Assembly (NCBI GenBank): GCA_963665075.1
Contig: OY762063.1
Span: 1,508,832-1,572,831 of the forward strand
Length of the DNA: 64,000 nt
DNA from: Dehalococcoidia bacterium
Lineage (GTDB): Bacteria; Chloroflexota; Dehalococcoidia; Lucifugimonadales; GCA-2712585
Direction of reading: 5' to 3'
The position numbers were made by a program, and so were the translations under genes. Each line of letters begins with the position of its first letter. Position 1 is the stretch's first letter. The notes beneath the pieces were generated by a model that saw only the letters and a list, made by a program, of their open reading frames with translations, ran no database searches and had not been told where the DNA came from. Shown here in pieces: positions 1-64,000 of the stretch.

Positions 1-57
1 CCGCTGTCCCTGAGCCTGTAGAAAGACAAGCGCGGAAAATATGTGTATACTGACCCC

Positions 58-130
58 TCTCCTGTAGCTCAGTGGATAGAGCAGTTCCCTTCCAAGGTTC
101 AGGGCGGGGGTTCGATTCCCCCCAGGGGCG
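58..130 (+). tRNA. Degenerate tRNA-like element (Arg-like body, UCC anticodon); possible pseudo-tRNA
   Basis: D arm GCTC-AGTGGATA-GAGC and T arm GGGGG-TTCGATT-CCCCC are intact; anticodon loop CTTCCAA. The anticodon stem has two U-U mismatches and the first acceptor pair is T-C. TATACT -10 box at 46-51. Confidence 0.6.
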
Positions 131-280
131 TGAATCAGTCTTGACAAGAATGCGACATATTCTATAGGATAGATCTGCCTTGGAAGGGATAACTCATTCA
201 AGCGAGCTAGCCTGAAAGAAAACCCACCTGCGGCGGCTCTTGTCCAGGTGGATTTTGTTTGTCACCCAGTGATCCCCCCC

Positions 281-1657
281 TCAAACACCCGCCGCCGGCG
301 CCGTAAACGCAAACACGCTCCCTCCGCCCTCCCGACTCTCCACCCAAATCCGCCCCCCGTGCGACTGCACAATATGCTTCGCAATCGCCAGCCCCAACCC
401 CGTCCCCCCCTGCCCCTGCGCCCTGTCCGCCTTGTAGAACCGCTCGAACACGTGCGGCATATCCTCCGACGCCACGCCGATTCCCCGGTCCAACACCCGC
501 ACCTCCACCCATCGCCCCCGACGCTCCACCTCCACCTGCACTTCGCCGCCCCTCGGCGTGAACTTCACCGCGTTCTCCACCAGATTCGACAACACCTGCT
601 GAAGCCTGCCCTCATCCGCCGTCGCCTCCACCCCCTCGTCCCCCTCCGCAACCAGCGACACCCCCTTCGCCCGCGCCTGCTCCCCGAAAATCTCCACCAC
701 CTCCCGAACCGCCCGCCCCACGTCCACCGGCGACAGATTCAGCCTGACCTCCCCGCTCTCCAACCTCGACAAATCCAACAAGTCCTGCACCAACGCCGAC
801 ATCCTCTCCGCGTTGTGCATAATCCGACCCAGAAACTGACGCGCCGCCTCCGCGTCCTCCATCGCCCCGTCCTGCAACGTCTCCGCCGACGCCCTGATGG
901 AAGCCAGCGGCGTCCGCAACTCGTGCGACACGTTCGCCACGAACTCCCGCCGCGTCGTCTCCACCCGCCGCGCCTGCGTCAAGTCGTGCAGCGCCAGCAG
1001 AACCGACTCCCTCCCCTGCAACGTCAACGGCGTCGCTATCACGTTGACGAATCGACGCTGCCGCGCCAACTGTAGCTCCAATGTCTGCGGCGCCCCCGTC
1101 CGCCGGCATCTGGACACCAACTCGTTCAACTCGTGGTCCCGCACCGCCTCGATGAGCCGCTGCCCCTCCTCCAACCCCGCCGGCAGCCCCAGAAACTCCC
1201 GCGCCGCCGGATTCGCCAGCGTGATGCGCCCCTCGTGGTCCAGCAGCGCCACCCCGTCCGTCATCGTCGCCAATATCGTCGACAGCTTGTCCCGCTCCTC
1301 CGAAAGCTCCGTCACTATCCCCTTCACGCTGTCCGCCATCGCGTTCAGCGCCTGCGCCAATTCCCGCGTCTCCCGCACCCGTCCCGCGGGCATCCGATGG
1401 TCCAGATCCCCCTGCGCCAGCCGGTTCACCACTCTGGTTAGAAGACGCAACGGCCCCGTCCTCCGCCGCACCCGTATCAACGCCATCACGACGCAAAGGA
1501 CGAACACCGCCCCGCCCGTGACCAGCAGCGTGACCACCGCGACGCCCGCCTCCTCCAGCCGAACGACGAGAAACGCCGCGCCCACCCCGACCACCACCGC
1601 CGAAACGACGCCGCATACCAACAAAAACCGCACTTCAGCCCGAGACATCCCCTTCAC
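281..1657 (-). CDS. PhoR-like sensor histidine kinase (TM-HAMP-PAS-HisKA-HATPase)
   Basis: FVANVSHELRTPL H-box, NLVENAVKF N-box, GTGLGLAIAKHIV G2 box; downstream of an OmpR-family regulator. Confidence 0.9.
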   Translation of the reverse strand: MKGMSRAEVRFLLVCGVVSAVVVGVGAAFLVVRLEEAGVAVVTLLVTGGAVFVLCVVMALIRVRRRTGPLRLLTRVVNRLAQGDLDHRMPAGRVRETRELAQALNAMADSVKGIVTELSEERDKLSTILATMTDGVALLDHEGRITLANPAAREFLGLPAGLEEGQRLIEAVRDHELNELVSRCRRTGAPQTLELQLARQRRFVNVIATPLTLQGRESVLLALHDLTQARRVETTRREFVANVSHELRTPLASIRASAETLQDGAMEDAEAARQFLGRIMHNAERMSALVQDLLDLSRLESGEVRLNLSPVDVGRAVREVVEIFGEQARAKGVSLVAEGDEGVEATADEGRLQQVLSNLVENAVKFTPRGGEVQVEVERRGRWVEVRVLDRGIGVASEDMPHVFERFYKADRAQGQGGTGLGLAIAKHIVQSHGGRIWVESREGGGSVFAFTAPAAGV

Positions 1658-1688
1658 CTCCTCTTATCCCTTCCCCCTCCACCCCCTC

Positions 1689-1810
1689 CGTCATTCCCGC
1701 CAGCCCCTTCGTCATTCCCGCGCAGGCGGGAATCCATCCCCTCTTCTCCCTTCCCCCTTAATGGGGGAAGGTTAGAGCCCGCCCCGTACTTGATACGGGG
1801 ATGGGGGTGA
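1689..1810 (+). repeat. REP-like palindrome cluster (half copy + CGTCATTCCCGCGCAGGCGGGAATCCA + CCTTCCCCC..GGGGGAAGGTTAG type)
   Basis: Same 27-nt palindrome recurs at about 2600, 4281, 4492, 6121, 7728, 8304, 8627, 10933 (variant) and 25433, and inverted at 46986 and 48907. Confidence 0.9.
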
Positions 1811-1827
1811 ACTGCCCCCAGCAAAAT

Positions 1828-2535
1828 TCACCCCTCAAACCTGTACCCCGTCCCTCGAATCGTAATAATGCGCCGCGGCGACCCCGGCTCCCTCTCTATC
1901 TTCTCCCTAATCCAACGAATATGCACGTCCACCGTCCGCGGATCCCCGAAATACTCCGTCCCCCAAACCTCGTCCAGCAGCTCATTCCGCGTATAAGCCC
2001 GCCCCGGATGCGACGCCATGAACGCCAACAGGTCGTACTCCTTCGGCCTCAAATCCAACGACTTGCCCGCCGCGTGAGCCGTCCGCGCCTCCAGATTCAA
2101 CTCAAGGTCGCCGACCCTGATATTCGTCTCTGCCTCCCGCGGCCCCACGTCCATCTCCCGACGCCGGATGAGCGCCCCCACCCGCGCAATCAACTCCCGA
2201 ATGCTGAAAGGCTTGGTCATATAATCGTCCGCCCCCAACTCCAGCCCCCCCACCTTGTCCAACTCCTGGTCCCGCGCCGTCAGAATCAAAATCGGCGTCG
2301 CCATCTCCCTCCGGACGATACGACACACCTCCAGCCCGTCCAACCCCGGCAGCATGATGTCCAAGACAATCAAATCCGGCTCCCTCTCCCGGGCCAACTC
2401 CAACGCCCTATCCCCATCGAAAGCCTGAACCACCCGATAGCCCCTCTTCTTCAGATTATACGTAAGCACGTCCTGAAGCGAATCATCATCCTCCACCACC
2501 AACACCGTCCTCTGTATCTCCTGCTGCACACTCAT
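1828..2535 (-). CDS. OmpR/PhoB-family response regulator
   Basis: Receiver motifs VLVVEDD, LDIMLPG, GADDYMTKPF; winged helix RTVDVHIRWIREKIE..TIRGTGYRF. Confidence 0.93.
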   Translation of the reverse strand: MSVQQEIQRTVLVVEDDDSLQDVLTYNLKKRGYRVVQAFDGDRALELAREREPDLIVLDIMLPGLDGLEVCRIVRREMATPILILTARDQELDKVGGLELGADDYMTKPFSIRELIARVGALIRRREMDVGPREAETNIRVGDLELNLEARTAHAAGKSLDLRPKEYDLLAFMASHPGRAYTRNELLDEVWGTEYFGDPRTVDVHIRWIREKIEREPGSPRRIITIRGTGYRFEG

Positions 2536-2661
2536 CGTCTTAGCATACCTACAAACAACCTTCGTTCCCTCCCCCTTCCGTCATTCCCGCGCCCCCTTCC
2601 GTCATTCCCGCGCAGGCGGGAATCCATCCCCCTCTTCTCTCCTCTCCCTTGAGGGAGAGGA

Positions 2662-4146
2662 TTAAGGTGAGGGTGAAAATCCCGCGGCCCCCGCCCCCGC
2701 AATCCGCCCAAACACCGACCCCGCCATCAACCCCGCGCCGCCTGGATAATTATGATAGAACAGCCCGCCCACCAACTCCCCCGCCGCGAACAACCCCCGC
2801 ACCGGCGTCCCTTCCGTCGAGAGCACCCGCGCCCCCTCGTCAATCCGCAGCCCTCCAAACGTAAACGTAATCCCGCACGTCACCGCGTACCCCACATAAG
2901 GCGGCGTATCGATGGCCAACGCCCAATTCGACTTCGGCGGCGAAATCCCCGCCGTCCCCTTCCCGTCCAACCGCGTCGGGTCGAACTCCCCCGGCTGCAC
3001 CGCCCCGTTGAACGCCCCCACCGTCCCCACAAACCCCTCCACGTCGATGTCCAACGCCTCCGCCAGCCCCTCCAGCGTGTCCGCCTCCGCCATCGTGCAC
3101 TGCGCGATATGGTACTCGTCCCTCAACAGATGCTTCACCTTCCCGTCGAATATCTGAAACGCCGCCCGCCGGGGCTGATTCATAATCTCCCGCCCGTACT
3201 TGGCGTAGGTGTAATTCCGCAAGTCCGCCCCCTCGTCCACGAACCGCTTCCCCTCCACGTTCACAACAATCCCGAAAGGATACGAATGCTTCTGAAACAG
3301 ATCCGTCACGTTCCTGTCCCCCGTCGCCGGCGCGTTCAAGTCCCACGCCACCGCGTGACAGCCGCTCCAGTGCCCGAACGACTGCGCCCCCGCCTCCAAC
3401 GCCATCCGAATCCCGTCCCCCGTGTTGTACGGCACGCCCCGCACCTTCACCAACTCCCACCCCGGCCCCAGATACCGCGTCCGCATCTCCGCGTTCGCCT
3501 CGAAACCCCCGCACGCCAGCGCCACCGCCCCCGCCGCCAGGTCCCGCATTCCTTCCGACGTTTGCACCCTCACCCCGCAAACCCCGCCCCATTCGTCCAT
3601 AAGCAGCCTCACCCCCTTCGACTCATACCAGACATCAACCCCCCGCTCCTTCGCAATCGAGAATAACTGGTCCGAAAGCCCCTTCCCGCCTCCCACCGCC
3701 TCCACCACCAACCCGCCCCAGAAGCGATGCTTCCCGTCCCGCATGAACGACTGACGCCCATACAGCGGCACGAACCGAAGCCCCAACCCCCTCAGCCACT
3801 TCAACGTCGGATGCGAACGACTCACCAGCGTTTGCGCCAGCCCCGGATCGCTCATCCCCTCCGTCACCCGCATCAAGTCCTCGTAGTATTCCGCCTGGGT
3901 ATAACTGCCCACGTCCAACGCCGCCTCTTCCTCCGACGACATGTCAGGAATCAACGCCTTCACGTCCTCCAACCCCGAATACGCCGTCCGAATCGCCCCG
4001 CCCGTGAAGTACGTGTTTCCGCCCCGAAAATACTCCGGCGCCTTTTCCAGAACCAACACCGACGCGCCCGCCTCCGACGCCGCCAAAGCCGCGCAAAGCG
4101 CCGCGTTCCCCGCCCCCACTACCACAACGTCATAACCCTTGCTCAT
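2662..4146 (-). CDS. tcuA: FAD-dependent tricarballylate dehydrogenase TcuA-like oxidoreductase
   Basis: GAGNAALCAA, RGGNTYFTGG, GGFEAN, HSYPFGIVVN, GITFTFGGL, FYHNYPGGAGLMAGSVFGRIAG motifs. Confidence 0.8.
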   Translation of the reverse strand: MSKGYDVVVVGAGNAALCAALAASEAGASVLVLEKAPEYFRGGNTYFTGGAIRTAYSGLEDVKALIPDMSSEEEAALDVGSYTQAEYYEDLMRVTEGMSDPGLAQTLVSRSHPTLKWLRGLGLRFVPLYGRQSFMRDGKHRFWGGLVVEAVGGGKGLSDQLFSIAKERGVDVWYESKGVRLLMDEWGGVCGVRVQTSEGMRDLAAGAVALACGGFEANAEMRTRYLGPGWELVKVRGVPYNTGDGIRMALEAGAQSFGHWSGCHAVAWDLNAPATGDRNVTDLFQKHSYPFGIVVNVEGKRFVDEGADLRNYTYAKYGREIMNQPRRAAFQIFDGKVKHLLRDEYHIAQCTMAEADTLEGLAEALDIDVEGFVGTVGAFNGAVQPGEFDPTRLDGKGTAGISPPKSNWALAIDTPPYVGYAVTCGITFTFGGLRIDEGARVLSTEGTPVRGLFAAGELVGGLFYHNYPGGAGLMAGSVFGRIAGAGAAGFSPSP

Positions 4147-4234
4147 ACCCCCTCCTTACTCCCTACGATGCTATGCCCCAACCCCCACCCTGTCAATCCA
4201 ACCCCCCCTCTTATCCCTTCCCCCTCAACCCACA

Positions 4235-4530
4235 CCCGTCATTCCCGCCACCTCCTCCCGTCATTCCCGCCACCTCCTCCCGTCATTCCCGCGCAGGCGG
4301 GAATCCACCGCAACCCACGCACCATCCCGTAGGGGCGACCGGCCGGTCGCCCCTACCCCGTCGCGCCCCAACCCCATCCCCAACCCACCCTCCTCTTGAC
4401 CCCTTTCCCCTCTACTCACCCCGTCATTCCCGCCACCTTCTCCCGTCATTCCCGCCACTCACCTTCTCCCGTCATTCCCGCCACCTCCTCCCGTCATTCC
4501 CGCGCAGGCGGGAATCCACCGCAACCCACG
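4235..4530 (+). repeat. Tandem half-REP array (CCCGTCATTCCCGCCACCTYCT units) with two full REPs and a GTAG-type palindrome
   Basis: ~22-nt units at 4235, 4257, 4419, 4442, 4468; full REPs at 4281 and 4492; GTAGGGGCGACCGGCCGGTCGCCCCTAC at 4329-4356. Confidence 0.85.
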
Positions 4531-4567
4531 CCAAACCCTAACCACCCCCCAACTCCCATTTATCCCC

Positions 4568-4597
4568 TTGACACGAACTTTAGTGCCGTGATACCAT
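4568..4597 (+). promoter_or_regulatory. Sigma70-type promoter, probably giving a leaderless mRNA
   Basis: TTGACA-18nt-TACCAT, with ATG 6 nt downstream at 4604. Confidence 0.65.
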
Positions 4598-4603
4598 CGC
4601 CCC

Positions 4604-4993
4604 ATGAAGACTATAGAACAATTATACCAAGACTTCGAAAAGCTCCTGGACGCCCTCGGCATCCCCAAGGAACCCCCCAAAGGCTCTTTCTACGACCTCA
4701 CCACCGAAGAGGAGGAAAACATGAACGAATCCCACAAGCGCAAGCGCGGCGGCCAGCCCGGCAAACAGAACGCCCGCAAGCACGGCTTCTACTCCAAGCA
4801 CTTCACCCCGGAGCAGATGCAGCAGCTCGAAGAGATCGACTACCACAAGGGCCTCGACCCGGAAATCAAACTCCTTCGCGTCAAGCTCAACTCCCTGCTG
4901 GAAGACCCGGAAACCTCCCCTGAAATCATCATCCGCGCCGCCCACGCCCTCGCCCGGCTCGCCTCCGTCCAGCGTCGATACATCTATGGTTGA
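4604..4993 (+). CDS. Hypothetical protein with RGGQPGKQNARKHGFYS motif (motif type seen in phage terminase small subunit-like proteins)
   Basis: Clean ORF with its own promoter; GGQPGNxNAxKHGxY-like motif. Confidence 0.7.
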   Translation: MKTIEQLYQDFEKLLDALGIPKEPPKGSFYDLTTEEEENMNESHKRKRGGQPGKQNARKHGFYSKHFTPEQMQQLEEIDYHKGLDPEIKLLRVKLNSLLEDPETSPEIIIRAAHALARLASVQRRYIYG

Positions 4994-5002
4994 AGGGGGG
5001 CG

Positions 5003-5133
5003 TTCGTTTTCACCACAACATATAACGAATCCCAAATTTCCCCCCAATCAGCTATGAAAACCCCCTTCGTATCCCACCACAGAAAAAAAGGAAGCCAAAC
5101 GAAACGAATATCCTCTACTACAACAAGCCCCCC
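5003..5133 (+). repeat. AT-rich dispersed element, copy 1
   Basis: Clearly homologous by eye to the reverse complement of 48545-48675 (TTCGTTTTCACYACAACA..AACGAATCC..AATCAGCTAT..CACAGAAAAAAA..GAAACGAATA..CTAC.ACAACAA). Confidence 0.8.
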
Positions 5134-5220
5134 GTTGCGCCTTCCCCCTCAAGCCGCTATCATGTCAACGCACCATCCCCAACCGACGCTGATTCCCACC
5201 CGACAACAAGCAAACCATCC

Positions 5221-5991
5221 ATGAACTACGACACCATAATCGTCAACCGCAAAGATGGCGTCGCCACCGTCACCCTCAACCGCCCCAAGGTGTTGAACGC
5301 CATGAACCTCGCCCTCTCCAGGGAACTCGGCGCCGCCATAGCCGACCTGGAAGCCGACGACGAAGTCCGCGCCATCATCCTCACCGGCGCCGGCGACCGA
5401 TCCTTCTCCGCCGGCGCCGACATCCACGAAATGCGTACCCTCGCCCCGGAGCAATCCGCCCAGTCCGCCGAAATCCGCGCCAACACCCAACAGCGCGTCG
5501 CCAACTGCTCCAAACCCATCATCGGCGCCCTCAACGGCCTCGCCCACGGCGGCGGCGCCGTCCTCGCCAGCTCCCTCGACTTCCTCGTCGGCTGCCCACG
5601 CAGCCAGTTCCGCTTCCTCGCCGTCGCCTACGGACAGATGAACTCCACCTGGACCCTCCCCGTCATCATCGGCTGGCCCCGCGCCAAGGAACTCCTCTAC
5701 ACCGGACGCGTCGTCGAAGCCGACGAAGCCTACCGCCTCGGCCTCCTCAACCACCTCGTCCCCGCCGACCAACTCATGGACAAGGCTATGGAACTCGCCC
5801 AGACCATCGCCGCCAACCATCCCCTCTCCGTTCAGGGCGTCAAGAGCCTCGTCCTCAGCAATCTGGGACAGTCCTGGGAGGATATGCGAAAGCGCGAGCA
5901 CGAAGCACGCAGAACCACCCATCGCAGCCTCGCCGTCGAGGAAGGATTCAAGGATTTCATAGAACGCCGCGGCAGACCCCTCCAAAAGTGA
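5221..5991 (+). CDS. Enoyl-CoA hydratase/isomerase (crotonase) family protein
   Basis: VATVTLNRPKVLNAM, FSAGADI, KPIIGALNGLAHGGG, AKELLYTGR. Confidence 0.9.
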   Translation: MNYDTIIVNRKDGVATVTLNRPKVLNAMNLALSRELGAAIADLEADDEVRAIILTGAGDRSFSAGADIHEMRTLAPEQSAQSAEIRANTQQRVANCSKPIIGALNGLAHGGGAVLASSLDFLVGCPRSQFRFLAVAYGQMNSTWTLPVIIGWPRAKELLYTGRVVEADEAYRLGLLNHLVPADQLMDKAMELAQTIAANHPLSVQGVKSLVLSNLGQSWEDMRKREHEARRTTHRSLAVEEGFKDFIERRGRPLQK

Positions 5992-6053
5992 ACCCGGAGG
6001 ACTAGCTTAACTCCCCGCCATCCACTAGAATGAGACGCGCACATTGCTATACA

Positions 6054-6101
6054 ATAAGGAGGCCTTTTCATAACCCCATAAGGAGGCCTTTTCATAACCC
6101 C
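6054..6101 (+). repeat. Perfect 24-nt tandem duplication ATAAGGAGGCCTTTTCATAACCCC x2
   Basis: Direct reading. Confidence 0.9.
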
Positions 6102-6494
6102 ATATTCCCGCCACCCCCTTCGTCATTCCCGCGCAGGCGGGAATCCATCTTCCCCGATGAGACGAAGGATTTCCCGTCTTCTCTCCTCTTCCTTGAGGGA
6201 GAGGATTAAGGTGAGGATGAAAACGCCCCCAACGCAAGCTAATGCCCGCCATCCACTACAATGAGACAAACCCCTTGATTCTGCTATATAATAAGGAAGT
6301 GAAGGGAATTTCCAGCCGCAGCCGAATAGCTCCCACCCAACCCCCAATCCAATGCGGGCAATTGACCCCTATGGCGTTGGTTAGGCTATTGCATTGCCCA
6401 ATGACAACCCTATATAATACGCTCGCAGTCACCCAACTGTTGCTTGTCAATTGCTTGAGAACATCTGATTACGCTAGCCGTTAAAGGAGGTTAG

Positions 6495-7586
6495 ATGTAC
6501 TTGTCCAAAGTCTTCAAAGTAGTCCTGTTGCTTTCGTTGGTGGCCCTCGTCATCCCCCTGGCCATCGCCCGCGGTCAGGTTACCGTCGGCACAGCCATGA
6601 TCGGGGAATCCGAAACCGGCGCCTCCGATATGCTCACAGTCACCCTCAACAGCCTCCCCGGCGCAGGGGAAGGCAACGCTTATGAAGGTTGGCTCGCCTC
6701 CGCCGACGGCTCAACCCTCCTCAGCGTCGGCGTCATGGAAGCGGACGACGGCGGAAACGTCAGCCATTCCTACACCCACCCCGACGGCATGAACCTGGCT
6801 ACCAGCTACAGCCAGTTCCTCGTCACCATCGAACCCTCGCCGGACACCGACGCCGCCCCCTCCGGCAACATCGTCTACTACGACGTTATACCCGAAGACG
6901 GCTTGATGTACGTCAACGCCCTCCTCGACAGCGAGTCCGGCGCGACGGTTAACACGGTCGTACAGACCATGCTCGCCGTCACCCACGCCCGCCTCGCCAC
7001 CGAATCCAAGAACCTTGAAGACGTGCAGGCCCACGCCGCCCACGTCATCAACATCATCGAAGGCTCCGATGGCGATAACTTCGACGCCGCCCACGCCAAC
7101 CCCGGCGACGGCATGGGCATAGCCGCCCACGCTAACGCCGCCTCCACACAGGCCCAGGGCGCCGCCACCGCCTTCCCCACCCATCCCAACTTCCACACCT
7201 ACTCCGGCCAGGTGGTCAGTTCAACTAACAACGTGACCTCCTGGGCCACCATGGCTCGCGACCACGCCCTCCAGGCCAAGACCGCCAGCGACATGGTCAC
7301 CGCCAGGGCCTACGCCGCCAACGCTCACACCTTGGCGGAGCGGGCCTTGAACGGCATGGACAAGGACTCCGACGGCACAGTCAGCGCCCGACAGGGCGAA
7401 GGCGGCGCCATGCAGTCCCACGTGGCCGCCCAGAGCATGGCCAGCTACAACGCCATGATCGGCGCTGGCCCGCCCGAAACCGGCGACGTCAACTTCATGT
7501 ACCTCGCCCTCATCGCCCTTGGCGTAGGCGCGGTCCTGATCGTCGGCGGAGGCGCCGTCCTACGGCGCGGCAGGGCCCAAGCCTAG
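6495..7586 (+). CDS. Secreted/surface protein with RskA-C-like domain and C-terminal PPETG sorting signal
   Basis: AAGGAGG SD; N-terminal signal peptide; YEGWL and LVTIEP motifs; PPETGD + hydrophobic helix + RRGR tail. Confidence 0.75.
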   Translation: MYLSKVFKVVLLLSLVALVIPLAIARGQVTVGTAMIGESETGASDMLTVTLNSLPGAGEGNAYEGWLASADGSTLLSVGVMEADDGGNVSHSYTHPDGMNLATSYSQFLVTIEPSPDTDAAPSGNIVYYDVIPEDGLMYVNALLDSESGATVNTVVQTMLAVTHARLATESKNLEDVQAHAAHVINIIEGSDGDNFDAAHANPGDGMGIAAHANAASTQAQGAATAFPTHPNFHTYSGQVVSSTNNVTSWATMARDHALQAKTASDMVTARAYAANAHTLAERALNGMDKDSDGTVSARQGEGGAMQSHVAAQSMASYNAMIGAGPPETGDVNFMYLALIALGVGAVLIVGGGAVLRRGRAQA

Positions 7587-7613
7587 ACCCGCCCCCAAAC
7601 CCAACGAAACCCC

Positions 7614-7645
7614 ATGAACCCCTCGGCACACACCGAGGGGTTCAT
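7614..7645 (+). terminator. Hairpin, likely terminator
   Basis: ATGAACCCCTCGG-CACACA-CCGAGGGGTTCAT directly after the stop codon. Confidence 0.6.
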
Positions 7646-7831
7646 ACATCCCCCATCTTCCCCCCTCTCCCGTCCTGGGAGAGGGCTGGGGTGAGGGTCC
7701 TCTTATCCCTTCCCCCTCAACCCACTCCGTCATTCCCGCGCAGGCGGGAATCCATCCTAACCTCCCCCCTTGCCCCCTCCACCCAATTCCCCTACCCTTC
7801 CCCCACATCCCCAAAGGAGGCCCCCACCCCC

Positions 7832-8218
7832 ATGAACAAAACCCGCAACCCCCACGCCGACGTCGCCCCCACCTTCGGCAACTACGTCCGCGCCGTCCGC
7901 GCCGGAAACGCCATCTACGTCGCCGGATGCACCGCCACCCGCACCCCCGCCGAGAACGACGACGTCATCGCCCAGGCCGACGCCACCCTCAACCGCATCC
8001 AGGCAATCGTCAACGCCGAAGGCGCAGCCATGTCCGACGTCGTCAGGCTCGTCGTCTACGTCACCGACATGGACGCCTTCCGCCCCCGCCAGCCCGAGTT
8101 CGAAGCCCTCATGGAACGCTACTTCCAGGGCCAGTATCCCACCAGCACCCTCGTCGCCACCCCCGCCCTCGCCTTCCCCAACCTCCTCATCGAAATAGAA
8201 CCCACCATCATCCTCTAA
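7832..8218 (+). CDS. RidA/YjgF family protein
   Basis: AAGGAGG SD; YVRAVRAGNAIYVAG, DVVRLVVYVTDM, PTSTLV, LIEIE. Confidence 0.85.
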   Translation: MNKTRNPHADVAPTFGNYVRAVRAGNAIYVAGCTATRTPAENDDVIAQADATLNRIQAIVNAEGAAMSDVVRLVVYVTDMDAFRPRQPEFEALMERYFQGQYPTSTLVATPALAFPNLLIEIEPTIIL

Positions 8219-8442
8219 TTCTTCCCCCTCTCCCATCCTGGGAGAGGGCCGGGGTGAGGGCCTCTTCCCCCTCAACCCACATCCGTCATTCCCGCCACCA
8301 TCTCGTCATTCCCGCGCAGGCGGGAATCCATCTTCTCCCTTCTCCCTCAAGGGAGAAGGGCAGGATGAGGGTGATCCCCCTCATTGACCCAACCAACCCC
8401 ATCCCGCTAAAATACCCCATCCCCCCAAAGGAGCCGCCGCCC

Positions 8443-8562
8443 ATGCCCAACGAAACCGGCAAACGCTACACCTGCTCCCAATGCGGCTCCGAATTCCTCG
8501 TCACCCGCGGCGGCGATGGCGCCCTCAAATGCTGCGACCAACCCGCCAACCTCAAGCAATAA
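8443..8562 (+). CDS. Small desulforedoxin-like CxxC..CC protein (39 aa)
   Basis: AAGGAG SD; MPNETGKRYTCSQCGSEFLVTRGGDGALKCCDQPANLKQ. Confidence 0.8.
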   Translation: MPNETGKRYTCSQCGSEFLVTRGGDGALKCCDQPANLKQ

Positions 8563-8694
8563 TGCTGCCGACCCGAAATCCCTCTTATCCCTCCCCACAA
8601 CCCTCCATCATTCCCACCACCCCCTCCGTCATTCCCGCGCAGGCGGGAATCCATCCCATCCCTCCCCCCAATCACACTCTTTCAGGACGACAAA

Positions 8695-8838
8695 ATGCCC
8701 AACCAGCTGGGAAAACGCTACGCCTGCTCCCAATGCGGCACCCTCATCCTCTGCGTCCGACGCGGCGACGGAATAGTCTTCTGCTGCGACGAAGAAATGG
8801 CCCTCCAGGCCCCCCGCCAACTCCCCTCCTCCGACTAG
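8695..8838 (+). CDS. Small desulforedoxin-like CxxC..CC protein (47 aa), not in the ORF track
   Basis: Manual translation MPNQLGKRYACSQCGTLILCVRRGDGIVFCCDEEMALQAPRQLPSSD; paralog of 8443-8562. Confidence 0.8.
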   Translation: MPNQLGKRYACSQCGTLILCVRRGDGIVFCCDEEMALQAPRQLPSSD

Positions 8839-9698
8839 CCCGCCTCCACGGCCAGAATCCGCTCCAACCCCGCCAAGTCCTTCTCCACCAACACCGACGC
8901 CCCCGGAAACAGCCGCGCCGCCAGCCGACGCAACGCCTCCCCCTGCCCTTCGTCAATCTCCAACAGCATCACCCCGTCCGACGCCAGCTTTCCCGCCGCC
9001 TGCCCCATCAGCCGACGCAGCAGCCCCATCCCGTCCGCGCCCCCGTCCAACGCTTCCCGCGGCTCCCACCCCAACTCCGGCTGCAACTCCCCCAGCCGCG
9101 CCGACGGTATGTAAGGAAGGTTCGCCACGATAACGTCCACCCGCCCCGCAACCGGCTCCAGCAAGTCCCCCGCCAGCAGCTCAATCCGCGCCCCAAGCCC
9201 GAACTTGTCCACGTTCGCCCGAGCCACCCCCAACGCCTCCGACGAAACGTCCGTGGCGCAGACCCGCGCCCCCGGCAGATGCATCGCCAGATTCACCGCG
9301 ATTCCCCCGCTTCCCGTCCCCACGTCCGCCACCGTCAGCCCCGGACGCCCCATCCGCTCCAGGCACGCCAACATCGCCCGCTCCACCAACGCCTCAGTCT
9401 CCGGTCGAGGCACCATCACCCCCGGCCCAACGGTCAAGTCCACGCCGTAGAACTCCCGATGCCCCAGAATGTACGCCAACGGCTCCCGCCCAAGCCGACG
9501 CTCCACCACCTTCTCCAACGTCCCCACCGCATCTGCGGGTATGGCGTCGTCCTGATACGCATAGATACGATGCCGCGGAACTCCCAACACGTCCGTCAGC
9601 ATCACTTCCGCTTCCAGCCGCGGCTCCAACACCCCCGCCGCCTCCAACCGCCGCCGCGCGTCCCGCAAGAACTCCCTCACCGTCATTCCAGCCCTCAC
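8835..9698 (-). CDS. prmC: Release factor glutamine methyltransferase (start approximate)
   Basis: EPLAYILG..EFYG, VPRPETE, DVGTGSG, ANLPY, ALDGGADG; follows prfA. Confidence 0.93.
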   Translation of the reverse strand: MRAGMTVREFLRDARRRLEAAGVLEPRLEAEVMLTDVLGVPRHRIYAYQDDAIPADAVGTLEKVVERRLGREPLAYILGHREFYGVDLTVGPGVMVPRPETEALVERAMLACLERMGRPGLTVADVGTGSGGIAVNLAMHLPGARVCATDVSSEALGVARANVDKFGLGARIELLAGDLLEPVAGRVDVIVANLPYIPSARLGELQPELGWEPREALDGGADGMGLLRRLMGQAAGKLASDGVMLLEIDEGQGEALRRLAARLFPGASVLVEKDLAGLERILAVEAG

Positions 9699-10777
9699 CC
9701 CGCCAACGCCGCCTCCAGCATCTCCGACTGCTCATGCGCCGTCAACGCGTCGATAATATCGTCCATAAACCCGTCCATATACTTCTGATACCCGAAGAAA
9801 TTCCGCCCTATCCGATGGTCAGTAATCCGGTCCTGCGGCAGGTTGTACGTCCGAATCTTCTCTGCCCGATCCCCCGTGCCCACCTGCGTCCGCCGCGACT
9901 GGATTATCTCCCGCTCCAACTTCAACTGCTCCCGCTCGTACAGCCGCGCCCGCAAAATCCCCAGCGCCCGCTGCTTGTTCTTGTACTGCGACCGCTCGTC
10001 CTGGCACGTCACCACCGTCCCCGTCGGATTGTGCACAATCCGAATCGCCGTCGCCACCTTGTTCACGTTCTGCCCCCCGTGCCCGCCCGCGTGGAACACG
10101 TCGATGCGAAGGTCGTCCATGTTTATCCGAATGTCCACCTCCTCCGCCTCCGGAAGCACCGCCACCGTCACCGTGGACGTGTGAAGACGCCCCGACGACT
10201 CCGTCGTCGGAATCCTCTGCACCCGATGCACCCCGCGCTCGAACTTCAGCCGCCCAAACGCGTTCTTCCCCTCGACGCCGAACGCGATTTCGTTGAAGCC
10301 CCCCAGGTCGGAAGGATTGGAATTCAGCACCTCCACCTTCCAGCCCACGTTGTGCGCGTACCTGCTGTACATCCGATACAGGTCGCCTGCGAAAAGCCCC
10401 GCCTCCTGCCCCCCCGCGCCCTTCCGAATCTCGACGATGACGCTCCGTTCGTCGTTCGGATCCTTCGGCAGCAGCGCCAGCCGAAGCTCCTCCTCCAACC
10501 CCTCTATCCGACCCGACACCCCCTCCAACTCCTCCGCCGCCAACGCCTCCATCTCCGGGTCGTCCCCCTCTTCGATGATGGACTGCGCCTCCTCTCGCCG
10601 CGCCTGCAACTCCTTCAACTCCCGATATCCCTTGACCGTGCCTTCGATGCCCGCCCGCTCGATGGCCAGCTTCTGCACCTGCTCGTAGTCCACCGCGATT
10701 TCCGGCAACGCCAACAGACGCCCCAACTCCCGAAACCGGGCGTCAATCTCCTCCAACCTGTCAACAAATGAACTCAT
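9695..10777 (-). CDS. prfA: Peptide chain release factor 1
   Basis: GGHGGQNVNK, GVHRVQRIPTTE, RLHTSTVTVAVLPE, GDRAEKIRTYN. Confidence 0.95.
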   Translation of the reverse strand: MSSFVDRLEEIDARFRELGRLLALPEIAVDYEQVQKLAIERAGIEGTVKGYRELKELQARREEAQSIIEEGDDPEMEALAAEELEGVSGRIEGLEEELRLALLPKDPNDERSVIVEIRKGAGGQEAGLFAGDLYRMYSRYAHNVGWKVEVLNSNPSDLGGFNEIAFGVEGKNAFGRLKFERGVHRVQRIPTTESSGRLHTSTVTVAVLPEAEEVDIRINMDDLRIDVFHAGGHGGQNVNKVATAIRIVHNPTGTVVTCQDERSQYKNKQRALGILRARLYEREQLKLEREIIQSRRTQVGTGDRAEKIRTYNLPQDRITDHRIGRNFFGYQKYMDGFMDDIIDALTAHEQSEMLEAALAG

Positions 10778-11017
10778 CGCACCCCAATTCTATCCAACCC
10801 CCATCCCCAATATCAATTCACCCACCCCCTCTTAATCCCTTCCCCCTTGACGGGGGAAGGTTAGGATGGGGGTGAATTTCCCCCGCTCACCCTGAGCCTG
10901 TCGAAGGGTCGAGCGCCCCCACCAACCCCCTCCGTCATTCCCGTGAAAACGGGAATCCACCGCTCCCTACGCCCAACCCCCTGTAGGAGCGGTTCGCGAA
11001 CCACCCATCCCCCACCC

Positions 11018-12427
11018 CTAAACCCCCGGCCTGCGCTTATGCCACTCCGTCGCCTGCTGATACGCGTACCCCGCCCGCAACGCCGTCCCCTCCTCGAAGG
11101 GCCGCGCCGCCAGCTGCAACCCCACCGGCATCCCCTGCGAGAACCCACACGGAACCGTCAACGCCGGATACCCCGTCAGGTTGAACGGCCTCGTGTACTG
11201 CGTCAGCGCCGGAATCACCCCCACCGACTCCCCGTTGACCTCGATTGAATCCGCCTCTATCGGCGGCGCCACCACCGGCTCCATCGGCCCTGCCAGAATG
11301 TCCACCGACTCGAACAACTCCCGCGCCGACTCCGTGTACTCCCGACGATGCCGCAACGCCCGCAGATAGTCCGGCCCGCTTATGAACAACCCCGACTCGA
11401 ACCGCCACCGCACCGAAGGGTCGTACTCCTTCCCCCGTCGCACCAGCAGTTCCCGATGATACGCCGCCGCTTCCGCGTACAGGATTATCTTGGATATGTC
11501 GGCGGAGCGGTGGTACATCGGCCACGAAACCTCCACCACCTCCGCGCCCAAACCCGCCAGCGTCTCCAACGCCGCCCGCGTCAGCCTCTCCACCTCTGCG
11601 TCCACCGGCACCTCGAAATACTCCCTCGGAACGCCAACCCGCAGACCCGTCAAATCTTCCGATAGCGCCTCCATATAGTCCGGCACCGGCTCATCCTCCG
11701 ACGCCGGATCCCGCGGGTCGTACCCGGCCAACACTTGCAGCGCCGCCGCGCAGTCTTCCACCGTCCGCGCCATCGGCCCCGGATGGTCCAACGACCACGA
11801 CAGCGACACCAGCCCATAGCGGCTGACACGCCCGTAGGTCGGCTTCAGCCCCGCCAATCCGCACAACGCGCTCGGAATCCGTATCGACCCGCCCGTGTCC
11901 GTCCCCAACGTTATGGCGCACTGACCCGCCGCCGCCGCCGAGCCGGAGCCGCCGCTGGAGCCGCCGGCGACCCGCTCCACGTCCCACGGGTTGTGCATGT
12001 GCCCGTAGTCCGCGTTGTGTCCCGTCGGCCCGAAGGCGAACTGGTGCAGATTCAGCTTCCCCATCAGAATCGCCCCCGCCTCTTTCAGGCTCGCCGCCGA
12101 CGCGCCGTCATAGTCGGGCACGAAATCATCGAAGATGCGGGACCCTGACGTGTTCGGCATCCCCTTCACGTAATACAGGTCCTTCAATCCCACCGGCACC
12201 CCATGTAGAACGCCCCGATATTCTCCGGCAGCAATCTCCGTCTCCGCCCGCCGCGCCGCCTCCAAAGACTCCTCCCCCGGACGGGTTATGAAGGAATTGA
12301 GTGTCGCCTCCGTCGCCTCTATCCGCTCCAGATGCGCCTGCACCACCTCCACCGGCGAGACCTGCCTGGATTCGATGAGCCGCCCAAGTTCAACCGCGCT
12401 GAGAAAGCAAAGTTCCGTCGCGTCCAT
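11018..12427 (-). CDS. Amidase signature family protein
   Basis: LKD, GGSSGGSG, GTDTGGSIRIP. Confidence 0.9.
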   Translation of the reverse strand: MDATELCFLSAVELGRLIESRQVSPVEVVQAHLERIEATEATLNSFITRPGEESLEAARRAETEIAAGEYRGVLHGVPVGLKDLYYVKGMPNTSGSRIFDDFVPDYDGASAASLKEAGAILMGKLNLHQFAFGPTGHNADYGHMHNPWDVERVAGGSSGGSGSAAAAGQCAITLGTDTGGSIRIPSALCGLAGLKPTYGRVSRYGLVSLSWSLDHPGPMARTVEDCAAALQVLAGYDPRDPASEDEPVPDYMEALSEDLTGLRVGVPREYFEVPVDAEVERLTRAALETLAGLGAEVVEVSWPMYHRSADISKIILYAEAAAYHRELLVRRGKEYDPSVRWRFESGLFISGPDYLRALRHRREYTESARELFESVDILAGPMEPVVAPPIEADSIEVNGESVGVIPALTQYTRPFNLTGYPALTVPCGFSQGMPVGLQLAARPFEEGTALRAGYAYQQATEWHKRRPGV

Positions 12428-12430
12428 AGC

Positions 12431-12622
12431 CTACCTCTCCCCCGGCGAAAACACGTTGGCCGGCTCGATTTCGCCCAATTCCAGCTTCCGCAGTTCAGCC
12501 ACCGTCGCCATGATGTCCTTCACGCTGGCGTACAACTCCGCCGTGTGGTCCGGGTCGCTGGTGTCTATCCCCTGCAACGCCGCCATTTGCAAAAAGGTCT
12601 CCATAGTCAGTTTTTCCGCCAT
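12431..12622 (-). CDS. Small GatC/AtzG-like amidase partner protein
   Basis: 63 aa directly upstream of the amidase; ends LGEIEPANVF. Confidence 0.6.
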   Translation of the reverse strand: MAEKLTMETFLQMAALQGIDTSDPDHTAELYASVKDIMATVAELRKLELGEIEPANVFSPGER

Positions 12623-12624
12623 GA

Positions 12625-12927
12625 CTACTCCTTTATCTCGATGAGAATGTTCTTGTGAGAAGTGTCCCCGATGTTCGTAACCTCGTGGGGCTGATGCTTG
12701 CCGGCGTAAGTATACCGCCCCGCGAATCCGACGGTTTCGTCCGACGTGCCGTCTTCAAACCGACGCCGCATACGGCTTTCCGTCAGCCCCACCGTCACGT
12801 AGTCCAGCTTGTGGGTATGCCAATGGCTCGACTCCCCCGGCTCCAGCGCCAACTCCCAAATCCGAACCCGGTCATTCTCGAATACCACCTTCGTCCCCAC
12901 ATCGCCCCATTGCCGTTCCTCGCTCAT
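12625..12927 (-). CDS. Cupin domain protein
   Basis: VFENDRVRIWEL.LEPGE..WHTH, HEVTN. Confidence 0.8.
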   Translation of the reverse strand: MSEERQWGDVGTKVVFENDRVRIWELALEPGESSHWHTHKLDYVTVGLTESRMRRRFEDGTSDETVGFAGRYTYAGKHQPHEVTNIGDTSHKNILIEIKE

Positions 12928-12958
12928 CGCTTCCCTCCTGAATCATCCAAATCGCCCC

Positions 12959-14371
12959 CTACAAATGAAACACCACCATCTTCAACTCCGTCATCTCCTC
13001 CACCGCGTATCGCGGCCCCTCCTTCCCCATCCCGCTCTCCTTCAACCCCCCGTAAGGCATCAAATCCGCACGCCACTGCGGCCCGGAATTTATCATCAGA
13101 TTTCCCGACTCCACCTCCTGGGCGAACCGCATCGCCCAGTCCACGTTCTGCGTGAAGATGCCCGCGCTGAGTCCATACCGGGAATCGTTGGCCAGCGCAA
13201 TGGCCTCGTCGATGGAGCTGAACGACGTGACGGCCACGGCCGGCCCGAACAGTTCGTCGCAGGAAATCCGCATCTCCGGGCTGACCTCCGCCACCACCGT
13301 CGGCGCCAGCATCGACCCCTCCCTGTCACCCCCCGTCACCAGCCGCGCGCCCTGTCCCACCGCTTCCCGCACCCACTCCCCCACCCGCACCGCGTCCGCC
13401 TCCCTAATCATCGGCCCCATCCGCACCGACTCCTCCAAAGGATTGCCTGTGCTGACCGCCTCCACCGCGGGCTTGAGCGCGTCCAGGAAGTCTCCATATA
13501 TCCGCCCATCAGCCAGCACCCTCTGGGTTGAGATGCACACCTGCCCCGCGTTGGAGTAACCGCTCGCCACCGTCGCCTGCGCCACCTTCTCCAAATCCGC
13601 ATCGGGCATGATTATGAGCGGACTGTTCGACCCCAACTCCATCGTCACCTTCTTCAATCCCGCCGCCCTCACTATCTGTTCGCCAACGTCCCGGCTGCCG
13701 GTGAACGTAACCTTCCGCACCCGCGAATCGCCGACCAGCGCGTTCCCCACCGTCGCGCCCGATCCGGTGATGCACTGCACCCCGTCCGGCGGAATCCCAG
13801 CCTCCAACAGCGCCTCCGTCAGCTTCAACGCCGAAAGCGGCGTGTCGCTGGCGGGCTTGATTATGACGGAATTGCCCGCCGCCAGCGCGGGCCCCACCTT
13901 GTGGCAAACCAGGTTGAGCGGAAAGTTGAAGGGACTGATGGCCACAACCACGCCCACCGGAACCCGCAGCGTGAACCCCATCTGCCTGCCGTCGCCGGGC
14001 ACCCCGTCCAACGGCACCGTCTCCCCGTGGATTCGCTTGGCTTCCTCCGCCGACAGCGTGATGGTCTGAATCGCCCTCTGCACCTCCGCGCGGCCCTCGG
14101 CGATGACCTTCCCTTCCTCCATCGTGATAATACGGGCGAACTCCTCCGCCCTATCCGAGATGATTCCCGCCGCCTTGGATAGCAGCGAATAGCGCTCGTA
14201 TGCGGTGAGGCCCGCCATCGCCTTCGCCCCATTTGAGGCAGACGCCAACGCCGCTTCCACGTCCGACGCATCCGCGCGGGGAACCGTGTCGATAACTGAG
14301 CCGTCAAAGGGGTTGACCACCTCGGTAACCGAATCCCGGTTCACCCACTCGCCGGCGACGTACATTTTCAT
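12959..14371 (-). CDS. Aldehyde dehydrogenase
   Basis: SPFNFP, FTGS, MELGSN, NAGQVCIS, ELFGP, YGGLKESG. Confidence 0.93.
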   Translation of the reverse strand: MKMYVAGEWVNRDSVTEVVNPFDGSVIDTVPRADASDVEAALASASNGAKAMAGLTAYERYSLLSKAAGIISDRAEEFARIITMEEGKVIAEGRAEVQRAIQTITLSAEEAKRIHGETVPLDGVPGDGRQMGFTLRVPVGVVVAISPFNFPLNLVCHKVGPALAAGNSVIIKPASDTPLSALKLTEALLEAGIPPDGVQCITGSGATVGNALVGDSRVRKVTFTGSRDVGEQIVRAAGLKKVTMELGSNSPLIIMPDADLEKVAQATVASGYSNAGQVCISTQRVLADGRIYGDFLDALKPAVEAVSTGNPLEESVRMGPMIREADAVRVGEWVREAVGQGARLVTGGDREGSMLAPTVVAEVSPEMRISCDELFGPAVAVTSFSSIDEAIALANDSRYGLSAGIFTQNVDWAMRFAQEVESGNLMINSGPQWRADLMPYGGLKESGMGKEGPRYAVEEMTELKMVVFHL

Positions 14372-14560
14372 GGCATAACCTCCCTAATGCACTCCCTCAA
14401 ACCTTCGCATAACTGTCCCAACAGCGCCGATTAGCTTCTTCCCCCTTGACGGGGGAAGGTTAGGATGGGGGTGATTCCGGTGGGGAAGATGACGCGTCTG
14501 GCAGGCACGCAAAAGCCTTCTCCCTCGACTAATCCGAAGATGGACAATGACGAGACCCGC

Positions 14561-15322
14561 TTAAGTCTCCCTCCGCACCGGATTGCTCAGCACGCCGACG
14601 CCCTCAACCTCCACCTCGCAAACATCCCCGTCCTTCAACTCCGCCGGCTGGCCGGGCGTGCCCGTGAATATCATGTCACCCGGCTCCAGGGTGATGGTCT
14701 TGCTCACGTGGCTGATGACGGTAGGCAGGTCGAACAGGAACATCGCCGTCGTCTCCGCCTGCACCTCCTCGCCGTTCACCCGCGCCCGAAGCATCATGTC
14801 GCTGGGGTCCAGCCCCGTCACCATGAACGGCCCGGCGGGACTGAACGTGTCCGACGACTTGGCCCGCCACCACTGACCGTCGCCCCGCTGCCACTGCCGC
14901 GCGCTCACGTCGTTGCCGCAGGTGTAGCCCAACACGTGATCCAACGCCTCCTCCTTCGGCACGTTCTTGCACCGGTCCTTGATGATTGCGACCACCTCGC
15001 CCTCCTCGTCCACCCGCCCGTCGAAGGACTTGGGAATGACGATGGTGTCCCCAGGCCCAGCCAGAGACGTGGTCGTCTTGTAGAAGATGAGCGGCTCTTC
15101 CAAAGGCGCCCGGTCTCCCAGATGGCTGCGGTAGTTCAGCCCCACCGCGATTATCTTCCCCGGCACGCTGGGAGCCAGCAGCTTAACCTGGTCGAGGGTG
15201 TGGGTGTGGTCCGTAACTTCGTAATCCTCGAAGGGACTGGTGGTTATCTGCTTGATGGTGTCCCCTTCGACAACGCCGTAGTTGACGTCGCCGTGAGCCT
15301 CGTATCTTGCAAAGACGGTCAT
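14561..15322 (-). CDS. Fumarylacetoacetate hydrolase family protein
   Basis: GLNYRSH, EGE, GYTCGNDVSAR, LEPGDMIFTGTP. Confidence 0.92.
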   Translation of the reverse strand: MTVFARYEAHGDVNYGVVEGDTIKQITTSPFEDYEVTDHTHTLDQVKLLAPSVPGKIIAVGLNYRSHLGDRAPLEEPLIFYKTTTSLAGPGDTIVIPKSFDGRVDEEGEVVAIIKDRCKNVPKEEALDHVLGYTCGNDVSARQWQRGDGQWWRAKSSDTFSPAGPFMVTGLDPSDMMLRARVNGEEVQAETTAMFLFDLPTVISHVSKTITLEPGDMIFTGTPGQPAELKDGDVCEVEVEGVGVLSNPVRRET

Positions 15323-15426
15323 ATTTCATCCTCCAATTAGTGCCTTCCCCCAAGCCGACGAACCCGCCGGCTCCGGGATACGCTAATCGGTATTCTAGAG
15401 CCAACGCCAACAATAATCCACCCTTG

Positions 15427-15455
15427 TTGACGAACCGCCCAATCCGTAATACCAT
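15427..15455 (+). promoter_or_regulatory. Sigma70 promoter of the leader/ABC operon
   Basis: TTGACG-17nt-TACCAT. Confidence 0.75.
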
Positions 15456-15466
15456 TTGCTGACCCC

Positions 15467-15565
15467 ATGCCCGTCATAAACACAACTCCCACCCTCATCG
15501 AGGGCTTCACCTGAGGCCGCGCCTGGACGGGCGAGGTGCGTCCTGCAAAGCTCCGGCTTCCCTGA
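15467..15565 (+). CDS. Putative selenocysteine-containing leader peptide MPVINTTPTLIEGFT-U-GRAWTGEVRPAKLRLP
   Basis: ATG 11 nt after the -10 box; in-frame TGA at 15512-15514 followed immediately by a GC-rich hairpin (15514-15544); next in-frame TGA at 15563. Confidence 0.55.
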
Positions 15566-15593
15566 TTTCCCCCGGCGATTACCCCTTTAGCAG

Positions 15594-15656
15594 TTCTTCC
15601 CTCGTCTTCGCTCCAGGCTAGTTGCGTAGTGCACTAACCACGGACGAGGAGAAGAA
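15594..15656 (+). promoter_or_regulatory. SD-sequestering hairpin of the ABC substrate-binding gene
   Basis: TTCTTCCCTCGTC (15594-15606) pairs with GACGAGG-A-GAAGAA (15643-15656): 13 bp, one bulge, covering GAGGAG. Confidence 0.7.
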
Positions 15657-15657
15657 A

Positions 15658-16554
15658 TTGAATCCCCACAATCACGGTTGGAGACTCATCTTTATCGCGC
15701 CGATTCTGCTGCTCACGCTGGCGCTTTCGGCGGCCTGCGGCGACGACGATGAACCGACGCAAACCCTCTACATCGGCGGCATTCCCGACCAGGAAACCTC
15801 CCTGCTCGTCCGCCGCTTCGACGGCCTCGCCGACTACCTCAGCGACAAGCTAGGCGTCCCCGTCGAATACAAGCCCAGCATCGACTACGCCGCCGTCGTC
15901 ACCGCCTTCGCCAACGAAGACCTCCATCTGGCCTGGTTCGGCGCGCTCACCGGCGCCCAGGCCCGCAACCAGGCCCCCGGCGCCCAGGCCATCGCCCATC
16001 GTCCCATCGACGCCGAATTCGTCTCCGTCTATATCGTCCAGTCCGACCTTCCCGCCCAGGGTCTCCAAGACCTGAGCGGCCTGACCTTCACCTTCGGCAG
16101 CGTCAACTCCACCTCCGGCCACCTCATGCCCCGCCACTTCCTCCTCGAAGCGGGCATAGATCCGGACGCCGACCTGAACGGCCTCCCCAACTACTCCGGC
16201 TCCCACGACACCACCTGGAAGCTGGTGGAATCCGGCTCCTTCCAGGCCGGCGCCCTGAGTAAAACCGTTTGGGACAAGGCCGTTTCCGATGGCCGGGTGG
16301 ACACGTCGAAGGTGAGGCAGGTGGCCGTCACTCCCCCCTACTTCAACTACAACTGGTCCGTGCGCGGAGACCTGGACGATACCTTCGGCGAAGGGTTCGC
16401 CCAACGGCTTCAGGATGCCCTCCTTGCCATGCACGAGGACGCAAGCCAGGCCGACCTGCTCGAAGCCTTCCGAACGGACTCCTTCGTCGCCACCAGGAAC
16501 GAAAACTACGCCGCCATAGAGTCCGTAGCCAAGTCCTTGGGGATGCTTCAGTAA
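15658..16554 (+). CDS. PhnD-like ABC substrate-binding lipoprotein, putative selenate-transporter subfamily
   Basis: TTG start after GAGGAG; lipobox LSAAC; IPDQ, AWFGALTGAQAR, FTFGSVNSTSGHLMP, SGSHD, TPPYFNYNW. Confidence 0.8.
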   Translation: MNPHNHGWRLIFIAPILLLTLALSAACGDDDEPTQTLYIGGIPDQETSLLVRRFDGLADYLSDKLGVPVEYKPSIDYAAVVTAFANEDLHLAWFGALTGAQARNQAPGAQAIAHRPIDAEFVSVYIVQSDLPAQGLQDLSGLTFTFGSVNSTSGHLMPRHFLLEAGIDPDADLNGLPNYSGSHDTTWKLVESGSFQAGALSKTVWDKAVSDGRVDTSKVRQVAVTPPYFNYNWSVRGDLDDTFGEGFAQRLQDALLAMHEDASQADLLEAFRTDSFVATRNENYAAIESVAKSLGMLQ

Positions 16555-16555
16555 A

Positions 16556-17326
16556 ATGACGCGCAACGGCCAGCGTCCATATCCCATAGTCCGGTTGGAA
16601 GGGGTATCCAAGCGGTACAACGGATCCGCCGCCCTCTCGTCCCTAGACTTGGAAATTCGCGAAGGCGAACGGGTGGCCGTCCTAGGCCCCAGCGGCAGCG
16701 GCAAGACCACCCTCCTGCACCTCGTCGCGGGAATGGAGCAGCCCAACGACGGACGCGTGCTGCTGGCCGGACTGCCCCTCGCGTCCATGAGCGCCGGCCC
16801 CAAGCTGTCCGAACTGGTCGGAATGATGCACCAGCAGCTGGATCTCGTTCCCCATCTCTCCGTCAAGCACAACGTCCAGGCCGGACGACTCGGTAGATGG
16901 AGCCTCTGGAAGTCCCTTGTGTCCCTCGTGTCCCTGCGAGAACGAGAAATGGTGGAGCGAGCGCTGGAACGCGTCGGCATCCCCGAAAAGCTGCACGAAA
17001 GGACTTCCCACCTTTCCGGCGGCGAACAGCAGCGGGTGGCGATGGCCCGGCTGCTGTCCCAACAGTCGAGGGTGGTGCTGGCCGACGAACCCGTGGCCTC
17101 CCTCGACCCGGCCCGCGCCGAAGACCTCATGCACCTGCTGGTGTCCATCGTCGCCGAGTCCGGCAAAACCCTCATCGCCAGCGTTCACTCCACCCACCTG
17201 ACCCGCAAATACTTCTCCCGCGCCGTCGGACTCCGCAATGGAACGCTGGAGTTCGACCTGCCCGTGGAGCGTCTGACGGATGAGGCCCTCAACCGCCTCT
17301 ACGACATCACCCCAAGCCGCGCCTGA
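16556..17326 (+). CDS. PhnC-like ABC ATP-binding protein
   Basis: GPSGSGKTT, LSGGEQQRVA, LADEPVASLDP. Confidence 0.9.
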   Translation: MTRNGQRPYPIVRLEGVSKRYNGSAALSSLDLEIREGERVAVLGPSGSGKTTLLHLVAGMEQPNDGRVLLAGLPLASMSAGPKLSELVGMMHQQLDLVPHLSVKHNVQAGRLGRWSLWKSLVSLVSLREREMVERALERVGIPEKLHERTSHLSGGEQQRVAMARLLSQQSRVVLADEPVASLDPARAEDLMHLLVSIVAESGKTLIASVHSTHLTRKYFSRAVGLRNGTLEFDLPVERLTDEALNRLYDITPSRA

Positions 17327-18116
17327 GCAGAGCGGCGGCTTCTTCCGCGGGCGGGGTTTCCTCACTCTGCTGCTGGTCGCCGCCCTCCTTTGGAGCCTGA
17401 CCTCCCTTTCGTGGGGAAGCTCCCCCGTCCACCCCGGCGGCCTCGCCTCCATCGGCCAGTTCTTCCAGGCCGCCCTTCGGCCCGAACTATCAGCCGAATT
17501 TCTTACCCTCACCCTCAGTTCCGCCTGGAAGACCGTCGCCTATGCGGTGGCCGGAATTTGCCTCGCCGTAATCCTCGGATTCCCCCTCGGCGTCCTGGCC
17601 TCCGGCGTTCTTGCCCGCCGATGGGCCAGCCGAATCCCCGGCGTCGCCGCCTTCCGCTTCCTATTGGGCTGTATGCGCGCCGTCCACGAACTCATCTGGG
17701 CCTGGTTCTTCGTCGCCGCCGTCGGCCTCTCCCCCGCCGCCGCCATCTTCGCCCTCGCCATCCCCTACGCCGGCATCCTCGGCCGCATCTACGCCGACAT
17801 CCTCAACGATGTTCCCAACCCGCCCCTCCAGGCCCTCCGGGCCTCCGGCGCGTCCGAGACCAAAGTCCTCCTCTACGGACGTCTCCCGATGGCCCTCCCC
17901 GACATGCTCAGCTACACCTTCTACCGCTTCGAATGCGCCATCCGCTCCGCCGCCATCATGGGCTTCGTCGGCGTCGGCGGCCTGGGTATGCAGATACAGC
18001 TTTCCCTCTCAGACCTCTACTTCAATGAAGTCTGGACGCTGCTCTACGCACTGGTCGCCCTGGTGCTTCTGGTTGACCTCTGGAGTTCCTGGGTCAGGAG
18101 GTATCTAACCTCGTGA
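17280..18116 (+). CDS. PhnE-like ABC permease (start uncertain)
   Basis: RAVHELIWA, YRFECAIRSAAIMGFVGVGGLG. Confidence 0.88.
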   Translation: MRPSTASTTSPQAAPEQSGGFFRGRGFLTLLLVAALLWSLTSLSWGSSPVHPGGLASIGQFFQAALRPELSAEFLTLTLSSAWKTVAYAVAGICLAVILGFPLGVLASGVLARRWASRIPGVAAFRFLLGCMRAVHELIWAWFFVAAVGLSPAAAIFALAIPYAGILGRIYADILNDVPNPPLQALRASGASETKVLLYGRLPMALPDMLSYTFYRFECAIRSAAIMGFVGVGGLGMQIQLSLSDLYFNEVWTLLYALVALVLLVDLWSSWVRRYLTS

Positions 18117-18979
18117 CGTTACTCAAACTCGCAACCTCCCGTCGAGCAATCAGGCCAAACCCGTTGTGGCTATCGGCGATGGCGTTCTTCGCGTTGGCCT
18201 GCGCTTCATGGATATACCTGCTCTTCGTCGCCGACGGCGGTTTCCGAGAGCTATTCCGTGGAGAAACGTGGCGGCAGGCGGGGGAGTTTCTTGGCCAACT
18301 TGCGGGCGCGGGCGTCGAAGGAACCCCCACATTCCTCCAGTGGGACGAGTGGTTGGAAGCGGGCGCGCTGGCCTACGACACCCTTGCCATGAGCGTAATC
18401 GCGATGGGAATAGCCGGCGTCGGCGCGCTCCTGACCTTCCTGCCCGCCGCCCGAAACGTGGCGACGGGGGAACTAGCCGCATCCGCCTCCTTCCCATCCC
18501 GCGCGCTCTACTACCTGCTGCGGGGGTTGTTCATCTTCAGCCGCGGCATCCCTGAACTCATCATCGCGATGATTGTCGTCTTCGCCTTCAGCCCCGGCAT
18601 CCTCGCCGGCGCCATCGCCCTCGGCATCCACAACTACGGCATCCTGGGCAAGCTCTCCGCAGAGGTGGTTGAAGACCTGGACCCCCGTTCCGCCCGCGCC
18701 CTCCGAACCTCCGGCTCCGGCGTCTTCCAGATGCTCGCCTACGGCATCCTCCCGCAAGCCCTCCCCCAGTTCCTCACCTTCCTCCTCTACCGATGGGAAG
18801 TAGTCATCCGCACCACCGTCGTCGTCGGACTGGTCAGCGCCGGCGGACTTGGGCGCGAATTTCTCCTGGACATGAGCCTCTTCCGCTACACCGACGTCGC
18901 CCTGCTGCTGATCTGGTATCTGATTCTCGTAGTCTTCGTAGACCTGACCACCATGTTCCTCCGCCGCCTCGCCCGCTAA
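18113..18979 (+). CDS. PhnE-like ABC permease
   Basis: RGIPELI, YRWEVVIRTTVVVGLVSAGGLG. Confidence 0.88.
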   Translation: MTLLKLATSRRAIRPNPLWLSAMAFFALACASWIYLLFVADGGFRELFRGETWRQAGEFLGQLAGAGVEGTPTFLQWDEWLEAGALAYDTLAMSVIAMGIAGVGALLTFLPAARNVATGELAASASFPSRALYYLLRGLFIFSRGIPELIIAMIVVFAFSPGILAGAIALGIHNYGILGKLSAEVVEDLDPRSARALRTSGSGVFQMLAYGILPQALPQFLTFLLYRWEVVIRTTVVVGLVSAGGLGREFLLDMSLFRYTDVALLLIWYLILVVFVDLTTMFLRRLAR

Positions 18980-20802
18980 CCATTCCCCGCCAACGCATCC
19001 ACCAGTGCCGGCAAATACTCCTCCCACGAGCCGAGAATGCAATAATCCGCCGCCTGAAAGATGGGATGACGCCGCGTGGTGTTGATGCCCACCACCGTAC
19101 CCGCCTTCTGTATGCCCACGACGTGATTGAAGTCGCCCCGTATGCCCACCGCAATATACAACCGAGGCGCGATAGCCCGCCCCGTCAGCCCCACCTGCAT
19201 CTGCTTCGGCAGCCAGCCCACGTCGGTGACGCTGCGGGTGGCCGCGATGGAAGCGCCCAGCCGCGCCGCCAACTCCCGAATCTGCGGCAAAGCTTCCGGC
19301 CCGCCGATGCCCATGCCCACGCCTATCACCACCTCCGCCCGCTCCAACTCCGGCCCACCCGCGTCCTCCTCAACCACGCTGGAAATCAGCCGCAGCGGGT
19401 CCGGCCCCTCCTGCTCGTCCTCCACGTAGTGGGGAGATTCCCCGTCGACATACTTCTCCTCAATCGGCGCGATGGGATTCAACAACCCTGGCCGCAGCGT
19501 CACCAGGTACGGCTTGGTCTTCGACAGTATCGGCGCGACCACGTTCCCGCCAAGGGCCGGCTTCAACTGCACCAGCCGCCCTTCCTCGTCCAACTCCAGA
19601 TCTATGCAATCGCCCGTCAGCCCCAGTGAAAGCCGCGCCGCGACCCGCGACGCCAGATCTCTCCCGTTGGCCGTGGACGAAAACAGCGCGGCGTATGGCA
19701 GGTAGTCTTCCAACGCCCGCGCGAACTTCGACGCCGTCAGCGGACTGGTCGGATGCCTTCCCTCCCGCCACGAAAGGTCCAGAACCAGGTCCGCGCCGTA
19801 CCGCGCCAGCGTCGAAATCTCCCCGTCGGAAAACTCCTCCACCTGCACCGCCACCACCTCGCAGCGCAGCTCCTCCGCCAATTCCCGCGCCTTGCCCAGG
19901 TTCTCCAACGTCGCGCGGCGAATCCCCCCCTCGGACCTCTCCGCCACCACCCACAGCGGCGGATTCCCCGTTCCCCTATGCCTCCACCACGCCAAATCCG
20001 CCCCAGTCTCATCAACCGCCGAGGGCCGATTCCGAATCCCCTCCGCCACCGTCCGCGCCGCCACCGTTGGGTTTGAATCTTCTATGACGACCCCCAACCG
20101 CCGCGATTCCACCAGCCGGATGTCCTCAACCCACGTGGGCGAACCCGCCGCGCCGAATTGGGACGAATCCGACGAAAGCCCCGACGCCGACACCTCCTCC
20201 ACCGGACGCTCCCGCGCCTCCATCAACACCCGCCGCCGGGCGTACCGCTCCTCGCTCAAGCCCTCCGTCGCCGTAATCAGGGCGGGCAGAGTCACCTCCA
20301 GAACTTCGTGTCCTTCTTCCGTTTCCCGCTCCACGACGACGCTGTTGGACTCAGCCTTGTACTCCATCTTGCGGGCGCGGCTTACGTGGGGGATGCCGAG
20401 AATCTCCGCCAGCTCCGGCCCCACCTGGCCCGTCTCGGCGTCGGTGCTGTTCCGACCGCACAGGATTAGGTCGAAGCCCCGGTCTTTCAGCGCCAACGCC
20501 AGCGTCCGGGAAGTCGCCAGCGTGTCCGAACCCGCCATGACGCGGTCGGAGATGATGACGCCGTGGTCCGCGCCGACGGCGAGGGCGTGAGCCAAGACTT
20601 CCTTCGCCTGCGGCGGCCCCATAGTCACCGCCGTCACCTCCCCGCCGACCTCATCCTTCAACTCAATCGCCCTACCCAGCGCGATGAGGTCAAAGACATT
20701 CATCTCCAACGGGACGCCCTCCCGCTGGATGGTCTTCTTCTCGTAGTCGAACTCGATTCTGGCGAGTACGGGCACCTGCTTGATGCAAACGGCTATCTTC
20801 AT
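18976..20802 (-). CDS. Fused electron transfer flavoprotein beta-alpha
   Basis: N-terminal MKIAVCIKQVP, GSDTLATS, DAETGQVGP; C-terminal QVGLTGRAIAPRLYIAVGIRG. Confidence 0.9.
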   Translation of the reverse strand: MKIAVCIKQVPVLARIEFDYEKKTIQREGVPLEMNVFDLIALGRAIELKDEVGGEVTAVTMGPPQAKEVLAHALAVGADHGVIISDRVMAGSDTLATSRTLALALKDRGFDLILCGRNSTDAETGQVGPELAEILGIPHVSRARKMEYKAESNSVVVERETEEGHEVLEVTLPALITATEGLSEERYARRRVLMEARERPVEEVSASGLSSDSSQFGAAGSPTWVEDIRLVESRRLGVVIEDSNPTVAARTVAEGIRNRPSAVDETGADLAWWRHRGTGNPPLWVVAERSEGGIRRATLENLGKARELAEELRCEVVAVQVEEFSDGEISTLARYGADLVLDLSWREGRHPTSPLTASKFARALEDYLPYAALFSSTANGRDLASRVAARLSLGLTGDCIDLELDEEGRLVQLKPALGGNVVAPILSKTKPYLVTLRPGLLNPIAPIEEKYVDGESPHYVEDEQEGPDPLRLISSVVEEDAGGPELERAEVVIGVGMGIGGPEALPQIRELAARLGASIAATRSVTDVGWLPKQMQVGLTGRAIAPRLYIAVGIRGDFNHVVGIQKAGTVVGINTTRRHPIFQAADYCILGSWEEYLPALVDALAGNG

Positions 20803-20856
20803 GGCGCGTCCTTCTGCTCCTGTCGGCGCGGCGGCCTTGGTTGCCGCTATTGTACC

Positions 20857-22077
20857 CTAACGAACGCGCTGGCTGAGCACCCCCGCCACCGGCGAAATCC
20901 GAAGCAGCAGGTCGTCCCCCTCCCGCGGACGCCCCCGACCATCCAGGTTGTTGGTCAGGAAATAGAGATGCCCGTCCGGCCCTAAAACCACGTCGCGAAT
21001 CCGTCCGTGCAGACGGACGAACAGGTAGTCCTGCCGCCCGACGTGTCGGAAGTCGGGCTCCTGGAAGTCCACCCAGACGATGCGCTGTCCCCTCAGCGCG
21101 GCGAACATCAGCCGTCCCCGCCAGTGGGCAGGCATCACGTCCCCGTCGTAAAACGCCGCCCCCGATGGCGCCCACGTCTCTATGCCGCTGTGCAGCACGG
21201 GCGGTATGAACCCCTCGCCGGTTTCGTCGCCGCCAACCTCCGGCCAGCCGTAATTCCCGCCCGGCACGATGAGATTCACCTCGTCCTGTCCCACCGGCCC
21301 GTGCTCCGTGGCGAACAAGTCGCCCGTTTCCGGGTGCCACGCCAACCCCTGCGGGTTGCGGTGTCCGTAGGAATAGACCGGCGAGCCGGGAAATGGGTTG
21401 TCCGCGGGAACCGTCCCGTCGGCGTTGAGCCGCAGAATCTTCCCCGCAAGCGACGTAAGGTCCTGGGCCAGAATTCTCGATGCGGCGTCTCCGATGGTCA
21501 CGTACAGCTTTCCGTCGGGGCCGAACTTGAGCCGCCCGCCGTTGTGGATCCGGTCGCCGGGAATGCCGTCCAGGATAACCGTCGGATTGACCGCCGTCTG
21601 GCCGGCGTCCTGCCAGCGCACCACCCGGTTCGCAAGCGCGCCGCTCGCTTCCTTATAGCTATAGTAGACGTAGAAATAGCCGTTGGCGTCGAAATTAGGA
21701 TCGACAGCCAGCCCAAGCAAGCCGCCCTCCCCTTCCGGTGCCACGTCTTCAATTATCAGATAGGGCGCATCCTGCAACTCGCCGTTGGCGAACACGCGGA
21801 TGTTTCCTTCCTTTTCGGTGATGAATATACGTCCGTCGGGGGCGAAGTCCAAGGCCCAGGGAGCTTTCAACTCTTCAGCCACCAGCTCCGCCAACGCCTC
21901 TATTCCTTCCCCCACGGCAGGCGTCGCGGGGGTGGTAGGAACGGTTGGCGTCGGTGCGGTGGGTTGAGGCGTCGTTTCCGGCGCGGCGGGTCTGGCGCAG
22001 CCGAGAACTACACCCAGCAAAACCACGGCTGCTATTACTGCCAGTATGCGCCGCATCCCGTTAACCCCTCCCGCCAA
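20857..22077 (-). CDS. PQQ-dependent sugar (glucose/sorbosone) dehydrogenase-like lipoprotein (start approximate)
   Basis: GEGGLLGLA, HNGGRLKFGPDG, YSYGHRNPQG, GGNYGWP. Confidence 0.9.
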   Translation of the reverse strand: MAGGVNGMRRILAVIAAVVLLGVVLGCARPAAPETTPQPTAPTPTVPTTPATPAVGEGIEALAELVAEELKAPWALDFAPDGRIFITEKEGNIRVFANGELQDAPYLIIEDVAPEGEGGLLGLAVDPNFDANGYFYVYYSYKEASGALANRVVRWQDAGQTAVNPTVILDGIPGDRIHNGGRLKFGPDGKLYVTIGDAASRILAQDLTSLAGKILRLNADGTVPADNPFPGSPVYSYGHRNPQGLAWHPETGDLFATEHGPVGQDEVNLIVPGGNYGWPEVGGDETGEGFIPPVLHSGIETWAPSGAAFYDGDVMPAHWRGRLMFAALRGQRIVWVDFQEPDFRHVGRQDYLFVRLHGRIRDVVLGPDGHLYFLTNNLDGRGRPREGDDLLLRISPVAGVLSQRVR

Positions 22078-22080
22078 CCG

Positions 22081-24486
22081 TCAAACCAGTTCCACCAGCG
22101 TCGCGCCGTCGGTGAGGCCGACGGACTCCGGGCGAACTGCCTTGACCACCTGATGTCCCTTCAGCCGCTCCCGCACCAGGGAACGCAGCGCGCCGGTGCC
22201 GCCGCCGTGCACGATTCGCACCGATGAGAGTCCCTTCATCAACGCCTGGTCCAGAAACGTCTCAATCTCCATCTCCGCCTCTTCCACCCTCATCCCCCGC
22301 AGGTCCAGTTCGGTTTTGGCAGGCCCAGTCGGTGCGCGGGAGATGGACACGCCTTCCGGCATTCGCACCGGTTGCGGCTTTTCGGCCTTGCGCTCGATCT
22401 GATGAGACGGGATGCTTGCTCGCACCGCCCCCAGCAGAATCTCCAGGCTGCCCCCGTTCCTGGAAGGCTCCAGCACCTCCGCCGGGTTGGGCAGCCCCCG
22501 CACGTAGACGAAGTCGCCCCGCTCCAGTTCGTCCACCCATCGCCTCGGATTGACCTTCGGTTTGACTTCCGACGGCGGCGGCGCGAGGGAGGAACGGATC
22601 TGGCTGCGAACCTGGGCAACGTCGACGCGTTCGTCCTTCAAGCCGCGCTTCCAGTCGGGACGATTCAAGGAACGCTCGGCGCGACGGAGTCGCTTCCACA
22701 AATCGTCCGCCCTGGCCTGAATCTCCTGCCGCGCCTCCTCCAGAATCACCGCCTTCTCGTTTTCCAGCGCGTTCAACCGCTTCTCCAACTCCCGCCGTTC
22801 GCCCCGCGCCTGCTTCGCCTCCTTCTGGGCCGTGCGGCGGTGCTTTTCGGCGAGGGAGCGTTCTTCTTCCAGCTTGCGAAGAAGCTCCTCAGCCCGCCGG
22901 TGATCCTCTGATAGAAGGGAGCGGGCGTGTTCCACCGTCGCATCGTCGATGCCCATGCGCTGCGCGATGGTGAGGGCGTAGCTCCTGCCCGGAAGCCCCG
23001 TAGCCAGCCGGTAGGTGGGCGTCAGCGTGGACGGGTCAAGCTCCACGCTGGCGTTGGTCATGTCCGGCTGGTCCTGGGCGAAGGCCGCCACGTCCCGATG
23101 GTGGGTGGTGACGATGCAGGACACGCCGCCGCGAGCGAAATAGCTGAGGGTGGCCTTGGCGAGGGCGGCGGCCTCCTCCGGGTCGGTGCTGGCCCCCAAT
23201 TCGTCCAGCAGCACCAGGGAACGCGACGTTGCGCCTTCCATTATTCCACGCAGGTTTTGAAGGTGGGAGCTGAAGGAGGATAGGGATTGCTCGATGCTTT
23301 GCTGGTCTCCGATGTCGGCGTAGACGGCGTCGAAGACCGTCATCCGGCATCGGCCCGCGGGCACGTGCAATCCCGCCTGCGCCATTGCCGTCAGCAGCCC
23401 CGCCGTCTTCAGCGCGACAGTCTTCCCGCCGGCGTTGGGGCCGGTGATGAGCAGAATTCGCCCGTCGGCGCCCAGGGTCAGGTTGATGGGCACCGCCGAT
23501 TCTCCCAGCAGGGGATGACGTGCGCCTTCCAGCTTCAGCTGAGACTCCTCCACATCGACGAAGGTCGGCGGCGCGCCGCCGTGGGCCAGGGAAAGCCGTC
23601 CCTTGGCGAGGGTGAAGTCTATCTGGGCCAGCAGGTCGAGGGAGGCAAGGACTTGCTCTCCCTGCAATCCCACCTGTGACGACAGCGAGCGCAGGATGCG
23701 TTCTTCCTCCCGACGGGCAGACAGCGACGCTTCGCGCCACCGGTTGCCCAACGGCACCGCGCCCAACGGCTCGATAAATGCCGTCGCGCCGCTATCCGAA
23801 ACGTCGTGCACGATGCCCGGCACCTGCTGTCGAAGCCCGCTTTTTACCAGCAGCACCAGCCGCCCGTTTCGTTCCGTTATCAACTGCTCCTGGAGCGCGT
23901 TGCCGCGCCGGAGGCGCCGCATCTCCCGCTCCATCGACACCGACAGGCGGGCGCGGGCCTGTTCCGCCTCCATGCGCCGCTGCCTCAGGGCGGACGTGGC
24001 GTTATCCATGACCAAGCCGTTGGCGTCGATGGCGGCGGCTATCCGATCTTCCAAATCTCTCAAGGATGGAATGGAACGGGCCCAGCCGGATATGCGGGGC
24101 AGGTCCCTCCGGTGAGCCAAGACCGACCGGGCGCGTCGACAGGCTCGAATCGTGTCGTGAATCTGCCGCAGATGTTCCGCGCGAAGCACGCCCGTAAGGA
24201 CGGCGCGCTGCACCAGCCCGCGAATGTCCTCCACTCCCGTCAGGTCCACGGCCCCCTGCTCGTCAAGGAAGCTCCGCGCTTCATGGGTTCCCTGCTGTCG
24301 TTGGCGTATCCGCTCAAGATTTGATGAGGGCGTCAACGCATCGGCGGACTCCTGCGCGGGCGCCAGCGTGGTGTAACGGGCAAGCTGCTGCCGGATGAGG
24401 TGAAACTCCAGCAGTTCCAGGGTCTCCCGGTCGGTCTCCCGCACTGCTGCGGGATGTGTATTAACGGTTGCTGTCTGAGTGGACAT
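22081..24486 (-). CDS. mutS2: MutS2 ATPase with C-terminal Smr domain
   Basis: LELLEF, ITGPNAGGKT, DIGDQQSIEQSLSSFSSH, LLDELG, LDLRGMRVEEA..IVHGGGTGALR. Confidence 0.93.
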   Translation of the reverse strand: MSTQTATVNTHPAAVRETDRETLELLEFHLIRQQLARYTTLAPAQESADALTPSSNLERIRQRQQGTHEARSFLDEQGAVDLTGVEDIRGLVQRAVLTGVLRAEHLRQIHDTIRACRRARSVLAHRRDLPRISGWARSIPSLRDLEDRIAAAIDANGLVMDNATSALRQRRMEAEQARARLSVSMEREMRRLRRGNALQEQLITERNGRLVLLVKSGLRQQVPGIVHDVSDSGATAFIEPLGAVPLGNRWREASLSARREEERILRSLSSQVGLQGEQVLASLDLLAQIDFTLAKGRLSLAHGGAPPTFVDVEESQLKLEGARHPLLGESAVPINLTLGADGRILLITGPNAGGKTVALKTAGLLTAMAQAGLHVPAGRCRMTVFDAVYADIGDQQSIEQSLSSFSSHLQNLRGIMEGATSRSLVLLDELGASTDPEEAAALAKATLSYFARGGVSCIVTTHHRDVAAFAQDQPDMTNASVELDPSTLTPTYRLATGLPGRSYALTIAQRMGIDDATVEHARSLLSEDHRRAEELLRKLEEERSLAEKHRRTAQKEAKQARGERRELEKRLNALENEKAVILEEARQEIQARADDLWKRLRRAERSLNRPDWKRGLKDERVDVAQVRSQIRSSLAPPPSEVKPKVNPRRWVDELERGDFVYVRGLPNPAEVLEPSRNGGSLEILLGAVRASIPSHQIERKAEKPQPVRMPEGVSISRAPTGPAKTELDLRGMRVEEAEMEIETFLDQALMKGLSSVRIVHGGGTGALRSLVRERLKGHQVVKAVRPESVGLTDGATLVELV

Positions 24487-24579
24487 GGCTGTGGTTGGAA
24501 TAGTGCTAGGTGTGATTCAGGGAACGTAGCCTGAAAATGTTATCAGCCGCAGCGTAGGCGTAGCAAATGGAAGCTAGAA

Positions 24580-25359
24580 TTACAAGCCGTCGAAGGGGAA
24601 ACCTTCCGGCAGACGGAAGACCGTCACGCGGCTTTTCCAGATTTCGTTTGGCATTCGCTCAAGCTCGCGCCGGCGGGGTTCGCGAACGGACAGGATACGG
24701 CCCGAAATTAGATGCTCCAAACGTTGAAGGAAGGCGCACTCCTTCACGAAGCCCGTTAGGGTGTGACGTTCCCCGCCAAGGAAGACGTGCTCCAACTCCC
24801 TTTCGTAGGGTTCCAACTTCTGTCGCGCTACCTCGCAGACCTTCACGTAAAGCTGATGAATCTGCTTCTCTCTTACGCGGGCGAAGCGACGCTGCGACGT
24901 TCCCCCCGCGCTGTGACGCCCCTTCACGTAGCGCGTCCCCGTCTTCGCGTCCAGTAGCCGCCGACCCCGGAAGACGCCCACGGAGTAGCTGCCCAGCCGT
25001 AGCAGCACTACGGCCATGACGGGTTCCCGTTGCAGCAAGGTTCGGAGTGAAGCTACGCGTATGCCGTTCCGCAGAGCCGTCGCCTCCACCGGAAAGGGAG
25101 GAGTGACGGCCAGCCTCAAAGTTTCGCTCCAAAATGCCACCGCCCCCGTCTCCGACTCCAAAATCCACGCCGGAACTATGTCCCGCATCTCCTCCACCCA
25201 TTGGGCTTGCCGCTCATCGGAAGGACGAAGGTCGTCCATAGAATCGCCCGGCGAAAGCAGCAACGTCGAAGCGTCCATTGGCGGCGCCTGATCCAGCACG
25301 GAAATCAGCGCCTCCAACCTTCGTTGAGACATCCACGAACTTCTAATGTTGTCTGTCAT
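24580..25359 (-). CDS. acVLRF1 (Vms1-like/eRF1-fold) peptidyl-tRNA hydrolase
   Basis: VVLLRLGSYSVGVF, YVKGRHSAGGTSQRRFARVRE, VFLGG. Confidence 0.8.
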   Translation of the reverse strand: MTDNIRSSWMSQRRLEALISVLDQAPPMDASTLLLSPGDSMDDLRPSDERQAQWVEEMRDIVPAWILESETGAVAFWSETLRLAVTPPFPVEATALRNGIRVASLRTLLQREPVMAVVLLRLGSYSVGVFRGRRLLDAKTGTRYVKGRHSAGGTSQRRFARVREKQIHQLYVKVCEVARQKLEPYERELEHVFLGGERHTLTGFVKECAFLQRLEHLISGRILSVREPRRRELERMPNEIWKSRVTVFRLPEGFPFDGL

Positions 25360-25524
25360 AACCCCTCGCCACCTTACGCACCCAAACCCACCCCCGTCAA
25401 CACATCTCATCCCTCATTCCCGCCCCTCTACTCGTCATTCCCGCGCAGGCGGGAATCCATCCCCGTTCCCGTAGGGGCGCCCGCCATTGTCCCATCAACC
25501 CTTCCCGGTTACACTCTACCAATC

Positions 25525-26379
25525 ATGCCAGCCACCGAATCCACCGCTCCCCTCAAAATGCCCGGCGTCGAGAAGTGGGTCGCCGCGGCTGACACCCGCG
25601 TGCGATACTACCAGGCCGGGTCGGGCCCTCCCGTCATTCTGCTGCACGGGTTGGGAGAAGCCGCCGTCATCTGGTACGCCAACGTGGAGTCGCTGGCCCG
25701 CGGCCACACAGTATACGCGCCCGATCTGCCCGGCCACGGGGCGTCGGACGAACCTCCGTGGGAATACTCCCTGGAGAACTCTGTATACTTCCTCGAAGCG
25801 TTCATGGACGCCTTGGGCTTGGAGCGCGCCTCCCTCGTCGGAAACTCAATGGGCGGCCTCGTGGCGTTGGCTCTGGCCCTGGAACGTCCCCAACGGGTGC
25901 GAAGACTTGTCCTTGAAGACGCGGCGGGCCTCGGACGTGAAATCGCCGGATTCCTGCGCTTCATGTCCATGCCCATACTCGGCGAACTCCTCGTCAGCAA
26001 CCGTCCCAACGCCACCCAATGGGTGCTGCGACAGGTGTTCCACAACAAAGCTCACGTGACGGAAAGGCTGGTCAGCCTGATTCATAAGGAACGGAGCCGC
26101 CCCGGCAACACCGCCGCCATGCTCAAGATGCTGCGAGTCGGCGTCTCGCCGTTAGGCGTAAGACCGGCGATAAACCTGACTACCAGGCTCAAGGAACTCC
26201 AGGTCCCAACCATCGTCTTCTGGGGTAGAGAGGATAGGGTATTCCCGTTGACTCACGGCAAGCGGGCGGCGCGACTCATTCCCGAAGGAAAACTGCGGGT
26301 GTTCGAGCAGTGTGGACACTGGCCCCATCTGGAGGTCAGCCAGGCCTTCAACCGCGCCTTGCTGGACTTTCTGGCTTAA
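25525..26379 (+). CDS. Alpha/beta fold hydrolase
   Basis: LLHG, DLPGHG, GNSMGG nucleophile elbow, WGRED, GHWPHLE. Confidence 0.9.
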   Translation: MPATESTAPLKMPGVEKWVAAADTRVRYYQAGSGPPVILLHGLGEAAVIWYANVESLARGHTVYAPDLPGHGASDEPPWEYSLENSVYFLEAFMDALGLERASLVGNSMGGLVALALALERPQRVRRLVLEDAAGLGREIAGFLRFMSMPILGELLVSNRPNATQWVLRQVFHNKAHVTERLVSLIHKERSRPGNTAAMLKMLRVGVSPLGVRPAINLTTRLKELQVPTIVFWGREDRVFPLTHGKRAARLIPEGKLRVFEQCGHWPHLEVSQAFNRALLDFLA

Positions 26380-26383
26380 GCCG

Positions 26384-27742
26384 CTACAGATCCGGCGGAA
26401 CCAGATTCATGTCCAACACCTCTTCGCACCACCTGGCCCCGGCCAGCAGCCGCGCCTCTTCGAAGGGCGACGCCGCCAGCTGCGTCCCCAAGGGCAGCCC
26501 CGTGGATTCGCTGATTCCCGACGGAATCGTTATCGTCGGCAACCCGCAGGAAGTCCACGGACTCTGAAACACCGGATCCCCCGTCGTGCTCAAGTCCCGC
26601 GGCGCGGGCGTCGGCGTCGTGGGCGTCAACAGCAGATCCCACCCCGACGCCAACTCCTCCATCTCCCGACGGAAGACCCTCCTAAACCGCTGGGCCTGTA
26701 TATAGCTGACGGCGGGGGTGAGGATGCCCACCTCTATCCGCTGACGCAAAATCTCGCTGTAGTCCTCCGCCCGCGTCCGAAAATTCTCCTCGTGGTAGGA
26801 GGCGGTCTCCGCGTTGTTGACTACCCATTGGACGGTGTGGGCGCTGGCAAAGCTCGGAGGTGGCATAACCTTCTCCACCACCGCGCCGGCGGCGGCAAAT
26901 CTCTGCGCCACGCCCTCCGTATGACTCCAAACCTCCGCCTCGGATCGCTCCTCGAAGAAGCCGCCGATGAGTCCTATGCGAGGCGGATTGTCCAGTTGAT
27001 TGAGTCCTTGGACGTAGTCGGTGGTGGGAACGTCGGCGCAGCCGGGGTCGCGCGGGTCGTAGCCCGCCAGATGTTGGAGCATGATGGCCGCGTCTTCCAC
27101 GCAGTTGACCATCGGGCCGATGGTGTCCAGAGACCACGCCAGGGGGATGACTCCAAATACGCTGATTCGCCCGAAGGTGGGCTTGAGACCGACGATGCCG
27201 TTGTATGCGGCGGGACGAAGTATGGATCCCCCCGTTTGCGAACCCATCGCCCCCGGAATCATCCGCGCCGCCACCGCCACCGCCGACCCGCTGCTGGAAC
27301 CGCCGGGCGTGTGCGCGGGCCGCCACGGATTCAGCGTCGGCGGCGGGTCGCCGGAAGCGAACTCCGTCGTGACCGTCTTCCCCAGAATCACCGCCCCCGC
27401 CTCCCGCAGCCGCGCCACCGACGCGGCGTCGTAGTCCGGTACGAAGTCCGCCAGAATCTTCGAGCAGGCGGTGGTCTTCAGACCGGCGGTATAGTAGATG
27501 TCCTTCATCCCCAGGGGTATGCCGTGCAGGGGAGAGCGCGGGCCGGACTCCAAAAGCTCCCGGTCGAGGGCCTGCGCCGCTTCCAACGCGCCTTCCGCGT
27601 CCACCGTTACCCATGACTTGAGGCGCGAATCCAACCTGTCGATGCGTTTCAACAGATCTTCGACCAGCCTTTGAGACGTGAGCCGCCCGGCGGCGATTTC
27701 GCTGGAAGCCTGGGAGATGGTGAGTTGGTGGGGTTCGGTCAA
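26384..27742 (-). CDS. Amidase signature family protein
   Basis: MKD, GKTVTTEFA, PGGSSSGSA, GSQTGGSILRPA. Confidence 0.9.
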   Translation of the reverse strand: MTEPHQLTISQASSEIAAGRLTSQRLVEDLLKRIDRLDSRLKSWVTVDAEGALEAAQALDRELLESGPRSPLHGIPLGMKDIYYTAGLKTTACSKILADFVPDYDAASVARLREAGAVILGKTVTTEFASGDPPPTLNPWRPAHTPGGSSSGSAVAVAARMIPGAMGSQTGGSILRPAAYNGIVGLKPTFGRISVFGVIPLAWSLDTIGPMVNCVEDAAIMLQHLAGYDPRDPGCADVPTTDYVQGLNQLDNPPRIGLIGGFFEERSEAEVWSHTEGVAQRFAAAGAVVEKVMPPPSFASAHTVQWVVNNAETASYHEENFRTRAEDYSEILRQRIEVGILTPAVSYIQAQRFRRVFRREMEELASGWDLLLTPTTPTPAPRDLSTTGDPVFQSPWTSCGLPTITIPSGISESTGLPLGTQLAASPFEEARLLAGARWCEEVLDMNLVPPDL

Positions 27743-27834
27743 GATGAATCCTCTATTGGTGGTCTTGGCGGTCTGATTTGGTCGATGGTTGGAAGTCTGC
27801 GGCAGCGCCCCTCACCGCATTGGGAAAGAAAACC

Positions 27835-28053
27835 CTAAGGGTGGTTTTGCCAGCCCATCGTCGGCGTTTCCCCCCTGGGCGGCATGACTGAGGAAAGGTC
27901 GAACAGCCTCTGGGCGTGCTCCTCCAGAATCTCCGAAAGGGCGGCGGCGCGCTCCTCTCCCCAGAGGTTGACGGCAGCCTGGGTCAACTCTTGGAGAAGG
28001 ACTTGTCGAGAAGCGGGGATGGAGGGGAAAGGGGGCGGCGTTGGCTGCGGCAT
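27835..28053 (-). CDS. Small hypothetical protein upstream of the amidase
   Basis: Helical 72-aa ORF (AVNLWGEERAAAL) co-oriented with the amidase. Confidence 0.5.
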   Translation of the reverse strand: MPQPTPPPFPSIPASRQVLLQELTQAAVNLWGEERAAALSEILEEHAQRLFDLSSVMPPRGETPTMGWQNHP

Positions 28054-28198
28054 TGGTAGCCTTTCGGGAAGGGTTGGCTAGATTAAAGGGGAGGGGAGGC
28101 CGGGTGTCAAGACCGGTGGGTTCCGATAGAGGTTTGATTGACAATGTTCGGAGGAGCGTATTACCATCGATATTCAGGTTCGGCCTTGCCTCAATGCT

Positions 28199-28273
28199 GC
28201 GGGCGTAACTCAGTGGCAGAGTGCTTGCTTCCCAAGCAAGACGTCGTGGGTTCGAATCCCATCGCCCGCTCCA
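28199..28273 (+). tRNA. tRNA-Gly(CCC)
   Basis: GCGGGCG acceptor, CTTGC-TTCCCAA-GCAAG anticodon arm, GGTTCGAATCCC, encoded CCA. Confidence 0.95.
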
Positions 28274-28284
28274 ATTCAACTGCT

Positions 28285-29430
28285 CTAAGCCTCCGGCGCG
28301 TCCAGAATTTCCAGAATCTCATCAGCCACGTACAGTTGAGGTCGCCGTTTAGAAACCATCCGTATAGTTCCCACCGAGGCCAGTCTGCCCAAAGCTCTGC
28401 GCGCGCCCGCCGGCGTCATGTCCAGAATTTCCCTGGCCCTTGGGGACGTCATGAACGGATTGGCGAAGAGCTCGTCGACTAGACGAGATTCGCTGGCCGA
28501 TGCCCTTCTTCCCAATAGTTCCACCCTATAGCGTTCCTGTAGGTCTCGCAGTTTCCTAATCCGCGCCACCACGTCCAGCGACTCCTCCCACACGCCGGTC
28601 AGAAAATACTCAAGCCAACGCTCCCAATCGCCCGTTGCGCTGACGTTGAAAAGCTCGTCATAGTAGCGTTGCCGGTTCCGTTCGAAGTAGGCGCTCAGAT
28701 ACAGCAGGGGGTTGGAAAGAACGCCGCTCTCCTTTAGAAACAGGGTGATGAGCAAGCGCCCGATTCTCCCGTTGCCGTCCCGATATGGGTGAATTGCCTC
28801 GAACTGGTAGTGCATCAGCGCGCACTTCACCAGGGGCGGCATCTCCAAATCAGCGTTGGCGAACTCTTCCCAGTCATGGAACAGGTCGCGCAGCATATCC
28901 GGCGGCGGGGGAACGAACCTAGCGTTCCGCATGGAAGACCCCGGCGCGCCTATCCAAACCTGTAGCGTACGAAATTCCCCGGGACGCTTTTCCTGCCCGC
29001 GCACTCCTGACATGAGAACTCTGTGAATCTCGTTGATAAGCCTGTAAGAGATTGGCACGTCTGGCAGCAGAGAGATGCCCAATTCAAGAGCATTCACGTA
29101 GTTGACGACTTCCTCAACGTCGTCGTTGGGACGCCTCTTGCGGACTGCCTCATGGGAAAGCACATCGGAGAGAGACGCAATGGTTCCTTCTATGCGAGAA
29201 GACAACAAGGCCTCTCTCCGCATCATTGGAGAAATCAGCAGGTCAGGATTTGGGATGTTTTCGCCCAGGGCTGACAGAGAAGCTATGGCCCGGGACGCAT
29301 TGTCCAGAACCGAAACCAGATGGGAACTATAGCTTAACTCCCGCGGAAGAGAGGCAGGCGCGAAAGCCATCTGACTCTCCACAGTGGGAACCAGGGTTCC
29401 GTGTGGATCAGGCCCAAGTCTTTTCAGCAA
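28285..29430 (-). CDS. Fic family protein with C-terminal HTH (start approximate)
   Basis: EALLSSRIEGT inhibitory-helix motif, HYQFEAIHPYRDGNGRIGR Fic motif; lower GC; next to a tRNA. Confidence 0.9.
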   Translation of the reverse strand: MLKRLGPDPHGTLVPTVESQMAFAPASLPRELSYSSHLVSVLDNASRAIASLSALGENIPNPDLLISPMMRREALLSSRIEGTIASLSDVLSHEAVRKRRPNDDVEEVVNYVNALELGISLLPDVPISYRLINEIHRVLMSGVRGQEKRPGEFRTLQVWIGAPGSSMRNARFVPPPPDMLRDLFHDWEEFANADLEMPPLVKCALMHYQFEAIHPYRDGNGRIGRLLITLFLKESGVLSNPLLYLSAYFERNRQRYYDELFNVSATGDWERWLEYFLTGVWEESLDVVARIRKLRDLQERYRVELLGRRASASESRLVDELFANPFMTSPRAREILDMTPAGARRALGRLASVGTIRMVSKRRPQLYVADEILEILDAPEA

Positions 29431-29432
29431 AG

Positions 29433-29652
29433 GAAACTCCGGTATCCCTTCTCTGAGCTTTGGAAACTTTTGGCTCGAATTATATCCTTTGCAGGATAAT
29501 CGCTTGGTGAAGAGAAACTCCAGTATCCCTTCGGCAAAATTGGGGTACTTTTCAAACCAGAAGTATCCTTCGTGTGAAAGCTCCGATAAAAAGATACTCC
29601 GGTATCCCTACGGTTTGCGGAAGGATACTCTGCGCCCTAAAAGTATCATTCC
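29433..29652 (+). repeat. ~40-bp-phased array of TATCC motifs with inverted partners
   Basis: TATCC/TATCA at 29443, 29483, 29524, 29564, 29603, 29644; GAWACTCCRGTATCCCT at 29433, 29514, 29593. Confidence 0.75.
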
Positions 29653-29720
29653 CAGTACATGGTTGAAACCAGGCTTTCAACTCCACGCCCCGCCCCGCAT
29701 CCTAACCATCCCCGCAACCC

Positions 29721-30260
29721 TTAGGAATCGAGGAGATACGCCCCCAAGAGGATGTCCAGGGAGATCATGAGCATCTTGTTCCAGGCTACGCTGGCTTCCG
29801 CGGCTTTTCGGAGGTCGCCGAGTTCGTCTTCGAATATCTGGATCAGGCGGGTCTGGTACCAGGAGACGGTGCCGATGACGAACTGGGAGGGGACGGGAGG
29901 CAATCCGGGCCGGTGGATGGGGATGTCGCGGTGCATGGCGCTGACGGCTATCAGATAGCGGGCAAAGGCGTCGTTGGAGGGCGCCTGGGCCAGATAGTTC
30001 AACCACTGCATCATGGAATCCTTGTTGTCCTTGACGCGCTTGGGGTCGGGCGTGCCGTCGTCGTAGGAGAAGAAGCGACCGGCGTTGGGGTACTCGAATA
30101 TGAGGTCGTAGACTTCGGTGGTCAGCTGGTCGGCATAACGGCGGACGATGGGGCCGGTGGACCGGATCAGCTTGCGGTCTTCCTCGGTCAGGTTCACGTA
30201 TTGGCTTATCTCGCGGAGTCGTTCCGGCCAGTTCGTTTTTTGCTTGCCAGTGGTGGTCAT
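29721..30260 (-). CDS. Protoglobin/globin-sensor-like stand-alone protein
   Basis: YVNLTEEDRKLI, EVYDLIFEYP..RFF, VSAMH, AWNKMLMI.LD pattern. Confidence 0.65.
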   Translation of the reverse strand: MTTTGKQKTNWPERLREISQYVNLTEEDRKLIRSTGPIVRRYADQLTTEVYDLIFEYPNAGRFFSYDDGTPDPKRVKDNKDSMMQWLNYLAQAPSNDAFARYLIAVSAMHRDIPIHRPGLPPVPSQFVIGTVSWYQTRLIQIFEDELGDLRKAAEASVAWNKMLMISLDILLGAYLLDS

Positions 30261-30440
30261 GTTTCCCTTCAATCCTGATGGGTTGCAGGCGTGGATGATG
30301 CTACCCCCAAGGCAAGGGGGTGTCAAGCGCATTTTGTCACTTTTGGGGTTCTCCCTCCCTTGACACGGACGGAGTAATGGGTAAACTTTAGGGAACCGGG
30401 GCTGGCAAAGCCCGGAAACCTAGCTTAGAGGGGACTTGCT

Positions 30441-30716
30441 ATGTGGAAAGTTAACGTTGACATCGTCTATTGCGTACCTTGACAGTATCACGCGACCGCC
30501 ACGTGGATGGCGAATGAGTTCTACCGATACTTCGGCGCCGACATCGGCATTTCTTTGACTCCAGGGGCCAACGGCCGTTTGGAGGTCTACCTGGACGGCG
30601 AGAAGATCTTCGACCGTTCGGAAGAAGACGGCAAGTACCCCGACCTCACGAGGGTGAAGGAGCTTCGCGACGTAATTCAGGCGAAGGTGGACTCCCTGGC
30701 GGTAGCCGCCGCCTAG
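30441..30716 (+). CDS. Rdx/SelW-family selenoprotein (CxxU)
   Basis: MWKVNVDIVYCVP-TGA(30480-30482)-QYHATATW..LTPGANGRLEVYLDGEKIFDR..KYPD; hairpin CGCCA-CGTGGA-TGGCG shortly after the UGA. Confidence 0.88.
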
Positions 30717-30737
30717 CTTCCGCTTAGAACCGACTTG

Positions 30738-30772
30738 GAAGACCCCTCGCGACGAGGGGTCTTCTGCTTTTT
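30738..30772 (+). terminator. Intrinsic terminator
   Basis: GAAGACCCCTCG-CGA-CGAGGGGTCTTC followed by TGCTTTTT. Confidence 0.75.
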
Positions 30773-30828
30773 CGAACATGGGGCTAGAATCCAGGGGACT
30801 GCTCAATGACATTCTAGGAGGAGAGACT

Positions 30829-31338
30829 ATGAAGGGCATTCGACGGGTTGTAACGGGAATCAATGAGAAGGGGGAGGCGGTCTTCACCGGCGACGGGCCG
30901 GCGCCGTTTACCAAGGCGAGCGAGATTCTTGGCGGATGGGCGGTGGACATCTGGGAGATGGCGTCGATTCCGCCGGAGCTTTCCGACGACGGGGCCTTGA
31001 CCACGGGCGGCGGGTTCCCCAAGGAGGGCAGCCTGGTGTTTCGGATGGTGAAGATGCCGGCGGAGTCCGTCCTTCGGGCAAACCCGGAGGAAGCCGAGGA
31101 GTATATGGGCGGGCCTATAGACCTGGACTCGGAGGATTTCGGGATGCACCGCAGCGACACGGTGGACCTGATAATCATACTGTCCGGCGAGGTGTGGGCG
31201 GTGATGGGGAATGGCGACGAGACGCTGCTCAAGCCGGGGGACACGCTGATCCAGCGGGGAACGGTGCATACGTGGCGGAATCGCGGGTCGGAGCCGTGCG
31301 TGATGGCGGCGGTATTGGTGGGAACGGAGCCGGTTTGA
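30829..31338 (+). CDS. Cupin domain protein
   Basis: RRVVTG, MHRSDTVD..ILSGE, PGDTLIQRGTVHTWRN. Confidence 0.88.
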   Translation: MKGIRRVVTGINEKGEAVFTGDGPAPFTKASEILGGWAVDIWEMASIPPELSDDGALTTGGGFPKEGSLVFRMVKMPAESVLRANPEEAEEYMGGPIDLDSEDFGMHRSDTVDLIIILSGEVWAVMGNGDETLLKPGDTLIQRGTVHTWRNRGSEPCVMAAVLVGTEPV

Positions 31339-31516
31339 CGGCGGCGGGGCCAGAGAGATTCTGCGCTGCGGTCAGGATGACGGGCGGGGATTTTCGTTGA
31401 CGGGGTTGGCGTGCGTTGATAGAGTAGGTTTCAGGGTGTGGGCGGTAGTAATTTCAGCCTTGAGCGAATAGGCGCGGACAACGGAGAAAGAGATGGCGTC
31501 GAAATAGGCGATTCCG

Positions 31517-31870
31517 ATGTTTAAGACTGGCAAGGAGGTTCGCTATCTTGTTATATTCCTTGTCCAGTTCCTGCCGCTTACGGGGCTGCGCATCTATTAT
31601 GAACTGAGGGCCGACCCGGAGGATGCGCTGACCGCACTCTTCGACGTTATCGAGGGATTGGCGCCGATAATAGTATTAGTCACAGCGACAACGGTGTTGC
31701 TGGAGGAAGGAGGAGAAGTGCTGGCAGAAAGGTACACGCAGCGGAGGTATAACGAGGGGAGAGCGGATGAGCGCGCTCTATGGCGGGCGTGGAACGAGCG
31801 CCGCATGGAGGCGGAGGCCGATGGCAGGCCCTTCGATGAGCCGCCGCCCGATGAGAGGGACGGCAGGTAA
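31517..31870 (+). CDS. Hypothetical membrane protein with WxxWNxRR..PFDEPPP C-terminus
   Basis: Two hydrophobic helices; C-terminal module duplicated downstream. Confidence 0.65.
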   Translation: MFKTGKEVRYLVIFLVQFLPLTGLRIYYELRADPEDALTALFDVIEGLAPIIVLVTATTVLLEEGGEVLAERYTQRRYNEGRADERALWRAWNERRMEAEADGRPFDEPPPDERDGR

Positions 31871-31927
31871 CACGGTCTGGGATTGGGCTGTGCAAAGCCA
31901 ATCCACCCGTGGCAAGAGATAGATTAG

Positions 31928-32074
31928 ATGTTTCTATCGGAAAGATACAAGCAGAGAAAGTATAACGAGGGGAAGGCAGAGGCGCACGCCCTGTGGCGGG
32001 ATTGGAACACGCGCCGCATGGAGGCGGAGGCCGAAGGCAAGCCCTTCGATGAGCCGCCGCCCGATGAGAAGTAG
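31928..32074 (+). CDS. Small protein (48 aa), stand-alone copy of the upstream C-terminal module
   Basis: MFLSERYKQRKYNEGKAEAHALWRDWNTRRMEAEAEGKPFDEPPPDEK. Confidence 0.55.
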   Translation: MFLSERYKQRKYNEGKAEAHALWRDWNTRRMEAEAEGKPFDEPPPDEK

Positions 32075-32140
32075 CATCGCGGCAATCTCGCGGCGGTTAG
32101 GCTACAAGTTTCAGTAATACAACTTCAGGAAGGTGACGCA

Positions 32141-34429
32141 GTGACGGAATATCAGCCCAACATGGTATTGGCGACAAAGACTTACAACGTGGTGGGGACG
32201 CGGCCCATCCGGCACGACGGCGCGGACAAGGTGACGGGCGCCGCCAAGTATGGCGCGGACTTCAATCCCGCCATCGTCCTCTACGGCAAGGTGCTCAGAA
32301 GTCCCCACGCCCACGCCGTTATCCGCTCCATCGACACTTCCGCGGCGGAGACGTTGCCGGGGGTGAAGGCGGTGGTCACCAACCGCGACTTTCACACCAA
32401 GCCGGACGAGTCGGACTCCAGGGTTGACCTGGGGGAGAGCGTCGCCAGCCTGAAGTTCATGCGCGACAACGTGCTGGCCAGCGACAAGGCGTTGTACAAG
32501 GGTCACGCCGTAGCGGGAGTTGCCGCCGAGAGTCCCAACATCGCGGAAGAGGCGTTGTCTCTCATCAAAGTCGATTATGAGCCGATGCCGTCGGTTCTCA
32601 CGGCACCGGAGGGCGCGGAGGATGACGCGTCGCTTCTTCATAGAGGATTGAAGACGCAGGAGATGGGCGTGGCCCACGACGACGCCAGCAACGTGGCCAA
32701 GAAGTTCCGTCACTCGCTGGGGGACGTGGAGAAGGGGTTCGCCGAGGCGGACATCGTTATCGAGCGGGAGTTCAACACGAAGACGGTCCATCAGGGGTAC
32801 ATCGAACCTCACGCCACCGTCGCCTTCTGGAACCGGGACGGACGGCTGACCATCTGGTTGAGCACCCAGGCGCCCTTCGAGGTACGGAGCACAGTGGCCC
32901 AGATGCTTGAGCTGCCAGTTTCTCAGATTCGGGTTGTGCCCTTGGAGATCGGAGGCGGATTCGGCGGGAAGATTCCCGTATATCTGGAGCCGGTGGCGGC
33001 GTTGCTTTCGAGAAAGGCGGGCGTGCCGGTGAAGCTGGTGATGTCGCGGCAGGAGGTGTTCGAGGGGACGGGGCCGACGCCGGGTTCGTACATGAAGTTG
33101 AAGATGGGGGCGACGAAGGACGGGCGAATCGTGGCGGGTCAGGCGTATCTGGCCTACGAGGCGGGGGCGTATCCGGGCTCGCCGGTGGACGCGGGCGCGG
33201 CGTGTCTGTTCGCCTGCTACGACATTCCGAACGTGGAGATAGAGGGGCTGGACGTGGTGGTGAACAAGCCTAAGACGGCGGCGTACCGCGCGCCGGGGGC
33301 GACGAACACCGCCTTCGCCGCAGAGACCATCGTGGACGAAATGGCGGAGGCGTTGGGGATGGATTCGATGGAGTTCCGGTTGAAGAACACGTCGAAGATA
33401 GGCACGAGACGGGCGGACGGCCCCACGCACGTCAGCATGGGAATGCCGGAATTGATGGAAGCGATGCGGGACCATCCCCACTGGAAGGCGCCGCTGGGCG
33501 GGCCGAACCGGGGCCGGGGAGCAGCCGTTGGCTTCTGGTTCAACATCGGCATGGCGTCCAGTTGCAGCATCAGCGTCAGCACCGACGGGAAAGTGAACCT
33601 GGTGGAGGGGAACCCGGACATCGGGGGCACGAGGGCTTCCATAGCGATGCAGGCGGCGGAGGTGCTGGGACTGCGGGCGGAGGACGTGAACCCCACCGTC
33701 GTTGACACGGACCTTATCGGGTACACGGCGCTCACGGCGGGAAGCCGGACGACGTTCGCCACGGGCTGGGCGGCGTACCAGGCCGCCCATGAGGTGAAGC
33801 GTCAGATGATTGCAAGGGCTGCTTCTATATGGGACGTGGACGCCGATACGGTGGAGTTGAAGGACGGCACGTTCTCATCCATAGTAGACCCGGAATTGCA
33901 GATGAGCTTCAAGGATTTGGCCGGACGGTTGAACAGCACGGGCGGGCCGATTATGGGGTCGGCGACCATCGACCCCAAGGGGGTTGGGGGCTCGGCGTCG
34001 GGCTGCATCGTGGACGTGGAGGTGGACCCTGAGACGCACAAGGTGGACATCGTGCGGGTGACGGCTTTCCAGGACGCGGGAAAGGCGGTGCATCCGAGCT
34101 ACGTGGAGGGGCAGATGCAGGGCGGCACGGTTCAGGGCATCGGCTGGGGTCTGAACGAGGAGTATTTCTATACGGACGACGGGCAGATGGCGAACGGGAC
34201 GTTCCTGGACTACCGGATGCCGACGTCGCTGGACCTGCCGATGATAGACACGGTGATAATCGAGGTGCACAACCCCGGCCACCCGTATGGGGTGCGGGGC
34301 GTGGGGGAGGCGTCCATCATCCCACCGCCGGCCGCCTTGGCCAACGCGATCTACGCGGCGACGGGAATCCGGATGGAGACGCTGCCAATGAATCCGGGGG
34401 CAATTTTCGAGGCGACGGGCGGGGGATAG
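32141..34429 (+). CDS. Xanthine dehydrogenase family molybdopterin-binding subunit
   Basis: DKVTGAAKY, LRSPHAHA, GGGFGGK, AYRAPG, GQMQGG, GVRGVGE. Confidence 0.92.
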   Translation: MTEYQPNMVLATKTYNVVGTRPIRHDGADKVTGAAKYGADFNPAIVLYGKVLRSPHAHAVIRSIDTSAAETLPGVKAVVTNRDFHTKPDESDSRVDLGESVASLKFMRDNVLASDKALYKGHAVAGVAAESPNIAEEALSLIKVDYEPMPSVLTAPEGAEDDASLLHRGLKTQEMGVAHDDASNVAKKFRHSLGDVEKGFAEADIVIEREFNTKTVHQGYIEPHATVAFWNRDGRLTIWLSTQAPFEVRSTVAQMLELPVSQIRVVPLEIGGGFGGKIPVYLEPVAALLSRKAGVPVKLVMSRQEVFEGTGPTPGSYMKLKMGATKDGRIVAGQAYLAYEAGAYPGSPVDAGAACLFACYDIPNVEIEGLDVVVNKPKTAAYRAPGATNTAFAAETIVDEMAEALGMDSMEFRLKNTSKIGTRRADGPTHVSMGMPELMEAMRDHPHWKAPLGGPNRGRGAAVGFWFNIGMASSCSISVSTDGKVNLVEGNPDIGGTRASIAMQAAEVLGLRAEDVNPTVVDTDLIGYTALTAGSRTTFATGWAAYQAAHEVKRQMIARAASIWDVDADTVELKDGTFSSIVDPELQMSFKDLAGRLNSTGGPIMGSATIDPKGVGGSASGCIVDVEVDPETHKVDIVRVTAFQDAGKAVHPSYVEGQMQGGTVQGIGWGLNEEYFYTDDGQMANGTFLDYRMPTSLDLPMIDTVIIEVHNPGHPYGVRGVGEASIIPPPAALANAIYAATGIRMETLPMNPGAIFEATGGG

Positions 34430-34468
34430 GGGGTGGTCTCAAGGATAATGAGGGAGGGCGGGATTGAT

Positions 34469-35200
34469 ATGGAGTCGTGGCTTCGCAAGGTGCATCACGG
34501 GGATTGCGTTGAACTAATGGACAGGATGCCCGCCAAGTCGGTTGGCCTGATAGTCACGAGCCCGCCGTACAACATCAAGAACAGTACCGGAAACGGGCTG
34601 AGGAACGGCAGCGGCGGCAAGTGGCCCCAGGCGGGGCTGATTGAGGGATACGCCAGCCATGACGACGCGATGCCGCATGACGAATACGTGGCATGGCAAC
34701 GCCGCTGTCTGAGGTCTATGATGCGAGTGCTTCGGGAGGACGGAGCCATCTTCTACAATCACAAGTGGCGGGTGCAGGGCGGGCTGCTGCAAGACCGGGC
34801 GGACATTTTGGAGGGGTTTCCCGTCCGGCAGATAATCATCTGGCAGAGAAGCGGGGGGATTAACTTCAATCCTGGCTATTTCCTTCCGACATATGAGGTC
34901 ATTTATCTGATAGCCAAACCGGATTTCAGGCTGGCGTCCAAGGCCAACGCGCGGGGTGACGTGTGGCGCATTTCGCAGGAGAGCAACAACCTTCATCCCG
35001 CGCCGTTTCCGGTGGAACTAGCGCGTAGGTGCATAGAGTCGACCACGGCTCGGATTGTGCTGGACCCGTTCATGGGGTCGGGGACGACGGCTCTGGCGGC
35101 AGAGATGGCGGGAAGGGAGTGGGTCGGGATGGAGATTTCGGCAGAGTATTGTCGTGTGGCACAGGAGCGAATACGGGTGGTGCAGGGAAAGATCCTTTGA
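34469..35200 (+). CDS. Site-specific DNA methyltransferase (N4/N6, beta class; start approximate)
   Basis: IVTSPPYN, HPAPFP, LDPFMGSGTT. Confidence 0.92.
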   Translation: MESWLRKVHHGDCVELMDRMPAKSVGLIVTSPPYNIKNSTGNGLRNGSGGKWPQAGLIEGYASHDDAMPHDEYVAWQRRCLRSMMRVLREDGAIFYNHKWRVQGGLLQDRADILEGFPVRQIIIWQRSGGINFNPGYFLPTYEVIYLIAKPDFRLASKANARGDVWRISQESNNLHPAPFPVELARRCIESTTARIVLDPFMGSGTTALAAEMAGREWVGMEISAEYCRVAQERIRVVQGKIL

Positions 35201-35897
35201 CCGTTTCTCCTCCTCGTAGTCAACGGCAACTCTTTGAACGGGTCAGGGCGGTTATAGCGCATGGATGGTATGACTTGCCGAAAGGCCCTCCATACGGCGG
35301 CACGGGCGCGCCTGGCAGGTTTCTTGAGGATGTATTGGGGCTGACAGCGGGGTCGGTGGATATGCCTGACGCCGTGGGGTGGGAGTTGAAGTGGCATACT
35401 GAGAAGACCCACTTGACCACTCTTTTCCATAAAGAAGCGGACGGGCCGGAAGGGGTTATGCGGGATATGGTGCGGAAGTACGGGTGGAAAGACCCGAAAG
35501 GTCGGTTGAGCTTTCGGCATACTATCAGGGGACGTTCGGACAGATTCAGGGTGGAGGACAACGGAGGTCATCTGTTGGTACGACCTCGGAGGGGGAAAGG
35601 GCCTGTTCCATACTGGTCGCATGAAGAATTGCTGGCAGCGGCGGCGGCAAAGCTGCGCCGGCTAATCATGGTGAAGGGCGAGCGGAAGAGCCGGAAGGTG
35701 AGATTTCTCAAGGCGGACGCTTACGAGACTTTCAATATCGTGGACTTCGTGTTGGAAGTTCTACGGGGCGAAATTGCCATGACTTTGATTGCAGGGAAGC
35801 GCGGCCGGGGAGTGCTGGGCTGCGGAATCACGGAACTAAGTTCCGAATAGCGCCGGATTCGATATGCCGATTGTATATGCGGAAGGAGCGGTTGTAG
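35197..35897 (+). pseudogene. MvaI/BcnI-family restriction endonuclease, frameshifted near 35780
   Basis: TTG overlaps the MTase stop; G..GRFLEDVLG, PD..GWELK, TTLFHKE; expected C-terminus DFDCRE..LRNHGTKFRI lies in another frame from 35781. Confidence 0.75.
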
Positions 35898-35919
35898 GTA
35901 GAGGATGGGTTCCCGCTTG

Positions 35920-36240
35920 TTAGGGGGACCAGCGGTAGGTGGCGATGTCGGAGGAGCGGACTTCGAAGTGCTTGACCCAGTATTCCCCGGCGTAGAGGTG
36001 GTCGGCGGCGCGGGCGTTGGCGTGCCGCTGGGGGCTCTTGTCGTAGGCTTCCACTTCTTCGGCAGTGTCCCAGAAGGTGATGGAGATGCCTTCGTCGGGA
36101 TTTTCGGTGCTGCGTAGAAGCTGGCGACCGCTGAAGCCGGGCATCTTCTCGCCGAGGGCCTGGATGTTTTCGTTATAGTGGGCCTCGTATTCGTCCCACC
36201 TGCCAGGTTTGATTTTTCCCCAGAAGATTCTGACGTACAT
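35920..36240 (-). CDS. Antibiotic biosynthesis monooxygenase (ABM)-like protein
   Basis: KIKPGRWDEY, PGFSG..LL, ISITFWDT.E. Confidence 0.75.
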   Translation of the reverse strand: MYVRIFWGKIKPGRWDEYEAHYNENIQALGEKMPGFSGRQLLRSTENPDEGISITFWDTAEEVEAYDKSPQRHANARAADHLYAGEYWVKHFEVRSSDIATYRWSP

Positions 36241-36324
36241 TTTTTGTTTCTCCTTTTGATCGTTTACGCATCTATGCTGGCGGGCGTCCACAAGGGACGC
36301 CCCTACGAGTGGGTTACGGAGCCG

Positions 36325-36678
36325 TCAATGTTTCTCAACGTCGGGGTCGAGGAGGAGGCAGGGTTCTCCCCACTGGTTGGGGCTTTGGAGATTCCACGGC
36401 TCCTGATTGTCGACGGGTTTGAGGCGGATGCCCTCGTTGCCGCCGAATACGAGAGTGACGACCCCTTCTCCCGAGTCGGCTACCGGGACGGCGTAGGCGG
36501 GGCATGGGCCGTCGGCGGACCAGCCGGTTACGCTGCACGTGGCGTCGGCGCCCATAGGATCGGGGGCGGCGACGGCGGTTATGGGTTGGACGGGGCCAAG
36601 GGTTTGGAAGATTCTATGCAGGGGCCAGCAGTTGTCGTTTTCTTCCACTTCCACGTCAATGTATCGGGGTTGGTTCAT
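36325..36678 (-). CDS. Hypothetical protein
   Basis: Clean 117-aa ORF between genes. Confidence 0.6.
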   Translation of the reverse strand: MNQPRYIDVEVEENDNCWPLHRIFQTLGPVQPITAVAAPDPMGADATCSVTGWSADGPCPAYAVPVADSGEGVVTLVFGGNEGIRLKPVDNQEPWNLQSPNQWGEPCLLLDPDVEKH

Positions 36679-36830
36679 GGGTTAAAGTTACCATCGGGGT
36701 GGATGCAAGTCTAGCGTTGGGGTTGGGGGGTGGGCGGCATTGACACTTTTGGGGTGATTTGTTAGACTGCGAATCGGGTTGGCAATCTGCCCAAGAGACT
36801 GCTAAATCGCAACAAACGGAGAGAATAACG

Positions 36831-37175
36831 GTGCCCCGCTACGATTACGAATGCCTGAGTTGCAGCAACGTGTTCGAGTTGAAGCAGAGTTTCAGCGACG
36901 AGCCCGTGGCCGACTGCCCGTTGTGCGGCAGCCGCTCCCGGCGCAAGTTCCACGCCGTGCCCGTCATCTACAAGGGCTCCGGCTTCTACACCACGGACTA
37001 CGCCCGTTCCAGCCTGCGGGCCAACGGAACGGGTTCCAACTCTTATGAGGAGTCCGAGAAGAAGGAGAAGGCGTCGTCCAAGTCGGAGAAGAAGGACGCG
37101 TCCAAGTCCGGCGCTTCGGATAGCAAGAAAAGCTCCGACAGCGCGGTTTCCAGCAGTTCCCGTTCGGGGGACTAG
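36831..37175 (+). CDS. FmdB-family zinc ribbon protein
   Basis: PRYDYECLSC..CPLC..YKGSGFYTTDY plus Ser/Lys-rich tail. Confidence 0.9.
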   Translation: MPRYDYECLSCSNVFELKQSFSDEPVADCPLCGSRSRRKFHAVPVIYKGSGFYTTDYARSSLRANGTGSNSYEESEKKEKASSKSEKKDASKSGASDSKKSSDSAVSSSSRSGD

Positions 37176-37181
37176 CGTCCT

Positions 37182-37646
37182 GTGAGGGCCCTGCTCCAAC
37201 GGGCAGCGGCGGCCTCCGTTTCCATCGATGGCGAAACCGTCGCCAGCATAGGCCGTGGGCTGGTTGTGCTTCTGGGGGTGGCGCGGGAGGACGGGGAGGC
37301 GGACGCGGAGTACCTGGTGGGCAAGACGGTCAATCTTCGCATATTTCCTGACGAGTCGGGGCATTTCGATCTGTCGGCTTTGGACGTGGGGGCGGATTTG
37401 CTGGTGGTGAGCCAGTTTACGCTGTACGCGGCGACGCGGAAGGGGCGTCGGCCGGACTTCACCGCCGCGGCGCCGCCAGGGGAGGCGGAGGGGTTGTATG
37501 AGCGGACGGTGGCGTTGTTTCGGGAATCGGGGCTACGGGTGGAGACGGGGCGGTTCGGGGCGTTGATGACGGTAAGCATTGAGAATGAGGGGCCGGTTAC
37601 GATTATGCTGGACAGCGCGGACCGGCGGAGGCCGAGGAGGGGGTAG
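37182..37646 (+). CDS. dtd: D-aminoacyl-tRNA deacylase
   Basis: MRALLQR, LRIF, SQFTL, KGRRP, NEGPVT. Confidence 0.93.
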   Translation: MRALLQRAAAASVSIDGETVASIGRGLVVLLGVAREDGEADAEYLVGKTVNLRIFPDESGHFDLSALDVGADLLVVSQFTLYAATRKGRRPDFTAAAPPGEAEGLYERTVALFRESGLRVETGRFGALMTVSIENEGPVTIMLDSADRRRPRRG

Positions 37647-37661
37647 GGGAAGGCTTGCGGG

Positions 37662-38057
37662 CTATTGCAGGCGGTCGATTCCGGGACAGGCGTCAAAGCC
37701 TGCGTCGAAGCTCAATATACGTTTAACTCCAGCTTTTCGCATCACTGCCACGTGCAAAGCATCCCGGGCCGATAGACCACTGACGGCTTCAAGCAACCTC
37801 CTTGCAAAGCGTACTTCCGACATGCCGAATGTCAGAACCTCTTCGGCAATTCCGTCCAAGCTCTCAAAGGCGTCGTCAATGGCGTCAGGACGCTGGATAG
37901 CCGTATACCGGTGGAGTATCTCTTGATAAACCTCGACACTGGTAACGAACCTTTCACCATCTCTCACCAACTGAGTCAATAGAGCGATTGCCCTATCCTT
38001 GTTCGGATGAGCGGTTCCCACCAGATACATTGGGACGTTGGAGTCAATGAAAATCAC
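37662..38057 (-). CDS. VapC/PIN toxin
   Basis: IFIDSNVPMY, QEILHRY, SARDALHVA, SFDAGFD. Confidence 0.9.
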   Translation of the reverse strand: MIFIDSNVPMYLVGTAHPNKDRAIALLTQLVRDGERFVTSVEVYQEILHRYTAIQRPDAIDDAFESLDGIAEEVLTFGMSEVRFARRLLEAVSGLSARDALHVAVMRKAGVKRILSFDAGFDACPGIDRLQ

Positions 38058-38299
38058 GGCAACCGGCGGCCTGCATCGATCTCCTTGAGCATATCCTCAA
38101 TATCAGCGGTTGGATACGAGTAACTAGCAGCCTTGGAGATAACGCGCAACTTGGCGTCCACGGAGTCCGGATGGTCGCTCCGTGCCCGTCGTAGAGCCTG
38201 TCGGACCCATTCGGCGAGGGTCATACGATGCCTGCGCGCGATATCCTGAATTTCCCTGTATTCTTCCTCATCGATGAGGACTTGAAGGCGCTTAGTCAT
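38054..38299 (-). CDS. CopG/RHH antitoxin
   Basis: KRLQVLIDEEE..TLAEWVRQALR; overlaps the PIN gene. Confidence 0.85.
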   Translation of the reverse strand: MTKRLQVLIDEEEYREIQDIARRHRMTLAEWVRQALRRARSDHPDSVDAKLRVISKAASYSYPTADIEDMLKEIDAGRRLP

Positions 38300-38379
38300 A
38301 CGTATAGTGTATTTGACTCATATAAGATTAGTCAAGCAGACCCAAAGGCAGTTGCCGCAAGAGTTTCCCCAACGGGGGA

Positions 38380-39243
38380 TTAGAGGTGGAGGGTATCTGA
38401 GGGTTGGGGATTGCCTCGTGCGTGGACCCTTCCTCTTCTGCGGTCGCGGAGGGCGGTGTAGGCGAGTACGGCGAGGAATATGAGGGAGGCGAAGAGGACT
38501 ACGCTGGCGCCGGATGAGACGTCCACGTACCAGCTTACGTAGATGCCCGCCAGTCCGCAGAAGGCCCCCAGAACCGTCGAAAGCATCAGCATCTTCTTGA
38601 AGGAGTTGGTGAGCAGGCGGGCGATGACGGGGGGGATGACGATGGCGGCCGCGATGAGGGTCACGCCGACCACCTGCATGGAGACGACGATGGTGGCGGC
38701 CAGGACGAGGGAAAAGACCGCGTCCACCCATCCGGTGGGGACGTTGTAGAAGCGGGCGGCTTCGGGGTCGAAGGTGGTGAATAGCAGGAGCTTGTATCCT
38801 GTAAAGAGGAAGAAGGCCGCGGCGGCGGTGACTGCCACTATGGCTGTCAGGTCGCCGGTGGAGACGCCAAGCATGTTGCCGATGAGGGCGGCCTCGAAGT
38901 CGCGGGTGAAGGTGTTGTAGCGGCTGATGATGGCGACTCCCAGGGCGAAGGAAGCGGTGGTTACGATGCCTATGGCGGAATCCGTCTCGATCTGCCGCTT
39001 GCGGATGGTCAGGATGATCAGCATGGAGGAGATGAAGCCCCAGACGGTGGCGCCGATGAAGAAGTTGATGTTGATGACGAAGCTGACGACGGCGCCGCCG
39101 AAGATGGCGTGGGAGAGGCCGTGCCCCACGTAGGCCATGCGTCGGAGGACGATGTAGACGCCGATGAGTCCGCACAGGGCGCCGACCAAGGTGGTGGCGA
39201 GGAGGCCCTTGACGAAGAAGTCGTATGTGAAGGGTTCCAGCAT
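38380..39243 (-). CDS. Metal (Zn/Mn) ABC transporter permease
   Basis: VLRRMAYVGHGLSHA, TFDPEAA, ABC-3 pattern. Confidence 0.9.
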   Translation of the reverse strand: MLEPFTYDFFVKGLLATTLVGALCGLIGVYIVLRRMAYVGHGLSHAIFGGAVVSFVININFFIGATVWGFISSMLIILTIRKRQIETDSAIGIVTTASFALGVAIISRYNTFTRDFEAALIGNMLGVSTGDLTAIVAVTAAAAFFLFTGYKLLLFTTFDPEAARFYNVPTGWVDAVFSLVLAATIVVSMQVVGVTLIAAAIVIPPVIARLLTNSFKKMLMLSTVLGAFCGLAGIYVSWYVDVSSGASVVLFASLIFLAVLAYTALRDRRRGRVHARGNPQPSDTLHL

Positions 39244-39329
39244 TTACTTGCCTTGGATTATTGGCGAGAGGGGGATTCACCCTCACCCCAACCCTCTCCC
39301 TCAAGCAAGGGAGAGGGGATTAGGGGGCG

Positions 39330-40283
39330 TCAGCGGCGATGCCCCGAGGGGGCGTGGGTATGGTCTGCGCGCCCGGAATCGCCTGAATGGGAATGCGCCG
39401 GGTCGGCGTGCTCTGAACCCGCTACGTGGGAATGGGCGGGATCCGTGTCCGCCGTCGTCCGGTTGCCGTTCGGCCCGGCGTCGGCCATGTGGTGCGGGCT
39501 TTCGCCCACCAGGGTCATGTCCATGTGCTTGATGACGGGCATTTCCGCGTTGTAGGTCAGCTTGAAGGTCTCCTGGGTGAACACTTCGGAGGGCGGGCCG
39601 CTGGCGAGGATTCGCTCGTTGAGGCAGACGACCCAGGGCAGATGGGCGGCGACGGCGTTGATCTCGTGGGTAGTCATTATGATGGTCACGCCGTGGTGGT
39701 TAAGCTCGTGGAGGAGGTGTAGGAATTCGTCGCGGGTCTTGATGTCATTGCCGGTGGTGGGCTCGTCCAGCAGCAGCAGGCTGGGATTGCTGACGAGGGC
39801 CCTGGCTACGAAGACGCGCTGCTGCTGTCCGCCGGAAAGCTCCCGGATGTGCCGCTTCCGCAGATGGTCGATGCTGAGGCGCTCCAGCATCCGGGTTACG
39901 ACCTCGCGGTCCCTGCGCCGGTTCCAGGGGAAGAGGGGGTTGAACATGGTGAGGCCCATCATGACGGTTTCTTCCACGGTGACGGGAAAGTTCCAGTCGA
40001 TGGTCTTGAGTTGGGGGACGTAGCCGATGCGGGGCGCGCCGCGGCTGGTGGACACCCCCTGGACAATGACGTCGCCCTGATAGACGTCGACGGCGCCCAG
40101 GATGGCGCGGAGGAGGGTGGTCTTGCCGGAACCGCTGGGGCCGAGGAGTCCGACGAAGTCGCCGGGCATGAGCTTCAGGTCCACGTCGTGGATGACCGGA
40201 GAGCCGCCGTAGCCGCAGCTGACGCCGCGGAGTTCCACGGCGGGGGCGCCGTTGGACAGCCTGTGAGGGATGGGATGAAGCAT
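39330..40283 (-). CDS. Metal ABC transporter ATP-binding protein with His-rich tail
   Basis: GPSGSGKTT, GYVPQ, LSGGQQQRV, LLDEPT. Confidence 0.9.
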   Translation of the reverse strand: MLHPIPHRLSNGAPAVELRGVSCGYGGSPVIHDVDLKLMPGDFVGLLGPSGSGKTTLLRAILGAVDVYQGDVIVQGVSTSRGAPRIGYVPQLKTIDWNFPVTVEETVMMGLTMFNPLFPWNRRRDREVVTRMLERLSIDHLRKRHIRELSGGQQQRVFVARALVSNPSLLLLDEPTTGNDIKTRDEFLHLLHELNHHGVTIIMTTHEINAVAAHLPWVVCLNERILASGPPSEVFTQETFKLTYNAEMPVIKHMDMTLVGESPHHMADAGPNGNRTTADTDPAHSHVAGSEHADPAHSHSGDSGRADHTHAPSGHRR

Positions 40284-40295
40284 GTCTTCTCCGTT

Positions 40296-41321
40296 CTACT
40301 GTGGATAGACGGCGCCGCTCTCGCCCTGGAAGACCGGGCCGGCGTCGAATCCGTCCAGAGCGGACGCGTCGCCGCCTAGCGCGGTGACGATTACCCGGGC
40401 GTTGGTGAGCATCATGCCGAGGTAGCTATGGAGGGGATCGCCGGGCGCGCCGGGGAGGTCGTCGTCCCTGAGTTGGTCTACGAAATCGGCGCCGCTTTCT
40501 TTGGCTATCTGCTCCATGACGTCGCTGGGAAAGACGGCGGAGCCGAAGATGGCGGGGACGCCGCTGTCGCGCACCTGGTTGATGAGTCCGGCCACCTCGC
40601 GGGCGGAGGGCTGGCTGAAGTCGGAGGGCTGGAGGGCGCCGATTACCTCCATGCCGTAGCGGGGCGCGAAGAAGGGGAAGGAGTCGTGGTAGGTGAGCAG
40701 CTTGCGGTTCTGGGGAGGAATGGTTTGAACGGCGGCCTCTATTCGCCGGTCGAGGTCGATGATACGAGCTTCCAGCTTGCGGTAGTTTTCGGAGAAATAG
40801 TCGGCGTTGTCGGAGTCGAGGGCCGCAAGGCGTTCCTTCACTATCTCGGCGTAGCGGAGGGCCAGCAGGGGTGCGGTCCAGAGGTGGGGGTTGGGATGAC
40901 CGCCGGATTCGGGGAAGGAGAAGTCGAAGACCCACTGGTCGCGGGTGATGGCCTTGTCCGCCAGGGTGAGGATTTCCGCTTCGTCCTGCTTGCTGGCCTC
41001 GGCCAATTCCAGGAAGGGTTCTTCCAGAAAGAGGCCGTTGAGGATGATGAGGTCCGCGTGGGAGAGGGCGCGGGCGACGGAGGGGGGCGGGTCGAAGGTG
41101 TGGGAGTTGACGCCTTCCGGTATGACGCCTTCGAGGGCGATGCGGCTGCCGCCGACGTTTTCGACGAGGCTGGTAATGGGGGCGACGGAACTGACGACGC
41201 GAAAGCGTCCGTCGGAATCGGCCTCTTCTTCGCCGCCGCAGGCCTGGGCGAGGAGGAGCAGCAGGGCGGCGACCAGGAAGGGGATTGTTCGCGCGAGCAG
41301 GGGCTTGGGCAGGTCAGGCAT
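40296..41321 (-). CDS. Metal ABC substrate-binding lipoprotein (ZnuA/TroA family)
   Basis: Lipobox AQAC; NSHTF, NPHLW, TYHDSF; ATG overlaps the Fur gene end. Confidence 0.88.
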   Translation of the reverse strand: MPDLPKPLLARTIPFLVAALLLLLAQACGGEEEADSDGRFRVVSSVAPITSLVENVGGSRIALEGVIPEGVNSHTFDPPPSVARALSHADLIILNGLFLEEPFLELAEASKQDEAEILTLADKAITRDQWVFDFSFPESGGHPNPHLWTAPLLALRYAEIVKERLAALDSDNADYFSENYRKLEARIIDLDRRIEAAVQTIPPQNRKLLTYHDSFPFFAPRYGMEVIGALQPSDFSQPSAREVAGLINQVRDSGVPAIFGSAVFPSDVMEQIAKESGADFVDQLRDDDLPGAPGDPLHSYLGMMLTNARVIVTALGGDASALDGFDAGPVFQGESGAVYPQ

Positions 41322-41757
41322 CGGGGGCGCGGCCTTCCGGGTCGTTGCAGTTGGAGCAGGTGCCTGAGACGGTGAAGTTGTCCAGGTCGGGCGTGAAGTT
41401 GAACTCGGAGGTGAGGGCGCTGCGGAATTCGTCCAGGTAGTCGGGGGCGAGATCGTAGGCGACGGCGCATGAGCGGCATACCATATGGTGGTGCTTGGCG
41501 TCGGGGTCGGTGATTTCGAAGTGGAGGCGGTCGCCGATGGCGACTTCGGTGACGACGCCAATGCGCTTGAAGAGATGGAGGGTGCGATAGACGGTGGCGA
41601 TGTCCATGTAAGGATAGGTTTCGCGAGCCTTGCGGAAGACTTCGTCGACGCCCATGTGGCCGCCGCCCTGGGAGACGGCGTTGAGGATGAGGAGCCGCTG
41701 GGGCGTGAGGCGGACGCCGCTTTCACGGAGATGTTGGAGGATGTCTTGTTGAGTCAT
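41314..41757 (-). CDS. Fur/Zur-family regulator
   Basis: RLTPQR, ATVYRTL, HHHMVCRSC, GTCSNC. Confidence 0.92.
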   Translation of the reverse strand: MTQQDILQHLRESGVRLTPQRLLILNAVSQGGGHMGVDEVFRKARETYPYMDIATVYRTLHLFKRIGVVTEVAIGDRLHFEITDPDAKHHHMVCRSCAVAYDLAPDYLDEFRSALTSEFNFTPDLDNFTVSGTCSNCNDPEGRAPDA

Positions 41758-41774
41758 GGCGCAAGGGGTATCAG

Positions 41775-41790
41775 TTGCAATTGGTTGCGA
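41775..41790. promoter_or_regulatory. Candidate Fur/Zur operator
   Basis: Imperfect palindrome TTGCAA-TTGG-TTGCGA 17 nt upstream of the fur start. Confidence 0.45.
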
Positions 41791-41894
41791 ATGCTTATAG
41801 TAACAGGAAGGGAAGGGATGTCAAGAGAGGGGGGAGTTTCACCCCCCATCGAGGCGGGAGGGAGAAGATGGGACGGATTCCAAGGGATATGGTC

Positions 41895-42464
41895 TCAACC
41901 CTCCTGGGAGCGGCGCTGGCGGCGGGCCTGGCGCATGAAGTGGCGCAGGAGGGCGCCGTCGAAGCCCAGGGCCGCGGCGTGTTGGGCGGCCGACTCGGCG
42001 GCGTCTTCGTCGCCCAGGTATGCGTGGGCGAGGGCGCCGATGGCGTAGGCGGAGGGGGATTGGTCGTTCAGTTCCAGTGTTCTGGCCACGTCCTCCAGGG
42101 CCATTTCCGGGCGTCCCAACTCCCATAGCGCGGCGGCGCGGTTGTTGTAGGCGTCGGCGTGGTTGGGGTTGAGACGCACGGCGTTGGAGAAGTCCTCCAC
42201 GGCGGGCAGCTGCTCCTTCAGGTGGACGTGGGCGAGGCCGCGGTTGTAGTAGGCCTCGGCGTTGTCGGGGTCGAGACGGAGAACCTGGTCGAAGTCGCGG
42301 ATGGCGAGGATGGGTTCGACAAGCTGGCCGTAGAGGACGCCGCGGCGGTAGTATGCGCCGGCGTCGGCGGGGTCTTCTTCGATGATGGTCGTCAATTCCG
42401 TAACGGACTGGTGAAGACGCTGAATCTCGGCGTCGGCGTTATCGTTAGGCTGAGGAGATTGCAT
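41895..42464 (-). CDS. Tetratricopeptide repeat protein
   Basis: Repeated AYYxRG / AYNNRA TPR units. Confidence 0.88.
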   Translation of the reverse strand: MQSPQPNDNADAEIQRLHQSVTELTTIIEEDPADAGAYYRRGVLYGQLVEPILAIRDFDQVLRLDPDNAEAYYNRGLAHVHLKEQLPAVEDFSNAVRLNPNHADAYNNRAAALWELGRPEMALEDVARTLELNDQSPSAYAIGALAHAYLGDEDAAESAAQHAAALGFDGALLRHFMRQARRQRRSQEG

Positions 42465-42496
42465 AAGGAAGAGTCAAAGTGGATGAGAAATGAAAG

Positions 42497-42570
42497 TCGG
42501 GGAGCCGGGATTTGAACCCGGGGCCTCTACGTCCCGAACGTAGCGCGCTGCCAAACTGCGCCACTCCCCG
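42497..42570 (-). tRNA. tRNA-Pro(CGG)
   Basis: CGGGGAG acceptor, CTACG-TTCGGGA-CGTAG, GGTTCAAATCCC; CCA not encoded. Confidence 0.95.
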
Positions 42571-42761
42571 TAGATGTGGACAACCCTGTAATTGTAGCCG
42601 TCGAGGGGCGGATGGGGCAAGGGGCAAGGGTTGACAGTGCAACAACTCAATGATAAGTTTACGGCTACTTCAAACGCGCCTCTGGATTTCTAGGAGGGGC
42701 GGCCCGTTGGTGCGGGTTCGATTATCAGGGTTAAGCCAAAACTTCTACACTAGGAGGCAAC

Positions 42762-44582
42762 ATGGTGACCTTACCCAGCAAACTACTAAGAAAGAGTGCG
42801 CTATTGGCCTTGCTGGTCGCGGCGTCGCTGGCGCTGGTGATAGCGGCCTGCGGCACGGACGACGACGATGACGACGCGGCCCCCGCGCCTGCGGCCACGA
42901 TGGCGCCCACGGCGGCGCCCGCCACCGCAGCGCCGGCGCCCACGGCGGCCCCAACGCCGGCGCCCACCCCGGAGCCTGAGCCGGAACTCGTGAGCCCCAG
43001 GCTCATCGTCTCCATGGCGCCGCCCACCCACCAGGTGAGGCTGCCGTACATGACGTTCCAGAGCTCCAGCGGACCTCTCCACAACCTGTATGACTACATG
43101 GTTGGCAAGGAACGCAAGACCGCCGCCGTGGAGAACACCCACGTCGCCGAGTCCTGGGAGGTCGATGAGACCGCCAAAATCTGGACCTTCCAGATGAAGG
43201 AAGGCATCCCCTACTACATGAACGGGGAAGCCAGCGACATCATGTTCGACCCCATAGACATTCGTTGGACGTGGTTGTTGCAGGCAGGCACGGAGTCCGA
43301 AAGGTCCAACAACTCCGGCACCTACGGCCCCTGGCTGGCCACCGAAGACGGCAGCGACATTGTCATCGATGGCAACACTGTCACCTTCAATTTGGACATC
43401 GTTCACCCGGACATGAACGTCTACGTGTCAGAGGACTGGACGTTCGGCCTCATCAGCAAGGAGTACTGGGATTCCGTAGGCGGCGAGGATGGCTACATCG
43501 ACCATCCCATCGGCATGGGCGCCTTCAGCTTCGTGGAGTACGTGGACAACCAGCACTTCCTGCTGGAGAAGAACGTCGGCCACTACCGCAAGGAGCCCTA
43601 CTTCGACGAGCTTATGTTCCTGTGGAACAAGGAGCCCGCGACTATCCAGGCCCAGCTGCTGACCGACGAGGTGCACATTGGAGTGCTGCCGACCGACCAG
43701 CATGACCTGGTAATATCCGAGGGCTTGAAGATTGCCAAGAGCACTCTGCCCAGCTTCCACATGTGGGGCACCATACCCTACTACCAGCCCGTGGGCTTCA
43801 GGGGCGGTGAGACTCCCAACTATGACGAGACGGTTCCGACCCGGAACGTCAAGGTAAGGGAAGCTCTGAACATAGCCATCGACCGGGCGAAGATTAACGA
43901 GTCCTTCTTCAAGAACGACGCCATTCCCAGCGCGGTTTCGCACATGGCGGAGTGGTGGGACTTCTTCCAGGACCGTTGGGCGCCCTATCCCGGCCCCGAC
44001 GGCAAGACCGGCGCGGCTGGCGGCTGGCCGTATCCCTACGACCCGGAAAGAGCCAAGGAGTTGCTGGCAGAGGCCGGCTATCCCGAAGGCTTCGAGCTGG
44101 ACTTCTTCGCTCCCACCAACCTGGGCGGCTTGCCGGAGATCCCGGACGTTGGAGAAGCCATAACTGCCATGTGGGAAGAGATCGGCATCAAGGTCAACCT
44201 GACAGTTTCGGAGTACGCCCCCGTTCAGGCCATGTACAGCGACCGCGCCATGAACGGAAAGATCGGCATGATTCGCTGGTCCCTGAACCCGCCGTCGGCG
44301 GGCATGGGCTGGCTGTGGTACGAGGCCACCAGGCCCTACTACGAGTACCAGTTCATCACGGACTGGAAGCGAAACGTGGACACCATCGCCGACCCCGACA
44401 TTCGGGTGCAGGAGTTCATCAAGCTTGGTGACTTCTGGTACGACAACTACCTGAGCATCCCCTTGCTGTGGGTGTTCGGCAAGGCCGTCTTCAACCCGTC
44501 CGTGCTGGAAGGCTACGAGGTCAGCCACGTGCACTTCGGCCCCGTTCGCTACCACGAGTACACCGTACCCGTCTACCAGTAA
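42762..44582 (+). CDS. Orphan ABC substrate-binding lipoprotein, family 5
   Basis: Lipobox IAAC, Pro/Ala/Thr linker, VAESWEV, VREALNIAIDR, YDPERAKELLAEAGYP. Confidence 0.88.
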   Translation: MVTLPSKLLRKSALLALLVAASLALVIAACGTDDDDDDAAPAPAATMAPTAAPATAAPAPTAAPTPAPTPEPEPELVSPRLIVSMAPPTHQVRLPYMTFQSSSGPLHNLYDYMVGKERKTAAVENTHVAESWEVDETAKIWTFQMKEGIPYYMNGEASDIMFDPIDIRWTWLLQAGTESERSNNSGTYGPWLATEDGSDIVIDGNTVTFNLDIVHPDMNVYVSEDWTFGLISKEYWDSVGGEDGYIDHPIGMGAFSFVEYVDNQHFLLEKNVGHYRKEPYFDELMFLWNKEPATIQAQLLTDEVHIGVLPTDQHDLVISEGLKIAKSTLPSFHMWGTIPYYQPVGFRGGETPNYDETVPTRNVKVREALNIAIDRAKINESFFKNDAIPSAVSHMAEWWDFFQDRWAPYPGPDGKTGAAGGWPYPYDPERAKELLAEAGYPEGFELDFFAPTNLGGLPEIPDVGEAITAMWEEIGIKVNLTVSEYAPVQAMYSDRAMNGKIGMIRWSLNPPSAGMGWLWYEATRPYYEYQFITDWKRNVDTIADPDIRVQEFIKLGDFWYDNYLSIPLLWVFGKAVFNPSVLEGYEVSHVHFGPVRYHEYTVPVYQ

Positions 44583-44619
44583 ACCCGTCGCGAGACGGTA
44601 GGCAATCAGAGAACGCTGT

Positions 44620-44653
44620 GCCCCGGCCCCTCCCTTTAGTGGGGGCCGGGGCG
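44620..44653 (+). terminator. GC-rich hairpin after the SBP gene
   Basis: GCCCCGGCCCC..GGGGCCGGGGC. Confidence 0.5.
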
Positions 44654-44672
44654 CAGGAAACGCCCCACCCCG

Positions 44673-45257
44673 TTGTCGCAAGGAGGCAACGTCATAGGAC
44701 GCACTAGCGGAATCCCCCTGTCCACCCTCTTCGGATCCCTCGGACGCGGTCGCCGGGCCCTTCCGGCTCTTGTCGCCGCGTTGCTTCTTCTGAGTTGTCT
44801 CGCCCTGGTAGCCTGCGGCGGCGGGGACGGCGATGACGGGGGAACAGGGACTACGGACCAACAGGCGACGCCTTCGGGCGGGGCGGCTCCGGCAACCCCA
44901 ACTCCGGCCAGCGGCGGGCTGACTCCCACCGGGACCTTCACGGAGGAGGAACTGATTCTGCCGCAACAGTGGGAGTCGTTCGAAGTAGAATTGGTCTTGG
45001 GAGATCGAGTCGTTGCTACGTACACTTCGGTTCCCAAGGCCGTAGGGGGATTCGCCGAATCCGGGGCCGAGGGCAGGCCGGGGCTAATCTTCAACGTGAA
45101 CGATCCTATCGGCGATTCCATCTATCAAGGGGATCAGTTGGCGGACGGCGGCACGGAGTTTACCGCAGAGCTGGACGGAACCTACGAATTGACCTTCCTG
45201 AACCCGGTGGTCCGAAACCTGCAGGAAGTCAAGCTGGAATACACAATCAACCCATAG
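44673..45257 (+). CDS. Hypothetical lipoprotein (GOLD/emp24-like beta sandwich; start uncertain)
   Basis: Lipobox LVAC; F.V.DP.G..FTA..DGTYELTF.N pattern. Confidence 0.6.
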   Translation: MSQGGNVIGRTSGIPLSTLFGSLGRGRRALPALVAALLLLSCLALVACGGGDGDDGGTGTTDQQATPSGGAAPATPTPASGGLTPTGTFTEEELILPQQWESFEVELVLGDRVVATYTSVPKAVGGFAESGAEGRPGLIFNVNDPIGDSIYQGDQLADGGTEFTAELDGTYELTFLNPVVRNLQEVKLEYTINP

Positions 45258-45385
45258 AGATTTCCTCAACACACTAAAGAAGAATGACCGCCCTGGCGGT
45301 TGCCAGCCCAGCATTGATACGAGGCGCTGCGACGGTTACGGCGGTTTTGCTTTTGTGGGGGAGGGAGGGTTGGCGGCGGTTATGC

Positions 45386-46897
45386 CTAACGGCGGATGAG
45401 GTCTGAGATTTTTTCGCCGATCATGATGCAGGTGGCGTTGGGATTCACGCGAACCACGTCAGGCATGATGGAGGCGTCGGCGACGCGCAGGCCCTCAAGT
45501 CCGTGGACGCGTCCGTACTGGTCGACAACCGCCATCGGGTCGGCGGCGGGGCCCATCTTGCAGGTGCCGGAGGAGTGGTGGCCCGTGGTTACGTTCTCCA
45601 GAATCCATTGATTCAAGGACTCCTCCGACGCCATTTCTGCGTCGTTGGGGGCGGCGCGTTCGGCCAGCAAGCCTTTCATGGCAGGACTCTCCGCCAATTC
45701 CATCGCAAGGTGTACGCCTTCCCGCACGCGGGCCAGGTCCCAGTCGTCCTGCAGGTAGTTGTATTCGAGATGGGGCGGCGCTGAAACGTCGGCGGAGGTG
45801 AGGGTGAGCCGTCCCGCGCCGCGGGCGTATTCGAGGCAGGCGCTCAGGCGGGTGTGAGGGACGCCATCGAAGACCCAGCGGTTGTCCACGCTGATGGACA
45901 TGTCATGGGGAGTGTCGGAGCCTGTGGCGGTGTAACGGAGGAAGGCGACGGTCAATAGGGAGTCCTTAGGCGTCATTGAAGCGTCCCGGTACATGACGCC
46001 GGAGACTGGGTGATTTCGCAGGTTCCTACCCACTCCTGGAAGGCGATGCTTCGTTTCGATGCCCATTTCGACCAGGTGGTCTTCGGGGCCGATGCCGGAG
46101 CGCATGAGTAGCATGGGGGAGCCGAAGGCCCCGGCGCTGCAAACGATTTCGTGGCCGTAGACGCGGAATGTCTGCCCGTCGCTGATTACTTCGACGCCGA
46201 CGGCGCGGTTTCCTTCCAGGAGAATCCTACGCACCAGGGCGTTGCCGCGGATGGTCAGGTTGAGGCGATGCCGGGCGGGGTCCAGGTATGCCATAGAGGT
46301 GTTGACGCGGAGGCCGCCGACGTTGCTGACGGGGTAGGCGCCAACGCCGGCGGCGTCAGGTAGGTTCACGTCGAGGCTTTCGGGGAAGCCCTTGTCGAGG
46401 CAGGCCTGGTAGAAGGCGCGCAGGTTCGGTTCCCACTCGGATTGTGGGACCCGTCGCACTGGCAGAGGGCCGTTCTTGTTGTGGAAGTCGCCGCCGAAGT
46501 CCAGGTCGCGCTCGATGCGGAGGTAGCAGGGTAGGACGTTCCGGTAGGACCATTCGGGGTTGCCCCATTCCGCCCAGGAATCAAAGTCGTGGGTGGCGCC
46601 GCGGAGGAAGATGGAGCTGTTGATTGTGCTGGTGCCGCCCATAGCCCGGCCGGAGGGCATGAGCATGGGTTCGGTCTTTTGGGGGTTGGCGCGGGCGGCG
46701 TAGTTGCGGACGTGGGGGTCTTCGTAGCCGGCCATGACGTGATAGCCGCGGGCAAGGAGTTCGGGCAGGCGCTCGGCGTTGGGGTAGTCCGGCCCGTCCT
46801 CCAGGAGCAGGACGGAGCGGTTGGGGTCTTCGGAGAGGCGGGCGGCGAGGGGAGCGCCGGCGGAACCGGCGCCGATGACTATGACGTCGTAGCGCAA
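45386..46897 (-). CDS. GMC family oxidoreductase
   Basis: GAGSAG, GRAMGGTSTIN, SPMLLMRSGIG, HHSSGTCKMG, LRVADASIMP. Confidence 0.92.
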   Translation of the reverse strand: MRYDVIVIGAGSAGAPLAARLSEDPNRSVLLLEDGPDYPNAERLPELLARGYHVMAGYEDPHVRNYAARANPQKTEPMLMPSGRAMGGTSTINSSIFLRGATHDFDSWAEWGNPEWSYRNVLPCYLRIERDLDFGGDFHNKNGPLPVRRVPQSEWEPNLRAFYQACLDKGFPESLDVNLPDAAGVGAYPVSNVGGLRVNTSMAYLDPARHRLNLTIRGNALVRRILLEGNRAVGVEVISDGQTFRVYGHEIVCSAGAFGSPMLLMRSGIGPEDHLVEMGIETKHRLPGVGRNLRNHPVSGVMYRDASMTPKDSLLTVAFLRYTATGSDTPHDMSISVDNRWVFDGVPHTRLSACLEYARGAGRLTLTSADVSAPPHLEYNYLQDDWDLARVREGVHLAMELAESPAMKGLLAERAAPNDAEMASEESLNQWILENVTTGHHSSGTCKMGPAADPMAVVDQYGRVHGLEGLRVADASIMPDVVRVNPNATCIMIGEKISDLIRR

Positions 46898-47033
46898 GGG
46901 GGGAACCTCCGATGTGGGTTTGGCGAAGGGGGAATCACCCCCATCCTAACCTTCCTCCATCTCAGGGGAAAGGGACAAGAGGGGATGGATTCCCGCCTGC
47001 GCGGGAAGGACGAAGGGGATTTGGGTGTGGGGG

Positions 47034-47591
47034 TTACTGCTTGGATTCCATGCGGGAAAGGATGTCGCGGATTTCCGCCAGGAGTTCGATGGTGACGGCG
47101 GGGGCTGCGGCCTGGGCCGCGGCGGCGCTTGTGGTTTCCGCCCCGCCTTCCAGAACCATCTGTCGCTGACGAAGGATGGCGTCCCGCAAGGCGACGGCGT
47201 CCACCACGCCGACGAGGTCTCCCTCGCTGCCGCCGTCCTGTCCGGAGCCGCCCGCGGTCTCAATCTTGAGGCCGCGAATGCCGCAATAGCGCATCCAGGG
47301 GTCGTCGTGGAGACGAACATCGGTCACGCGATTGAGGGGTATGGTCGCCTCCTTGCGGAAGAAGACGCCCTTGTTCACCTGGATGGCGTTGGTGGTGAGA
47401 CGGGCGGACATGCGCCGCAGGTATTCGGGGGTGTACCACCGGGCGAAAAGCAATCCGAAGGGGATGAACGGGATGCCGACGACGGTGATTACCATGAAGA
47501 ATACCAGCACGCCGGCCAGGTATTTCTTCACCATAGGGTCGAATTCGGCGATTTGGATGGTTTCGCCTGTGACGTCAGGCTGGTCAATCAT
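47034..47591 (-). CDS. Bacterial PH-domain (bPH_2) membrane protein
   Basis: Two TM helices, KGVFFRKE.TIPL.RV, IETAG. Confidence 0.75.
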   Translation of the reverse strand: MIDQPDVTGETIQIAEFDPMVKKYLAGVLVFFMVITVVGIPFIPFGLLFARWYTPEYLRRMSARLTTNAIQVNKGVFFRKEATIPLNRVTDVRLHDDPWMRYCGIRGLKIETAGGSGQDGGSEGDLVGVVDAVALRDAILRQRQMVLEGGAETTSAAAAQAAAPAVTIELLAEIRDILSRMESKQ

Positions 47592-47631
47592 TATGGATCT
47601 CCTTTCGAGAGTGAGTTGATGGAGAAGGGTA

Positions 47632-48462
47632 TTAGTACATCATCGCGCCGCCGGCCACGGGAATGGACAGGCCGGTCAGGTAATCAGACTGGCTGGAAGC
47701 CAGAAAGGCGGCGGTATCGGCCACGTCGTCGCCGTCGGCCACGCGGCCCAGGGGTATGACCTTGGCGCGTTCGGCAAACATGCGGGCCCGGTATTCTTCC
47801 GTAGATTCGCCTTCAGGCGCAAGGACCGCGGCGATGCCTGTGATTCTCTCCGTTTCGACAAGACCGGGGCAGATGGCGTTGACGTTTATGCCGTGGGGCG
47901 CAAGCTCCAACGCCAAGGACTGGGTGAAGCCGATGAGGGCGAATTTGGAGGCGCAGTACGCGGCGTAGCGGGCGATGCCCTGCTTGCCCGCGCCGGAGGA
48001 GATGACGATGATTTTTCCCTTGCGGCGGTCGCGAAGCATCCGGCGGGCGACGGCGCGGGAGCAGAGGAAGGTCCCCTTGACGTTGACGCGCTGGACAGCG
48101 TCCCAGGCGTCTTCCTCAAGTTCGACGACGGGGACGCGGTCGGGGCCCGCGGCGGAGCCGGCGTTGTTGACGAGAATGTCGATGGGGCCGAGGGTTTCGG
48201 AAGTTTCGCGTACCATCGCTTCCACCTGAGCGGCGTTGGAAACGTCGGCGATGACGCTGACGGAGCGGCGGCCCAGGCTTTGAATCTCATCTACGACGCT
48301 ATCGACGCCGCGCCAACCGTCGGCGGCGTGGGGATTGGATGTGACGTCGTTGACGGCCACGTCGGCGCCTTCCCGAGCCAGGCGGACGGCGATGGCGCGT
48401 CCGATGCCGTTCCGACCTCCGGCGCCGGTTATGAGGGCGACTTTGCCTTGCAGGTTGTACAT
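47632..48462 (-). CDS. Short-chain dehydrogenase/reductase
   Basis: TGAGGRNGIG, NNAG, YCASK, VNAICPG. Confidence 0.92.
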   Translation of the reverse strand: MYNLQGKVALITGAGGRNGIGRAIAVRLAREGADVAVNDVTSNPHAADGWRGVDSVVDEIQSLGRRSVSVIADVSNAAQVEAMVRETSETLGPIDILVNNAGSAAGPDRVPVVELEEDAWDAVQRVNVKGTFLCSRAVARRMLRDRRKGKIIVISSGAGKQGIARYAAYCASKFALIGFTQSLALELAPHGINVNAICPGLVETERITGIAAVLAPEGESTEEYRARMFAERAKVIPLGRVADGDDVADTAAFLASSQSDYLTGLSIPVAGGAMMY

Positions 48463-48544
48463 TTCATATTCTACCAGTGTTCGCGGGTTTGGCGGGATTC
48501 TCTGAATGTTACACCTTCCGGGCATATATCATCAAACGGGGGGA

Positions 48545-48765
48545 GGGGGCGGTTGTTGTTGTAGAATTATTCGTTTCTTTCGTACTCGTTTTTTTCTGTG
48601 GGGGGACTAGAATGGTGTTTTTATAGCTGATTCGGGGGTAATTTTGGATTCGTTTTTGTTGTAGTGAAAACGAATAGCGATTCGTTTCGTTGTTGTAGAG
48701 ACATGGATGGCGACGAGTTTTGGGAGGGCGGTTATTTGCTTGTGGGTTTCGCCTATATGTTTCAT
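48545..48765 (-). repeat. AT-rich dispersed element copy 2, preceded by an apparent remnant of the 4604-4993 gene
   Basis: Homologous to 5003-5133; upstream patches resemble ATGAAGACTATAG, GAATCCCACAAGC and GCCCTC..CTCGCCTCCGTCCA of the 4604 gene. Confidence 0.65.
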
Positions 48766-48837
48766 GTAGGGGATGATAGCAGAGGGATGGGGTTGGTGGC
48801 AAGGGGGAGTTGGCAGTTTTGGGGGGCGAGACCTCAC

Positions 48838-49040
48838 CCCTTCGACAAGCTCAGGACAGGCCCAGCCCTCTCCCATCCTGGGAGAGGGGGTAGGGAGAAG
48901 AGGGGATGGATTCCCGCCGTCGCGGGAATGACGGATGGGGGTTGAAGGGGGAAGGGATGAGACGGGAGGCGGGGTACGTCACCCCCATCCCTTCGACAAT
49001 CTCAGGACGGGACTAATCTTTCCCCCGTCACGGGGAAAGA
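48838..49040 (-). repeat. Composite REP cluster in inverted orientation
   Basis: CTTCGACAAGCTCAGG, CCCTCTCCC..GGGAGAGGG, TGGATTCCCG..CGGGAATGACG and TTCCCC..GGGGAA units. Confidence 0.8.
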
Positions 49041-49116
49041 GGTCTGGTCTTCACGCCCATCCGTCAAGGGATTAAGGGACAAGCTGGGTTCCCGCTTTTG
49101 CGGAAACAAGAGGCTG

Positions 49117-50025
49117 TTACATCATCCGGGCGATGATCTTGTCGGATTGCTCCTTCGTTATGCCGAGGGGGCGGAATCCGAGGGGGCCGCCTTCTCGCAA
49201 AACAGGCTCCTGCCCATCGAGGGTTGGAGCCTGTCTCTGGAGAAACACGCCGGAATAGATGGTGTCGCCCCAAACCATCGCCTTCTCGCAGGCGGACTTC
49301 CAGTCGGTGGGGTCGTGACCTTCGTCCTCCAGCTTCTTGACGCGCTGTTTGAAGAAGGGGTGGCTGTTCTCCTTGTTGAAGGTGACGCAGGGGCTGAACA
49401 CGTCGATGATGGAGAATCCCTTATGCTGCATCCCCTGAATAATCAACTCGGTGAGGTGGCGTATGTCGCCGCTGTAGGCGCGGGCGACGAAGGTGGCGCC
49501 GTTCATGATGGCCGAGGTGATGGGATTGACGGGCGGCTCGATGCTGCCGAAGGGGGTGCTCTTGGTCTTCATGCCCTCGGTGCTTGTGGGCGAAATCTGG
49601 CCGGTGGTGAGGCCGTAGATCTGGTTGTTCATCACCACCATAGTCAGGTCCACGTTGCGGCGGGCGGTGTGAACGAAGTGGTTGCCGCCGATGCCGTAGC
49701 CGTCCCCGTCGCCGGTGGTGACGATGATGTTCATCTCGTGGTTGCCCATCTTCGCGCCCGTAGCCACCGCCAGCGCGCGCCCGTGGAGGGTGTGCATGCC
49801 GTAGGTGTTGACGTAGCCGGGCAGGTTGGACGAGCAGCCGATGCCGCTGATCACCATGATTTCGTGGGGCTGAAGGCCCTGCTCGGCGCAGGCCCTCTGA
49901 ATGCTGTTGAGCACGCCGAAGTCGCCGCAGCCGGGGCACCAGTCGGGGGTTACCGGGCCGCGAAAGTCTCTGGCGGTCAGCTTGCGTGCGGGCTTGCCCG
50001 ACGCAATGTCTACAAGGGTTGTCAT
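49117..50025 (-). CDS. 2-oxoacid:ferredoxin oxidoreductase beta subunit
   Basis: WCPGCGD, SGIGCSS, LHGR, GDGDG..IGGNH, SPCVTFN. Confidence 0.93.
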   Translation of the reverse strand: MTTLVDIASGKPARKLTARDFRGPVTPDWCPGCGDFGVLNSIQRACAEQGLQPHEIMVISGIGCSSNLPGYVNTYGMHTLHGRALAVATGAKMGNHEMNIIVTTGDGDGYGIGGNHFVHTARRNVDLTMVVMNNQIYGLTTGQISPTSTEGMKTKSTPFGSIEPPVNPITSAIMNGATFVARAYSGDIRHLTELIIQGMQHKGFSIIDVFSPCVTFNKENSHPFFKQRVKKLEDEGHDPTDWKSACEKAMVWGDTIYSGVFLQRQAPTLDGQEPVLREGGPLGFRPLGITKEQSDKIIARMM

Positions 50026-50049
50026 CCTAATCACCTCTTTGGACTATTG

Positions 50050-51831
50050 CTAGACTATTATTTCCTGGTAGGGCACGTAAATATCGGTGGCGCCGCTGAG
50101 AATCTCCATGATGCCCTCGGAAACGTGGTGGGGCATGAACGGCTCGCCGTCGTACTTGCGGATGTGGCCGTCGGTGGAGAGGCCAATCTCGCTGCGCATG
50201 TAGCGGTGGAACTGGCCGGAGTAGTTGTTCTCGACCATGATGGTCTTCTTGGCGCCGGTAATGATTTCGGCGATCTTGTCGCCATGCAAGGGAACAATCC
50301 ACTTGATGGGCAGGTGGTTGGCGGTGACGCCCTTCTCTGCCAGCTGGTCGATGGCCTCCTTGATGACGCCGTAGGTGGAACCCCAGCCGATAATGGTCAC
50401 GTCGGCGTCGGCGGGGCCTTCGAGTTCCGGCGCGGGTACCCGTTGGACGATGTTGCGGAACTTGCGGGCGCGCTTTTCGACCATCTTGCGGCGCTTGTGG
50501 GGATGAGTGAATTCGTCGCTGATGAGAATCGAGTCCTCGTCATGCTCGTCGGTGGCGACAACGTGGGTGTAGCCTTCAAGGCCGGGGAGCGCGCGCGGGG
50601 AGACGCCCGATTCGGTGTCCAGATAGCGCTTGTAGCCGTTGGTGGCGGAGTGCTCGGTGATGATGTTCCCCCGGTCGATGACGGGCTGCATGTCGATGGC
50701 GTCCGGGTCGAAGCTGAAGCGCCCTTCGCCGATGACCAGGTCGGAGATGACGATGCCGGGGCACTGGGCGTTGTCGACGAGGTTGAAGAGTTCGGGCATG
50801 GTGTTGAAGGCGTCGAGGGCGTCTTTGGGAGCGACGATGAATCGCTCGAAGTCGCCCTGGCTGGCGCCGAGAATCTGCCACAGGTCGCCCTGTTCCGACT
50901 TGGTGGGGACGCCCGTGGAGGGGCCTGCGCGCATGACGTCGATGAATACGACGGGTATCTCCATCATGCCGGCGCTGCCGACGGCCTCGGTCATCAGGGC
51001 GAAGCCGCCGCCGGAGGTGGCGCACATGGCGCGGCATCCGGTGTGGGCGGCGCCGATGGTCATGTTGGCGACGCCGATTTCGTCCTCAACCTGCCGCACC
51101 ATGATGTCGAGAGCGCGGGCGTGGGCGGCCATCCAGTGGAGGACGCCGGTGGAGGGACTCATGGGATAGGCGGCGTAGAACTTGACGCCGGCTGCGGCGC
51201 CGCCCATCGCGACGGCGTCGTTGCCCGACCAGACGGCGAGGGGGTTCCCGCCCATCGGAGCGGGCTGCTCGAAGGGCTTGAAGTTTTCTACGGCGTATTC
51301 GTAGCCGGCCTTCGCGAACTTCACGTTCTCGTCCACCACGGCCTGACCGTGCCGGGCGAAGCGCAGCTTGAGGCTGTCTTCCAGAATCCCGAAGTCGAGG
51401 CCCAGCATGTACATGATGGAGCCGACGGCGACGGTGTTCTGGATGAGCCGATTTCTGCTGCCGCCGGTGAGGTGGGAGATGGGCAGGGCGCAAAGCTGGA
51501 CGCCTTCCGCGGCGTCGTTGACCTTGATGCGGTCTCCGTTATAGACGATGCTGGAGCCGGGGCCCATCAGGTTGGCGTGGCGGTCGGCGGTGTCCTGGTT
51601 CAGGCAGAGGAGAAGGTCCAGCTTGTCGCCGTGGTTGAGGACTTCCTCTTCGCCGACGCGGATGGTGAGGAAGATGTGGCCGCCGCGGATGATGGACTGG
51701 TAGGCGTTGTAGGTGTAGAGGTGGAGGCCGCGGCGCACGAAGACGCGGGCCAGAATGTCGCCGGGGGTGGCGATGCCCTGACCGGCCTCGCCGCCGATAG
51801 CCATGGCGAAATCGAATTTCCCTTGAGTCAT
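50050..51831 (-). CDS. 2-oxoacid:ferredoxin oxidoreductase alpha subunit (gamma-alpha fusion)
   Basis: GGEAGQG, IRGGH, AYPMSPS, EDEI, ATSGGGF, RAGPSTGVPTK.EQGD. Confidence 0.93.
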   Translation of the reverse strand: MTQGKFDFAMAIGGEAGQGIATPGDILARVFVRRGLHLYTYNAYQSIIRGGHIFLTIRVGEEEVLNHGDKLDLLLCLNQDTADRHANLMGPGSSIVYNGDRIKVNDAAEGVQLCALPISHLTGGSRNRLIQNTVAVGSIMYMLGLDFGILEDSLKLRFARHGQAVVDENVKFAKAGYEYAVENFKPFEQPAPMGGNPLAVWSGNDAVAMGGAAAGVKFYAAYPMSPSTGVLHWMAAHARALDIMVRQVEDEIGVANMTIGAAHTGCRAMCATSGGGFALMTEAVGSAGMMEIPVVFIDVMRAGPSTGVPTKSEQGDLWQILGASQGDFERFIVAPKDALDAFNTMPELFNLVDNAQCPGIVISDLVIGEGRFSFDPDAIDMQPVIDRGNIITEHSATNGYKRYLDTESGVSPRALPGLEGYTHVVATDEHDEDSILISDEFTHPHKRRKMVEKRARKFRNIVQRVPAPELEGPADADVTIIGWGSTYGVIKEAIDQLAEKGVTANHLPIKWIVPLHGDKIAEIITGAKKTIMVENNYSGQFHRYMRSEIGLSTDGHIRKYDGEPFMPHHVSEGIMEILSGATDIYVPYQEIIV

Positions 51832-52119
51832 GAAGATTACTCCTTATATTACTGCATGGGCCTTTTGGATGGCGCAAGCGCGGCGGTTCTCCAAGGAAGG
51901 GCCCTGATTCGGTTGTAAAGTGAACGTTTGGGGCGGCGCAAAGGGGGAAGGGCGGACCGGACGGGCCCTCCCTTTGAGCCGCAAGTATACCCAGTTGCAA
52001 CAAGGAAGTATAGCGTTAGTGGTTGCGGTAGGCAACCTTGGGGGGTGTTGGGTAGGTGAGATATGCCAGCGACGTCGTTGAAAAGTGGAGATGGAGTTGA
52101 AGGGATAAACCAATTGGGG

Positions 52120-52166
52120 TTGACAGGAAATACACGTATGCCTATAGTATCCAAACGTATACGGAT
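52120..52166 (+). promoter_or_regulatory. TA promoter with palindromic operator
   Basis: TTGACA-17nt-TATAGT; CGTATACG palindrome just downstream. Confidence 0.6.
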
Positions 52167-52185
52167 AAAGGGAATGGACGTAAAG

Positions 52186-52413
52186 ATGAAACGGAAACTT
52201 ACCATTACCGTGGATGCAGAGTTGATTCCGATTGCCAAGAGGTACGCACGCGCGCAAGGCGTATCCCTTTCGTCCCTGGTAGAGCAGTCACTGAGACAAA
52301 TGACTAAGGGGGAAACACCATCCTTCTCCACTCGCTGGCGCGGCAAGTTCAGGGCGGCCCAACGCAAGGATGACCCACGATACGACGCGTTGGCGAAGAA
52401 ATACCTCCAATGA
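52186..52413 (+). CDS. RHH-type antitoxin (DUF6364-like)
   Basis: KLTITVD..AKRYARAQGVSLSSLVE; overlaps the PIN gene. Confidence 0.82.
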   Translation: MKRKLTITVDAELIPIAKRYARAQGVSLSSLVEQSLRQMTKGETPSFSTRWRGKFRAAQRKDDPRYDALAKKYLQ

Positions 52414-52817
52414 TGCTCATAGATACCGACGTCCTTATAGATGTCGCGCTTGACAGGAGTCCGCATTCTGATTCGGCTTCGGAACTCTTGGATCGGCTCG
52501 AGCAAGGAATGGGGACTGCGTGGGTAGCTTGGCATTCCCTGTCGAATCTCTACTATATCGTGACTCCAGTGCTGGGAAGACAAGGCGCTCGCGACTTCAT
52601 TCTAGAGCTAACCAGGTTGGTGGACGTGGCGGAGACAGGCACCGAGGATATCCGCTATGCCGCCGGACTACCGATGGCAGACTTCGAGGACGCTATGCAG
52701 GTTGCGGCGGCCCGTGCCTGCGGGGCTCAATGCATAGTTACAAGGAATATCAGAGACTATGCTCGCTCTCCGATTTCCGCGGTCAATCCACTCCGAGCAA
52801 TCGAGGAATTCATCTAA
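52410..52817 (+). CDS. PIN domain toxin
   Basis: LIDTDVLID, DFEDAMQ, IVTRN.RDY. Confidence 0.88.
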   Translation: MMLIDTDVLIDVALDRSPHSDSASELLDRLEQGMGTAWVAWHSLSNLYYIVTPVLGRQGARDFILELTRLVDVAETGTEDIRYAAGLPMADFEDAMQVAAARACGAQCIVTRNIRDYARSPISAVNPLRAIEEFI

Positions 52818-52987
52818 GGTTGTGGGGCGGACTTACCCAGACGAACGGTCATCCATTTCAAAAAAGCTAGGGGCTGGTTTCAAACCAGCCCCTTTTGTTT
52901 CTCAACCCCCATCCCCCGCTTTCGCGAGGGCAGGCTCCAACCTTCCCCCATCAAGGGGGAAGAGGAAAGAGGGTATGGCGGCGGTGG

Positions 52988-54046
52988 TTAGCCGCCGTTG
53001 GCGTTGAGGCGGACGCCGGTGATGGTCTCCATTATCAGGCGGGTGACCACGTAGGGGTCCATGTTGGCGTTGGGGCGGCGGTCTTCGATGTAGCCCTTCT
53101 GGTCGTGCTCCACCTGCCAGGGGATGCGGATGGAGGCGCCGCGGTCGGAGACGCCGTAGCGAAATTCCTTGTAGGAGCAGGTCTCGTGAAGGCCGGTGAG
53201 CCGCTCCTCGATGCCGTAGCCGTAGTTCTCGATGTGCAGATCGTGGCGGGTGCCCAGAGCCTCGGCGGCGTCGACGCAAGCCTGGTAGTTGTTGCGCATC
53301 TCGCGGGTGGAGAAGTTGGTGTGGGCGCCGGCGCCGTTCCAGTCGCCGCGGGCGGGCTTGGGGTATAGGGTGGCGTTGATGCCGAAATCCTCGGCGACGC
53401 GGTAGAGGAGCCAGCGGGCGAGCCAGAGCTGGTCGGAGACTTCGACGGCGGGAAGGGGGCCGATCTGGAATTCCCACTGTCCGGGCATGACCTCGGCGTT
53501 GATGCCGTGGATCTTCAGACCGGCTTCGAGGCAGGCTTCCAGGTGAGCTTCAACGACTTCGCGGCCGTGAACTTCGTCGTCGCCGACGCCGCAGTAGTAG
53601 CCGCCCTGAGGCGGCGGGTAGCCGGACTCCGGGAAGCCGAGGGGCCGGACGCCCTTGAAGAAGGTGTACTCCTGCTCGATGCCGAATATCATCTCCTCGC
53701 CCCGGCACATTTCAGCGACGGCGGCGCAAGCGGCGCGTGTGTTGCTCGCGTGGGGACTCAGGTCGGTGTTCAGCACCTCGGTCATGACGAGGAGGTCGCC
53801 GCGGTCTCTCTCCAGGAAGGTGTCCATCTTCTTGCGGACGGGGTCCTTGATGGAGAGGACGGGGCGAATGACACAGTCGGAGGCTTCGCCCACGGCCTGA
53901 CCGGTGCTGGAGCCGTCGAATCCCCAGAGGCCGGGCTGCTCAATCTTCCTGCCAATCCTGGTCTTGGAGCGGAGCTTGGCGGTGGGCTTCGCGCCGTCTA
54001 TCCAGATATATTCTTCTCTTCGATAGTCATCCCTGTTTATCAGCAT
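52988..54046 (-). CDS. glnII: Glutamine synthetase type II
   Basis: EYIWIDG, LRSKT, WGFDGSST, GIEQEY, GINAEVMPGQWEFQIGP, DWNGAGAH.NFST, RLTGLHET, DRGASIRIP. Confidence 0.9.
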   Translation of the reverse strand: MLINRDDYRREEYIWIDGAKPTAKLRSKTRIGRKIEQPGLWGFDGSSTGQAVGEASDCVIRPVLSIKDPVRKKMDTFLERDRGDLLVMTEVLNTDLSPHASNTRAACAAVAEMCRGEEMIFGIEQEYTFFKGVRPLGFPESGYPPPQGGYYCGVGDDEVHGREVVEAHLEACLEAGLKIHGINAEVMPGQWEFQIGPLPAVEVSDQLWLARWLLYRVAEDFGINATLYPKPARGDWNGAGAHTNFSTREMRNNYQACVDAAEALGTRHDLHIENYGYGIEERLTGLHETCSYKEFRYGVSDRGASIRIPWQVEHDQKGYIEDRRPNANMDPYVVTRLIMETITGVRLNANGG

Positions 54047-54600
54047 TTCTCCCTTGCAACTCCTTACATGGTTGTGTGGGGCTTCCGCGCTTGGGGCCGA
54101 TTTGCCTGGGCCAACTGACCGCGACTGGCAGTGATTTTGCAATCCTGGCAGCGTCTCGGGAAAAGACCCGCGTCGTTTTCACGGAAGCGTAACGAAAATA
54201 TAGCAGAAAGCGGGGTGGACTTCAATTTCCGCAACCCGTGACTGCGTGAGATATTATATCACATAGGCGCATTGATAGTTGGCAAGTAGAAGCAAGCAAG
54301 ACAATGTGCCATTGCAACCTTGTCAGGACAATAGGTTGGAGTTTTTGAAGACCGGACGGTAGAGCATTGCGGAGGGACTTAAACGACGCGGGTCTTATTC
54401 CGCAACGCTTAATTGGATTGAGGCTTATTAAGTTTTGGGGCGCAAAGCTAAATAAGAGGGTGAGGGTAGTTGGTCGCGGGGGTCGAACGGCTCCTGCGGT
54501 GACGAAAACGTCGTGGCGCATTCAGTGGGCGGCTTTGACACGTTTTTGGGCCGATGGTATATTTCCCACCGACTTTAGAATCCAGCCTGAGGAGGCTTAC

Positions 54601-55401
54601 TTGTCGCTCAAAATCATCGTGCTGGCAAAGCAGGTCATCGACCCGGAGATGCCTCGTTCCGCCTTTCAGGTGGACCGGGAAAACCGCCGCGTTATGACCC
54701 CGCCCACGCTTCCGCCGGTGGTCAACGGCTTCGACGAAAACGCCGTTGAAGCCGCCCTTCGCATCAAGGACTCCCAGGCCGCCGAGATTACCGTCATTTC
54801 GATGGGGCAGAGCTTTGCCCTGGACGTGATGAAGAAGCCCCTTTCGATGGGCGCGGACAGCTTGGTGCTACTTCAGGACGACGCCTTCGTCAACACGGTT
54901 GACAGCTTCGGCGTGGCGCGGGCGTTGACGGCGGCGGTGCGGAAACTCGGTTCTTTCGATCTGATAATCGCGGGCAGGCAGGCTTCCGACTGGGACAACG
55001 CTCAGGCGCCTCTGGCAGTGGCGGAGATGCTTAATCTGCCAAGCGTGACGATTGGAAGGAAGGTGGAGGTGGGCGACGGACGGGTGACGGTGGAGCGGCA
55101 GATGCCGGAGGGCACGGAGATTGTGGAAGCGCCTATGCCGGCCCTGGTGACGGTGAGCAACGAGTTGGGACAGCCACGCTATCCGACCCTGCGGGGCATC
55201 ATGGCGGCGACGCGGAAGCAGCCGACGGTGTGGTCGCTGGAAGACCTGGGTTTGGACGCGGGCGAACTTGCGCCGCAGGTGGAGACGGTGGACCTGTACG
55301 TGCCTGTAACGGAAACGGACTGCGAGTTCATTATCGGGGAAGACGACGCGGACGCGGGTCGGCTCCTGGCGTTGAAGCTGCGAGAGGCGAAGCTGGTGTG
55401 A
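54601..55401 (+). CDS. etfB: Electron transfer flavoprotein beta subunit
   Basis: TTG after GAGGAGG; KQVIDPE, NGFDENAVEAAL, GRQASD, PRYPT. Confidence 0.9.
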   Translation: MSLKIIVLAKQVIDPEMPRSAFQVDRENRRVMTPPTLPPVVNGFDENAVEAALRIKDSQAAEITVISMGQSFALDVMKKPLSMGADSLVLLQDDAFVNTVDSFGVARALTAAVRKLGSFDLIIAGRQASDWDNAQAPLAVAEMLNLPSVTIGRKVEVGDGRVTVERQMPEGTEIVEAPMPALVTVSNELGQPRYPTLRGIMAATRKQPTVWSLEDLGLDAGELAPQVETVDLYVPVTETDCEFIIGEDDADAGRLLALKLREAKLV

Positions 55402-55407
55402 TTGAAC

Positions 55408-56403
55408 ATGACTGATTCAGCAGGGGTTCTGGTTCTGGCCGAAACGGAGGGGGGCGTCCTTTCGCCCACGGCGGCGGAGCTTTTGACGGCGGGACGTAGC
55501 CTGGCGGAAGGGCTGGGTCTTCCGATTTCGCTGGGCGTTGCGGGAAGCGACGCGGGGACGGCCACGCAGGAAGCGGCGTCGCTAGGCGTACAGCAAGTGT
55601 ACGCGGCGGAGGACGGGATTCTTTCCGACGATAAACCGGAGCTTCTGCTGGAGGCGTGGGCGCAGATTTGCCGTCAGACGAATCCCGACGTGGTCTTGAT
55701 TGCAAGGACTATGGCGGGCCGGGACCTGGCCCCGCGTCTGGCAGTGCGGCTGGGAGTGGGTCTGGCGCAGGATTGTCTGGAGGTGAGGGTGGACGCGGAT
55801 TCGGGGCGCATGGTGGCCCATCGTCCGGTATACGGAGGAAACGCGATGGCCGCCGTTGTGTGCAACGGCACGCCTCAGATGGCGTGCGTCCGTCCCAAGG
55901 CTTACGAGCCGATGGAGGCAGACGAGTCCCAGCAGGCGGAGGTCGTTCCTGTCAGTCTGTCGCTGGACGAGTCTATGGCGAAGGTCAAGCTGGTGGAGCG
56001 GGTGGCGGAGGAGTCGGAGGGAGTGCGGCTGGAATCGGCGAAGATTGTGGTCGCGGGAGGTCGGGGACTGGGTTCGTCGGAACCGTTCAAGGACCTGGAG
56101 GTCATCGCCGGACTGCTGGGAGCGGGCATCGGCGCGTCGCGGGCGGCGGTGGACGCGGGATGGGTTCCTCCGTCCTGGCAGATAGGTTTGACGGGGAAGA
56201 CGATTACGCCGGACTTGTACATCACGGTGGCGATAAGCGGGGCCAGCCAGCACATGGCGGGATGCTCGGGGTCGAAGGTGATTGTGGCGGTGAACAAGGA
56301 CGCGGAGGCCAACATCTTCAAGGAGGCCCGCTACGGCGTGGTGGGGGATTGGGAGAAGGCGCTGCCCAGCTTCACGGAGACGCTGCGGGAGCTTTTGGGT
56401 TAG
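55408..56403 (+). CDS. etfA: Electron transfer flavoprotein alpha subunit
   Basis: RPVYGG, VAGGRG, GASRAAVDAGW, QIGLTGK, ISGASQH. Confidence 0.93.
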   Translation: MTDSAGVLVLAETEGGVLSPTAAELLTAGRSLAEGLGLPISLGVAGSDAGTATQEAASLGVQQVYAAEDGILSDDKPELLLEAWAQICRQTNPDVVLIARTMAGRDLAPRLAVRLGVGLAQDCLEVRVDADSGRMVAHRPVYGGNAMAAVVCNGTPQMACVRPKAYEPMEADESQQAEVVPVSLSLDESMAKVKLVERVAEESEGVRLESAKIVVAGGRGLGSSEPFKDLEVIAGLLGAGIGASRAAVDAGWVPPSWQIGLTGKTITPDLYITVAISGASQHMAGCSGSKVIVAVNKDAEANIFKEARYGVVGDWEKALPSFTETLRELLG

Positions 56404-56508
56404 GCGGGAAGTTTTTCCGTCGGATGGGAATCGTCGAGCAGGAAACCAGGCTTACTTGATCAGTTGACAGGCGTTGTAACATGTGTCGCCACATGATACT
56501 ATTCAGTC

Positions 56509-56781
56509 GTGGAGTTTAGGCACTCAGGGTTACGACGACTGTGGTGGGATGGAGACGTCCGGCGCTTGAACCCCAGACATATACGGCGACTAATCCGTAT
56601 TCTTGCCGACTTAAGCGTTGCCGGTCGGCCCTCGGACATGAATCAGCCTGGCTACGGCATTCACCCTCTAAAGGGCGATCGCAGGGGTGTCTGGAGTGTG
56701 CGCGTGAGTAGGAATTGGCGAGTGACATTCCGCTTCGTTGATGGAGTGGCCGTCGAGGTCGATTTGGAAGACTACCACTAG
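56509..56781 (+). CDS. higB: HigB/RelE-family toxin
   Basis: FRHSGL, HPLKGDR.GVWSVRVS.NWRVTFRF, EDYH. Confidence 0.9.
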   Translation: MEFRHSGLRRLWWDGDVRRLNPRHIRRLIRILADLSVAGRPSDMNQPGYGIHPLKGDRRGVWSVRVSRNWRVTFRFVDGVAVEVDLEDYH

Positions 56782-56791
56782 GAGGAAAACC

Positions 56792-57109
56792 GTGGCAGAA
56801 CAGAGTGGAATTTCTGGATGGATATCGCCGCCGCCAATGCTGAACCCTCCTCATCCTGGGGAAGGTTTGCGAGAAGATTTGGATGAAATGGGCTGGAGCG
56901 TCAATGAGTTTGCCGCCCGCTTAGGAGTGAGTCGCAATACCGCATCCAGACTTTTGAACGGACGCTGCGGAATCAGCCCTGCGGTTGCCTTGGCCTTGGA
57001 GCGCATTGGCTGGAGCAATGCTGATTTCTGGATGCGTCGTCAAGCCGCGTATGACTTGGCTCAAGCACGGAGGAAGGCGGAAGCATCGGCGGTAAAACAG
57101 CCGGCCTAA
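56792..57109 (+). CDS. higA: HigA antitoxin
   Basis: PPHPGE, LGVSRNTASRLLNG, FWMR.Q..YDL. Confidence 0.9.
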   Translation: MAEQSGISGWISPPPMLNPPHPGEGLREDLDEMGWSVNEFAARLGVSRNTASRLLNGRCGISPAVALALERIGWSNADFWMRRQAAYDLAQARRKAEASAVKQPA

Positions 57110-57182
57110 GAGCGAACGATCGCCATGCGGGACGGGTAAGTCACGGCGAATTACGCAAAGGGCTCCGTGGGGGGAAGGGACT

Positions 57183-57482
57183 TTACGTGCCGGCGGGCTG
57201 GGATTGATTTCGTTCTTGGTGCTTGGTTGCGGTCAGCTTGCGGCGAGCCTGGGCGAGGTCATAGTGGGCTTGCAGACGCATCCAGAAGTCGGCGGTGCTC
57301 CAGCCGATGCGTTCCAAGGCAATGGCCATCGCGGGCGATATACCGCAACGACCGTTGAGCAGGCGAGAAGCGGTGTTCCTGCTCACGCCGAGGCGGGCGG
57401 CGAATTCGTTGACGCTCCAACCCACCTCCTCCAAATCGTCTCTTAAACTTTCGCCTGGGTGGGATGGGTTGTCGCGACTCAT
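57183..57482 (-). CDS. higA: HigA antitoxin (extra copy)
   Basis: SHPGE, LGVSRNTASRLLNG, FWMRLQAHYDL. Confidence 0.88.
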   Translation of the reverse strand: MSRDNPSHPGESLRDDLEEVGWSVNEFAARLGVSRNTASRLLNGRCGISPAMAIALERIGWSTADFWMRLQAHYDLAQARRKLTATKHQERNQSQPAGT

Positions 57483-57489
57483 TGTGCGG

Positions 57490-57765
57490 TTATCTACTTG
57501 ACGCCGTGGTGGCGGTCAGCTTACGGCGGGCCTGGGCAAGATCGTAGTGGGCTTGATAGCGCATCCAGAAGTCGGCGTCGCTCCATCCGAGACGCTCCAG
57601 GGCTAGGGCGACCTTTGGGGAGACGCCGCAGCGTCCGTTGAGCAGGCGGGAAGCGGTGTTGCGGCTGACACCAATGCGGGCGGCGAATTCGCTGATGCTC
57701 CAGCCCATCTCTTCTACGTTATCCCGGACGCTTTCACCTGGATGGCTCGGATTGTCTCGGCTCAT
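57490..57765 (-). CDS. higA: HigA antitoxin
   Basis: SHPGE, IGVSRNTASRLLNG, FWMRYQAHYDL. Confidence 0.9.
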   Translation of the reverse strand: MSRDNPSHPGESVRDNVEEMGWSISEFAARIGVSRNTASRLLNGRCGVSPKVALALERLGWSDADFWMRYQAHYDLAQARRKLTATTASSR

Positions 57766-57775
57766 TATTCACCTC

Positions 57776-58048
57776 CTAGTGGTAGTCCTCCAGATTTATA
57801 TCCACGGCCCTGCCGTCCTCAAAACGGAAGGTTATCCGCCAATTTCCGCTCACACGGACGCTCCAAACGCCCCTTCGGTTACCCCTCAATTGATGCAAAC
57901 GGTTGACGGGCTGATCCAGATTACGAGGGTGTCTGGCCAAGGATAACTGGTCAAGGATCCGTCTAATCCTACGCACGTGGGCGGGATTTAGACGGCGTGC
58001 GTCCCCGCGTTCCCAATATCGCCGCAACCCCGAATGTCTGAATTCCAC
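57776..58048 (-). CDS. higB: HigB/RelE-family toxin
   Basis: GTG start 6 nt after TACAAT; FRHSGL, WSVRVSGNWRITFRF, EDYH. Confidence 0.9.
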   Translation of the reverse strand: MEFRHSGLRRYWERGDARRLNPAHVRRIRRILDQLSLARHPRNLDQPVNRLHQLRGNRRGVWSVRVSGNWRITFRFEDGRAVDINLEDYH

Positions 58049-58105
58049 ATCAGGATTGTATCGGGTGGAGGTGCGGGTTGCAATCATGCAGAGGGTGGGG
58101 CCGGC

Positions 58106-58951
58106 TTAGAGGGATTTGTTCAAGACGATGTTGTCGATGAGGCGGACGTTTCCGATATGGACGGCGGTGGAGAGCATGGCGCCTTTGGTTGCGACTTCCA
58201 TTTCAACCATCGTATCCGGGTAGGCGACGCTAACGTAGTCTATTTTCCGAACCAGCGGCTCGCCGGAGAGAATGGTGTGGACGCGACGGCGCAGTTCTTC
58301 GGCCCGGACTTCGCCTTCCAACCATAGCTTCTCCGCCTCGCGCAGGGCGCGGTAGACCACAGCGGCGGCGCGGCGTTCAGCGGGGGTGAGGCGGTTGTTG
58401 CGGCTGCTGCAAGCCAAGCCGTCGGATTCCCGCACGGTGGGCGACACGACAATTTCTACAGGCATATTCAGGTCTCTCGCCATAGCCTTCACCACCGCCG
58501 CCTGCTGTCCGTCCTTCTGGCCGAAATAGGCGCGGGTGGGGGACGTGACGTTGAAGAGCTTCGCCACCACGGTAGCGACGCCTCGGAAGTGCCCTGGACG
58601 GTGGGCGCCCTCCAACCTGCGGCAAACGGCGCCCGGCTCCACCCAGGTGTCCATGCCCGGCGGGTAGAGTTCCGACGCCTTGGGTGCGAAAACCAGGTCC
58701 ACGTTCTCGCGTTCGAGGATGGCCAAGTCGCGGGCCATGTCCCTGGGGTAGGAAGCGAGGTCTTCGTTGGGGCCGAACTGGGCGGGATTGACGAAGATGC
58801 TGACCACCAGGGAGGCGTTTTCCTTTCGCGCCCTTCTCACCAATGAAAGGTGGCCCGGATGCAGAAATCCCATTGTCGGCACGAGGCCGATGGGACGGGG
58901 CAGTTCATCGCAAGCCGATACCGCCTGCGAAACGGTTTCGATGACGCGCAA
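58106..58951 (-). CDS. panC: Pantoate-beta-alanine ligase
   Basis: VPTMGFLHPGH, IFVNPAQF, RPGHFRGV, FGQKD, RLIDN. Confidence 0.95.
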   Translation of the reverse strand: MRVIETVSQAVSACDELPRPIGLVPTMGFLHPGHLSLVRRARKENASLVVSIFVNPAQFGPNEDLASYPRDMARDLAILERENVDLVFAPKASELYPPGMDTWVEPGAVCRRLEGAHRPGHFRGVATVVAKLFNVTSPTRAYFGQKDGQQAAVVKAMARDLNMPVEIVVSPTVRESDGLACSSRNNRLTPAERRAAAVVYRALREAEKLWLEGEVRAEELRRRVHTILSGEPLVRKIDYVSVAYPDTMVEMEVATKGAMLSTAVHIGNVRLIDNIVLNKSL

Positions 58952-58955
58952 GGCT

Positions 58956-59792
58956 TCAGCTTTCCAGAAGGTCTTGGAGCAGCGTCTCGTCCATGTCGAA
59001 GCTCTCCTTATCGGTGGGGAAAGCTCCTTGGCGAACTTCCTGGGCGTACTTTTCAAGGGCGGCGGCGATGGTCTCAGAGAGGTTAATGTACTGCCGGGTG
59101 TGCTTGGGGACGAAATCGTCGTAGAGGCCGAGGATGTCGTGAATCACCTGCACCTGGCCGTCGCAGTGGGGGCCGGCGCCGATGCCGATGGTAGGGATGG
59201 CGAGCTTGTCGGTGATTACGCGGGCGAGGGGGGCGGGCACGAGTTCCAGCACGATGGCGTAGCAACCGGCGTCTTGCAGGGCGCGCGCGTCTTCGAGCAG
59301 ACGACGGGCCTGGCGTTTGGCCCTGCCCTGGACGCGGTAGCCGCCGAATTGATGCACGGACTGGGGGGTGAGGCCAAGGTGTCCCATGACGGGGATTCCC
59401 GCTTCGACGATGCGGCGGACCTTCTCGACGGTGGGGCCGGCGCCTTCCAGCTTCACCGACTGGGCGCCGCCCTCCTGCACCAGCCTTCCGGCGTTCTTCA
59501 TGGCGGATTCGATGCTGGGTTGGAAGCTCATGAAGGGCATGTCGGAAACTACCAAGGCGTTTTCCGCGCCCCTCACCACGGCCTTCGTGTGCCTTACCAT
59601 GTCGTCCATTGTGACGGGGATGGTGGAGTCGTAGCCGAGGGAGACCATGCCGAGACTGTCGCCGACCAGAATGATCGGGAAGCCGGCCCGGTCGACCAAA
59701 CGCGCCATTGTATAGTCGTAGGCGGTGACGACGGGGATGCGCTGGCCTTTGGCCTTCATGGTTCGTATGCGGCGGGCGGTCATTCCAAGCAT
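58956..59792 (-). CDS. panB: 3-methyl-2-oxobutanoate hydroxymethyltransferase
   Basis: TAYD, LVGDSLGM, VKLEG, HLGLTPQ, IGIGAG..CDGQV. Confidence 0.95.
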   Translation of the reverse strand: MLGMTARRIRTMKAKGQRIPVVTAYDYTMARLVDRAGFPIILVGDSLGMVSLGYDSTIPVTMDDMVRHTKAVVRGAENALVVSDMPFMSFQPSIESAMKNAGRLVQEGGAQSVKLEGAGPTVEKVRRIVEAGIPVMGHLGLTPQSVHQFGGYRVQGRAKRQARRLLEDARALQDAGCYAIVLELVPAPLARVITDKLAIPTIGIGAGPHCDGQVQVIHDILGLYDDFVPKHTRQYINLSETIAAALEKYAQEVRQGAFPTDKESFDMDETLLQDLLES

Positions 59793-59796
59793 GAGA

Positions 59797-60786
59797 CTAG
59801 CCTCCGTCGTTGTGGTTGCGACCGGATGGGGTGAGTTCTTTCGTTTGGCGTGAAGCCTGGGCATCGAATTCCGCTAGTAGGCGGCGCAGCTCGGTTCGCT
59901 TGTGTCCATCGAGCGCGGATGCGTGGGCAATCAAAGTCCTTGTCAATTCGGCATAGAGGGGAAGAATTTCAGGGTCGCGGGAATTCAGGGCTTCCAGATG
60001 CGCGCGCACCGTGGCCACGTCGCCTCTGGTGACGGGGCCGGTGGTGGCGGCTTCGGCGCCGAGGGCCGCTGCGTTCTCCAGGGTAGTGCGGGCGAGGGGG
60101 ATGAGGGACTGGAAAGCTGTTTCCTGGTCTATGCCCATGTTCTGCCAGAGGGCGGCGGCGGAGCGGAGGAGTGCGACGAGGGCGCCGCAACTCATGACCG
60201 CCGAGGCGTGGTACAGGGGCCGGTCTGCCGGCGCGATTTCGATGGTCCGACCGCCCAGGTCCGACGCCATAGACTCCAGGGTTTGGCAGAGCCATCCGGT
60301 TCCCTCGACGGCGAAAGTCACGCCCTTCAGTCGCGCCCGGGCGATGGCTGTGGCGTCTCCATTCGTAGGCAAGGGAGTGAAGGTTTGGAGAGGGTGGAAG
60401 GAACCGCAGAGGGCGCCGGCGGCCTGAGCGTCGTTGAGGAGGGCCGAGGTGGCTGCTCCGCAGCAGTGCGCCACCCCCCGGCCTTTGGGCCAGTCTATAG
60501 AGGACGCCACTTGAGCGATTGCGTCGTCAGGAACGGTAAGGAATACGAGGCGGCAGCGGTCGGCAACGGCCTGGGATCCGATCACGGCGCGGCAGCCGGG
60601 GATCAGTCGGGCGAGACGCTGGGCTGAAGCGTGGGAGCGGCTCGCGACTGCTTCGACCTTCCATCCGGCGTCGGAGAGGGCGCCGGCGAGGGTTGCGGAG
60701 AGGGCGCCGGCGCCGATGAAGCCGACGTTGGGGCGGGTTTCGACTGAATGGGAAAGAATTCCCTGGGTTGCCGTCTCGGTCCTCAT
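59797..60786 (-). CDS. Rossmann + DUF2520 protein (PanG-like ketopantoate reductase)
   Basis: IGAG, LTVPDD, FHPLQTF, YHASAV, TGPVTRGD; directly upstream of panBC. Confidence 0.8.
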   Translation of the reverse strand: MRTETATQGILSHSVETRPNVGFIGAGALSATLAGALSDAGWKVEAVASRSHASAQRLARLIPGCRAVIGSQAVADRCRLVFLTVPDDAIAQVASSIDWPKGRGVAHCCGAATSALLNDAQAAGALCGSFHPLQTFTPLPTNGDATAIARARLKGVTFAVEGTGWLCQTLESMASDLGGRTIEIAPADRPLYHASAVMSCGALVALLRSAAALWQNMGIDQETAFQSLIPLARTTLENAAALGAEAATTGPVTRGDVATVRAHLEALNSRDPEILPLYAELTRTLIAHASALDGHKRTELRRLLAEFDAQASRQTKELTPSGRNHNDGG

Positions 60787-60931
60787 GGGATCCCAGCGGC
60801 CTCCTGAACTCGGCGGAAGGCTCACCCCCCGAACGGGTGGATGGCGGGGCTATGATACCACCGCAGGGGTAGGGCTTCAACGCCGAGGATGGGACGCTAT
60901 GAACTCGTTCAAGCATATATAGGACAGGCAG

Positions 60932-61031
60932 TTGACGAACGCCGGCATCTCGGTGTATTATAAGTCCGTACACCCCCTGTGGGCTTCGGCCTCAGGGCGC
61001 GGGGCTGCCTTCAGGCAGCCTCAGCTTTTTT
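60932..61031 (+). promoter_or_regulatory. Promoter and two-hairpin leader of the NYN gene
   Basis: TTGACG-18nt-TATTAT; CCCTGTGGGC-TTCG-GCCTCAGGG and GGGGCTGCC-TTCA-GGCAGCCTC followed by a T run. Confidence 0.6.
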
Positions 61032-61045
61032 GAGGACTATTTCCT

Positions 61046-61669
61046 ATTCGAGCGAACGTCTACATCGACGGCTTTAATCTTTACTATCGCGCCCTACAGC
61101 ATACGCCATATCGTTGGCTTAACTTAGGTAAGTTAGCACATAAATTGCTATCGGGGCACCATATAGGGCACATTCACTATTTCACAGCCCTCATTGACCA
61201 CCGACACGGCGACCCTGATCAACCTCAGAGACAACAGGTCTATCTTAGGGCACTGAGAACTATCCCAAACCTTTCCATTCATTACGGGCACTTCCTCTCA
61301 AAGACGAAGCGTCGGCCGTTTGTGCAGCCACCGCCTTCCGGCCCCCGCACCGTAGATATACTGGACACCGAGGAGAAAGGTTCTGACGTCAACCTGGCAT
61401 CGTATCTGTTGTTGGACGGGTTTGAGAATCAATACGATCTGGCAGTAGTCATTTCGAACGATTCGGACCTCGTGACGCCCATAAGAATGACAAGAATCAG
61501 GCTGGGTAAGCAGGTGGGCGTCTTCGATCCCAGCCATAGAAAGAGCTTTGAACTTTCCAATGCCGCTTCCTGGTACAGGCGGTTGCGAAAAGGCCCGCTT
61601 CGCGCCAGCCTGTTTCCGGATACTATCGAGGACGCCCAAGGTTTTATCACCAAGCCCAAAGGCTGGTGA
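61046..61669 (+). CDS. NYN (LabA/DUF88, PIN-like) domain nuclease; apparent ATT start or damaged start codon
   Basis: (I)RANVYIDGFNLYY, EEKGSDVNLA, VISNDSDL; in-frame TGA at 61031 and no ATG/GTG/TTG before the first motif. Confidence 0.8.
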   Translation: MRANVYIDGFNLYYRALQHTPYRWLNLGKLAHKLLSGHHIGHIHYFTALIDHRHGDPDQPQRQQVYLRALRTIPNLSIHYGHFLSKTKRRPFVQPPPSGPRTVDILDTEEKGSDVNLASYLLLDGFENQYDLAVVISNDSDLVTPIRMTRIRLGKQVGVFDPSHRKSFELSNAASWYRRLRKGPLRASLFPDTIEDAQGFITKPKGW

Positions 61670-61835
61670 CTTCTGAATTTCCCCACATTCATGGGCCATT
61701 AGGGGATATTCGACACGTCAACTCGTTCTTGACACCGGAAACATACCTTATCTATAATTGCCTCACCTCTAAGTGACCTCGGCGAAAGCCGTGGGCTTTT
61801 AGGGGTGCACGTAGTTTGAAGAAAGGAGTGGCTGA

Positions 61836-63251
61836 ATGGCAAACAAGGACATTGCATTGATGGCCCACCTCATGCGCCGCGCCGGTTTCGGAGCCACTTA
61901 CGACGAGCTCGAAGCTCGAGCCGCAAAGGGTTACGAAGCCACCGTGGAAGAATTGGTGGACCCGGACGCCCACGGCGTGCCGGAGTACGACGAGTTGACT
62001 CTGGCTCGCTATTTCCCTGACATGGAGGTGCCTTCTGCCCCCGCTATGGGCACGGCCAACTTCATGTACCACCTGTACACCACGCCTCGCCCTCTGGTGG
62101 AGAAGATGACCCTCTTCTGGCACATGGTCTTCGCCACGGGCAACTCCAAGGTGGACAACCCGCCGGAGATGCTCCAGCAGATTCAGATGTTCCGCGACCA
62201 CGGAATGGGCAACTACAAGGAACTTCTGGTCCGCCTTTCCAAGGACCCCTCCATGATCTTCTGGCTCGACAACAACGAGAACCATAAGCGCGCCCCCAAC
62301 GAAAACTGGGGTCGGGAGCTTCTGGAACTCTTCTCGATGGGCCAGGGCAACTACACGGAGGACGACGTGAAGATGGCGGCCCGAGCCTTCACCGGCTGGA
62401 CGATTCTGCCGAAGATTCCGCGAACGCCCTACCAGCGTCATCACTGGAAGTTCATCTACAAGGCGGAAGACCACGACCACAGCGAGAAGACCTTCCTGGG
62501 CCGCACCGGCCGCTTCAACGGGGAGGACATCATAGACATCGTCGTGGAAGAGCCGGCGACGGCGAACTTCATGGCCCGCCACCTGTACAACTTCTTCGTC
62601 GCCGACGAGGTGCAGGTGCCCAGCTGGCTGGACGTGCCGCCCAAGGACCCGGAGGCCGTCGACGCCATCGCAAAGGTTTTCGTCGATTCGGAATTCGACA
62701 TCAAGGCGACTCTGCGCTTCATCCTCAACTCAGACTTCTTCAAGGACGAGAGCGCGTGGTTCGCCAAGGTCAAGAACCCGGCAGAGGTGGTCGCGGGAAC
62801 CATTCGCCTCGTCGGAGACTTTCAGGAGCCGCGCCCGGGCGTGCTTCCCATGGGACTGGAAGGCACTTACCAGGGCCAGGACCTGATCAATCCCCCCAGC
62901 GTCGAAGGCTGGCACACGGGCAGGGAGTGGATAGACACCGGCTCCCTGGTTCGCCGCGTCAACTTCGTCGCCGACAGTTTCAGCAACGCGGAGATGCCCG
63001 GAATCAAGTCCATCATCAACAGGCTGGGCGCCCGCGAAACCCTCACCCCGGAGGAGTTCGTCGACGGATGCCTGGAGCTCCTGGGCGCCGTTCAGATAAA
63101 CGACGAGACCCGGGAACAGCTTCTCACCCACGTGCGTTCCGGCGGCGACGTCAGCCGCGGGGCCACTGAGGAAGAGGCCAGGGCCTTCGGCAAGAGGGTC
63201 ACGGAAGTGCTACAACTCATAGCCGCAACCAGGGAGTACCAGTTCGGCTAG
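61836..63251 (+). CDS. DUF1800 domain protein
   Basis: AHLMRRAGFG, EKMTLFWH, PNENWGRELLELFSMG, ARAFTGW, PPSVEGW. Confidence 0.9.
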   Translation: MANKDIALMAHLMRRAGFGATYDELEARAAKGYEATVEELVDPDAHGVPEYDELTLARYFPDMEVPSAPAMGTANFMYHLYTTPRPLVEKMTLFWHMVFATGNSKVDNPPEMLQQIQMFRDHGMGNYKELLVRLSKDPSMIFWLDNNENHKRAPNENWGRELLELFSMGQGNYTEDDVKMAARAFTGWTILPKIPRTPYQRHHWKFIYKAEDHDHSEKTFLGRTGRFNGEDIIDIVVEEPATANFMARHLYNFFVADEVQVPSWLDVPPKDPEAVDAIAKVFVDSEFDIKATLRFILNSDFFKDESAWFAKVKNPAEVVAGTIRLVGDFQEPRPGVLPMGLEGTYQGQDLINPPSVEGWHTGREWIDTGSLVRRVNFVADSFSNAEMPGIKSIINRLGARETLTPEEFVDGCLELLGAVQINDETREQLLTHVRSGGDVSRGATEEEARAFGKRVTEVLQLIAATREYQFG

Positions 63252-63303
63252 AAGACTAGGAAAGCTACGATGAAACAACAGCCCACAGAAAGGAGTGAAC
63301 GTC

Positions 63304-64000
63304 ATGGCTAAAGATCCAGTCTTGGTAATTTTTCAGCTGACCGGAGGTAACGACTACCTCAACACGATTGTGCCTCGCCAGAACCCCCTCTACAGGGACT
63401 ACCGAAAGCTGGTGGTCATCCCGGAGGGAGAAGAGGTGCCCATCGACGACAACTACGGCTTCCATCCTGAGATGGCCCCCATCAAGCAGTTCTGGGACGA
63501 GGGCAAGATGGCCCTGATTCACGGAATCGGGTACGACAACTCCCCCAGGTCTCACTTCCGCTCGATGGACATCTGGCACACCTGCGAGCCGGACAAGGTA
63601 GGCACCGAGGGTTGGGTCGGCCGCTCCATCAAGGCCGTTGACCCCGAAAAGGAGAACGTGCTCACGGGCGTGAACTTCGGGCAGGGCCTCCCCCGCGCGA
63701 TGGCGCTTCCGGGCGTGCCCGTGGCGTCGGTTTCCGACATCGAGAACTACGGCGTGCTCACCGGCATCACGGACGAGGACCAGCGCATGCGCGCCCTGGA
63801 CCGCTTCCAGCGGATCTACTCGCCGGCCATAGGCCGCGGCCCGGTCATGGACTATCTGGGCCAGACGGGTCTCGACGCGCTCAAGGGCGCCGACATCCTG
63901 AAGACCGCGCCGGAGATGTACAGTTCCGACGTGGAGTACGCGGCGACGCCCATCGCGCAGAAGCTCAGGGGCATCTCGATGGTGCACCAGGCGAACCTGG
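63304..64000 (+). CDS. DUF1501 domain protein (truncated by the window end)
   Basis: LVIFQLTGGNDYLNTIVP, GFHP, RSHFRSMDIW, GWVGR; usual partner of DUF1800. Confidence 0.85.
   Translation, partial: MAKDPVLVIFQLTGGNDYLNTIVPRQNPLYRDYRKLVVIPEGEEVPIDDNYGFHPEMAPIKQFWDEGKMALIHGIGYDNSPRSHFRSMDIWHTCEPDKVGTEGWVGRSIKAVDPEKENVLTGVNFGQGLPRAMALPGVPVASVSDIENYGVLTGITDEDQRMRALDRFQRIYSPAIGRGPVMDYLGQTGLDALKGADILKTAPEMYSSDVEYAATPIAQKLRGISMVHQANL

Follow-up and report, generated by a model that had tools for sequence, protein, structure and literature searches.

The window analysed here is a stretch of 64,000 nucleotides from the genome of a Dehalococcoidia bacterium, and positions are counted from its first letter. 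It holds a short leader followed by the genes of an ABC transporter, with the following features:

15427–15455, forward strand: promoter, with the –35 box TTGACG at 15427–15432, a 17-nt spacer and the –10 box TACCAT at 15450–15455
15467–15514, forward strand: leader ORF (uORF), with ATG at 15467, 15 codons (MPVINTTPTLIEGFT) and UGA at 15512–15514
15503–15514, forward strand: conserved core GGC UUC ACC UGA (Gly-Phe-Thr-stop), followed by G
15514–15544, forward strand: local hairpin, AGGCCGCGCCU (15514–15524) with AGGUGCGUCCU (15534–15544), loop GGACGGGCG
15515–15565, forward strand: read-through frame, closed 16 codons past the first UGA by an in-frame UGA at 15563–15565
15521–15536, forward strand: anti-anti-SD segment (M2), GCCUGGACGGGCGAGG, able to pair with 15600–15618
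15594–15618, forward strand: anti-SD UUCUUCCCUCGUC (15594–15606) and M3 motif UCCAGGC (15612–15618)
15643–15660, forward strand: SD region GACGAGGAGAAGAA (15643–15656) and probable start TTG (15658–15660) of the binding-protein gene
15658–16554, forward strand: substrate-binding lipoprotein of the PhnD superfamily, matching TIGR04553 and PF12974
16556–18979, forward strand: rest of the operon, with a PhnC-like ATPase (16556–17326) and two PhnE-like permeases (17280–18116 and 18113–18979)

A promoter scan of 15200–15800 returned a single sigma-70-like site (0.2 expected), the one at 15427 that an earlier, sequence-only reading of this DNA had put forward. Comparison of leaders showed that TTGAC and TAnnAT are kept before the uORF elsewhere too. 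The start codon lies 11 nt past the –10 box, which puts the 5′ UTR at ~4 nt and makes the uORF near-leaderless. Its start and UGA, as well as the end of read-through at the next in-frame stop, had been placed correctly by that reading when checked against the sequence. No intrinsic terminator was found in the window's leader by a terminator scan.

The substrate-binding protein, previously assigned by its motifs to a PhnD-like putative selenate subfamily, indeed scores 323.1 bits against the NCBIfam model TIGR04553 (‘putative selenate ABC transporter substrate-binding protein’, cut-off 250). Against the PhnD equivalog TIGR03431 it reaches 132.6 bits, below the cut-off of 261.1, and the ATPase and both permeases also fall below the phosphonate equivalog cut-offs. 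The most likely start is TTG 15658, since a lipoprotein signal peptide follows it. A selenium compound as substrate is a hypothesis taken from this database family. At homologous loci lacking the leader, the best NCBIfam match of the divergent regulator was NF040786 (‘selenium metabolism-associated LysR’) in all seven cases tested, three of them above cut-off, and a LysR-like gene adjoins 10 of 31 such loci versus 0 of 46 loci with the leader. These observations support the view that the leader is replaced by a selenium-associated LysR regulator at other loci and that the transporter is linked to selenium.

Sec decoding in this genome had been proposed from a CxxU gene at 30441. That gene belongs to the Rdx family of selenoproteins, and the genome has selA, selB, tRNA-Sec and selD, whose own frame is interrupted by a TGA. 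Among relatives, selB scored above cut-off in 47 of 48 leader-bearing genomes and was found in 53 of 61 related genomes; selD occurs in 307 of 401 genomes of the class, with or without the transporter, a count that includes the unpublished genome G348 and is drawn from related genomes, two of them incomplete. Its presence in 32 of 34 transporter genomes versus 275 of 367 without the transporter is a weak enrichment. Because selB and selD are common either way, co-occurrence of the Sec machinery hardly discriminates. A genome-wide search for GC3 periodicity around in-frame TGA codons gave 488 candidates and was too noisy; from it only selD, the Rdx gene and three candidates picked by eye from their motifs (Prx-like, Trx-like and ‘GDU’), which may be selenoproteins, were taken.

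Conservation of the leader among homologous loci

We collected 107 non-redundant homologous transporter loci (77 loci in some counts) and gathered leaders by a sequence pattern in which UAA and UAG were allowed as stops. Of the 107 loci, 57 carry, behind a TTGAC promoter, a leaderless-type uORF that starts with ATG or GTG, spans 7–21 codons and ends in (G)(F/Y)(T/V)-stop. Although UAA and UAG had been permitted, the stop is UGA in 57/57 leaders, so the uORF and its UGA, on which the sequence-only reading rested, recur in homologous leaders. In the 56 leaders compared codon by codon, Gly precedes in 54, Phe in 55, Thr in 55 and UGA is present in 56; the base after UGA is G in 52. All three residues are encoded by synonymous codons (GGC/GGT/GGA/GGG, TTC/TTT and ACC/ACT/ACG). 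The invariance of F, T and the stop is partly by construction, since the search pattern partly fixed them, and the conserved features outside its constraint are Gly and the choice of UGA over UAA or UAG. No FT-UAA, FT-UAG or FT-UGY leader variant was found among the 77 loci.

In all lineage classes, which we defined from the RNA 3′ of the UGA, the start codon lies 6–11 nt past the –10 box and has no SD. This fixed distance and the missing SD fit leaderless translation. The frame is open in every leader despite the range of lengths, and in 12/12 same-genus leaders the uORF with its UGA and the RNA block behind it are kept while the flanks diverge.

The pattern TTYACN plus TGA was present upstream of 48 of 77 loci versus 7 matches in 369,752 background bases. 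With a strict pattern combining promoter and motif, 43 of 49 genomes gave a match, each at the leader; there was one stray match, and a reversed control gave four. The element is single-copy per genome and is found only before this transporter operon. A metagenome scan with the class 1 pattern and a free stop codon yielded at least 80 matches, all 80 of those listed being due to chance, and says nothing of UGA variants. Conservation at 57 of 107 loci and in 12/12 same-genus leaders argues that the element is not a product of chance. By this comparison its strongest conserved feature is the run of Gly-Phe-Thr codons before the UGA, which the sequence-only reading had overlooked and which would point to a nascent-peptide/RF2 effect at least as much as to SelB. 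The leader occurs in many Dehalococcoidia, and we regard it as a strong contender for a selenium-sensing gene switch of a new kind.

RNA folds and possible read-through at the UGA

The GC-rich hairpin that had been noted directly at the UGA is predicted to form 10 of 11 pairs (–17.2 kcal/mol), its first base being the A of the UGA, and may contain an inner mini-hairpin, CGCCU-GGAC-GGGCG. It is nearly invariant in the genus, with indels confined to the loop, and the changes U·G to U-A and C-G to U-G preserve pairing. The lock on the SD proposed for 15594–15606 appears in the full-length MFE fold as pairing with 15643–15656, with a duplex z of –3.4 against shuffles. The third proposed helix, 15521–15536 with 15600–15618, is the MFE structure of a transcript ending at 15640, before the SD, with a duplex energy of –27.1 kcal/mol; its z against shuffles is –0.5. 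Taken whole, the 211-nt leader is not predicted to fold more stably than shuffled sequences (z = –1.35).

Elsewhere the RNA 3′ of the UGA varies by lineage, and what is kept is the hairpin at the UGA and a long-range GCCUGG...CCAGGC pairing with the pyrimidine-rich anti-SD. Both GCCUGG, 3′ of the UGA, and CCAGG(C/U) are conserved in classes 1, 3 and 4. Class 3 has a long-range helix of 32 pairs, 93.2% paired versus 34–52% in slid controls, in which seven pairs are changed on both sides, a number reached in 0 of 500 shuffles. In the M2 long-range helix we found by eye a single compensatory change, G-C to U-A, in leaders L046 and L052. The order anti-anti-SD, anti-SD and SD recurs in other lineages with different sequences, and mutually exclusive pairings, one of them overlapping the region that a ribosome at the UGA would cover, are present both in the window sequence and in class 3.

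The energy-based support for these exclusive pairings is weak in our models. Duplex energies with z < –2 against shuffles were obtained in 11 of 48 leaders for the long-range helix and in 12 of 48 for its partner with the SD. Masking a ribosome footprint at the UGA or at the following stop had no systematic effect in equilibrium folding: SD accessibility in the window's leader went from 0.15 to 0.13 and 0.14, and among 49 leaders it rose by >0.1 in five and fell in four. Weak 5-bp terminator candidates were seen in two class 4 leaders only; transcription attenuation in that class would be a guess.

Ribosomes seem to pass the UGA, judging from a conserved in-frame stop 14–24 codons further on. 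Of 28 sequence clusters, 26 have a stop in the read-through frame by codon 24, versus 15 and 10 for the other frames, and 18 have it at 14–21 codons, versus 8 and 5; TGA, TAG and TAA all serve as these stops. An in-frame stop at 15–20 codons is kept in 14/14 class 1 leaders, and L037, L054 and L072 of this class carry a 1-nt insertion, yet their downstream stop is still in frame. Read-through would amount to only 1–4 codons in class 2 (UGA GCG UGA), in class 5 (UGA GGC UGA, or UAG in one), in class 3b and in leaders L084 and L085. Five clusters close after 1–4 read-through codons, and L080 has no stop for 219 codons past the UGA. With several classes in which read-through would be this short, the earlier proposal that read-through acts by occupying 15521–15536 is a poor fit.

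That proposal also called the hairpin SECIS-like, and here its placement disagrees. For the window's own class, the start of the apical loop is 12 nt from the UGA, versus 27 nt from the TGA in 21 of 30 selD genes of related genomes (range 16–33). In 19 of 28 clusters the most stable hairpin begins no more than 3 nt from the UGA, and in 13 of 28, all from other classes, the apical loop lies 17–27 nt after the UGA, in the range of real selD SECIS elements. A search of Rfam 15, SECIS models included, at gathering thresholds and by E-value gave no relevant match in the window (E up to 10) or at 15 other loci (E up to 1). This negative is weak, since the real selenoprotein gene at 30441 also escaped these models. 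Frameshifting by +1 or –1 at ACC UGA G was rejected, as inspection of the sequence revealed no slippery re-pairing, and so was reassignment of UGA, given that under table 11 UGA terminates ordinary genes of the window.

Candidate mechanisms and known systems

We conclude that the element is a real, previously undescribed leader-peptide attenuator before a putative selenium-uptake transporter. The chances appear about even that it is a ribosome-dependent translational attenuator whose signal is, most likely, selenium status, exerted at the UGA through Sec-tRNA(Sec)/SelB versus RF2. We infer the following course of events. The near-leaderless 15-codon uORF would be translated once the RNA emerges and would end at the invariant Gly-Phe-Thr-UGA. 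The stretch of RNA that begins with the last uORF codons and extends ~30 nt beyond the UGA could form the local hairpin starting at the UGA, or pair with its alternative partner, the pyrimidine-rich anti-SD 85–105 nt downstream, and an uncaptured anti-SD would sequester the SD of the binding-protein gene. The fold would be selected by the fate of the ribosome at the UGA: quick release by RF2, dwelling, or Sec decoding with onward translation of 16 codons up to the following stop. Replete selenium would keep the operon OFF, scarce selenium would have it ON, and GFT may slow RF2.

A true Sec attenuator, which we hold to be slightly less probable than an even bet, would use GFT-UGA as a ‘hungry codon’ for Sec-tRNA(Sec)/SelB. 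Decoding in selenium-replete cells would carry the ribosome on to the conserved stop and keep the importer off; under scarcity, RF2 or a stall would alter the RNA fold and turn it on. Selenium and recoding are favoured because an in-frame stop is kept past the UGA, the Sec machinery is present and a LysR regulator replaces the leader at other loci. Reading of the UGA as Sec is weakened by a loop that lies too near the UGA in the window, by the unexplained conservation of GFT, by read-through of 1–4 codons in several classes and by unchanged SD access in folding. Of the Sec-sensing switch first suggested from sequence, then, the translated-looking leader ORF with its UGA, the hairpin, the three-part layout, the Sec machinery and the selenium link of the transporter are supported, with signs that ribosomes pass the UGA, and the SECIS placement and the folding effect on the SD are unsupported.

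The conservation of GFT is as strong as that of the UGA, no known Sec-insertion rule accounts for it, and a nascent-peptide arrest motif would look like this. We therefore weighed a Sec-independent arrest peptide of the TnaC type, in which the Gly-Phe-Thr nascent chain would slow RF2 at the UGA, either by itself or together with a small molecule that binds close to the peptidyl-transferase centre. The dwelling ribosome would cover the anti-anti-SD and let the anti-SD close the SD; negative feedback would result if the transported substrate or one of its derivatives were the signal, and in a variant the stalled ribosome could keep Rho off the C-rich tract downstream. We regard this as rather unlikely, even with TnaC as a precedent for a stall at UGA in a permease-containing operon. 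It would explain why GFT is kept as amino acids with synonymous codons while the other peptide residues and the downstream RNA vary between classes, why the stop is always the RF2-specific UGA, and why GFT-UGA persists where the hairpin position or a read-through of 1–4 codons suits Sec decoding badly; the shortest uORF, of seven codons (MSGAGFT), implies that only C-terminal residues can matter. However, pure termination leaves the in-frame stop at 14–24 codons, retained across indels, unexplained, unless leaky read-through during the stall accounts for it, and for a metabolite pocket three conserved residues is a small number. The third-position C/U changes also keep G·U pairs in the class 3 helix, and the ‘synonymous’ pattern may therefore be partly at the RNA level. 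The selenium link and the LysR replacement are left unused as well, although a selenium compound could serve as ligand in this model.

Another candidate is a sensor made of RNA, which appears improbable: a riboswitch, or a binding site for a protein such as SelB, in which the blocks GGNUUYACNUGAG, GCCUGG, CCAGG(C/U) and the CCGU hairpin bind ligand or protein directly. The uORF would then be constitutively translated, as a timer or RNA unwinder, or untranslated; in a version of the E. coli selAB type, SelB/Sec-tRNA on the hairpin would stabilise the OFF fold without decoding. Primary-sequence blocks are indeed common to classes that otherwise differ in sequence, GGYUUCAC at the uORF end forms a strand of the class 3 long-range helix and, in classes 1 and 5, of local helices, and a CCGU-loop hairpin lies 3′ of M3 in classes 3 and 4. 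But the window's own leader has no CCGU hairpin, no Rfam family matches, and the Gly codons GGA and GGG would break the proposed pair yet keep glycine. An untranslated or merely timing uORF also sits badly with the fixed distance from start codon to –10 box, with a frame of 7–21 codons open in every leader and with the conserved downstream in-frame stop. The same stop and the invariant UGA could instead signify that the uORF and its read-through extension encode a small functional selenopeptide (~32 aa, ...GFT-U-GRAWTG...), co-expressed with the transporter and not regulatory, and GCCUGG past the UGA is always in frame, read as ‘AW’. This we consider very improbable: the read-through peptide is unconserved, the three class 1 leaders with insertions shift frame after ‘AWTG’ with the RNA sequence unchanged, several classes would add just 1–4 codons, and the 32-aa product has no NCBIfam family match.

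Two recent reviews, PMC9312934 (2022) and PMC13188914 (2026), state that prokaryotes have no known system dedicated to selenium uptake with high affinity. A search of the full texts of papers gave no description of a GFT-UGA leader element, in line with the sequence-only reading, which knew of no described Sec-codon leader-peptide attenuator. If the selenium reading is true, this would be the first leader-peptide attenuator to read a recoded stop codon, and the TIGR04553 ABC system would be the specific prokaryotic selenium importer that reviews call missing. A UGA read as Sec would extend classical attenuation to a recoded stop codon; a UGA not read as Sec would make GFT-UGA a new, very short release-arrest motif. 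Either outcome would be new biology and would provide a handle on bacterial selenium sensing and uptake, with a ‘putative selenate’ transporter family that carries, depending on the genome, a LysR regulator or a leader whose only invariants are the UGA and the three codons before it.

The closest general likeness is to attenuation of trp, his, leu and pheA, where progress of a ribosome at a regulatory codon of a short leader ORF picks between exclusive pairings and the controlled genes supply the sensed compound. The sensed codon here would, in contrast, be a UGA stop/Sec codon and not a sense codon, the output in the window's class would be SD sequestration and not an intrinsic terminator, the mRNA is leaderless, and the residues GFT before the codon are conserved. 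With leaders of the TnaC/SpeFL type the element shares a conserved C-terminal motif right before UGA, an importer-containing operon and a C-rich tract after it; TnaC stalls at UGA and its operon includes a permease. Unlike them, it has only three conserved residues, a uORF down to seven codons and a conserved downstream in-frame stop.

Bacterial SECIS elements likewise combine a UGA with a stable hairpin at or beside it in cells that possess the Sec machinery, and in some classes the apical loop falls 17–27 nt after the UGA, as it does in real selD elements. Compared with the selD SECIS of this group, however, the window's loop, starting at 12 nt, has no GUN triloop on a GGACCUG stem. The 5′ UTR of E. 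coli selAB carries a SECIS-like element without a decoded UGA. In translational attenuation of the ermC/cat type, too, the SD of the next gene is hidden in a downstream helix that a ribosome translating a short leader ORF rearranges; those systems sense antibiotics during elongation, whereas here the critical site would be a stop codon and the gene controlled encodes a nutrient importer. Finally, in other Dehalococcoidia this transporter family is under LysR_Se/HrsM-type regulators (NF040786), and for this reason the input signal of regulator and leader is probably the same. They are protein transcription factors and the leader a cis-acting RNA/peptide, and the two are mutually exclusive at the loci examined.

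Locus and leader architecture

The genome is a single contig of 2.7 Mb. In the window, a 335-nt spacer, holding a single sigma-70-like promoter, separates a gene for FAA hydrolase from a divergent ABC operon whose products are a binding protein, two PhnE-like permeases and an ATPase. Against TIGR04553, a family named 'putative selenate ABC transporter substrate-binding protein' on the strength of a database hypothesis, the binding protein reaches 323.1 bits, where 250 is the cut-off; it stays under the cut-off of the phosphonate equivalog. The sequence-only reading had placed a short upstream ORF (uORF) ending in UGA, a hairpin and a lockable Shine-Dalgarno sequence (SD) before this gene; all its elements are present in the window where it had located them.

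Features of the locus
14561-15322, minus strand: FAA-hydrolase gene, divergent from the ABC operon
11 nt past the -10 box, plus strand: ATG start of the uORF, 15 codons to the UGA
15512-15514, plus strand: UGA closing the uORF
15514-15524 with 15534-15544, plus strand: GC-rich hairpin, beginning at the A of the UGA
15563, plus strand: second in-frame UGA
15594-15606, plus strand: anti-SD, 13 nt, complementary to the SD at 15643-15656
15658-16554, plus strand: PhnD-superfamily binding lipoprotein (by family searches), first gene of the operon

Convergent with the operon lies an ORF of 608 aa (18976-20802, minus strand) with two ETF-domain stretches and an ETF-alpha FAD-binding domain, which looks like a fused electron-transfer flavoprotein. 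The window also has three tRNA genes, at 58-130 (+), 28199-28270 (+) and 42497-42570 (-).

A family of leaders ending in UGA

The folding energy of the window's leader is no argument beyond chance (z = -1.35); that the leader is more than chance follows from the comparison of homologous loci. These were collected from relatives (20), GTDB species genomes (80, the best 80 of 312 relatives) and a class-wide sample (29), and the comparison set comprised 107 non-redundant loci for which 300 nt or more of upstream sequence was available. Among 12 same-genus leaders, the promoter and the final three uORF codons are kept although the flanks diverged, the ATG-to-UGA stretch is free of indels (one ATG lies two codons later, in frame), and a 35-nt block 3' of the UGA is nearly invariant.

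Across the whole set, 57 of 107 loci have a TTGAC box 22-50 nt upstream of the start codon (ATG in 45, GTG in 12) of a uORF of 7-21 codons that ends [FY][TV]-stop-[GC]; the collecting pattern itself asked for F, T and a stop, but left free the Gly before them, which stop codon was used, how far away the promoter lies and whether the ORF stays open. The stop is UGA in all 57, though the pattern permitted UAA and UAG, and FT-UAA, FT-UAG and FT-UGY variants were absent from the 77 loci examined. Gly precedes Phe in 54 of 56 leaders, with all four Gly codons in use. Two more leaders, L084 and L122, are without the strict promoter. The strict promoter-plus-motif pattern matches 43 of 49 genomes, with one element per genome, always at this operon, and one stray match (4 for the reversed control); the leader is therefore a dedicated cis element. 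The uORF and its UGA, whose conservation the sequence-only reading had left to be checked, are thus both kept in about half of the homologous loci; the observation holds, and the leader in the window becomes one of a family with 57 members or more.

The shortest form, a 7-codon uORF MSGAGFT-UGA, occurs in genus g131 (loci L276, L280-L282, L286 and L287), whose leaders carry a hairpin CCACUC-CGGGCU-GAGUGG about 15 nt past the UGA.

RNA structure downstream of the UGA

3' of the UGA, the sequences form no fewer than seven mutually unalignable classes (class 1 includes the window). In 19 of the 28 sequence clusters, the most stable hairpin begins no more than 3 nt from the UGA. In classes 1, 3 and 4, GCCUGG lies 9 or 18 nt past the UGA and CCAGG(C/U) 85-150 nt further downstream, within a pyrimidine-rich stretch. 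In the RNAalifold structure of class 3, this distal stretch has as its partners the uORF end GGYUUCAC, the GCCUGG and the AGAGG after it, in a helix of 32 pairs (93.2% paired, against 34-52% with the partner slid by 1-3 columns). Both sides are changed in seven of these pairs, a figure that none of 500 shuffles reached. The window transcript cut before the SD folds into 15521-15536 with 15600-15618 (duplex, -27.1 kcal/mol), exactly the alternative helix drawn from the sequence alone, and the full leader folds as anti-SD:SD (-21.6 as duplex, -24.6 as hairpin; local hairpin at the UGA, -17.2). Same-genus changes in the distal strand are mainly C to U opposite G, and L046 and L052 have a double change from G-C to U-A (read by eye). 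From these folds and changes across classes, we conclude that the layout of anti-anti-SD (15521-15536), anti-SD and SD is real and recurrent.

Duplex energies are better than those of shuffles (z < -2) in only 11 of 48 leaders for the long-range helix and in 12 of 48 for SD pairing. With a ribosome footprint masked over the UGA or over the next stop, the predicted SD accessibility of the window's sequence stayed unchanged (0.15, 0.13, 0.14); among 49 leaders it rose in 5 and fell in 4. Energy-based tests give little support, and any switch would therefore be kinetic and co-transcriptional.

In class 4 (L086, L104, L114, L121), the hairpin after the UGA is succeeded by a U-tract GGGUUUUC, 45-55 nt past the UGA. 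What the terminator scan called in L104 was no more than a weak terminator-like site of 5 bp; in class 4, it might be transcription that is attenuated instead of translation. A small conserved hairpin with CCGU in its loop stands directly 3' of CCAGG(C/U) in class 3 (L060-L080; GCAC-ACCGUGA-GUGC) and class 4 (L086-L122; GGUA-AGCCGUUGGAC-UACC), and the leader in the window lacks it. About 250-150 nt before the binding-protein start of L107, we read by eye a degenerate relative of class 4, with AGA at the UGA position, GFT not kept and the ORF continuing in the read-through frame (VLACG, cf. VHACG), perhaps a leader in decay.

Selenium and the proposed mechanism of the leader

As the sequence-only reading had supposed, the genome has the machinery to decode selenocysteine: selA, selB, tRNA-Sec and a selD with in-frame TGA are all present, and the CxxU gene is an Rdx-family (SelW/SelT/SelH-like) ORF of 84 aa (30441-30692, plus strand; CVPU motif, TGA at 30480-30482) that, with its TGA translated as Sec, matches PF10262 at 59.8 bits. 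Rfam SECIS models gave no match at this gene. Of 48 genomes with the leader, 47 carry a selB that scores above its cut-off; this is non-discriminating, since 53 of 61 relatives have the gene whether or not they have the transporter. A single TGA is found in selD of 31 of 31 genomes where the gene was found (the window's and related ones; L011, L303-L332).

G000:C1:1268677-1269594 (L011): selD, selenoprotein gene of the window's genome

The selD SECIS is a conserved hairpin, GGACCUG-GUN-CAGGUCC, about 19 nt past the UGA, its loop beginning 27 nt past the UGA in 21 of 30 genomes (range 16-33). The leader loop begins at 12 nt in the window's class, whose hairpin is thus spaced unlike the SECIS of the same organism; classes 3, 4 and 7 (13 of 28 clusters), with loops at 17-27 nt, fall within the selD range. 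In four family f80 genomes, selD has another hairpin, GGUCC-GGG-GGACC. Further in-frame TGAs, each with a downstream hairpin, lie at G000:C1 +1986548, -2401632 and -1578176, in motifs that we take to be selenoprotein-like (…FWTYCU-INC…, …NNTPGU… and …VGDUGSCS…).

A link to selenium comes from loci without the leader. There, a LysR-like gene adjoins the transporter in 10 of 31 cases, against 0 of 46 leader loci; NF040786, 'selenium metabolism-associated LysR family transcriptional regulator', comes out as the best NCBIfam match for each of seven divergent upstream regulators (minus strand; L071, L077, L096, L103, L105, L117, L123; cut-off 250, with three scores above 250, one of 248 and three of 212-232). 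This transporter thus comes with either of two regulators, never with both in the loci compared; as one of them is already tied to selenium, the leader most likely takes selenium as its input as well. Phylogenetic profiling gives a weak signal (selD in 32 of 34 transporter genomes and 275 of 367 without it; the total, 307 of 401, counts unpublished genome G348). At many no-leader loci, the binding-protein gene is immediately preceded by a shared promoter- or operator-like string, ATTGACTA...ATTAATATT.

About half of our credence goes to a ribosome-dependent translational attenuator for which the UGA would be the point where selenium status is read, through competition between Sec-tRNA(Sec)/SelB and RF2. 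The ribosome's outcome and dwell time would set whether 15521-15536 captures the anti-SD, which, left uncaptured, would close the SD; homeostatic logic and the computed folds suggest that uptake would be OFF when selenium is replete. Speculatively, GFT might weaken RF2 release, making the codon 'hungry'. The main rival, a TnaC-like arrest peptide that would act independently of Sec, is best supported by GFT-UGA, the sole universal feature; we consider it rather unlikely. Signs that ribosomes may pass the UGA come from the downstream stops. In 26 of 28 clusters, the uORF frame meets its next stop no later than 24 codons on (+1 frame 15, +2 frame 10), and in 18 at 14-21 codons (8 and 5 in the other frames); in class 1, it is TGA, TAG or TAA at 15-20 codons in 14 of 14 leaders. 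Even where a 1-nt insertion after GCCUGGAC gives three leaders a different peptide, the new frame closes at 15, 17 and 18 codons. Such a kept stop is hard to explain unless post-UGA translation is frequent enough for selection. Against a uniform read-through model count class 2 (UGA GCG UGA), class 5 (UGA GGC UGA, once UAG), class 3b, L084 and L085, where it ends within 1-4 codons, and L080, whose frame is stop-free for 219 codons.

A sensor that works at the RNA level or through a bound protein, its uORF being passive, seems less probable still, and a small selenopeptide gene highly improbable. The Se-sensing interpretation first proposed is partly supported: the three-part RNA layout, the Sec machinery and the selenium link speak for it, SECIS spacing and SD-access energetics against.

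TnaC is an arrest peptide, and E. coli selAB has a SECIS-like element. No Rfam family matches the leader in the window or 15 other leaders, and full-text literature searches found neither a Sec-codon or UGA leader attenuator nor a regulator of the TIGR04553 transporter. Passages of two reviews (PMC9312934, PMC13188914) call a specific high-affinity Se transporter in prokaryotes still unknown, and a passage on Methanococcus (PMC11097638) describes selenium-regulated putative transporters, none confirmed by mutants. The element is new within leader-peptide attenuation, and may be the first leader-peptide attenuator built on a recoded stop codon.
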